Virus record (IMG/VR): IMGVR_UViG_3300045988_010479 | DNA from: a virus | Length of the DNA stretch: 6,008 nucleotides | Direction: 5' to 3' (one strand) | Shown here: in pieces, positions 1 to 6,008 of the stretch | Layout: each line of letters starts with the position of its first letter | Numbering within the stretch: position 1 is the stretch's first letter | The notes under the pieces: model-generated | Databases searched by the model: none | What the model was told of the DNA's origin: nothing | Seen by the model: only the letters and a program-made list of their open reading frames with translations | Program-made: the position numbers and the translations under genes

Positions 1-662
1 ATTTTTTTTGTAACGTATCCTGCAACATATCTATATGTCTCTGGCACTGCTTGTGCTATCTGTATTTGACCCATGTCCCATAGTTCTGATAGCCATTTAC
101 TTGTGTAATATCCGTTGTGCTGTATCTTGTATAGGTGCTCAAGGTCTGTTGGTTGCCATCCATACAGTATCATATGATAATGCGGCCTAGCTGTTTGTTC
201 TCCGTACTCTCCGGCTATAAAATAGCGTAATTTGCCGCTATAAGCCTTTCTGAGACGTTTTAAGAATTTTTGAATGTCAGTATACAGTAACGTTTGTACG
301 CTTTCAGGGCGCTTCTCTCCTGGCTTCCAGACGTATTGTACTTTTCGCATGATTTCGCCTGTGTTTATTATCATGCCCGGTACATGGTCATCATCATAAG
401 TTAATGTGATAAACCAAACTTCTTCTCTTGGATAATCTCTTGCTTCTAATTCTATTCGTGTTGTCCAGTCCTCACGCTGTCGAATTCTGCATCCGATACA
501 CTGCCCACATGGTATTAGCATGACATCTTTTCTATACATCAAATCTTCATATCTTAGCTGCTTCCCGCTTATTTCAGAAAAGCGGGCAAGTGAATACACT
601 TGCCCACTTATGTCTTTATTTTCCGGGTTGTACAGCCTTATTAATGGCTTGTAGCAACTCAC
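1..662 (-). CDS. VP4: Replication initiation protein Rep (VP4), N-terminal ~2/3. Continues across the circular junction into 5552-5983 (bases 1-74 = 5910-5983). Full protein 339 aa.
   Basis: Manual minus-strand translation of 662->1 is open in frame with the 5552..5983 ORF: VSCYKPLIRLYNPENKD...MLIPCGQCIGCRIRQREDWTTRIELE...VWFITLTYDDDH (RCR motif I, ~396-413)...RPHYHMILYG (HUH motif II, ~171-185)...then MGQIQ... of the 3' copy. Not in the ORF track because it is truncated at the window edge. Start assigned to GTG at 662-660, which overlaps the VP2 TGA stop (GTGA), on the assumption that the N-terminus M-x-C-x-x-P-L matches other gokushovirus VP4 N-termini. Alternative ATG starts at 539 or 521 have no better SD. 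Confidence 0.85.
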   Translation of the reverse strand, partial: MSCYKPLIRLYNPENKDISGQVYSLARFSEISGKQLRYEDLMYRKDVMLIPCGQCIGCRIRQREDWTTRIELEARDYPREEVWFITLTYDDDHVPGMIINTGEIMRKVQYVWKPGEKRPESVQTLLYTDIQKFLKRLRKAYSGKLRYFIAGEYGEQTARPHYHMILYGWQPTDLEHLYKIQHNGYYTSKWLSELWDMGQIQIAQAVPETYRYVAGYVTKK

Positions 663-1528
663 TTTAAGTAATCACCCGGCTTTCGTTTTTCTCCGTATGC
701 TCCGGTTTTGTCTTGTGGTTTCATGCTTCTGCTTTGTTCTGTGCTTTTTCCTTTTCCCATTTTATCCGTTGCCTTTGTGATGGCTTCTTTTGTGTTGTCT
801 CCGACTTCTGTAAGTGCTTTTTGCAGTCCGTAAGGCGTCATATGTGTTTCGCTTAGCATTTGTTGCCAGCTTTGCGCCGCGTTGTACCAGTCACTCTGAC
901 TCCAGCTTGAGCTTGAGTATGCATTTGGTACAAACCCTCCGCTTCGGCTTACTCCCAGTGCGCTGCTACTCGCCAGTCCCATACTTGCACCGCTGATTGT
1001 TCCGGCTGATCCGCCCGGTGTGCTTGCGCCTCCGTTTGCAAAGGCTAAGATAGGGTTAAGCCCTGCCTTTTTCATGTCTTCAACGGCTCGCTGGTATGCT
1101 GTGCTTGACATGTGCTCTTGCCATTCACGGTTTGCTAGTGCTTCTGCACTGTTGTAGCTCATTGCTACGCTGTTTTCGATGTGGTTATATACGCCTTGCA
1201 TGATTGCTTGTAAGGTGTTGTAACCCATCTGTTTAAGCATACTCTGACTGTTGTATTTACCTTGCATGGCAGCTTCTTGCCCTTGGTATGCGTATGCCTG
1301 TTTTAGCCAGTCATTTACCTGTTGAATGTTTGTCCCGGCTTGACTTCCACTTTCAGAGTGTCCACCACCCTGACTTACGCTTCCGCCTTGGCTTTGGCTG
1401 TTTCCTGTCTGACCCCATCCGCCGAATGCTCCGGCTACTTGTTTGCTAGCGTTTGCAACTGTTCCGACTGTGTTTGCGATGTTCCCGGCTACGTTGAGTG
1501 CTGTTAAAAATCCTGATAATGCTCCCAT
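659..1528 (-). CDS. VP2: Minor capsid / DNA pilot protein VP2 (289 aa), Gly/Ser/Gln-rich
   Basis: ORF track. ATG at 1528-1526. N-terminus MGALSGFLTALNVAGNIANTVG and a G/S/Q-rich low-complexity core typical of gokushovirus VP2. Immediately follows VP1, as in other Microviridae. Stop TGA at 661-659. Confidence 0.8.
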   Translation of the reverse strand: MGALSGFLTALNVAGNIANTVGTVANASKQVAGAFGGWGQTGNSQSQGGSVSQGGGHSESGSQAGTNIQQVNDWLKQAYAYQGQEAAMQGKYNSQSMLKQMGYNTLQAIMQGVYNHIENSVAMSYNSAEALANREWQEHMSSTAYQRAVEDMKKAGLNPILAFANGGASTPGGSAGTISGASMGLASSSALGVSRSGGFVPNAYSSSSWSQSDWYNAAQSWQQMLSETHMTPYGLQKALTEVGDNTKEAITKATDKMGKGKSTEQSRSMKPQDKTGAYGEKRKPGDYLK

Positions 1529-1536
1529 TTAAAAAT

Positions 1537-1556
1537 AGCCCGGATTTCTCCGGGCT
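1537..1556 (-). terminator. Intercistronic GNRA-tetraloop hairpin plus U-tract between VP1 stop and VP2 start. Candidate partial intrinsic terminator and split-SD translational element.
   Basis: Minus-strand RNA: UAA GAAAGGAGGA AGCCCGGA GAAA UCCGGGCU AUUUUUAA AUG. Perfect 8-bp stem (1537-1544 / 1549-1556), GAAA loop, followed by AUUUUUAA. AGGAGG (1563-1558) lies 5' of the hairpin, ~30 nt from the ATG linearly but ~9 nt when the hairpin is folded. Confidence 0.55.
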
Positions 1557-1566
1557 TCCTCCTTTC

Positions 1567-3270
1567 TTACAGTTTGTACAAGCCTGGCACACTGTACAAC
1601 GGCATCCGTCTTGTGGTATTGTTTGCTACTCGGATTGCTCCGAAAAATTGTGGTTCATCTTGCACGATGAGCGTTCGTGCAATTTCTTCCTTTCCTTCCG
1701 ACATCCACTCTTGCGACAGCGTTGGTACGTTTGGATAGTTGTCTGCATAGTGCCAGAAGTCCAGTGTGCCTTCTGCATTGCTTCTCATTTTGCCAGATAC
1801 CCGGTTAGGCTTCATTCTGTAGTCGCTCCAGGCCTCCTGGTAGCCGAAGACCTCCTCATCGCTTGCTTCGCCGGTTAACATGATTTCTTTCTTTTTGACA
1901 GGTTGTTCTCCCAGGTTTGCAAACTGCGGCACGTAGTAGTCAAGTCTGTCTGTTCTGCTCCAGAAACGTTCTAGGCCTTGCTGGTAACTGTGATTGTGCC
2001 GTACACAACAAACACCGATTACAAAACCGTGCTCTTCGAACGATTTGGTAAAGCTGCTTTCGTTGATTGGCGTTACTGACATTGCGCCGGTTTCACCGAT
2101 AGGTGTATCTGCGTTGCTCTGCTGTCCGCTTGTCTGCACGATTTGGTTCATGTTGACGTGATATCTGCCGCCGCCAAGATATTCCGGTACCTGTACTGTT
2201 TTGTCAGAGATAACCACGTTCCACAGTGCTTGTACCTGTTCACGGTAACGGCTGCCACCTCGTGCCAGTGCTTCGTAGTACTGCTGTACTGCTACGGCTT
2301 TTCTCAGGTCGTTTATGGTTGTTGCGGCTATTGATTCGAGGTCTGCATACATCCATCCCCCTGTGCCTGTTTCGGTGCTTGATTTTTCTGTTCCGGTGAA
2401 TTGCATTGCTTTTTTTTCTCCGGGTGCTCCGGTGGAATTTACGTACACTAGAGATCCGGCTGTGTTGACTCCGTGTGCACCTACTACCATTTCTACCGGT
2501 CCGTCGAAATTTTGGTAATTTCCGTCTGGGCTTCCCAATCTGATAGGTGCGTTTCCTGTCATTGGCATCGTCACTTCCGGCCCACGTTGCGGATATGGGA
2601 GACAGCTTGTGAAGTAGTCGTGGAACTTGTTTACCGGTAAACAAAAGCCTCCTTTGTATGCGTTTTCCAATCTGATTTCAATTGTTGCATCTTTTTCGTT
2701 TGGTTTGCTAGTTAGCCCTGTATCGTATTCCACATCTTGGCTGTTCGTTATGATTGTTGCTGCGTTTTCTACGTTTTCGTCTCTGAAATACTCATTCCAG
2801 ATTTTTACATATCCTCTGATTGGTAGTGCGTTGATTTTGAATGTTTTTTTTATTTTTGTTGGCACTCCCATGTAGTCAAGGATAGTTCCTTCTTCTGGCT
2901 TTGGATTTCCTCCTGCTTTTACGGTTACTGTGATTTGTGGTACTTTGTATTCTTTTTTTGGCATCCAAGGTGTATCTTCTACTTCTCCCATGAACTGTTT
3001 GAAGTCATCCCATAGGATTCTATTTGGACAATAGAAGTAGTATAAGTCAATGAATGCATCATCCATCACCGGATATTTCGGTGTGGTCATTCTGATAATT
3101 GCTGAGGTATCTACGTTGAAGGTGTCGCCCGGTAATACTTCGTCCACGTAAAACGGAATCAGTTTGCCGGAATCAAATGTTGTGAGAATAATCTGGTCAC
3201 GGTTGAATCGTGTTCGACTTGCTCTCATTTCTGGAATTTGATTGAAGTGCCGTTCATTGTTTCGATTCAC
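1567..3270 (-). CDS. VP1: Major capsid protein VP1 (567 aa)
   Basis: ORF track. N-terminus ERHFNQIPEMRASRTRFNRDQIILTTFDSGKLIPFYVDEVLPGDTF matches the conserved gokushovirus VP1 N-terminal region (F..IP...R..FDRS..TTFDAG.LIP...DEVLPGDTF). Start is GTG at 3270-3268, preceded by AAAGGAGGAGGAAAA (strong SD), and overlaps the VP3 TGA stop (GTGA). Stop TAA at 1569-1567. Confidence 0.95.
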   Translation of the reverse strand: MNRNNERHFNQIPEMRASRTRFNRDQIILTTFDSGKLIPFYVDEVLPGDTFNVDTSAIIRMTTPKYPVMDDAFIDLYYFYCPNRILWDDFKQFMGEVEDTPWMPKKEYKVPQITVTVKAGGNPKPEEGTILDYMGVPTKIKKTFKINALPIRGYVKIWNEYFRDENVENAATIITNSQDVEYDTGLTSKPNEKDATIEIRLENAYKGGFCLPVNKFHDYFTSCLPYPQRGPEVTMPMTGNAPIRLGSPDGNYQNFDGPVEMVVGAHGVNTAGSLVYVNSTGAPGEKKAMQFTGTEKSSTETGTGGWMYADLESIAATTINDLRKAVAVQQYYEALARGGSRYREQVQALWNVVISDKTVQVPEYLGGGRYHVNMNQIVQTSGQQSNADTPIGETGAMSVTPINESSFTKSFEEHGFVIGVCCVRHNHSYQQGLERFWSRTDRLDYYVPQFANLGEQPVKKKEIMLTGEASDEEVFGYQEAWSDYRMKPNRVSGKMRSNAEGTLDFWHYADNYPNVPTLSQEWMSEGKEEIARTLIVQDEPQFFGAIRVANNTTRRMPLYSVPGLYKL

Positions 3271-3677
3271 TTTTCCTCCTCCTTTGCTTTAGGTTCTGCT
3301 TTTGATTCTGTTTTTGCTCTTTCCGCTGCCATTTTTTGCAGTTCTTCAAGTTTCATGGCGTTTGCCTGTGCTGTTACAATCATGCGGTGATACTCGTGAA
3401 TGTTCTGCGGAAAATCTGTAATATCCGTGTATGTATCGCTTAACGCTCCTTCTGATAGGCTTTTCAGAAACTGCGGGTCGAAGCTTGCTTTTCGGACGAT
3501 GTTTTTGATATCACATTCGTCTGCATAGCTTTCAATTTCCTGCTGGATGTCGATTGGTGCAGTTTCTTGCAGTACTTCTTGTCCTTTTTCGTCCTTCGTC
3601 CATACGTACTGTTTCCGGAGCTTTTCTCCTGATTCAGAAAAGAAGGGCTTTCGCCCTTCTTCGTATCGTTTATTCAC
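3267..3677 (-). CDS. VP3: Internal scaffolding protein VP3 (136 aa from GTG 3677). The ORF is open to a TTG at 3737 (156 aa), which is the ORF-track start.
   Basis: Contains YADECDIKNIVRKASFDPQFL, matching the conserved ECDINNIV box of gokushovirus VP3. No ATG upstream of this box. GTG 3677 is preceded by GGGAGGGCAAGCCGC (SD GGGAGG, 9-nt spacer) and overlaps the stop of the upstream 79-aa ORF by 8 nt (GTGAATAA). TTG 3737 has no SD. Sits immediately 5' of VP1. Confidence 0.75.
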   Translation of the reverse strand: MNKRYEEGRKPFFSESGEKLRKQYVWTKDEKGQEVLQETAPIDIQQEIESYADECDIKNIVRKASFDPQFLKSLSEGALSDTYTDITDFPQNIHEYHRMIVTAQANAMKLEELQKMAAERAKTESKAEPKAKEEEK

Positions 3678-3909
3678 GCGGCTTGCCCTCCCATACCTTT
3701 TCCTTGTCGTTCGTGAACGTGCCTTGCTCGTCTTCAAACACTGCCAGTTTAAAGCCGGTATAGTCGCTGGGTGCCTGCCCTACAAACGTTTTTTCATCCT
3801 TTTCCATCACATTGCACATACGTGCAAAGGTTGCACTGTTTTTGCTCTCGCCTACCCATGCGTAGCACTTTGCTACACTGTCCCACAGGCCAAAATATTC
3901 ATGCTTCAT
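3670..3909 (-). CDS. Hypothetical protein, 79 aa (MKHEYFGLWDSVAKCYAWVGESKNS...)
   Basis: ORF track. ATG at 3909-3907, 10 nt downstream of a tandemly duplicated AAGGAGAATA SD that begins right after the J-like stop. Stop TAA 3672-3670 overlaps the VP3 GTG. No homology recognised by eye. Confidence 0.5.
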   Translation of the reverse strand: MKHEYFGLWDSVAKCYAWVGESKNSATFARMCNVMEKDEKTFVGQAPSDYTGFKLAVFEDEQGTFTNDKEKVWEGKPRE

Positions 3910-3915
3910 GATATC

Positions 3916-3935
3916 TATTCTCCTTTATTCTCCTT
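3916..3935 (-). promoter_or_regulatory. Tandemly duplicated 10-bp Shine-Dalgarno unit (minus strand AAGGAGAATA x2) between the J-like stop and the 79-aa ORF start
   Basis: Plus-strand tattctcctt at 3916-3925 and 3926-3935. Follows the J-like TAA directly (TAAAAAAGGAGAATAAAGGAGAATAGATATCATG). Confidence 0.5.
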
Positions 3936-3937
3936 TT

Positions 3938-4060
3938 TTACAGCCGGATGCCGCCTCTCATGGGCTTCTGACTGAGGTTGATAGCTTTGGTTTTTCGTGC
4001 TGTTACGTTAAACATGCGGCGGTCTTTTGCGCCGCTCATTACTTTACGATGTCGTGCCAT
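3938..4060 (-). CDS. Small arginine/lysine-rich DNA-binding (packaging) protein, J / ORF8 (VP8)-like, 40 aa: MARHRKVMSGAKDRRMFNVTARKTKAINLSQKPMRGGIRL
   Basis: Manual translation (below the 60-aa track cutoff). ATG at 4060-4058 with SD GAAGGGAG 7 nt upstream. Very basic (11 K/R/H of 40). C-terminal PMRGGIRL resembles the conserved C-terminus of gokushovirus ORF8/J-like proteins. Overlaps the 3' end of the 75-aa ORF by 17 nt. Stop TAA 3940-3938. Confidence 0.7.
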   Translation of the reverse strand: MARHRKVMSGAKDRRMFNVTARKTKAINLSQKPMRGGIRL

Positions 4061-4271
4061 TTTTATACTCCCTTCTGATTAGTTCTAATTCAATGACGTC
4101 TGTAAAGTCTTTCATTTGCCAAATTTCGTCCAATAGGTTTTTGGCATCGTCGATGTTTACTACTTTTCTAATCATTTTGTAGTTGCTATCGATTTCTTTG
4201 TACTTTCGTTTGAGTAACTCTTCTAGTGCTTCTTTGGTCTGGTCTCGCACGTTCCATGTCTTGTGCATCAT
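4044..4271 (-). CDS. Hypothetical protein, 75 aa (MMHKTWNVRDQTKEALEELLKRKYKEIDSNYKMIRK..., predicted helical and charged)
   Basis: ORF track. ATG 4271-4269 (second ATG 4268-4266). SD AGGAAAGGAG 6-7 nt upstream. Starts 3 nt after the stop of the upstream 40-aa ORF. Confidence 0.5.
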   Translation of the reverse strand: MMHKTWNVRDQTKEALEELLKRKYKEIDSNYKMIRKVVNIDDAKNLLDEIWQMKDFTDVIELELIRREYKNGTTS

Positions 4272-4274
4272 GGT

Positions 4275-4397
4275 TTACTCCTTTCCTTTTTCGTTGATGC
4301 TATCGTGCAGTGCATGATAGATTTCGTCTAGTTTTTCCAGAATCTGCATCATGATGCGGACTGCCTGCTTGACGTCTTTAATGGAAATTAGTGCCAT
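4275..4397 (-). CDS. Hypothetical small protein, 40 aa (MALISIKDVKQAVRIMMQILEKLDEIYHALHDSINEKGKE). The ORF-track version is extended 5' to an internal GTG at 4520 inside the peptidase gene.
   Basis: ATG 4397-4395 preceded by GAAAGGGGGTATAAA (strong SD, 6-7 nt spacer) and placed 1 nt after the peptidase TAA (TAAAATG). Exactly fills the gap between the peptidase and the 75-aa ORF. The 5' extension to 4520 would overlap the peptidase by 122 nt and lacks an SD. Confidence 0.45.
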   Translation of the reverse strand: MALISIKDVKQAVRIMMQILEKLDEIYHALHDSINEKGKE

Positions 4398-4398
4398 T

Positions 4399-4791
4399 TT
4401 ATACCCCCTTTCTGTACTTTTTTCCGGGTCGCACATCAAAGTGTACCCAGCTTTTATATACGATAATGCCGCATTCATCCGGGACGATTTCATCCAGTTT
4501 GTTGGCAAGTTCTTTTGCACTCATGTCATTGACCCGGATATCTGCTGCCATTCCGCGCATGTGGTAGCTGTATTTTGCTCCGTTGCATTTTTTGTTCCAT
4601 TCTGGTGTTCTGTATCCGCTGGTGATGATTACCGGCTTTCCTAGTTTATTTCGGAGGATGTCCAGAACGTTATATAAGTAGTCGTCTATGAATACTACCG
4701 GACTGCCGTCTTTACATGCAAATTCTTTTACTTTGAAGTGTTTTGCAAGTTGTACGTTTCCGTCTGTGTTCATGATATAGCTTTTAAGCAT
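4399..4791 (-). CDS. Peptidase_M15 family (M15A, zinc D-Ala-D-Ala carboxypeptidase-like, YcbK/endolysin-type) protein, 130 aa from ATG 4791. The ORF is open to TTG 4815 (138 aa).
   Basis: LAKHFKVKEFACKDGS N-terminal box plus zinc-ligand arrangement SYHMRGMAADIRV (H...D) and VHFDVR (H), characteristic of Peptidase_M15. ATG 4791 has AAGGAG 9 nt upstream and overlaps the TAA of the preceding 56-aa ORF (TAAGGAG). No signal peptide or TM segment. Confidence 0.8.
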   Translation of the reverse strand: MLKSYIMNTDGNVQLAKHFKVKEFACKDGSPVVFIDDYLYNVLDILRNKLGKPVIITSGYRTPEWNKKCNGAKYSYHMRGMAADIRVNDMSAKELANKLDEIVPDECGIIVYKSWVHFDVRPGKKYRKGV

Positions 4792-4804
4792 TTTTGTCAA
4801 CTCC

Positions 4805-4975
4805 TTAAAAATCAAATGTTTGGTCTATTCTGTAGAGCGTTACTTTTATTACGTTTGCTTCTGCTCTACATTTTTTCGCTTTTTCTTTTGCGTCTCTGGT
4901 TGTTTCTATCCACATCTTTTGTTCTTTTGTACCGTTTTCGAAATATACTCTTACCAAAAATTTGTACTGTCTCAT
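4805..4975 (-). CDS. Hypothetical protein, 56 aa from ATG 4975 (MRQYKFLVRVYFENGTKEQKMWIETTRDAKEKAKKCRAEANVIKVTLYRIDQTFDF). The track ORF is extended to GTG 5035 (76 aa).
   Basis: ATG 4975-4973 with GAAGGGAAGGT 7 nt upstream. The 5' extension to 5035 would cover a consensus extended -10 promoter, so the shorter form is preferred. First gene after the large non-coding region. Stop TAA 4807-4805. Confidence 0.45.
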   Translation of the reverse strand: MRQYKFLVRVYFENGTKEQKMWIETTRDAKEKAKKCRAEANVIKVTLYRIDQTFDF

Positions 4976-5006
4976 GGTTCTTACCTTCCCTTCTTTTTCT
5001 GATTCT

Positions 5007-5023
5007 ATTATACCATATGTCAA
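5007..5023 (-). promoter_or_regulatory. Candidate sigma-70-type extended -10 promoter driving the accessory operon (minus strand: TTGACA TATGG TATAAT, i.e. TGGTATAAT)
   Basis: Minus-strand TATAAT at 5012-5007 preceded by TGG (TGnTATAAT extended -10 consensus). A perfect TTGACA hexamer at 5023-5018 is only 5 bp away, too close to act as -35 for this -10. Predicted TSS ~5000, giving a ~25-nt leader with an SD before ATG 4975. Confidence 0.45.
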
Positions 5024-5059
5024 TAGGCTTTTCACTGATTTTCCTGTTTTGTAATAAAA

Positions 5060-5080
5060 TTGTAACCTTCTCTTGTAACC
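5060..5080. repeat. Direct repeat TTGTAACC x2 (5060-5067, 5073-5080) plus a related TTGTAAT (5049-5055), 35-75 bp upstream of the candidate promoter
   Basis: Read directly from the sequence: tttTGTAATaaaaTTGTAACCttctcTTGTAACCcgg. Confidence 0.5.
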
Positions 5081-5104
5081 CGGTTTTGCTCCTTTGTTTT
5101 GAAT

Positions 5105-5118
5105 GGCGCTTTAGCGCC
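5105..5118. repeat. Near-palindrome GGCGCTTTAGCGCC. Its core CGCTTTAGCG (5107-5116) is repeated directly at 5322-5331, bracketing the TTCAACA arrays.
   Basis: Exact 10-bp match at the two positions. First copy forms a 5-6-bp GC stem. Confidence 0.5.
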
Positions 5119-5180
5119 TTGCCGTGTGTAGCGCATGCGGAACTCGGCTAAATCCATTCCTTTTTAGCGCTGTGCGCGTT

Positions 5181-5300
5181 TTCAACACTTTCAACACTTT
5201 CAACACTTTCAACAGGTTTTCAACAAAATGTTGCACAATGATTTTCGTTATTTTGACGAACTTTCAACATTTCAACAAGTTTTCAACAAAACTTTCAACA
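5181..5300. repeat. Iteron-like arrays of TTCAACA (minus strand TGTTGAA), nine same-orientation copies. Array A: 5181, 5190, 5199, 5208 (exact 9-bp period, CTTTCAACA x4) plus 5219. Array B: 5263, 5271, 5282, 5294. Degenerate TTGCACA at 5231 and TTCAAC at 5348.
   Basis: Read directly from the sequence. All copies are non-coding and sit between the accessory-operon promoter and the rep 3' end. Confidence 0.85.
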
Positions 5301-5400
5301 TTGTTTTTTGCTTTTTATTTACGCTTTAGCGTTAAATTTTAGCACTTTTCAACTTTTCCACTACCTCTACTACTACTCCTACAACAAGTTAATATTATAT

Positions 5401-5444
5401 TGCGCGTGCGCGCGTGCGCGCTATCGCGCGTGCGTGCACGTGCG
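5401..5444. repeat. Alternating purine-pyrimidine (CG/TG) tract, Z-DNA-prone: TGCGCGTGCGCGCGTGCGCGC-TAT-CGCGCGTGCGTGCACGTGCG
   Basis: A 21-nt and a 20-nt perfectly alternating Pu/Py run separated by TAT. About 75% GC, embedded in AT-rich non-coding DNA (TTAATATTATAT immediately upstream). Internal GCGCGTGCGCGC repeats. Confidence 0.8.
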
Positions 5445-5458
5445 AATTAGATTACCTG

Positions 5459-5476
5459 ATAGACTGAATAGACTGA
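5459..5476. repeat. Tandem 9-bp repeat ATAGACTGA x2 (context cTGATAGACTGAATAGACTGATACATAG)
   Basis: Exact tandem copies at 5459-5467 and 5468-5476. Confidence 0.7.
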
Positions 5477-5500
5477 TACATAGAGCTTTTAAACGACAAT

Positions 5501-5532
5501 AGCCCAGTACCTTACTTGATAGGTACTGGGCT
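5501..5532. promoter_or_regulatory. Perfect 12-bp-stem hairpin (AGCCCAGTACCT / AGGTACTGGGCT) with 8-nt loop TACTTGAT, 20-50 nt 3' of the rep stop on the coding strand. Candidate rep transcription terminator and/or replication-origin stem-loop.
   Basis: Exact inverted repeat read from the sequence. A second small hairpin GACACTgttaaAGTGTC (5541-5557) covers the rep stop codon. Confidence 0.6.
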
Positions 5533-5551
5533 AGGTGACACTATGACACTG

Positions 5552-6008
5552 TTAAAGTGTCCCCCTCTTCTTCATCTGCTTCTTTATCACTCTCTCTTTC
5601 GTTTTACACTGTTCTGCAAAGTTTGCATTTTCATACTTAAGTCGGTTCTCTGCGATTGCTGCTGCTTGTCTGTTCTGCTTAATTCTCCACAATCTTTGTG
5701 GGTTTTCAGCTTCCATCATTTTTTCATAATAGCGCGGAATTTGTGCGTGTTTGCCGTTTGTGCATTGGATGTAGCCTTGTCTCCAGATTTCTTCTTTGTG
5801 CTTTTTGTAATAGTTATCTCCTAGGCCTGGCTTAAGGCTCATACGTGCAAAAGGTTTTTGCTGCCCTAGTTCATAGTATGCGTTTGCTTTCTGGCCGTCA
5901 ATTTCGTACATTTTTTTTGTAACGTATCCTGCAACATATCTATATGTCTCTGGCACTGCTTGTGCTATCTGTATTTGACCCATGTCCCATAGTTCTGATA
6001 GCCATTTA
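5552..6008 (-). CDS. VP4: Replication initiation protein Rep (VP4), C-terminal part (143 aa from the internal Met plus upstream codons), truncated by the window end. Upstream part is 100-662 on the circle.
   Basis: ORF track 5552..5983 (-). Contains RYVAGYVTKKMYEID (RCR motif III with two catalytic Tyr, near-identical to phiX174 gpA YVAKYVNKK) at 5912-5938. Stop TAA at 5552-5554. The frame stays open from 5984 to 6008, consistent with continuation at 75-662. Confidence 0.9.
   Translation of the reverse strand, partial: KWLSELWDMGQIQIAQAVPETYRYVAGYVTKKMYEIDGQKANAYYELGQQKPFARMSLKPGLGDNYYKKHKEEIWRQGYIQCTNGKHAQIPRYYEKMMEAENPQRLWRIKQNRQAAAIAENRLKYENANFAEQCKTKERVIKKQMKKRGTL
5910..6008. repeat. Exact 99-bp direct repeat of bases 1-99 (terminal redundancy from wrapping a circular 5909-bp genome, or the start of a second tandem unit)
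   Basis: Bases 1-99 and 5910-6008 are identical base for base. The repeat runs to the window end, so its true extent is unknown. Confidence 0.95.

Follow-up and report, generated by a model that had tools for sequence, protein, structure and literature searches.

The 6,008-nt stretch of viral DNA analysed here (hereafter the window) is a complete gut gokushovirus genome, and its minus strand carries at 4399–4791 a Peptidase_M15_3 (MEROPS M15A-like) gene that is under purifying selection with its active site intact. The encoded protein of 130 residues (14.9 kDa, pI 9.3) is probably the endolysin of the virus, captured without a holin from tailed phages or prophages of Clostridia-type Bacillota and fixed in a clade of gut gokushoviruses. 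The occurrence of this peptidase gene in gut gokushoviruses is real and has been known since 2012. The additions made here are incremental: the gene is essentially universal in a clade defined by its capsid protein (78 of 80 genomes), two divergent allele classes occupy a single slot, and a membrane-protein ORF neighbours the gene at 57 of 65 cellular loci against none of 111 viral genomes.

The significance of the gene is modest, as the literature has covered its presence, its acquisition by horizontal transfer and its presumed part in lysis since 2012, and it lies mainly in two tractable questions. The first is how a cytoplasmic hydrolase is delivered to the wall in a 6-kb virus that has neither a holin nor an E-like protein. 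The second is whether the very abundant gut gokushoviruses grow on Gram-positive Clostridia, as is suggested by the relatives of the enzyme together with published predictions. A conserved single-domain peptidase of 130 residues is an easy expression target and possibly a clue to host range.

Genome organization and gene content

The first 99 bases of the window are identical to its last 99 (positions 5910–6008 repeat 1–99 exactly, as an assembly overlap), and the window therefore holds a circular genome of 5,909 nt. All recognisable genes lie on the minus strand, as do the features described below unless the plus strand is named, in the order VP4/Rep, an intergenic region, a 41-residue ORF, an ORF of 56–76 residues, the peptidase, a 40-residue ORF, a 75-residue ORF, a 40-residue arginine-rich protein, VP5, VP3, VP1 and the VP2 pilot protein. 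The VP4/Rep gene wraps round the circle, running from 662 to 1 and then from 5909 to 5552, and forms an ORF of 339 residues on the circularized genome; its N-terminal part is an open frame at 1–662 and its C-terminal part (5552–6008) matches the replication initiation protein family PHROG 942 (E = 7.8e-36). The structural genes were identified from profile matches as the VP2 DNA pilot protein (659–1528; PHROG 8742, E = 2.2e-125), the VP1 major capsid protein (1567–3270; Pfam Phage_F, E = 2.8e-141) and the VP3 internal scaffold protein (3267–3737; Chlamy_scaf, PF09675, E = 9.8e-12), and VP5 (3670–3909) was found in the same way (Phage_ORF5, PF20577, E = 1e-7; PHROG 1670).

A circular genome with a single coding strand that carries VP1 of the Phage_F family, a VP2 pilot protein, VP3 of the Chlamy_scaf family, the VP4 Rep and VP5 has the defining features of the Gokushovirinae, for which a size of about 4.5–6 kb was taken as the norm. 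The virus, described in an earlier note on this DNA as a microvirus, can thus be placed more specifically as a gokushovirus by its VP1–VP5 gene set. The nearest GenBank records are likewise classified as Gokushovirinae. A megablast search of GenBank phages returned the gokushovirus KT264791 (Gokushovirus WZ-2015a; human faeces, France) with 86% nucleotide identity over 89% of the window, KX513868 (Human gut gokushovirus, China) with 84%, and further a series of Microviridae from pig faeces.

Several small ORFs surround the peptidase gene. On its downstream side lie a 40-residue ORF (4275–4397; AAGGGGGTATAAAATG) that begins 1 nt past the peptidase stop and appears helical and not hydrophobic, a charged ORF of 75 residues (4044–4271) recognised from the ORF list and the gene order in relatives as a conserved member of the backbone, and the arginine-rich protein of 40 residues (3938–4060; pI 12; phrog_10695, E = 9.6e-11). 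Of the 78 relatives with a peptidase, 77 have the first of these ORFs, as do the two contigs without a peptidase, and it has no family match among Pfam, PHROG and NCBIfam profiles. Directly upstream of the peptidase is a variable accessory ORF of 56 residues (4805–4975), or of 76 residues if the GTG at 5035 is its start, that occurs in only 5–6 of about 80 relatives. It is preceded by a basic ORF of 41 residues (5032–5157), of which most relatives have one. The intergenic region after Rep (5158–5551, 394 nt) contains a terminator-like hairpin (5533–5500), a GC-rich alternating tract (about 5398–5442) and nine exact copies of TGTTGAAA (5180–5300), a motif that is conserved in relatives. Strong Shine–Dalgarno sites precede most genes of the genome; that of the peptidase, read from the sequence as AAGGAG at 4801–4806, lies 9 nt upstream of the ATG. 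Promoter-like matches around the peptidase gene are at chance level (four found versus 3.9 expected).

Sequence, fold and conservation of the peptidase

The peptidase ORF runs from an ATG at 4791–4789 to a TAA stop at 4401–4399, and the motifs that the earlier note had quoted from this frame are present in it: LAKHFKVKEFAC at residues 15–26, SYHMRGMAADIRV at residues 75–87 and VHFDVR at residues 116–121. An exact-sequence look-up of the protein returned no record. The profile search that the earlier note had proposed gave a full-length match to Pfam PF08291, Peptidase_M15_3 (E = 3.9e-22, 78.9 bits against a cut-off of 23.2, profile positions 1–108 of 108), and the protein also matches PHROG 894, annotated 'endolysin' (E = 3.5e-44), in agreement with its assignment there to the M15-type zinc peptidases. 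An overlapping match to PF05951, Peptidase_M15_2, is weaker and partial (32.2 bits, profile positions 52–149 of 153). Membership of the MepK/YcbK group was rejected, with NCBIfam equivalog NF053624 scoring 42.3 bits against a cut-off of 185 and PF05951 being out-scored by PF08291, and the scores also place the protein outside the L-Ala-D-Glu peptidases of the VanY or M15C type (T5 EndoT5, Ply500 and LysB4).

The protein has the characteristics of the LAS (hedgehog/DD-peptidase) fold, and a profile built from 20 relatives matches the structure 1LBU with E = 1.2e-11. In the printed alignment the pattern S-x-H-x-x-G-x-A-A-D stands over NSRHMYGHAAD of 1LBU, and by position count on this alignment His77 and Asp84 fall on His154 and Asp161, which are metal ligands of 1LBU. 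His77 (codon 4561–4563, motif S-Y-H-M-R-G) and Asp84 (4540–4542, motif A-A-D-I) would thus be the first and second zinc ligands, and the H-x6-D zinc motif followed by a C-terminal histidine that typifies M15_3/M15A enzymes is present. The C-terminal histidine is His117 (4441–4443, motif W-V-H-F-D), for which a role as the third zinc ligand is suggested by its conservation and by its place at the C-terminal end of the full-length Pfam match. Two positions further on, the acidic residue Asp119 (4435–4437) is a candidate catalytic residue. Arg61 (4609–4611), in the invariant motif S-G-Y-R-T, aligns with Arg138 in the GGFRS motif of 1LBU. Judged from these residues, the protein is likely to bind zinc and to be muralytic.

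Conservation among relatives agrees with this assignment. IMG/VR holds 253 contigs that encode a relative of the peptidase, and the 80 that were retrieved show 72–92% protein identity and are almost all 4.2–6.3 kb long. Among 83 aligned viral copies His77, Asp84 and Asp119 are invariant and His117 is present in 82, so that the H…D…H triad named in the earlier note holds, and the mutated triad that would have pointed to a non-catalytic remnant is not what these relatives display. In 20 more diverse relatives (36–70% identical) the invariant residues are Ser58, Tyr60, Arg61, Asn66, Ser75, His77, Gly80, Ala82, Asp84, Gly108, His117, Asp119 and Arg121. The median pairwise dN/dS to the window copy is 0.15 (79 pairs).

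The distribution of the gene was assessed in a sample unbiased by the peptidase itself, namely 80 IMG/VR contigs picked by VP1 similarity alone (70–82% identity). The peptidase is present in 78 of them, and the two contigs without it are short (4.7 and 5.1 kb) and therefore probably incomplete. The gene is thus a fixed component of the clade and not a sporadic capture. The gene order peptidase, 40-residue ORF, 75-residue ORF, arginine-rich ORF, VP5, VP3, VP1, VP2 and Rep is conserved. In a set of 5.8 billion proteins about 1,490 clusters match the peptidase, the best 120 being mostly on contigs of up to about 6 kb, and the gene is also found in independent GenBank genomes from human (France, China) and pig-faeces viromes.

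In 15 genomes of the VP1-picked sample the peptidase match is only 46–51% identical to that of the window, beside a Rep that is 79–91% and a VP1 that is 69–74% identical. Of these 15 divergent peptidases, 13 are complete in length, retain every catalytic motif and share the YRKGV tail at the C-terminus, and one is truncated; in the two genomes that were mapped (L184 and L192) the divergent gene occupies the same slot. At least two allele classes, about 50% identical to each other, therefore exist at one locus. This fits the description by Kirchberger et al. (PMC9239249) of microviruses that occasionally recombine their peptidase regions.

Relatives of the peptidase and the search for a lysis partner

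A search of 1.84 billion representatives clustered at 50% identity gave 11,337 that match the peptidase at E ≤ 0.001, and the nearest clusters beyond the microviral one are 45–50% identical. Looking up the clusters of the ten nearest representatives yielded neither names nor taxa. Many of the longer relatives are modular wall hydrolases (GH25+M15_3, M15_3+SH3_3 and M15_3+PG_binding_1), and in some cases the domain forms part of a very large protein of surface type (1078 and 1956 residues, with Big_2, fn3 and Flg_new repeats). The closest modular relative, P0128, is a GH25+M15_3 protein of 360 residues whose longest contig measures 6,038 nt. It was considered as a two-domain microvirus lysin and rejected, as it adjoins CI-like repressors on a fragment of a temperate phage.

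Cellular relatives were sought in one genome per prokaryotic species with a six-sequence alignment and the single peptide pattern FKV[RKS]EFAC, the use of which biases the taxon sample. The scan gave 111 relatives, none above 50% identity. The best 80 of these comprise 77 from Bacillota, two from one Bacteroidales contig and one unclassified, and the Bacillota hits are overwhelmingly Clostridia (Acutalibacteraceae, Faecalibacterium, Oscillospiraceae, Dysosmobacter, Lachnospiraceae and Lacrimispora). A stand-alone homologue of 130 residues from Acutalibacteraceae (locus L083; 50% identity, same PHROG) has upstream of it a tail protein, an XhlA-like 'hemolysin' and a PHROG 443 holin (phrog_443), and a Faecalibacterium homologue (L090) has a PHROG 263 holin (phrog_263) downstream. 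More generally, 57 of 65 cellular loci and none of 111 microvirus genomes have, within 1.5 kb of the gene, a small ORF on the same strand that contains a TM-like segment. Hydropathy is a crude criterion for such neighbours, and control stretches reveal a high background: at cellular loci with full flanks such ORFs occur near the gene at 28 of 34 (62 ORFs) compared with 14 of 34 (21 ORFs) at a distance of 4.5–6 kb.

Among GenBank phages 677 records contain a relative of the peptidase. Some of those at about 40% identity are annotated as endolysins of Klebsiella, Proteus and Yersinia phages, and one is an unannotated record from Salmonella phage SP6. Homologues at this distance also serve as endolysins of Gram-negative podophages, an observation that counts against the explanation preferred below.

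Despite the background of the neighbour test, the cellular loci make the viral gene look like an endolysin from a tailed-phage lysis cassette, with the holin left behind. The peptidase has no signal peptide, and its N-terminus belongs to the fold, residues 2–6 being a confident β-strand. No ORF of at least 25 residues on the coding strand contains a TM-like segment, the highest 19-residue Kyte–Doolittle mean being 1.12; with no coding-strand frame above this value, the genome encodes neither a holin nor an overprinted membrane protein of the phiX174 E type. The lack of a signal peptide, TM helix or holin-like neighbour reported in the earlier note is therefore borne out. In a survey of 112 related genomes no hydrophobic frame was consistently present, only sporadic and non-homologous ones. 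Measured against a canonical holin–endolysin system, the virus has a hydrolase domain related to endolysins and has neither a holin or pinholin gene nor a signal or SAR sequence on the enzyme.

Three kinds of candidate for the missing partner were rejected. TM-like coding-strand frames in the genomes L184, L192 and L026 lie inside the frame of the arginine-rich gene or inside VP1; frames of this type occur in only 2–3 of the 112 genomes and have no clear start codon. An E-like overprinted lysis gene was dismissed on the hydropathy limit of 1.12 for frames of at least 25 codons. The third candidate was a hydrophobic plus-strand ORF of 137 residues (4738–5151), antisense to the region upstream of the peptidase, as a holin. 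The antisense stop-free stretch at this position varies from 22 to 171 codons in 106 genomes (median 71), and several other antisense ORFs of about 100 residues or more are present in the window, as expected opposite an A-rich coding strand. An ORF on the complementary strand beside one peptidase was also noted by Roux et al. (PMC3394797). The only candidate for a membrane-active element is the N-terminus of the VP2 pilot protein, which is mildly hydrophobic and rich in Gly and Ala, and any such role for it is speculation.

Proposed function and comparison with known systems

The endolysin function favoured here would involve the following steps. The protein, predicted to be a catalytically competent zinc peptidoglycan peptidase with a single domain of M15_3/M15A type and LAS fold, would presumably be made in the cytoplasm during infection and would cut peptide stems or cross-links of the host wall, leading to the release of progeny. 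Its gene would trace back to tailed phages or prophages of Clostridia-type Bacillota, from whose lysis cassettes it would have been taken up without the holin, and it is now fixed and under purifying selection in a large clade of mammalian-gut gokushoviruses. A protein with no signal could reach the wall through membrane damage caused by another viral protein, such as VP2, or through a late collapse of the membrane potential.

A member of the Clostridia is the probable host, on the indirect grounds of the nearest relatives of the enzyme, the published prediction of gokushovirus hosts and the strong Shine–Dalgarno sites; gokushoviruses of the infant gut have been predicted to infect Clostridiales (PMC10159846). 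It is conceivable, though rather doubtful, that the clade infects wall-bearing monoderm Clostridia with this M15A enzyme, lacking both holin and signal, as its sole dedicated lysis protein. The enzyme would then take a non-canonical route to the wall, either through permeabilisation of the membrane by VP2 or by activation when the membrane potential collapses. If this were so, infection of a wall-bearing Gram-positive host would be shown for the first time in the Microviridae, and the lysis used by this clade would be a minimal one-enzyme system distinct from both holin–endolysin and phiX174 E-type lysis.

The functional options listed in the earlier note, a lysis enzyme without a holin, an entry-associated hydrolase and a captured host gene, proved to be the right ones, and to them may be added an accessory role in wall remodelling. 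The closest solved relative, 1LBU, is a D-Ala-D-Ala carboxypeptidase and not an endopeptidase, and such an activity alone would not lyse a cell. The peptidase might accordingly be no lysis effector at all, and instead shorten pentapeptide stems in the manner of a D,D-carboxypeptidase or cleave cross-links, with the effect that the wall is weakened, receptors or superinfection are altered, or lysis by an unrecognised viral or host factor is accelerated. The missing holin would fit a non-canonical role of this kind. In addition, a peptidase is absent from some groups of microviruses, namely Occultatumvirinae subgroups 6 and 7 (PMC11499846) and gokushoviruses generally (PMC7062461), and therefore another release route must exist in the family. 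We nevertheless regard a remodelling role as unlikely. It shares the problem of access, as an intracellular enzyme that is not exported cannot remodel the wall; the relatives in PHROG and GenBank, about 40% identical, are endolysins in the phages that encode them; and a PF08291 enzyme, that of Burkholderia phage ST79, lyses permeabilised cells (PMC5025407). Moreover, the retention of the gene in 78 of 80 size-constrained genomes of 5.9 kb, with a dN/dS of 0.15, argues for a core step of the viral cycle.

A role in entry, with the peptidase in or on the virion opening the wall locally at DNA delivery, appears very unlikely. P7 of PRD1 and P5 of phi6 are virion enzymes of this kind, and against the thick wall of a Gram-positive host such an enzyme would be of particular value. 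Carriage on the virion would also explain the lack of both a holin and an export signal, which leaves an intracellular peptidase with no obvious access to the wall; the protein is small and basic, and some of its relatives are domains of very large surface-type proteins. The microvirus hydrolase Ebor Gp7 has been detected in virions by LC-MS/MS (PMC11980548), although only in a trace amount that is compatible with contamination. However, the peptidase gene lies among the small non-structural genes between Rep and VP5/VP3 and does not adjoin VP1/VP2, and its closest cellular homologues are in the endolysin position beside holins, with no fusion to tail or virion proteins; both entry and non-lytic trimming are for these reasons less well supported than an endolysin. 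In a T=1 microvirus capsid, furthermore, the 5.9-kb genome, VP2 and the basic DNA-binding protein leave little room for an enzyme. Finally, a non-functional remnant or an assembly chimera foreign to the viral genome, weighed since acquired genes in metagenomic contigs can be artefacts, found no support and is refuted by the intact triad and family-invariant residues, the dN/dS of 0.15, the 253 IMG/VR contigs with a relative, the common gene order in the 80 retrieved, the independent GenBank genomes, the closure of the circle by an exact 99-nt overlap and the location of all genes on one strand.

With the endolysin function as the preferred reading, the peptidase can be compared with known enzymes and lysis systems. 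The Streptomyces albus G zinc D-Ala-D-Ala carboxypeptidase (1LBU; MEROPS M15A) is secreted and has an extra N-terminal peptidoglycan-binding domain, whereas the viral protein is a bare catalytic domain with no signal; the two are only about 21% identical, a distance at which the substrate specificity of 1LBU is not transferable. MepK/YcbK (Peptidase_M15_2, DUF882), an L,D-endopeptidase, belongs to the same clan, and the viral protein differs from it in having no N-terminal export signal. Protein E of phiX174 provides the lysis function in the same virus family by a mechanism unrelated to the peptidase. This small membrane protein, whose gene is overprinted on another, blocks wall synthesis by inhibiting MraY. 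Gokushoviruses have no phiX174 E gene (PMC7062461).

The 'peptidase M15A' endolysin of Burkholderia phage ST79 is likewise a single-domain PF08291 protein (about 18 kDa with its tag) and is muralytic in a zymogram and in a turbidity assay on chloroform-permeabilised cells (PMC5025407). The likeness is at the level of the Pfam family, as ST79, unlike the window virus, is a tailed phage with a dsDNA genome that infects a Gram-negative host and has a full set of holin, LysB and LysC. Ebor Gp7, a peptidoglycan hydrolase of about 146 residues that is also encoded by a microvirus, was reported in 2025 as the first such enzyme of an ssDNA phage to be verified biochemically (PMC11980548). The Ebor phage belongs to the Tainavirinae, infects Rhodobacter and has a predicted membrane protein, Gp1, whereas the window genome has no membrane-protein ORF on its coding strand; Gp7 probably belongs to another enzyme family, because its HHpred template 6SSC is absent from the sequence and fold matches of the window peptidase. 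The view of the earlier note that no functional characterisation exists is thus superseded for microvirus hydrolases by Ebor Gp7 and still stands for the M15 type, for which no assay of activity, expression or knockout was found in the literature that could be searched.

Among cellular sequences, the M15_3 endolysins of Clostridia tailed prophages (L083 and L090) are the nearest homologues at 44–50% identity; they adjoin PHROG holins and tail genes, partners that the viral gene does not have. The closest precedent is the study of Roux et al. (2012; PMC3394797), which reported PF08291 peptidases in five gokushovirus and six alpavirus genomes from human samples, showed their horizontal acquisition, noted the holin neighbours of the bacterial homologues and grouped four gokushovirus copies with Faecalibacterium and Anaerofustis. 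An endolysin role was proposed and Gram-positive hosts were speculated on in the same study, and the point about microvirus peptidases has been repeated in later papers (PMC7062461, PMC9239249, PMC9865509 and PMC11499846). In GenBank, the orthologous slot of KX513868 is annotated 'peptidase M15' (CDS ARQ16010), and the Gokushovirinae genome KT264791 has an unannotated copy that is 86% identical in protein sequence to that of the window. The novelty implied by the earlier note was therefore overstated: compared with the gut Gokushovirinae and Alpavirinae peptidases of Roux et al., that of the window is another member of the same group and differs from them in nothing of substance.

Divergent alleles at the peptidase locus

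Among the 78 genomes that carry the Peptidase_M15_3 gene (window 4399-4791, minus strand), 15 contain a match that is only 46-51% identical to the peptidase of the window, with major capsid proteins (VP1) that are 69-74% identical. These 15 genomes are the IMG/VR relatives L181, L183, L184, L186, L189, L192, L198, L203-L206, L208 and L210-L212, and 13 of the 15 divergent peptidases extracted from them are full-length proteins. They keep every catalytic motif as well as the YRKGV tail at the C-terminus, and in L184 and L192 the gene was confirmed to occupy the same slot as in the window. This suggests that alleles have been replaced or recombined at a locus whose position is fixed.

The RKGV tail is common to both divergent allele classes. 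The final codons of the peptidase, AAG GGG GTA TAA (window 4397-4410, minus strand), also form the Shine-Dalgarno site of the 40-residue ORF directly downstream (window 4275-4397, minus strand), the ATG of which begins 1 nt past the peptidase stop. Conservation of the tail may be due to this overlap and not to the function of the enzyme.

Region from Rep to the peptidase

It is the segment from the replication protein gene (Rep) to the peptidase that varies in these gokushovirus genomes. The small ORF that immediately precedes the peptidase (window 4805-5035, minus strand), encoding 56 residues from an ATG at 4975 with a ribosome-binding site GGGAAGG, is present in just 5-6 of about 80 relatives. 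A very hydrophobic 137-residue ORF on the plus strand (window 4738-5151), lying opposite the genes upstream of the peptidase, was rejected as a holin candidate: it is unconserved, with a stop-free length of 22-171 codons among relatives, and thus simply results from the antisense strand being T-rich.

Genome ends

The termini of the window carry an exact 99-nt direct repeat (1-99 and 5910-6008). This is the overlap from a circular assembly; the actual genome length is therefore 5,909 nt, with Rep running across the junction. In this clade, a few IMG/VR contigs reach 1.5-2 unit genome lengths (L046/L209, 10,917 nt; L183, 10,711 nt; L169, 8,781 nt) and are probably concatemeric or mis-closed assemblies.

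Intergenic elements following Rep

Immediately past the Rep stop lies a terminator-like hairpin of 13 pairs with a T-rich tail (window 5500-5533, minus strand), followed by an alternating GC-rich tract of approximately four GCGCGTGC-like units (5398-5442, minus strand) in surroundings of 38-40% GC. Further along this intergenic region, TGTTGAAA occurs in nine exact copies (5180-5300, minus strand) versus 0.4 expected by chance, four of the nine being arranged head to tail with a 9-bp period. The element is retained throughout the clade, with at least two copies in all 111 related genomes (seven being the most frequent number), and ranks first among 8-mers in 68 of those genomes. It resembles an iteron array or a series of stacked -35-like boxes.

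Follow-up and report, generated by a model that had tools for sequence, protein, structure and literature searches.

Results

A non-coding block lies between rep and the accessory genes

The window analysed here (the whole stretch of 6,008 nucleotides) contains a circular gokushovirus genome of 5909 nt, bases 1-99 being identical to bases 5910-6008. All genes, coding for Rep/VP4, M15 peptidase, VP5, VP3, VP1 and VP2, are located on the minus strand. The Rep stop codon (5552-5554) is followed by a non-coding block of 576 nt, which makes up 9.7% of the genome. Read from the Rep stop onward, the block is a composite of a covarying hairpin, an alternating GC tract, a 220-bp core, two small hairpins and a promoter (Table 1). 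An earlier note on this DNA had placed the block at 5036-5551. Its non-coding status was confirmed, but its left edge had been set approximately 60 nt too far to the right, owing to a GTG-started ORF call. A promoter-like site is located within this supposed ORF extension; the block therefore reaches the ATG at 4975, and its true edge is 4976.

Conservation at the three codon positions is flat in the block (0.892/0.893/0.891 in 57 close relatives) and shows no 3-nt periodicity; the same comparison gave 0.957/0.980/0.834 for Rep. Across relatives, the longest ORF in the block measures 0-70 aa on the sense strand and 34-134 aa on the antisense strand. Tests of periodicity and ORF conservation with close relatives thus revealed no conserved reading frame and no codon-position signal, which rules out a protein-coding gene and agrees with the earlier note. 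An Rfam scan of the whole window (E <= 1) gave zero matches to known structured RNA families. The presence of the block in more than 150 related genomes rules out an assembly artefact. Comparison with other gokushoviruses, as had been proposed earlier, showed it in IMG/VR relatives and in 57 gokushovirus entries of GenBank, which excludes an assembly chimera.

The dense repeats and structures described previously are real: the excess of TTCAACA, the tandem arrays (periods 9, 8 and 12), the hairpins and the GC tracts are all far above chance. Both single strands also fold better than shuffles (z = -3.1 for the gene-sense strand, z = -5.5 for the + strand). The nature of the repeats had not been recognised.

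Table 1. Features of the non-coding block, in order from the Rep stop codon.
Feature	Position	Strand	Basis
Entire non-coding region, Rep/VP4 stop to ATG of first accessory ORF (4975)	4976..5551	-	ORF map, Pfam, codon-periodicity test, relatives
GTGTCA(C) motif directly 5' of the Rep-proximal hairpin, on the gene-sense strand	5534..5541	-	alignment
Rep-proximal hairpin, perfect 13-bp stem, 8-nt loop	5500..5533	both	covariation
Spacer, less conserved (0.73-0.82), with 9-bp direct repeat ATAGACTGA x2 at 5459-5476	5446..5499	both	
Two alternating purine/pyrimidine (CG/TG)n tracts, 21 + 20 nt	5401..5444 (5401-5421, 5425-5444)	both	shuffles
AT-rich 20-mer CAACAAGTTAATATTATATT, putative unwinding element	5382..5401	+	conserved in relatives
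Trinucleotide repeat CTA CTA CTA CTC CTA, DnaA-trio-like	5367..5381	+	relatives, host oriC comparison
Proximal tandem boxes TTTTCAACT (5346-5354) and TTTTCCACT (5354-5362), then 4-nt spacer ACCT	5346..5366	+	
Short palindrome ACGCTTTAGCGT separating distal from proximal boxes	5321..5332	both	
Distal array, 10 co-oriented boxes	5179..5300	+	repeat searches, box counts
Central palindrome TTCGTTATTTTGACGAA of the distal array	5244-5260		
Two small hairpins: 5121-5127 with 5142-5148; 5105-5109 with 5114-5118 (GGCGC-TTTA-GCGCC)	5105..5148	both	
Promoter-like site of the accessory-gene cluster	5007..5035	-	10/12 matches plus TG

Covarying hairpins and a promoter flank the core

In the Rep-proximal hairpin, compensatory changes affect 7 of the 13 pairs, and pairing holds in 95.6% of cells; the observed covariation score was reached by 0 of 500 shuffles. 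Its loop, in which CAAG is invariant, has the sense-strand sequence ATCAAGTA and the + strand sequence TACTTGAT; in KT264800 the + strand loop is CAACTTGATAG. A CTTG/ATA-type motif is invariant in the loop on the antisense strand, and a second CTTG is located in the AT-rich 20-mer; cleavage at these motifs is putative. G2-A7 (GTGTCA) of the motif preceding the hairpin are invariant in an alignment that includes relatives with 45-52% Rep identity. Rep itself has a HUH-family domain (PF23343), and the tyrosine pair YVAGY can be read from its translation. A terminator scan classified the hairpin as terminator-like after rep. It is a candidate Rep recognition/nick or termination site and/or rep terminator.

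The two small hairpins are paired in 99.5% of cells, with compensatory changes in 4 of 11 pairs, and their covariation score was matched by 0 of 500 shuffles; conservation there is 0.8-0.9. A GGAA/TTCC helix around 5150-5165, noticed by eye, was dropped because its variants do not covary. In some relatives the spacer between Rep-proximal hairpin and GC tracts is replaced or expanded by G/C-rich hairpins.

The promoter-like site is of the sigma-70 type, with a -35 element GTGAAA (5035-5030), a 17-nt spacer and a TG-TATAAT -10 element (5012-5007). Downstream of it come the RBS GAAGGGAAGG and the start codon ATG at 4975, and relatives have TTGACA/TATAAT-type sites at the equivalent place. SD-type ribosome sites and TG-extended -10 elements, as seen here, fit a Firmicutes host. 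Transcription control, which had been suspected in the block, is thus represented by a predicted extended -10 promoter for the accessory operon and by the terminator-like hairpin.

The core contains box repeats, trios and AT-rich DNA

The core (220 bp, 5179-5401) consists of 12 co-oriented boxes, a 4-nt spacer, the repeat CTA CTA CTA CTC CTA and the AT-rich 20-mer. The boxes, all on one strand, are TTTCAACA or TTTTCCACT. TTCAACA occurs nine times on the + strand in 5181-5300, compared with 1.18 expected in the whole window, and a count of 10 was reached in 0 of 200 shuffles. The distal array is made up of TTTTCAACA (three copies), CTTTCAACA (five copies), ATTTCAACA and TGTTGCACA.

The downstream proximal box TTTTCCACT (5354-5362) has two mismatches to TTATCCACA, and the upstream one, TTTTCAACT (5346-5354), has three. 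The trinucleotide repeat is separated from the proximal box by 4 nt and from the upstream box by 12 nt. Most relatives carry TTTTCCACA as proximal box (one mismatch; 32 relatives), and the spacer is 4 nt long without exception. TTTCAACA departs at position 6 from the relaxed DnaA-box consensus TTWTNCACA; the assignment as DnaA box therefore rests on its position in host origins. In distant gokushoviruses some array boxes are replaced by the perfect DnaA boxes TGTGGATAA and TGTGGAAAA.

Read on the sense strand, the CTA repeat corresponds to 3'-GAT-5' and contains five trios, four of which are perfect GAT. Its + strand contains four TnnT, a pattern shared with the DnaD recognition element (DRE), which in B. 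subtilis has the strand 5'-CTACTATTACTTCTACTA-3' (PMC10201434). The trios read CTACTACTACTCCTA in 31 loci and (CTA)3-6 in others. The 20-mer that follows has 80% A+T (16/20), and in several loci the 25 nt beyond the trios have 68-76% A+T. Its invariant, phage-specific part is CAACAAGTTA (sense strand TAACTTGTTG). TAACTTGTTGTAG is invariant in 67 aligned cores, inverted ones included, and is also present in distant lineages; it is absent from host oriC, where ordinary AT-rich DNA follows the trios. By eye, the 20-mer showed no convincing match to a dif/XerCD-like site in a comparison with dif of E. coli and of B. subtilis.

The AT-rich end of the core is abutted by the GC tracts, which are Z-DNA-prone and near-palindromic and fold into a 20-bp hairpin on the + strand. 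Such tracts were found in none of 200 shuffles. Among 98 distinct phage loci, 79 have a GC tract at most 120 nt beyond the trios, and five have it on the box side.

The core matches host chromosome origins

Three tandem TTTCAACA boxes were searched for in 185,579 species genomes. Approximately 46 of 120 among the matches listed belong to Oscillospiraceae, Ruminococcus or related Clostridia, an enrichment that is semi-quantitative. At least nine loci contain dnaA, and at least seven of those also dnaN; Pfam analysis identified yidC and dnaN in locus L150 and yidC/jag in L102. In the host loci the density of TTCAACA is 12.4 per kb up to 700 nt from dnaA, compared with 0.78 per kb elsewhere. Around dnaA in nine Oscillospirales loci among the matches listed, we counted 73 TTTTCAACA, 34 CTTTCAACA, 13 GTTTCAACA, 13 TTTTCCACA and 9 ATTTCAACA, and the phage box spectrum agrees with this one. 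The host dnaA-dnaN spacer reads TTTTCCACA-gccc-(CTA)5-AT-rich or TTTTCAACAgTTTCAACA-cccc-(CTA)5. The yidC-dnaA-dnaN origins of Oscillospiraceae/Ruminococcus thus show phage-like box variants, the 4-nt spacer and (CTA)5. A short palindrome is also located in host origins at the position equivalent to ACGCTTTAGCGT.

The core has the architecture of the basal unwinding system (BUS) of bacterial oriC. According to the BUS rules, a DnaA box with at most two mismatches to TTATCCACA or to the species-specific box adjoins the trios; a weaker tandem box with up to four mismatches is optional, and the spacer from the first-located box to the trios is at most 16 nt (modal 10-13 nt) (PMC8287927). Trios, which have a central adenine (3'-NAN-5') and the consensus 3'-GAT-5', must number three or more in a row (PMC8287927). 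Beyond them, AT-rich DNA that melts easily is expected. A distal DnaA-box subregion raises the local DnaA concentration (PMC6669920). The core contains box, weaker tandem box, spacer, trios, AT-rich DNA and distal array. The chromosomal location beside dnaA/dnaN is not shared, the module being located after rep in a microvirus genome; we therefore file it as a mimic or variant and not as an oriC. A stringent BUS pattern (box with at most two mismatches, 4-nt spacer, at least three perfect CTA; after Pelliciari 2021) is present in 65 of 91 phage loci, with TTTTCCACA as the commonest proximal box.

The likeness between phage core and host oriC is one of motifs and architecture, and no long-range homology was detected: the blastn matches are repeat-level and 30-130 nt long, which rules out a recent capture of a host oriC. 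VP1 or Rep was absent from the 120 bacterial loci among the matches listed, which therefore gave no sign of a prophage context.

The core seems to copy the design of a host origin. This resemblance suggests recruitment of the host's initiator DnaA by the phage and points to Ruminococcus-like bacteria (Oscillospiraceae/Ruminococcus) as hosts. The earlier note had seen in the block the likely seat of replication origin and host interaction. As far as sequence analysis reaches, this is borne out by the core, which has the DnaA-box/DnaA-trio/AT-rich architecture of the Oscillospiraceae/Ruminococcus oriC.

The boxes could instead be iterons for the phage Rep (VP4) or another phage protein, comparable to the "bind" locus of the rolling-circle double-strand origin in pMV158 and CRESS-DNA viruses, with an incidental likeness to oriC. 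Rolling-circle replicons usually have iterons close to the nick site; here the direct repeats adjoin TAACTTGTTG in the AT-rich 20-mer, a putative cleavage motif that is conserved, with the CTTGATA-type loop of the hairpin approximately 110 nt away. Iterons normally co-vary with Rep, but the box sequence is constant while Rep diverges to 30-45% identity. Moreover, box variants, 4-nt spacer and (CTA)n are those of host oriC, and distant lineages swap boxes for perfect DnaA boxes. We regard iterons as decidedly unlikely.

Targets of another host regulator are very improbable. Spo0A, for example, would tie phage development to sporulation as in phi29; the boxes differ from the 0A box by one mismatch (TGTCGAA versus TGTTGAA), and 0A boxes overlap DnaA boxes in the B. 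subtilis oriC. Yet the 12 boxes all lack the 0A-box CG core, and they adjoin DnaA-trios at canonical spacing in host and phage. Spo0A, PhoP and WalR boxes were rejected because spacing or core bases do not fit.

The module is conserved and occasionally inverted

In gokushoviruses with Rep identities of only 30-94%, the module is found after Rep, at a distance of 106-480 nt in all cases. Conservation of the core is 0.927, compared with 0.834 for Rep third codon positions.

The array might also be a DnaA sink like datA or the B. subtilis DnaA-box clusters, such that many replicative-form copies titrate DnaA and arrest or reprogram host initiation without a role in phage replication. DnaA titration sites are known in bacteria, and each genome of a multicopy replicative form would contribute twelve boxes. 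The strictest conservation, however, is found in proximal box, 4-nt spacer, trios and AT-rich 20-mer and not in the distal array, and titration does not need this set of elements. As the sole function a sink is unlikely; it is compatible with DnaA recruitment for unwinding.

The module has one orientation in approximately 92% of genomes and is inverted in approximately 8%. Among 73 close relatives, six carry a segment of approximately 210 bp in inverted orientation relative to Rep; a pattern search gave six inverted cases in 76 loci, two of these six being contigs that are also among the close relatives. In KX513876 the segment is located at another position. The inverted carriers are polyphyletic by Rep, and the inverted cores of close relatives represent a single divergent sequence type (76-79% identity). 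The inverted fraction is evidence against a strictly strand-specific role. The 92% orientation bias is not accounted for by a purely orientation-free role.

Inversion, displacement in KX513876 and polyphyletic carriers could mean that the core inverts in a phase-variable manner or moves as a small cassette. The single inverted type speaks for an old inversion spread by recombination and not for switching. Flanking inverted repeats beyond short GC palindromes and a recombinase gene are missing from the genome, and no otherwise near-identical genome pair differs in orientation alone. These observations rule out a phase-variable inverton, and we give the whole idea hardly any credence.

The region might act mainly as single-stranded DNA, as a complementary-strand origin (sso-/PAS-like) whose hairpins serve host RNA polymerase, primase or primosome; in one version DnaD binds directly to the TnnT of the CTA strand in incoming virion DNA. 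This is consistent with the folding of both strands, with compensatory changes in three hairpins, with the four DRE-like TnnT on the CTA strand, and with the 92% orientation bias, which fits a strand-specific role. Other clades of microviruses have likewise been noted to contain such hairpins (PMC9865509). Against it, the box array is unstructured, and because the boxes are unidirectional they form no duplex boxes in single-stranded DNA; in addition, the core survives inversion in several lineages. For the region as a whole we consider this possible but doubtful. Most likely it applies to the flanks, where it can coexist with a DnaA-recruiting core.

Discussion

A proposed DnaA-recruiting module in a rolling-circle phage

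To our knowledge, replication origins are undefined for gokushoviruses, and we know of no hosts for the abundant gokushoviruses of human and animal guts. There is scant documentation of microviruses that infect Gram-positive bacteria (PMC9239249). The best explanation for the block is that it is the phage's replication and transcription control region. Judging from its sequence, the core is probably a functional mimic of the unwinding module of the host chromosome origin that works on the replicative form.

We infer that host DnaA would bind the 12 TTTCAACA/TTTTCCACT boxes of the double-stranded replicative form. The ten distal boxes would raise the local DnaA concentration, and the two proximal ones would anchor the complex. 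From there ATP-DnaA might polymerise onto the (TAG)n trio strand and thereby melt the adjacent AT-rich 20-mer. On the opened DNA the host helicase/primosome (DnaD/DnaB/DnaI-DnaC in Firmicutes) could be loaded to replicate the replicative form; alternatively, the phage HUH Rep could be offered single-stranded DNA. The flanks would contribute the accessory-operon promoter, the hairpin with the phiX174-like CTTG/ATA loop and other hairpins of the single strand. Replication of phiX174, a known microvirus, proceeds without DnaA, which counts against such a mechanism. Our literature search found no report that ties Microviridae or other phages to DnaA boxes/DnaA-trios like those described here.

More tentatively, and with a good deal of doubt, a large clade of gut gokushoviruses may have taken over host initiation logic via a DnaA-box/DnaA-trio/DRE module, with DnaA-dependent rolling-circle replication, Gram-positive Oscillospirales hosts and perhaps a negative-sense virion. 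A hybrid theta and rolling-circle life style could result, possibly with plasmid-like carriage. The only phiX/Chp2-like nick motif in a covarying hairpin is located on the T-rich strand, antisense to all genes, which in approximately 92% of genomes also carries the CTA/TnnT repeats. The virion strand of the clade may therefore be negative-sense, and DnaD on the TnnT of the incoming DNA may start complementary-strand synthesis. The AT skew of the sense strand (+0.35 here, -0.03 in Chp2, 0.00 in SpV4, +0.29 in phiMH2K) does not decide which strand is packaged.

If the core works as proposed, an HUH rolling-circle phage that depends on the host chromosomal initiator would represent a new mode of host take-over and might link phage replication to the host growth state. 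The oriC match would provide a testable sequence-based host assignment (Oscillospiraceae/Ruminococcus), and the core would be a compact natural BUS (~220 bp) for the study of DnaA-trios outside the chromosome.

Comparison with known systems

The nick sites of the phiX174 (+) origin and the pC194 family (CAACTTG/ATA; CTTG/ATA) resemble the + strand loop TACTTGAT and the sense strand of the AT-rich 20-mer with TAACTTGTTG. The phiX174 site, in contrast, lies inside gene A, does not need a hairpin and is on the sense/virion strand, whereas the loop motif here is antisense to all genes. Chlamydia phage Chp2 and SpV4 likewise have hairpins, with the loops TCTACTTGATC and ATTACTTGTTATA; TACTTGAT also occurs in the loop of a 14-bp hairpin of Chp2, there on the sense strand. 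No described origin or hairpin for Chp2 or other gokushoviruses was found in the literature search.

Single-strand origins (the phiX174 primosome assembly site, G4 ori(c), ssoA of rolling-circle plasmids and the ABC-primosome A site) are likewise non-coding, hairpin-rich parts of rolling-circle replicons, and the phage shares with them hairpins with compensatory changes. In the DnaA-dependent ABC-primosome A site, however, the DnaA boxes are located in a hairpin stem, whereas the phage box array is unstructured.

The DnaA-assisted theta origins of plasmids and phages, namely P1 oriR, pSC101, F, R6K and RK2 are extrachromosomal and have host DnaA boxes beside an AT-rich region, which recruit the host initiation machinery, an arrangement that resembles the phage module. 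They combine few DnaA boxes with iterons, and a plasmid initiator opens the DNA. The phage module differs in that it has no separate iterons, contains a trio array and is accompanied by an initiator of its own that is a rolling-circle HUH nuclease.

A further counterpart is the BUS in B. subtilis incC (boxes 6/7, trios, AT-rich region and distal boxes 1-3), which is likewise bipartite. Both have tandem proximal boxes, a short spacer, at least three trios 3'-GAT-5', an AT-rich stretch, a distal box cluster 50-190 bp away and TnnT repeats on the opposite strand. The phage version differs in its location in a 5.9-kb ssDNA phage beside an HUH rep gene, and in its AT-rich part. This part is only approximately 20 nt long, includes the phage-specific and invariant CAACAAGTTA, and in most cases has a Z-prone GC tract at its end.

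The non-coding block downstream of rep

The genome is a circle of 5909 nt with a 99-nt terminal overlap within the 6008-base window, and all genes are on the minus strand, i.e., the sense strand. In GenBank, the closest relatives are gut gokushoviruses found in humans, pigs and monkeys; they are 84-86% identical across 87-88% of the genome. The earlier note had placed a non-coding, densely structured block after the Rep stop, reaching to the first accessory ORF (5036-5551). This block is real and its repeats and structures are far above chance: TTCAACA is present in nine copies in 5181-5300 compared with 1.18 expected for the whole window, tandem arrays have periods of 9, 8 and 12, a perfect hairpin is present, and two alternating GC tracts are found in the window and none in 200 shuffles. 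Secondary structure prediction for single-stranded DNA showed that both strands of the block fold better than shuffles (z = -3.1 for the sense strand, z = -5.5 for the + strand).

The left edge had to be corrected from 5036 to 4976. The ORF at 4805-5035 is a GTG-started call with a promoter-like site inside the extension, and ATG 4975, not GTG 5035, is the probable start of the first accessory ORF. The stretch 5035-4980 is taken up by this promoter-like site, whose -10 is TG-extended, and by an SD-type ribosome site. Three poorly conserved TTACAA repeats (about 5048-5085) are located directly upstream of this stretch.

The proposed non-coding nature of the block was confirmed, since it has no codon periodicity and the lengths of the ORFs inside it vary freely. 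In 57 close relatives its conservation by phase is 0.892/0.893/0.891, versus 0.957/0.980/0.834 for Rep. A search of Rfam gave no family match. The block was found in 57 phage records with blastn and lies 3' of Rep also in those IMG/VR relatives whose contigs reach far enough; thus it is not an assembly artefact. Read on the sense strand from the Rep stop, it consists of GTGTCA, the 13-bp hairpin, a variable spacer, a GC tract, the core, a short GC block with two small hairpins, and the promoter. In close relatives, 5534-5095 is conserved at 0.8-0.99 per 20-nt bin versus 0.83 at Rep third codon positions, and the core is under purifying selection. From 5095 to the accessory genes the sequence is mosaic, with a conservation of about 0.6.

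Features of the genome and of the non-coding block
Feature	Position	Strand	Description
Rep/VP4	from 662 across the junction to stop 5552-5554	minus	HUH domain PF23343
VP1 capsid protein		minus	PF02305, E = 3e-141
Other genes		minus	56-aa ORF, M15 peptidase, several small ORFs, VP5, VP3 scaffold protein, VP2 pilot protein
Rep-proximal hairpin	5500-5533, loop 5513-5520		perfect 13-bp stem
Variable spacer	between hairpin and GC tract		contains ATAGACTGA x2
(CG/TG)n tracts	5401-5421 and 5425-5444		alternating purine/pyrimidine, 20-21 nt, Z-DNA-prone, near-palindromic
AT-rich 20-mer	5382-5401	+	CAACAAGTTAATATTATATT
Trinucleotide repeat	5367-5381	+	CTA CTA CTA CTC CTA
Proximal boxes	5346-5362	+	two, overlapping: TTTTCAACT, TTTTCCACT; then 4-nt spacer
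Distal array	5179-5300	+	ten boxes: TTTTCAACA x3, CTTTCAACA x5, ATTTCAACA, TGTTGCACA
Small hairpins	5121-5127/5142-5148 and 5105-5109/5114-5118		between core and promoter
Promoter-like site	-35 GTGAAA 5035-5030, TG-TATAAT 5012-5007	minus	17-nt spacer, 10/12 matches
Ribosome site	then ATG 4975	minus	GAAGGGAAGG (SD-type), downstream of promoter-like site

The core has the layout of a bacterial unwinding system

The basal unwinding system (BUS) of bacterial oriC is defined by a DnaA box with up to 2 mismatches, an optional weaker tandem box, a spacer of up to 16 nt and at least three DnaA-trios with 3'-GAT-5' as their consensus, beyond which the DNA is AT-rich (PMC8287927); the boxes of a distal subregion raise the local DnaA concentration (PMC6669920). 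Judged by sequence, the layout of the core (about 220 bp, 5179-5401) is that of an oriC BUS, and all sequence-level elements of the definition are found in it. The core departs from the definition in its location and was therefore filed as a phage-borne BUS variant or mimic, not as an oriC. In B. subtilis the strand facing the trios is 5'-CTACTATTACTTCTACTA-3', to which DnaD binds via TnnT pairs (PMC10201434). On the phage + strand, CTACTACTACTCCTA contains four TnnT.

A stringent pattern (box with up to 2 mismatches, spacer of up to 16 nt, at least three perfect CTA) was found in 65 of 91 phage loci, with a spacer of 4 nt in 64 and of 9 nt in one (KX513876). The proximal box seen most often among phage loci is TTTTCCACA. 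Loci without the pattern include contigs that end before the core as well as loci with slightly varied trios or proximal box.

On the double-stranded replicative form, host DnaA would occupy the distal and proximal boxes, ATP-DnaA would spread along the (TAG)n strand, and melting of the 20-nt AT-rich element would follow. The bubble might be a loading site for helicase and primosome via DnaD/DnaB/DnaI; the replicative form would thereby be amplified, and phage replication would depend on the DnaA-ATP status of the host. Alternatively, it might offer single-stranded DNA to the HUH Rep. The motif CAACAAGTTA/TAACTTGTTG in this element is invariant, phage-specific and not present in host origins, a hint at Rep access. 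The boxes could possibly serve for DnaA titration alone, which leaves unexplained that the proximal box, spacer, trios and AT-rich 20-mer show the highest conservation.

The core matches host origins

Because one position of TTTCAACA does not fit the relaxed DnaA-box consensus, we examined the occurrence of such arrays in bacteria. Scanning one genome per species (185,579 species) for three tandem TTTCAACA boxes matched at least 120 loci, with about 0.1 matches expected by chance as estimated from the collection size. Among the matches listed, about 46 belong to Oscillospiraceae, Ruminococcus, Ruminococcaceae or unclassified Clostridia, a proportion that is indicative. Nine of these loci contain dnaA, seven of the nine also dnaN; Pfam identified yidC-dnaA-dnaN in host origin L150 and jag-yidC-dnaA in host origin L102. 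In the nine dnaA loci, TTCAACA is found at 12.4 copies per kb up to 700 nt from dnaA versus 0.78 per kb elsewhere, and the box spectrum (TTTTCAACA 73, CTTTCAACA 34, GTTTCAACA 13, TTTTCCACA 13, ATTTCAACA 9) is that of the phage core. The trio junctions at the end of the dnaA-dnaN spacer are TTTTCCACA-gccc-CTACTACTACTACTA-AT-rich in L150, TTTCCACAgTTTCAACA-tacc-(CTA)5 in L102 and TTTTCAACAgTTTCAACA-cccc-(CTA)5 in L097 and L178, identical to the phage in spacer length and trio sequence. Short palindromes (e.g., GGCTATATACAGCC, TTGTCCATATATGGACAA) are located a few tens of nucleotides upstream of the proximal boxes in host origins (L150 5330-5345, L102 7540-7555, L178 5462-5480); the phage equivalent is ACGCTTTAGCGT (window 5321-5332).

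Motif mimicry together with the translation and promoter signals suggests that boxes of this kind belong to one particular group of hosts, Oscillospiraceae/Ruminococcus-like. A Firmicutes host is compatible with the SD-type ribosome sites and the TG-extended -10 of the phage. No long alignment was found between the module and host DNA. Since the likeness is architectural, the module is not a chimera and was not captured recently; it is either a mimic or was acquired long ago. Dense TTTCAACA arrays were also seen outside Firmicutes, in L122, L156, L163 and L198 (Mesoaciditoga/Athalassotoga) and in L128 (Anaerolineae); among these only L122 has the box-N4-(CTA)n signature.

In distant gokushoviruses, perfect DnaA boxes are present within the same array, TGTGGATAA in MG945657 and three copies of TGTGGAAAA in MG945157. 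Box variants might follow the oriC dialect of different hosts. Both arrays (L088, MG945657, 1150-1360; L089, MG945157, 1110-1290) contain TGTTGAAA boxes mixed with TGTTGATAA, TGTGGATAA or TGTGGAAAA.

Distribution and orientation of the module

Scanning IMG/VR for box-N4-CTACTACTA yielded at least 113 new loci; 76 among the matches listed are microviruses, again an indicative proportion. Their Rep proteins are 30-94% identical to that of the window (median 58%). Boxes serving as Rep iterons are unlikely, because the boxes stay unchanged while Rep diverges to 30% identity. The pattern was also seen in 37 larger viral contigs listed, which lack a VP1 or Rep homologue (e.g., L224, L226, L232, L241, L252) and could represent further phages that carry origin-like modules, host DNA in viral bins, or matches by chance.

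The module lies 106-480 nt past the Rep end in all measurable loci, with one exception seen, KX513876 (L086, 5379-5630). There, the inverted core and the GTGTCA-hairpin are located between VP2 and VP4, upstream of rep, and only about 10 nt separate the hairpin from the AT-rich end of the core; what remains downstream of rep is the GC block with the small hairpins.

Orientation is biased but not fixed: close relatives have the CTA strand antisense to the genes in 67 of 73 cases, and the pattern-search loci among the matches listed in 70 of 76. About 8% of genomes (L010, L056, L062, L067, L068, L069; L083-L085; L249, L276, L291, L322) carry the core (about 210 bp) in inverted orientation with respect to Rep. 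Among close relatives, the inverted cores belong to a single divergent sequence type (76-79% identity) and occur with unrelated Rep backgrounds; the closest Rep neighbours of L056 (96-97% identity) are not inverted. Inverted modules are also found in lineages with 30-52% Rep identity. This pattern points to inversion as a rare event and to recombination of modules at the GC-rich flanks. It does not fit a programmed inversion switch, since the core has no flanking inverted repeats and the genome no recombinase gene.

Hairpins, GC tracts and the packaged strand

Compensatory substitutions were found in three hairpins of the block. The Rep-proximal hairpin shows changes on both sides in 7 of 13 pairs and 95.6% paired cells; its covariation score was reached by no shuffle, and slid controls drop to 23-52% paired. 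Both the CAAG of its loop and the GTGTCA upstream of it are invariant, also in relatives at 45-52% Rep identity. The two small hairpins have 99.5% paired cells, with covariation at 4 of 11 pairs. At this position, another GC-rich structured element, with an ACGGC motif in common, is seen in more distant lineages. Of 98 distinct phage loci, 79 have an alternating GC tract at the module's AT-rich end (median 27 nt past the trios) and only 5 have one on the box side; such a tract may delimit the melted region or take up superhelical stress.

The Rep-proximal hairpin has the loop TACTTGAT (CAACTTGATAG in KT264800) when read on the + strand, which is antisense to all genes; this loop has the sequence of the CTTG/ATA-type cleavage motif of the phiX174 and pC194 origins. 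The motif is on the antisense strand in 136 of 136 loci with a perfect hairpin of this type, whereas Chlamydia phage Chp2 (AJ270057, L324, 2904-2941) carries the same 8-mer on its sense strand, as the loop of a 14-bp hairpin; in SpV4 (M17988, L326, 512-544) the deposited strand has the hairpin loop ATTACTTGTTATA. The antisense strand may be the packaged one in this clade: it is the T-rich strand (sense strand: A 38%, T 18%), folds better than the sense strand and bears the CTA/TnnT repeats in about 92% of genomes. However, strand composition is not decisive because the skew of phiMH2K is similar, G-T wobble cells in the covarying helices fit folding of the sense strand or its RNA, and the hairpin scores as a rep terminator.

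Comparison with known systems

Microviruses of Gram-positive hosts have been called barely documented (PMC9239249), and other microvirus clades have hairpins with conserved loops and compensatory changes to which no function is assigned (PMC9865509). The studies depositing the closest relatives do not discuss the region, and in open-access papers and bioRxiv we found nothing that links DnaA boxes to Microviridae, or DnaA-trios to phages, in the way described here. Some plasmid and phage theta origins contain DnaA boxes, which assist an iteron-bound plasmid initiator. These origins have no trio array, whereas the phage core combines its boxes with one.

Follow-up and report, generated by a model that had tools for sequence, protein, structure and literature searches.

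The stretch of DNA analyzed here (6,008 nt; referred to below as the window) begins and ends with the same 99 nt (positions 1–99 and 5910–6008) and thus closes into a circle, giving a complete genome of 5,909 nt. It is the genome of a gut gokushovirus, the nearest GenBank records being gokushoviruses from human, pig and monkey gut with identities of 74–85%. The coding genes lie exclusively on the minus strand throughout the window (Table 1), and the sole large non-coding region, at approximately 4976–5551, reaches from the VP4 stop to a promoter-like site on the minus strand and contains the repeats that are the subject of this analysis.

Table 1. Genes and sequence features of the circular gokushovirus genome (coordinates are those of the window).
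Feature	Position	Strand	Remarks
VP1, major capsid protein		minus	Phage_F, E 3e-141
VP2, pilot protein		minus	
VP3, scaffold protein; VP5; peptidase-M15 endolysin		minus	
VP4 (Rep), 339 aa		minus	REP_ORF2-G2P; spans the circle junction
Promoter-like site, GTGAAA-17-TATAAT with TG	5007–5035	minus	strong; upstream of the small genes
Array A, five DnaA-box-like 9-mers	5179–5225	plus	TTTTCAACA at 5179 and 5217; CTTTCAACA at 5188, 5197 and 5206 (contiguous, 9-nt period)
Box-like 9-mer TGTTGCACA in the inter-array spacer	5229–5237	plus	one mismatch to TTWTNCACA
Array B, four DnaA-box-like 9-mers	5261–5300	plus	CTTTCAACA at 5261 and 5292; ATTTCAACA at 5269; TTTTCAACA at 5280; positions kept in relatives
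Proximal tandem box pair, TTTTCAACT and TTTTCCACT	5346–5362	plus	8-nt period; beside the trios
Spacer ACCT, proximal box to trios	5363–5366	plus	4 nt; CCCC or TACC in hosts
DnaA-trio-like run CTA CTA CTA CTC CTA, CTACTACTACTCCTA	5367–5381	plus	minus strand 3'-GAT GAT GAT GAG GAT-5'
Phage-specific conserved motif CTACAACAAGTTA	5379–5391	plus	minus strand TAACTTGTTGTAG; at least 90% conserved; conservation falls right after
AT-rich stretch AACAAGTTAATATTATATTG, candidate unwinding element	5383–5402		from nearest-neighbour energies
GC tract, alternating purine-pyrimidine, 43 nt	5402–5444		borders the AT-rich end of the module
Perfect 13-bp hairpin after the VP4 stop	5500–5533		terminator-like on the minus strand; loop TACTTGAT on the plus strand

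Several other elements flank the repeats within the non-coding region. Between the promoter-like site and the arrays, a conserved GC-rich segment (5085–5178) carries two small hairpins (GGCGC-TTTA-GCGCC and GCGC-TGT-GCGC); this segment has no Rfam match, and positions 5040–5180 fold no better than shuffled sequence. Another subclade has a different conserved segment at the same position. At the other end, the GC tract is quasi-palindromic and Z-DNA-prone, is variable in sequence and is missing in one relative (L063), and an exact tandem of two ATAGACTGA units (5459–5476) lies between it and the hairpin. The GC tract and the hairpin hold fixed positions relative to the genes, the GC tract lying outside the movable cassette described below.

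A first-pass annotation of this DNA had noted nine copies of TTCAACA in the same orientation, arranged in two arrays, and its coordinates and spacings proved exact on recounting. The window contains ten exact copies of the heptamer, nine on the plus strand within 5181–5300 and the tenth on the minus strand at 1320–1326, whereas dinucleotide-preserving shuffles contain a mean of 1.18 copies and a maximum of 5 (0/200 reach 10). The heptamers of array A start at 5181, 5190, 5199, 5208 and 5219 (spacings of 9, 9, 9 and 11) and those of array B at 5263, 5271, 5282 and 5294 (spacings of 8, 11 and 12); Tandem Repeats Finder reports the first part as 3.9 copies of a perfect 9-nt unit, TTTCAACAC, at 5180–5214. 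Taken with their flanks, the heptamers become 9-mers of the form (T/C)TTTCAACA, a single base away from TTWTNCACA, the relaxed consensus for DnaA boxes (PMC7561715). Beyond these nine, there are three degenerate sites in the same orientation, one between the arrays (TGTTGCACA, kept in relatives as ...gtgcaaca...) and two further along at 5346–5354 (TTTTCAACT) and 5354–5362 (TTTTCCACT). Eleven sites lie within one mismatch of TTTTCAACA, with 10/11 of them inside 5179–5354, and the 12 box-like sites in 184 bp constitute a box cluster as it has been defined (at least three boxes with a mean distance below 100 bp; PMC7561715). The word also has the form of a species-specific box, namely an asymmetric 9-mer with no more than two mismatches, and its probable identity as the box of the host is read from its position, as set out below.

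Beside the arrays, every relative has the same conserved plus-strand run, TTTTCAAC TTTTCCAC T ACCT CTACTACTACTCCTA CAACAAGTTAATATTATATT, in which a proximal pair of boxes, a short spacer and a run of trios follow one another. The proximal pair corresponds to the pair TTCAACAgtTTCAACA of host origins and to boxes 6/7 of Bacillus subtilis. Read on the minus strand, the run beyond the spacer resembles the DnaA-trio consensus 3'-GAT-5' (PMC8287927), of which CACCTACTACTATTACTACTATGA is the form in Clostridioides difficile (PMC7561715). The AT-rich stretch directly beyond the trios has the lowest duplex stability of any 20-bp segment in 4951–5620, although the AT-rich part of the phage sequences is short, at approximately 16–25 bp, compared with at least 50 bp in host origins. 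Across 104 distinct fragments, the proximal boxes and the trios are at least 90% conserved. In the rule given for the bacterial basal unwinding system (BUS), a box with up to two mismatches stands 0–16 nt from three or more NAN trios, often with a second box in tandem (PMC8287927); here, TTTTCCACT stands 4 nt from five trios and has TTTTCAACT as its tandem box. A BUS-like signature of this kind occurs once in the genome and in none of 2,000 shuffles. When folded as single strands, both strands of the module score no better than shuffled sequence (z = −0.77 and −0.11); action of the sites in duplex DNA is therefore most likely, and the first-pass suggestion of a complementary-strand origin is not borne out. 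An Rfam search of the module gave no family match at E values up to 1, and a structured RNA was rejected on that basis.

The same words were then sought in bacterial chromosomes by scanning one genome per species for three TGTTGAA words 1–5 nt apart, which returned at least 120 loci, none of those listed encoding phage proteins. At least four of these loci have their arrays between dnaA and dnaN (recognized by the Pfam families Bac_DnaA, Bac_DnaA_C and DNA_pol3_beta), in the spacer that is the canonical origin-unwinding region of Firmicutes. All four are metagenome-derived (two Oscillospiraceae MAGs, one Ruminococcus MAG and one assembly of an uncultured Clostridiales isolate), and as they are among the matches listed, other taxa may share the TTTTCAACA box. 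Box density in the four dnaA–dnaN spacers is 23–32 per kb versus approximately 1 per kb elsewhere in the same loci, and 67/80 of the host boxes point towards dnaN. The host origins use the same words as the phage at the same 9–11 bp spacings, the TTTTCAACA-type word being dominant in the four spacers, and the host sites (AAnTTTTCAACA, n = 80) have A at the variable position in 84% of cases and C in 16%, a pattern that recurs in the phage sites of six divergent clades (89% A, 11% C). The correspondence extends to the layout: the host origins read ...TTCAACAgtTTCAACA-cccc-CTACTACTACTACTA-AT-rich and the phage reads ...TTTTCAACTTTTCCACT-acct-CTACTACTACTCCTA-CAACAAGTTAATATTATATT, so that parts, order, orientation and spacing all agree. 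Sequence matches to the four host origins do not go beyond the level of motifs, with a maximum of 29 nt and no long homology, and recent capture of host DNA was rejected on this ground. From its position, its spacing and its interchange with TTTTCCACA, we infer that TTTTCAACA is a host DnaA box. By this box variant, the predicted host of the phage is a Firmicute of the order Oscillospirales, which agrees with, and narrows, the Firmicute host proposed in the first-pass annotation; a binding platform for a host factor, there listed as an alternative for the repeats, would likewise fit DnaA. As a separate observation, boxes are few upstream of dnaA in the Oscillospirales loci, which suggests a single-part origin.

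The arrays are a lasting property of this group of phages. In a set of 101 genomes (the window and 100 relatives, picked by nucleotide or Rep similarity with the motif not used), 96 have four or more such sites clustered at this place in the non-coding region; a random scatter of the heptamer among relatives, which the first-pass annotation had named as the outcome that would count against it, was not what the motif search found. The usual spacing pattern among the relatives is 12, 11, 8, 44, 11, 9, 9. Copy number, raised in the same annotation as a possible variable, does differ, if modestly, between relatives: the 9-nt tandem has 2, 3 or 4 units by genome and exact heptamers number from 2 to 10 per genome. 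The word itself is far more constant. Within the modules of the 96 genomes the heptamer varies solely at position 4, as either TTCAACA or TTCCACA, and among the 761 TGTNGAA module sites N is T in 679 and G in 82, with C and A in 0. Some sites in relatives are replaced by TGTGGAA, the canonical box core, and perfect TTATCCACA boxes stand inside the arrays of several clades. Divergent microviruses were also uncovered when viral contigs were searched for the array pattern; their VP4 and VP1 proteins are only 35–57% and 38–55% identical to those of the window, with VP4 values of 36%, 45% and 55% among them, and these viruses keep the words, the proximal pair, the GC spacer and the CTA trios.

In 8 of approximately 96 unbiased relatives (L003, L022, L063, L070, L077, L078, L086 and L095), and in the whole of a distant clade (that of L239), the entire cassette, comprising the AT-rich end, the motif, the trios and all boxes, is reversed with respect to the genes. 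These inverted copies form a diverged lineage that is closer to the cassette of another clade; an in-place invertible switch was therefore rejected, and exchange between phages by recombination is likelier than a flip. Occurrence as a unit in either orientation fits a self-contained origin cassette, and would be less easily explained by a promoter-proximal regulator.

Two candidate nick sites lie near the repeats, one in the phage-specific motif and the other in the loop of the hairpin (5513–5520). In every clade the trios run directly into the motif CTACAACAAGTTA, which is kept across Rep identities of 35–95% and is absent from host origins; CTACAACAAGTTA/TAACTTGTTGTAG is a candidate recognition or nick site for Rep. 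Its minus strand has AACTTG in common with the origin core of phiX174 and SpV4, and on its plus strand CAAC...G is followed by AT-rich DNA, likewise as in a phiX174-type origin. SpV4 carries AACTTGATA, and the origin of phiX174 itself, inside gene A, is CAACTTG^ATATTAATAAC; phiX-type origins are not known to contain DnaA sites. The hairpin loop, TACTTGAT(A) on the plus strand and antisense to the genes (also given as TACTTGATA), matches the nick consensus CTTG^ATA known from phiX174, pC194 and SpV4. Hairpins of other clades have wholly different stems around a loop that retains (T/C)CTTGATA or CCTTGTC(T)A, and the hairpin may be more than a terminator.

The reading that we favor, at a probability of roughly 70%, is that the TTCAACA heptamers are the cores of host-type DnaA boxes (TTTTCAACA alongside TTTTCCACA) and that, together with the proximal pair, the spacer, the trios and the AT-rich stretch, they make up a compact, host-type module for DnaA-dependent unwinding. 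Boxes of this kind in a phage would suggest that the host initiator, besides the phage's own Rep, is used to open the phage DNA. The substrate would be the double-stranded replicative form, on which host DnaA-ATP would first fill both upstream arrays and the proximal pair; DnaA would then oligomerize from the proximal boxes onto the trio strand, which is the minus, coding strand, and would melt the adjacent AT-rich DNA. The opened region, with CTACAACAAGTTA/TAACTTGTTGTAG, would be the entry point for replication, and the opening would either provide Rep (VP4) with a single-stranded substrate or load the host helicase, or both. The sequences themselves establish the anatomy of the module, its conservation, its agreement in layout with host origins and its failure to covary with Rep; DnaA binding, unwinding and the use made of the opening are predicted from the sequence and from its likeness to bacterial origins.

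Several considerations count against an origin of this type. Microviruses start replication by Rep nicking and are not known to require DnaA; neither a box cluster nor trios occur in Chp2, phiMH2K and SpV4, the classical gokushoviruses. Furthermore, if the nick site of Rep lies inside the module, its two orientations would cause opposite strands to be packaged in different phages, which would be unprecedented in the family. Finally, a role in titrating DnaA or in regulation would use the same boxes, and this last objection leads to the most serious of the competing explanations.

According to that explanation, which we regard as unlikely yet better placed than any other rival, the sites titrate DnaA away from the host origin or sense DnaA-ATP without opening the phage DNA. 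Identical boxes would serve such a purpose, and a multicopy replicative form with approximately 12 boxes would be an effective sink; datA and the 'inc' effect exerted by origin fragments on multicopy plasmids are known parallels. Clusters of DnaA boxes outside oriC are documented to regulate initiation in B. subtilis (PMC3245932). A sink, however, requires no trios, no fixed 4-nt spacer, no oriented proximal pair and no adjacent least-stable duplex, and it is in these parts that the module is most conserved. The strong conservation of trios, spacer and box orientation makes unwinding the likelier function, with titration or sensing as a less probable one.

The first-pass annotation had compared the repeats with the iterons that bind Rep. 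Its view of them as protein-binding repeats of the kind found at replication origins agrees with our results, whereas their assignment to Rep/VP4 does not, and we consider it very improbable that VP4 is the initiator that binds the repeats and is thereby placed at a nearby nick site. The location is as this model would have it, in the sole large non-coding region and beside both the phage-specific motif and a hairpin loop resembling CTTG^ATA. Yet the repeat word stays constant while VP4 diverges to 35% identity, and this lack of covariation over VP4 identities of 35–95% is the ground on which Rep iterons were rejected. The same word, with the same spacing and partner elements, moreover fills the dnaA–dnaN spacer at bacterial chromosomal origins that encode no VP4, and its sole variant is the canonical DnaA-box core, TTCCACA.

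More doubtful still is silencing of the phage in sporulating or stressed hosts by Spo0A, acting at 0A boxes, or by another host transcription factor, a possibility floated in the first-pass annotation because TGTTGAA is one base off TGTCGAA. Many Oscillospirales sporulate, and in the origin of B. subtilis the two kinds of box, 0A and DnaA, overlap. Nevertheless, the core TGNCGAA requires C at the critical position, and C is found there in 0/761 of the TGTNGAA module sites from the 96 genomes, a count on which Spo0A boxes were rejected; nor are the distance and orientation of the module conserved relative to the promoter-like site at 5007–5035. A few TGTCGAA words were seen by eye at the module edge in two relatives (L005 and L009).

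We give equally little credence to a functionless passenger captured from a host origin, to a single-strand origin or to a coding repeat (plus-strand ORF 5124–5342), for the host matches do reach 28–29 nt and a 9-nt period does preserve a reading frame, but the depth of conservation across divergent phages, coupled with matches to hosts that go no further than motifs and show no long homology, argues against a recent passenger fragment, the folds of both strands (z values above) do not exceed those of shuffles, and no frame is open in 17/89 genomes, spacings of 8, 11 and 12 nt would interrupt any frame and ORF 5124–5342 has no family match; the single-strand origin and the coding repeat were both rejected on these results. 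Other candidates were set aside on comparison with their defining parts: theta-plasmid iterons are 17–22-bp repeats served by a RepA-type initiator, and here the units are 9-mers and no such initiator is found among the phage ORFs; for plasmid centromere repeats (parC/parS), no ORF matches a partition-protein family of the ParR/ParB type; and a by-eye comparison for a dif/Xer-like site beside the module gave no convincing match.

For the reading as a DnaA-dependent unwinding module, the closest known counterpart is the BUS of bacterial oriC (incC of B. subtilis, oriC2 of C. difficile), in which boxes 6/7, a GC spacer, DnaA-trios and AT-rich DNA follow one another in the dnaA–dnaN spacer. The phage module is similarly built, with tandem asymmetric 9-mers pointing to 3'-GAT-5' trios 4 nt away, then the least stable duplex, and with more boxes of the same orientation upstream; its box words are identical to those of the Oscillospirales origins. 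Unlike the BUS, it resides in a 5.9-kb single-stranded-DNA phage rather than beside dnaA, its AT-rich part is much shorter, its trios are fused to CTACAACAAGTTA, and the whole unit measures approximately 225 bp and occurs in either orientation. Mobile elements with host DnaA sites are familiar: the origins of P1 (oriR), pSC101, F and RK2 carry one to a few host DnaA boxes that assist an initiator encoded by the element, and the injection-stop region of T5-like phages contains eight DnaA boxes, described as 'reminiscent of oriC', which are thought to act in injection. In contrast to the phage module, none of these plasmid or T5 replicons has been described with trios or with the full BUS layout. 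The iterons of CRESS-DNA viruses and RCR plasmids resemble the phage repeats in being short, directly repeated and close to the origin of a small circular Rep-encoding element, but those iterons covary with Rep and are absent from host chromosomes, and neither is true of the phage repeats. Canonical tandem DnaA boxes (TTATCCACA, 0–5 nt apart, TTWTCCACA) are common in viral contigs, being present in at least 120 (L337–L456), and no microvirus is among the matches listed. A literature search found no report linking Microviridae, gokushoviruses or microviruses with DnaA boxes or oriC, and a search for the 9-mer returned unrelated primer sequences only. DnaA boxes in plasmid and phage replicons are thus already known, and what is new here is a candidate for the full host-type unwinding module in a single-stranded-DNA phage.

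A stronger proposal, to which we assign somewhat less than even odds, is that the host origin has been rebuilt, as a working miniature, within one clade of gut gokushoviruses, and that host DnaA there fires or licenses replication of the phage. If so, a DnaA-dependent step would be added to a family thought to rely on Rep nicking alone, and phage replication would be tied to the initiation potential of the host. The replicative form could also be maintained as an episome resembling a minichromosome, so that long-term carriage in the gut without integration would be explained, and the box variant would allow the host (Oscillospirales) to be read from the phage sequence alone, as a sequence-only host marker. 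Gokushovirus replication origins are unmapped and these gut microviruses are uncultured and without known hosts; the module, if it works, would offer a concrete, testable origin and a new route by which a Rep-encoding single-stranded-DNA virus melts its origin, through a borrowed host initiator. On the bacterial side, the comparison points to an undescribed DnaA-box variant, TTTTCAACA, and to an apparently single-part dnaA–dnaN origin in Oscillospirales.

Two minor observations concern individual sequences. In one contig (L018, 1–1134 and 6289–8781), a close relative of the phage is joined to tailed-phage genes (portal, Mu-F-like and terminase), with the junction exactly where the origin module should start; either the assembly is chimeric or the contig represents a genuine recombinant. 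Among the host loci, the putative recognition helix of DnaA reads GRDHSTIVYA in L142 (4963–6477), L147 (3466–4824) and L174 (242–1633) and NRDHSTIVYS in L125 (2330–3733), where the canonical helix is GRDHTTV(L/I)HA, and these substitutions coincide with the TTTTCAACA box variant.

Follow-up and report, generated by a model that had tools for sequence, protein, structure and literature searches.

The 6,008-nt stretch of DNA analyzed here (IMG/VR record IMGVR_UViG_3300045988_010479; hereafter, the window) belongs to a gokushovirus (Microviridae) from the human gut, and its closest named genomes are Gokushovirus WZ-2015a (KT264791, 86% identity) and Human gut gokushovirus (KX513868, 84% identity). 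In the human gut, gokushoviruses rank among the most abundant phages, and to our knowledge almost none have been cultured. A 99-nt terminal direct repeat on the contig gives a circle of 5909 nt. All of the genes (VP2, VP1, VP3, a VP5-like open reading frame, an M15 peptidase, and VP4) are carried by the minus strand, and the window is therefore written antisense to its genes; the strand as written is termed the + strand below, and its complement the coding strand. The GC-rich tract that is the subject of this study is non-coding, as the first-pass annotation of this DNA had stated, and falls in a region of ∼500 nt after the replication gene, VP4, and before the promoter of the next operon (Table 1). 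A coding role via an open reading frame on the + strand that crosses the tract (5308-5502) was rejected, because loop-length changes and cassette insertions in relatives break any frame. Searches for tRNA, tmRNA, and known RNA found none, a plasmid collection searched with positions 5160-5560 gave no match, and a VP1 search for a prophage or host across 185,579 species genomes returned zero relatives.

Table 1. Features in and around the intergenic region of the window, with positions counted from its first nucleotide.
Feature	Position	Strand	Details
VP4 stop	5552-5554	minus	
Sigma-70-like promoter of the next operon	5035-5007	minus-strand sense	
Short GC-alternating tract	5166..5179	+	AGCGCTGTGCGCGT; far border of the module, second inversion breakpoint in relatives
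Nine TTTCAACA boxes in two arrays	5180..5300	+	DnaA-box variants as fill Ruminococcus oriC
Two tandem DnaA-box-like 9-mers, C-rich gap, and trios	5346..5381	+	TTTTCAACT, TTTTCCACT; trios CTA-CTA-CTA-CTC-CTA
AT-rich 18-nt stretch	5383..5400	+	AACAAGTTAATATTATAT; abuts the GC tract, where the unwinding element of the oriC-like module would lie
Alternating purine/pyrimidine run 1	5401-5421	+	TGCGCGTGCGCGCGTGCGCGC, 21 nt
Hairpin 5' arm	5401..5420	+	TGCGCGTGCGCGCGTGCGCG; alternating, pairs base for base with 5425-5444
Hairpin loop	5421..5424	+	CTAT (+), ATAG (coding strand); non-alternating centre
Tract centre TAT	5422-5424	+	non-alternating
Alternating run 2 (hairpin 3' arm)	5425-5444	+	CGCGCGTGCGTGCACGTGCG, 20 nt; the more variable arm in coding-strand sense
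Near-copy of the nick motif, with repeats	5455..5476	+	CCTGATAG-ACTGAATAG-ACTGA; between the GC and nick hairpins
Putative VP4 nick hairpin (double-strand origin)	5500..5533	+	perfect 13-bp stem, loop TACTTGAT (5513-5520)
Invariant nick motif	5515-5522	+	CTTGATAG; cleavage predicted at G5518/A5519 by analogy with phiX174
Candidate VP4 nick sequence		+	TACTTGATAG; predicted cleavage between G and A

The tract is composed of two alternating purine/pyrimidine runs with a G+C content of 77% (34 of 44 positions), against a local G+C of 0.29-0.55 elsewhere in the window, and it is flanked by AT-rich sequence both upstream (ttaatattatat) and downstream ((g)aattagattac). The sequence thus confirms the earlier description of 21 + 20 alternating nucleotides at ∼75% G+C within AT-rich flanks. 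The accompanying judgment, that such a tract is very unlikely by chance, is also upheld: the window has no third alternating run of at least 20 nt (the one that comes after these two measures 14 nt), and none of 300 sequences simulated from it with a first-order Markov model contained a run of 20 nt or more, the longest run being 12.9 nt on average and 17 nt at most. The run lengths and composition are those of a Z-DNA former (at least ∼6 alternating dinucleotides, mainly CG with some CA/TG). Restriction-site avoidance, or service as a decoy, was rejected as an explanation, since GCGC occurs outside the tract 13 times vs. 12.9 expected, that is, with no avoidance.

For the comparison among relatives, 80 IMG/VR genomes were gathered with the C-terminal part of VP4, and those with enough sequence downstream of VP4 were treated as testable (76, with the window and two GenBank genomes counted in). 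The element occupies the same place in 73 of these 76 close genomes, as 57 distinct variants; the exceptions are one genome without the element (L028), one that lost most of one arm (L076), and one with unrelated DNA at this place (L006). Five of six more distant gut gokushoviruses with diverged VP4 tails also carry it, the sixth (KT264798) does not, and a comparison with the classical gokushoviruses Chp2, phiMH2K, and SpV4 revealed nothing resembling the tract. The first-pass annotation had held that lack of conservation in close relatives, together with signs of an assembly or amplification artifact, would undo its interpretation. Homologous tracts that vary in sequence are found in independent contigs of no fewer than 12 metagenome datasets, and also in GenBank genomes of French and Chinese origin, which rules out an assembly artifact. 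The tract is real and clade-specific, and its absence from a few apparently complete genomes indicates that it is not strictly essential. At this place, relatives have between one and four additional hairpin cassettes that are GC-rich.

An inverted repeat is recognized by complementary arms on either side of a spacer, and the tract is an imperfect example, in which 3-4 nt separate arms of 20 nt each. The + strand forms an uninterrupted stem of 20 pairs, of which 15 are Watson-Crick and 5 are G.T, closed by a 4-nt loop, at -23.1 kcal/mol, whereas on the coding strand the same helix is interrupted by A.C mismatches, at -17.1 kcal/mol. The coding-strand hairpin is nevertheless still stable (-17 to -21 kcal/mol), and the annotated capacity to form a stable GC hairpin in single-stranded DNA is upheld. 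Across an alignment of 56 distinct variants, changes occur on both sides in 13 of 24 pairs, and examples of compensation include C.G to T.A (L081) and CGC/GCG to CAT/ATG (L025 and L031). The covariation score for these pairings is 0.125, compared with 0.075 ± 0.006 in shuffles (0 of 500 reached 0.125) and with 0.067-0.076 when the partners were slid by 2 nt, a control that preserves the purine/pyrimidine alternation. With its complementary arms, short spacer, and compensated pairing, the tract is a hairpin- or cruciform-forming inverted repeat.

The centre of the repeat is always a non-alternating loop of 3-4 nt, and its sequence varies among relatives: on the + strand the variants read CTAT, TTC, TTT, and similar, and on the coding strand GAA, GAAA, or GTAA. 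GNA-type loops are especially stable in DNA; their presence on the coding strand would favor folding of that strand, which counts against the reading preferred below. When positions 5383-5545 of the + strand are folded together, the predicted structure contains exactly the GC hairpin and the neighboring nick hairpin (-36.8 kcal/mol, z = -6.2).

The mismatches within the helix are strongly one-sided. The 20 core pairs of the alignment provide 1120 cells, comprising 926 Watson-Crick pairs, 183 A.C on the coding strand, 5 G.T, and 6 others, although the aligned sequences are related and these cell counts exceed the number of independent events. Because an A.C mismatch on the coding strand is a G.T pair on the + strand, standard pairs fill 99.0% of cells on the + strand vs. 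83% on the coding strand. Of the 56 variants, 55 fold more stably as the + strand, with a mean gain of 5.5 kcal/mol. The same direction is seen in five distant palindromes of different sequence, where 18 of 18 mismatches are A.C on the coding strand; set against the 38:22 transition bias of the adjacent module, this 18:0 ratio has a binomial p of 2.7e-4. Entire sub-clades are fixed for A.C states (52/56, 42/56, and 21/56), while G.T states never exceed 2/56 (Mann-Whitney on state frequency, p = 0.007), and the 10 distinct alleles with a C-to-T change on the coding strand nearly always have a compensating change. A crude test of distinct position/type combinations (17:4 vs. 38:22) is not significant alone (p = 0.18). 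As read from the alignment, this pattern is the signature of selection on a G.T-tolerant helix, and selection of this kind implies a single-stranded nucleic acid of + strand polarity. In a duplex, G.T and A.C are the same base-pair change, so that the asymmetry cannot come from Z-DNA, from a cruciform, or from a site bound by a dimeric protein. The purine/pyrimidine alternation is probably the outcome of (CG)n ancestry combined with a hairpin that tolerates transitions only, and is probably not selected in its own right.

The polarity of the packaged strand bears on which strand would be exposed, and the first indication of it comes from the hairpin that starts 55 nt 3' of the GC tract on the + strand, whose + strand loop contains the phiX174-type nick motif CTTG^ATA. 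A structural signal near an origin, which the first-pass annotation had suggested among other roles, is the best-supported reading of the tract. In the phiX174 record, the viral-strand origin is at CAACTTG|ATATTAATAAC (CAACTTG|ATA), and the common origin consensus of the pC194/pUB110 plasmid family ends in CTTGATA (PMC5031790). Among relatives of the window, the stems of the nick hairpin covary (CCCAGTACC, CCAAGTACC, GGGCCTAATC, GGCCTATTCC, and others), and all 135 loci have an unchanged loop (CTATCAAG when read as coding strand, CTTGATAG as + strand). Between the two hairpins, the near-copy of the motif at 5455..5476 includes two 9-nt direct repeats (ATAGACTGA), and an exact CTTGATAG is present there in 15 of 82 relatives; these are possibly Rep-binding repeats. 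Two other candidates for the nick site were rejected. A phiX-like origin elsewhere, sought as CAACTTGATAT with at most two mismatches, gave one match, no more than chance, and AACTTGTTGTAG, beside the palindrome (3' of it on the coding strand), inverts with the adjacent module and is part of its AT-rich element and trios, and so does not belong with the palindrome. The latter sequence has a 10-mer in common with the phiMH2K loop.

Elsewhere in the subfamily the motif has the opposite placement. In 11 of 12 other gokushoviruses, CTTG(A/T)T (CTTGAC in one) lies in the loop of an intergenic hairpin, with a stem of 8-16 bp, on the coding strand. Among the gokushoviruses sampled, no clade but that of the window has the motif on the antisense strand. 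Synonymous-site composition is reversed as well: VP1 four-fold sites are rich in T and poor in A on the coding strand of phiX174 (T 0.64, A 0.05) and, where VP1 is annotated in the other gokushoviruses (11 genomes), in 8 cases (T 0.51-0.78), and the VP1 of the window is a mirror image of this (A 0.53, T 0.10), as are those of the window and 13 relatives taken together (A 0.39-0.61, T 0.09-0.19). An exception is phiMH2K, which has an A-rich coding strand yet a CTTG loop on the coding strand; base composition was for this reason rejected as sole proof of polarity and retained only as support. Taken together, three mutually independent markers (the nick motif, the wobble tolerance of the two hairpins, and the synonymous-site skew) lead us to infer that the + strand is nicked, displaced, and packaged, and this suggests that virions of the phage group contain the strand antisense to the genes.

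On its other side, the GC tract borders a module that resembles a bacterial chromosomal origin. The basal unwinding system of bacteria comprises two DnaA boxes, a short GC gap, DnaA-trios whose consensus is 3'-GAT-5', and the unwound region (PMC8287927). Judged by the order of its motifs, the segment at 5346..5381 has this layout, and its trios read as TAG repeats on the complement. When one genome per species was scanned, the TTTCAACA repeat pattern turned up in many Ruminococcus and Oscillospiraceae assemblies. In the Ruminococcus contig CANQVA010000006, the boxes fill the dnaA-dnaN spacer (the flanking genes encode Pfam Bac_DnaA, 2.8e-64, and three DNA_pol3_beta domains), and the spacer ends in TTTTCCACAgTTTCAACA-cccc-CTACTACTACTACTA-tatttatttacg. 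The + strand of the phage has TTTTCAACtTTTCCACtaCCTCTACTACTACTCCTACaacaagttaatattatat, followed by the GC tract, and from this match the tract abuts the AT-rich element of what would be a DnaA-dependent unwinding module. The host is accordingly probably a Firmicute, and Ruminococcus-like.

The module occurs in both orientations, being direct in 63 and inverted in 6 among 70 close relatives, and inverted in two of the six distant ones, while the orientation of the palindrome and of the nick hairpin is constant whatever that of the module. GC-alternating tracts lie at both inversion breakpoints. Inverted alleles are 87% alike among themselves vs. 75-79% to direct alleles, and this closeness looks like an old inversion with subsequent exchange rather than active flipping.

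From its position and structure, the GC hairpin may be a single-stranded landmark on the + strand for priming of the complementary strand, a reading to which we give somewhat less than an even chance. VP4 would nick the + strand at CTTG^ATA in the hairpin loop 55 nt downstream, and the nicked strand would be displaced and packaged. Being directly 5' of the nick site, the GC hairpin would be the last sequence to become single-stranded in each round of rolling-circle replication, which is the place occupied by a plasmid single-strand origin (sso). It could then persist as a duplex landmark on viral DNA coated by SSB, at which host RNA polymerase, primase, or a PriA-type primosome would start synthesis of the complementary strand, with the hairpin acting either alone or with the other GC-rich hairpin cassettes that relatives have at the same place. 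No motif that defines known single-strand origins or sites of primosome assembly was found in the element.

The sso of rolling-circle plasmids is a strand-specific imperfect palindrome that is non-coding, active only as single-stranded DNA, dependent on orientation, and located just upstream of the nick site; it is dispensable for viability and exchangeable between replicons. Like ssoA, ssoT, ssoU, and ssoW, the phage element folds strongly, is strand-specific, and lies upstream of the putative nick site on the displaced strand, but it differs in length (44 nt vs. about 130-200 nt) and in its almost pure CG/TG alternation. The features that define ssoA (RSB; CS-6, TAGCGT-like, in the terminal loop) were not found on the folding strand of the phage, and TAGCG occurs on the opposite strand only, in some variants only. 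Complementary-strand origins of phages include the PriA/n' hairpin of phiX174, the primase hairpins of G4, and the RNA-polymerase hairpins of M13/fd. These are intergenic hairpins on the packaged strand that survive SSB and direct priming, as the tract would on the + strand; unlike them, the tract has a folding strand antisense to the genes, and it has no sequence similarity to the origins of phiX174, G4, or M13/fd. We know of none of those systems having been characterized in Firmicute hosts. The same idea of priming hairpins has been invoked for conserved intergenic hairpins with compensatory changes in small microviruses (PMC9865509).

Hairpins of comparable placement and stem strength are present in other gokushoviruses: MH992209 has a GCGCCCCTATG-tact-CATAGGGGCGC hairpin 57 nt 5' of its CTTGAT hairpin, and PQ006757 and MK249195 have GC-rich perfect hairpins in intergenic regions. 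In contrast to the tract, these three are not alternating, are perfect without wobbles, and share the coding strand with the nick motif. In its proposed action the tract resembles an sso or a phage minus-origin hairpin, but it belongs to no described family. A dif/XerCD site, which in enterogokushoviruses has two 11-bp arms and a 6-bp spacer (PMC7062461), was rejected, given that the tract has arms of 20 nt, a spacer of 3-4 nt, and no by-eye likeness to the E. coli or Firmicute dif consensus.

Of the readings that compete with complementary-strand priming, one places the function in the duplex of the supercoiled replicative form, where the tract would be a supercoil sink (as Z-DNA or a cruciform) or a GC clamp that bounds the AT-rich unwinding element of the neighboring oriC-like module and shields it from the rolling-circle origin. 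The 21 + 20 nt of CG/TG alternation are a textbook Z-former and, in composition and in their 10-dinucleotide runs, resemble the (CG)n/(TG)n tracts that form Z-DNA in plasmids; by a rough estimate, each run of the 6-kb circle would convert to Z-DNA at sigma ∼-0.045 or beyond, within the plasmid superhelicity range, but unfavorably at sigma -0.03. The changes that preserve alternation are enriched, with transitions to transversions at 27:8 in the arms vs. 103:129 in the adjacent module (Fisher p = 4e-4), the tract begins exactly where the AT-rich element ends (5400/5401), and genomes with an inverted module again have a short GC-alternating tract after that element. The long palindrome of those same genomes, however, sits beside the DnaA-box arrays and not the unwinding element, and a mismatched cruciform is costly, with an estimate that is unfavorable even at sigma -0.06. 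The dyad symmetry, central loop, and compensatory changes, none of which Z-DNA needs, are all observed, and the mismatches are biased 183:5 and 18:0 toward one strand, with a tolerance for wobble on that strand which a duplex could not distinguish. A duplex-level function is on this evidence unlikely. The first-pass annotation had put the Z-DNA-forming property foremost, and as a selected property it is not supported, given the conserved non-alternating centre, the compensatory changes, and the extreme strand asymmetry; Z-DNA is physically possible as a side property in the supercoiled replicative form, though only at the high superhelicity estimated above.

Strand asymmetry is also compatible with action on the displaced strand other than priming, and the tract could be a recognition or termination element for the Rep protein VP4, with the hairpin aiding origin finding or the re-forming of the origin for strand transfer. 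Such a role has precedent in the inverted repeats beside the nic sites of relaxases and other HUH enzymes, some of which read imperfect hairpins, as might be fitting for a repeat in which two A.C positions are nearly fixed (52/56 and 42/56). It would also accommodate the nick-motif-like repeats between the two hairpins, and the fact that the tract's orientation and range of distances relative to the CTTGATAG hairpin are unaffected by the direction of the module. The distance itself, though, runs from ∼3 to ∼145 nt among relatives, with other cassettes inserted between the GC and nick hairpins, the tract is missing from some viable-looking genomes, and the other gokushoviruses examined have a nick hairpin without such a palindrome. 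We consider a VP4 element improbable.

No better a chance is given to the view that the tract is a functionless by-product, namely a (CG)n microsatellite grown by slippage and kept palindromic by intrastrand template switching; it would then mark a hot spot of recombination where a mobile oriC-like cassette ends. (CG)n is self-complementary, which makes palindromy free, and the locus is visibly unstable: one relative has a third copy of an arm (L078), another is missing one arm (L076), differing hairpin cassettes are shuffled around the tract, contigs often break inside it, and the adjoining module occurs either way round, with a GC-alternating tract at each breakpoint. Against this, G+C is kept despite strong pressure to T (C makes up ∼77% of the + strand pyrimidines of the arms, where four-fold sites would predict ∼26%), one arm hardly differs among the 56 variants, the tract persists in lineages where the VP4 tail and the nick-hairpin stems have diverged, and the compensatory changes combined with the strand-specific mismatch filter indicate selection on pairing.

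Least probable, and in our view very unlikely, is that the tract acts as RNA, either as a stability or terminator hairpin in the VP4 3' UTR or as a G.U hairpin in an antisense (+ strand) transcript; G.U is standard in RNA, an antisense RNA would account for the asymmetry no less well than single-stranded DNA, and phiX174 uses hairpins as mRNA stabilizers, but a sense RNA bears the A.C mismatches, no convincing + strand promoter is found upstream, the upstream sequence differs between direct- and inverted-module genomes while the palindrome is fixed, and neither strand has a U-tract behind the hairpin. The sequence that follows the GC hairpin has no T run (AATATAAT on the coding strand, AATTAGAT on the + strand), and a scan of 4900-5700 for intrinsic terminators reports only the neighboring 5500-5533 hairpin, which on the coding strand is followed by TTGTCGTTT and also resembles a VP4 terminator. 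The only Rfam 15 match is a low-complexity chance match to mir-466 (18.8 bits vs. a gathering threshold of 85, E = 8.4).

Complementary-strand priming on the + strand can be placed in a wider proposal, which we advance tentatively and with less than even confidence: the clade would be the first negative-sense Microviridae lineage, packaging the complement of its mRNA as the result of an ancient flip of the origin loop, and the GC hairpin would be a complementary-strand origin set between the VP4 nick hairpin and a captured Ruminococcus-type unwinding system, so that three kinds of origin would lie within ∼400 nt. In the searchable literature, we found no description of gokushovirus replication origins of either kind and nothing relevant on DnaA together with microviruses; nor did we find there a subfamily-wide CTTGAT-loop hairpin, its inverted polarity in this clade, or an oriC-like DnaA module in a microvirus.

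The analysis provides a map of replication control for this phage, consisting of a candidate nick hairpin, a strand-specific GC hairpin, and a module of DnaA boxes, trios, and AT-rich sequence, the last of which, being oriC-like, nominates a host for the phage. The one-sided wobble pattern is furthermore a purely computational cue to the packaged strand of single-stranded DNA viruses known from metagenomes, and here it is at odds with the assumption that the packaged strand of a microvirus carries the genes. Confirmation of this would change the orientation, annotation, and quantification of such genomes in strand-aware viromics.

The non-coding module that adjoins the GC palindrome copies an oriC of the Ruminococcus type. 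Nine DnaA-box variants (TTTCAACA) are grouped in two arrays, and these are followed by two tandem boxes, a C-rich gap, DnaA-trios (CTA/TAG) and an AT-rich stretch. The same layout ends the dnaA-dnaN spacer of a Ruminococcus sp. contig (L215, CANQVA010000006). This shared organization suggests that the phage host belongs to Ruminococcus/Oscillospiraceae and, judged from sequence, that the phage uses DnaA; a literature search found no paper connecting microviruses with DnaA.

A second type of DnaA-box-rich non-coding region, ∼1.6 kb long, occurs in two contigs from Ruminococcus metagenome-assembled genomes (L219 and L210). It is distant from dnaA and is flanked on one side by a VTC-domain gene and on the other by a DUF6512 gene, which itself adjoins a gene for a SpoU methylase. 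The phage box array is 96% identical to this region over 48 nt, and the region itself could form a second part of the origin, titrate DnaA, or be what remains of a phage. The box module is also carried by L235 (CALBJK010000280, 5840 nt), a complete-looking related gokushovirus with a VP1 49% identical. Its assignment to a Prevotella MAG is at odds with boxes of the Ruminococcus type and probably arose from erroneous binning.

Relative to VP4, the entire module (∼270 nt) is inverted in ∼9% of the close relatives (L018, L028, L047, L053, L068, L074, and also L054) and in two of the six distant gut gokushoviruses, MG945867 (L182) and KT264800 (L183). The inversion breakpoints fall in GC-alternating tracts, with the long palindrome at one end and ACGCGCACAGCGC at the other, and the inverted alleles constitute a separate sequence type. 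Among the relatives, contigs frequently break at the palindrome, either ending (L008, L044, L071) or beginning (L091) within the tract, and the number of arms is variable, with three in L078 and one mostly lost in L076. Together, these breaks and the variable arm number are consistent with a slippage-prone structure that hinders sequencing and assembly.

Between the GC palindrome and the putative VP4 nick hairpin lies CCTGATAG-ACTGAATAG-ACTGA, comprised of a near-copy of the nick motif and two direct repeats of 9 nt; in 15 of the 82 relatives, the first unit matches CTTGATAG exactly and so provides a second copy of it. These may be Rep-binding repeats. In relatives (L033, L036, L004, L016, L048, and L074, for example), one to four additional GC-rich hairpin cassettes (e.g., AAAGGGGTTGACTTAAAAGTCAACCCCTT, GCGCCCCAATCTTGGGGC, TATCCCCCCTAGAAGGGGGGATG, and GGGGGTAGGCCTATCGGCCTACCCCC) are inserted in the same interval in differing combinations, and these look like a modular hairpin array.

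The ends of the window are an exact direct repeat of 99 nt, as is typical of circular contigs, which gives a genome length of 5909 nt. Naive read-through of the junction repeats 33 residues of VP4.

Coordinates of the features in the window and in the compared sequences
Feature	Sequence	Position
Terminal direct repeat	window	1-99 = 5910-6008
VP1 (- strand)	window	1567-3270
GC-alternating tract, ACGCGCACAGCGC	window	5166-5179
oriC-like module	window	5180-5400
GC palindrome	window	5401-5444
Nick-motif near-copy and repeats	window	5455-5476
CTTGAT-loop hairpin	window	5500-5533 (loop 5513-5520)
CTTG-loop hairpin	Chp2 AJ270057	2904-2941
CTTG-loop hairpin	phiMH2K AF306496	3296-3335
CTTG-loop hairpin	MG945801	5027-5066
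CTTG-loop hairpin	KT264824	4632-4668
CTTG-loop hairpin	KP087949	3865-3897
CTTG-loop hairpin	PQ006757	2893-2934
CTTG-loop hairpin	PP511820	3174-3207
CTTG-loop hairpin	MK249195	2944-2978
CTTG-loop hairpin	MH992209	4168-4203
Region with the dnaA-dnaN spacer	L215	4464-5809
Box-rich region	L219	2033-3643
Box-rich region	L210	

Across the sampled gokushoviruses, CTTG(A/T)T occupies the loop of an intergenic hairpin (CTTGAC in one genome), and only in the clade of the window is this motif on the gene-antisense strand. At four-fold degenerate sites of VP1, the coding strand of the window is rich in A (0.53, against 0.10 for T), as it similarly is in relatives including L001 and L002. This skew is the reverse of that in most gokushoviruses and in phiX174, where T stands at 0.64 and A at 0.05, and is consistent with packaging of the non-coding strand; phiMH2K also has A-rich four-fold sites, yet its loop motif is on the coding strand. 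Given the resemblance of the loop to the nick site CTTG^ATA of phiX174 and pC194, the hairpin is, by analogy, a candidate VP4 origin throughout the subfamily.

Follow-up and report, generated by a model that had tools for sequence, protein, structure and literature searches.

Genome organization of the window

The window, by which is meant the whole stretch of 6,008 nucleotides that was analysed, begins and ends with an exact direct repeat of 99 nt (1-99 = 5910-6008). The window is therefore circular, with a length of 5,909 nt, and constitutes a complete genome in which the terminal repeat is an assembly overlap. Every gene supported by homology, comprising VP1, VP2, VP3, VP4/Rep, a VP5-like gene and a peptidase M15, is carried by the minus strand (Table 1). 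VP4/Rep matches PF23343 (REP_ORF2-G2P; E = 3.5e-17) and contains the HUH motif HYH as well as the two-tyrosine motif YVAGYVTK; the genome thus encodes a cognate two-tyrosine HUH Rep. The nearest GenBank records are gokushoviruses of the human and pig gut, such as KT264791 and KX513868 (nucleotide identity of 74-85%), while IMG/VR holds more than 230 contigs whose Rep is 90-95% identical to that of the window. The peptidase M15 gene, which likely encodes a lysis enzyme, is common to the window clade and its sister clades.

Table 1. Coordinates of genes and sequence features in the window
Feature	Position	Strand	Description
VP1		-	Phage_F, E = 2e-140
VP2		-	
VP3 scaffold		-	
VP5-like ORF		-	
Peptidase M15	4399-4791	-	PF08291, E = 4e-22
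rep (VP4), 3' part	5552-6008	-	TAA stop at 5552-5554; reading on through the circular junction
rep (VP4), 5' part	1-539	-	ATG at 539-537
Predicted origin hairpin	5500-5533	+	Perfect 13-bp stem (5500-5512/5521-5533), 8-nt loop
Loop	5513-5520	+	TACTTGAT; invariant across the clade
3' tail	5534-5549	+	GGTGACAC (5534-5541), repeated as ATGACAC (5543-5549); putative 'key' bound by Rep
Match to covariance model R1	5496-5546	+	50.6 bits, E = 2.7e-9
Candidate associated element	5452-5476	+	TTACCTGATAG (5452-5462), closely resembling the loop motif, then ATAGACTGA twice (5459-5476)

Structure of the rep-proximal hairpin

The intergenic hairpin next to the rep stop displays two 13-nt arms that are 100% complementary, and is the longest perfect inverted repeat with a short loop in the window. 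An earlier note on this DNA had reported a 12-bp stem with an 8-nt loop lying 20 nt past the rep stop; the hairpin is real, although its stem measures 13 bp and is separated from the TAA by 18 nt. Folding of the plus strand as ssDNA gave -15.3 kcal/mol (z = -7.1), a value equalled by none of 200 shuffles, and folding of the minus strand gave -14.6 kcal/mol (z = -6.9). On the plus strand, which is the non-coding strand, the loop reads tACTTGATAgg, and the clade-invariant TACTTGATA at 5513-5521 matches the phiX174 nick core (C)AACTTG|ATA, where the bar marks the cut. Both the match to this core and its location on the strand complementary to the genes, as noticed previously, are thus confirmed, since all recognisable genes occupy the minus strand. 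The GACAC of the 3' tail begins 18 nt past G5518, within the range of 17-18 nt seen in 51/52 of the microviral elements described below. A search for the complete pattern ACTTGAT-N12-14-GTGACAC gave a single match in the window (5514-5541, plus strand) and none in 200 shuffles. A search of the whole window against Rfam at E ≤ 1 returned zero matches.

The TGACAC of the tail is tandemly duplicated in the window, as in L040 and L034, and one to three copies stand between the stem and the rep stop in relatives. In addition, 60 nt upstream and on the same strand, TTACCTGATAG is a near copy of the loop sequence TTACTTGATAG; relatives carry CACTTGATAG or TATTTGATAG at this place, and the block ...TCAGTCTATTCAGTCTATCAA... 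is kept. This near copy and the repeats that follow it (5452-5476) may serve Rep as an additional site of recognition or termination, or act as a decoy.

Conservation of the hairpin within the clade

The position of the hairpin in relatives, a point raised by the earlier note, is well conserved: with few exceptions, the 80 IMG/VR and 3 GenBank relatives have it at a distance of 10-20 nt from the rep stop. Alignment of the 36 distinct versions found in the clade, all read in the plus orientation, revealed that 95% of the stem cells are paired, as compared with 16-53% when the register is slid. Four stem pairs display two-sided changes (19 cells), as in CCCAG/CTGGG replaced by CCAAG/CTTGG or CCTAG/CTAGG, and the observed covariation was matched by none of 500 shuffles. 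Variation is distributed asymmetrically along the element. The loop and GTGACAC are invariant in all clade members, and the part of the element that starts with the loop, TACTTGATAGGTACTGGGCTAGGTGACAC, hardly varies in sequence or length, indels and substitutions being restricted to the inner 5' arm. Where only one side of a stem pair has changed, G·T wobbles outnumber A·C mismatches by 10:1 on the ACTTGAT strand (6:1 in the diverse elements described below). This bias means that the hairpin is kept foldable on the ACTTGAT strand and not in the rep mRNA.

A hairpin element common to the Gokushovirinae

Similar elements were identified in distant members of the subfamily. In Chp2 (2904-2941), a perfect 14-bp hairpin with loop TCTACTTGAT is located in an intergenic region of the coding strand (ctagcgtataacag-TCTACTTGAT-ctgttatacgctag-GTGAT), and SpV4 (1637-1660) contains ctaaacTTGATAAGCAAGgtttag-GTGAT, also intergenic and on the coding strand, with AACTTGATA placed within a hairpin. 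In six further diverse GenBank gokushoviruses, the best hairpin of the genome has a loop of the CTTGAT, CTCGAT or CTTGT type followed by a (G)TGAC(A) tail, again on the coding strand and intergenic, generally directly upstream of rep. Two scans of IMG/VR for ACTTGAT-N-GTGACAC identified ~105 Microviridae contigs, of which the 53 from the first scan were inspected individually and those from the second were checked for the spacing-constrained pattern and orientation only. In 53/53 of the first-scan matches the motif occupies the loop of a stem of 4-16 bp, mostly ≤11 bp. From one clade to another the stem sequence is entirely different, whereas the loop and the tail are retained. The gap between ACTTGAT and GTGACAC in the microviral matches was 13 nt (35 elements), 14 nt (16) or 12 nt (1), whereas it was distributed flatly over 8-20 nt in chance matches from other phages. 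In 51/52 microviral elements the gap is therefore 13-14 nt, which places GAC 17-18 nt past G|A.

Among 44 diverse elements that lie in the same orientation as the genes, all 11 stem pairs change on both sides, a degree of covariation reached by 0/500 shuffles. A covariance model, termed R1, was constructed from these 44 elements, zero of which came from the window clade. R1 nevertheless recognised the plus-strand hairpin of the window with high significance (Table 1), covering the covarying stem, the ACTTGAT loop and the GTGACACC tail, while the minus strand yielded only 5500-5533 with 6.7 bits (E = 7). R1 found no second, sense-strand element over the window genome.

Judged from these sequence comparisons, the window hairpin is one copy of a subfamily-wide Microviridae element and its ACTTGAT match is not due to chance, because the motif and its tail recur at fixed spacing in Chp2, SpV4 and ~100 genomes. 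The suggestion that the match was coincidental can thus be set aside. The estimate on which it was based, ~0.2 occurrences per genome, is correct for a bare 8-mer and inapplicable here, because the motif belongs to a conserved, geometrically constrained element.

Comparison with phiX174 and other replication origins

In phiX174 (Bullavirinae), viral-strand synthesis originates at the 30-nt gpA site, CAACTTG|ATATTAATAACACTATAGACCAC, in which a spacer separates the recognition sequence from the 'key' that is bound. The annotated origin (nick at 4306, within ACTTG|AT) may be written CAACTTG|ATATTAATAACACTATA-GACCACC, and the gokushovirus consensus yTACTTG|AT(G/A)TAACTGTGCTAGGT-GACACC. Common to phiX174 and the window are the ACTTGAT heptamer, the cut position, which is a predicted one in the window, and a GAC(C)ACC-type block 17-18 nt past G|A, GACCACC lying 17 nt past the nick in phiX174 and GACAC 18 nt past the predicted nick in the window. 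Furthermore, both genomes encode homologous two-tyrosine HUH Reps. Major differences involve the spacer and its surroundings. The phiX174 spacer is AT-rich, unstructured and located inside gene A on the coding strand, which is the packaged strand, whereas the spacer of the window is the 3' arm of a 13-bp hairpin and the site is intergenic, on the non-coding strand opposite to the genes. The homology to phiX174 rests on ~10-12 nt and their spacing, the phiX174 origin has no hairpin, and R1 found no match in phiX174. A similarity of ACACTATGACAC of the window to ACACTATAGACCAC of phiX was rejected as over-reading, the second TGACAC copy being absent or different in many relatives.

Chp2, SpV4 and ~100 metagenomic Gokushovirinae present the same stem, loop motif, tail and spacing as the window. 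The usual element lies on the coding strand, mostly directly upstream of rep, whereas in the window it lies on the non-coding strand directly downstream; neither the window nor its sister clades L094-L098 display the intergenic, gene-strand location upstream of rep.

Outside the Microviridae, the double-strand origins of the pC194/pUB110 plasmid family combine a CTTGATA core with an HUH-type Rep, as in the window. The rolling-circle origin of pC194 holds this heptamer within TTCTTTCTTATCTTGATAATAAGG, and its nick presumably falls between G and A. These plasmids differ in having a Rep with one tyrosine plus glutamate, other binding sequences and no GTGACAC tail. The origins of CRESS-DNA viruses (circoviruses, geminiviruses and nanoviruses) consist of a stem-loop with a nonanucleotide and adjacent iterons, and resemble the window element in having the nick site in a hairpin loop and Rep-binding repeats by the stem; these families also vary in the sense of their packaged strand with respect to the genes. 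Their nick motif, TAGTATTAC / TAATATTAC, is however unrelated, their Rep is a single-tyrosine protein of superfamily-2 type fused to an SF3 helicase, and their hosts are eukaryotes. The general statement that HUH Reps nick in the loops of such stems is upheld. Finally, the Cap-Rep hairpins of Roodoodoovirinae and Reekeekeevirinae are, by their published description, alike in being intergenic, located by rep and endowed with compensatory substitutions and a conserved loop (PMC9865509). They have been tied tentatively to the initiation of the complementary (minus) strand, and that report notes neither homology to the phiX nick site nor strand inversion (PMC9865509). The window element would be a variant of the HUH-Rep rolling-circle origin, distinguished by its presence on the 'wrong' strand. 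A literature search in which papers from subscription journals were thinly represented returned no description of an origin, a hairpin, strand polarity or antisense packaging in gokushoviruses, and the loop motif, searched as text, was found in primer lists only.

Orientation of the element and strand asymmetries

The element is located on the coding strand in 85/110 sampled genomes. The inverted state is found in the window clade, in sister clades that include GenBank L094-L098, in L144, in L297 and in L183 together with L282. Parsimony on a neighbour-joining tree of VP1 from the 110 genomes resolved 4 independent inversions, with L144, L297 and L183+L282 nested among marine genomes that have near-identical stems in the usual orientation.

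Base composition at the four-fold degenerate sites of VP1 follows the orientation of the element in these lineages. The values for A and T (A4/T4) are.53/.11 in the window, as compared with.05/.64 in phiX174,.26/.51 in Chp2 and.28/.65 in SpV4. In 4/4 inverted lineages A4 greatly exceeds T4 (T4 of.03-.19), while in their nearest same-orientation relatives T4 greatly exceeds A4 (T4 of.45-.80). As an example, L297 (.28/.03) differs from L126 (.09/.68), with which it shares 78.5% VP1 identity, and so does L144 (.47/.12; 72.5% VP1 identity to L126). At the level of lineages the association between orientation and skew is therefore 4/4 against a background of ~22%, contig-level tests ignoring phylogeny. 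This background is given by the 19/85 same-orientation genomes in which A4 also exceeds T4, some of them as A-rich as the window (L164.80/.12, L286.55/.12, L289.57/.10), and base composition alone was consequently rejected as a marker of the packaged strand. The strongly A-rich same-orientation genomes are L164, L176, L188, L206, L259, L286, L289 and L299 (A4 up to.80, T4 down to.10).

The cultured phiMH2K (L087; A4.46, T4.27) was considered as an example with an inverted origin and discarded. A pattern search of both its strands did not find the element and R1 gave only a weak match on the same strand (3295-3345, 21 bits); phiMH2K is thus an A-rich exception and not a support.

Rare variants in rep display a further asymmetry. 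Transitions counted on the coding strand gave a purine:pyrimidine ratio of 63:16 in the window clade and 13:22 in a same-orientation gut clade composed of 50-60% relatives of the L089 Rep (Fisher p = 2.4e-5). For G>A versus C>T the counts, which are small, were 20 vs 6 and 6 vs 11, respectively (Fisher p = 0.011). This pattern is as expected if C-to-T damage hits the antisense strand in the window clade, although the rare-variant counts could reflect selection. Taken together, the wobbles, the four-fold skew and the transition spectrum point to the plus (antisense) strand as the single-stranded one.

Two of the inverted elements have unusual features. In L094 (1019-1066) the stem is lengthened to 19 bp and GGTGACA is present on both strands, so that the loop alone (AGCCTTGTCA vs TGACAAGGCT) gives the orientation; R1 scores its two strands at 25 and 18 bits. 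The L144 contig (8,974 nt) contains two copies of the element, at 2056-2104 and 6764-6813, both inverted. Its ORF sets are duplicated as well, which suggests a head-to-tail dimer of a ~4.7-kb genome.

A predicted rolling-circle origin on the antisense strand

By analogy with phiX174, the hairpin and its 3' tail (plus strand, ~5496-5549) probably constitute a Rep-dependent rolling-circle origin of viral-strand synthesis, homologous to the 30-nt phiX174 origin. The stem would extrude in the supercoiled RF or in displaced ssDNA, so that the loop presents TACTTGAT, and the HUH two-tyrosine VP4 would bind the GTGACAC 'key' located 18 nt downstream. In analogy with cleavage of CAACTTG|ATA in phiX174, we infer that VP4 cuts at G5518|A5519, within ...CCTTACTTGATAGG... 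of the plus strand, and would become covalently linked to the 5' end. The 3'-OH would then prime synthesis with displacement of the nicked strand and, after one round, Rep would cleave the regenerated site again and ligate the displaced circle. With the element opposite to all genes, nicking should fall on the antisense strand, and it is this strand that would be displaced and enter the procapsids, making the window a negative-sense microvirus. Packaging of the antisense strand, which is deduced from the homology and the phiX174 mechanism, appears somewhat more likely than not, and the reading as a whole, namely an inverted phiX-type origin with nicking, displacement and packaging of the antisense strand, is favoured with moderate confidence. 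The premise of the earlier note that the virion strand equals the coding strand is in any case called into question by the inverted element and the strand asymmetries.

The most serious alternative accepts the hairpin as the Rep nick site and proposes that the coding strand is packaged nonetheless, either because the inverted origin serves RF amplification only or because both strands are made and the sense strand is selected. Positive polarity is the textbook state of Microviridae, and A-rich coding strands also occur with the usual orientation, such that a reversed skew alone is no proof. Against this, phiX174 is established to package the strand that is displaced upon nicking by Rep, and no separate packaging signal is known. 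In addition, the window genome has no second, sense-strand element recognised by R1, the 4 independent inversions are all accompanied by a flipped skew, and the wobble and transition asymmetries favour the antisense strand as the single-stranded one. Packaging of the coding strand is therefore considered unlikely.

Slightly less credible is the proposal that the hairpin is a complementary-strand origin and not a Rep nick site. Once folded in the encapsidated ssDNA, it would attract host primase, the primosome or RNA polymerase, with which conversion into the double-stranded form would begin. Models for such a role are the n' site of phiX174, the oric of G4 and the minus origin of M13. A conserved ssDNA hairpin whose wobble asymmetry reveals selection on one strand would suit this function, and the tentative link made for the Roodoodoovirus and Reekeekeevirus Cap-Rep hairpins (PMC9865509) points in the same direction. 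However, what is conserved is ACTTG|AT with GAC(C)ACC 17-18 nt further on, as in the phiX174 plus origin and unlike known priming sites, and the strict spacing of motif and tail suits a single protein that binds and cuts. The two functions are compatible, and a complementary-strand origin at this site would likewise require packaging of the plus (antisense) strand.

The hairpin had also been regarded as being equally well an intrinsic (rho-independent) terminator of the rep mRNA, an assignment that fits poorly and is now highly doubtful. The hairpin does follow the rep stop after 18 nt, its palindromic stem would fold in RNA too, and in a loose consensus scan it was the top minus-strand site (13 pairs, 7 of them G-C, tail TTGTCGTTTA). 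Yet the coding-strand tail varies in close relatives (ATTGTCG, TTTGTCG, AGGTG, AACCCC, AGACTC) and the T-tract is thus not conserved, while the conserved loop and tail belong to the other strand and match a model of elements that elsewhere lie upstream of rep. One-sided stem changes, moreover, produce C·A mismatches in the mRNA at a ratio of 10:1, and not the G·U pairs on the coding strand that a selected RNA hairpin would show, and a canonical terminator with a true T-run exists elsewhere in the genome (1556-1537). Pausing or termination of rep transcription may be a secondary role of the predicted origin hairpin, though the hairpin is conserved for another reason.

A tyrosine recombinase site of the dif, lox or att type used for integration is extremely improbable and was rejected: although 13-bp inverted arms around an 8-bp spacer resemble loxP and FRT, and XerCD-mediated integration at phage dif motifs is on record for some gokushoviruses (PMC7062461), the spacer varies in length among close relatives owing to indels and mismatches in one arm, stems are wholly different between clades while loop and tail are kept, there is no likeness to the 11+6+11 layout of dif, and the element of the clade has 0 matches among representative genomes that cover 185,579 species of bacteria and archaea.

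The rolling-circle origin proposed here provides a concrete predicted nick site at single-nucleotide resolution (G5518|A5519) together with a subfamily-wide consensus. Microviridae, which rank among the most abundant phages of the human gut, are treated as uniformly positive-sense; the occurrence of an inverted origin in four lineages leads to the prediction that some members are negative-sense. That the window clade, which is abundant in human and pig gut, and at least 3 other lineages are negative-sense ssDNA phages is a proposal to which we give slightly better than an even chance. A similarly narrow preference attaches to a further part of the negative-sense reading, namely that the ~50-nt origin cassette was inverted at least 4 times in Gokushovirinae, each inversion being followed by a reversal of strand bias. 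If true, rolling-circle forks would run head-on against transcription, and these lineages would offer a natural experiment on the effect of packaging polarity on base composition. Polarity also bears on the reading of strand-specific virome libraries, the orientation of contigs, the mutational spectra of ssDNA phages and the design of synthetic gokushoviruses.

Other intergenic features

Additional structured or repeated sequences were observed in the intergenic regions of the window. Positions 5401-5444 comprise a G+C-rich tract of alternating purines and pyrimidines, GCGCGTGC, with an 8-nt period, amid an A+T-rich genome. The tract forms a hairpin of 20 bp closed by a TATC loop, and similar tracts (CGCGCGTGCGCAC) are present in most relatives, the one in L094 (1208-1248) being a GC hairpin of 13 bp. 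The window tract could be prone to form Z-DNA, or could be a complementary-strand priming site.

Between 5178 and 5302 (plus strand) there are about ten intergenic copies of TTTCAACA (ACTTTCAACA five times), which have an iteron-like look. In L027 the TTTCAACA repeat immediately follows the hairpin and is on the opposite strand, which shows that even close relatives differ by shuffling and inversion of intergenic modules.

Between VP1 and VP2, the minus strand contains at 1537-1556 a canonical terminator-like hairpin, AGCCCGGAGAAATCCGGGCT, followed by ATTTTTAAAT. It is likely an attenuator past the capsid gene, and recurs in sister clades as AGCCCGGGG...CCCCGGGCT ATTTTTAT.
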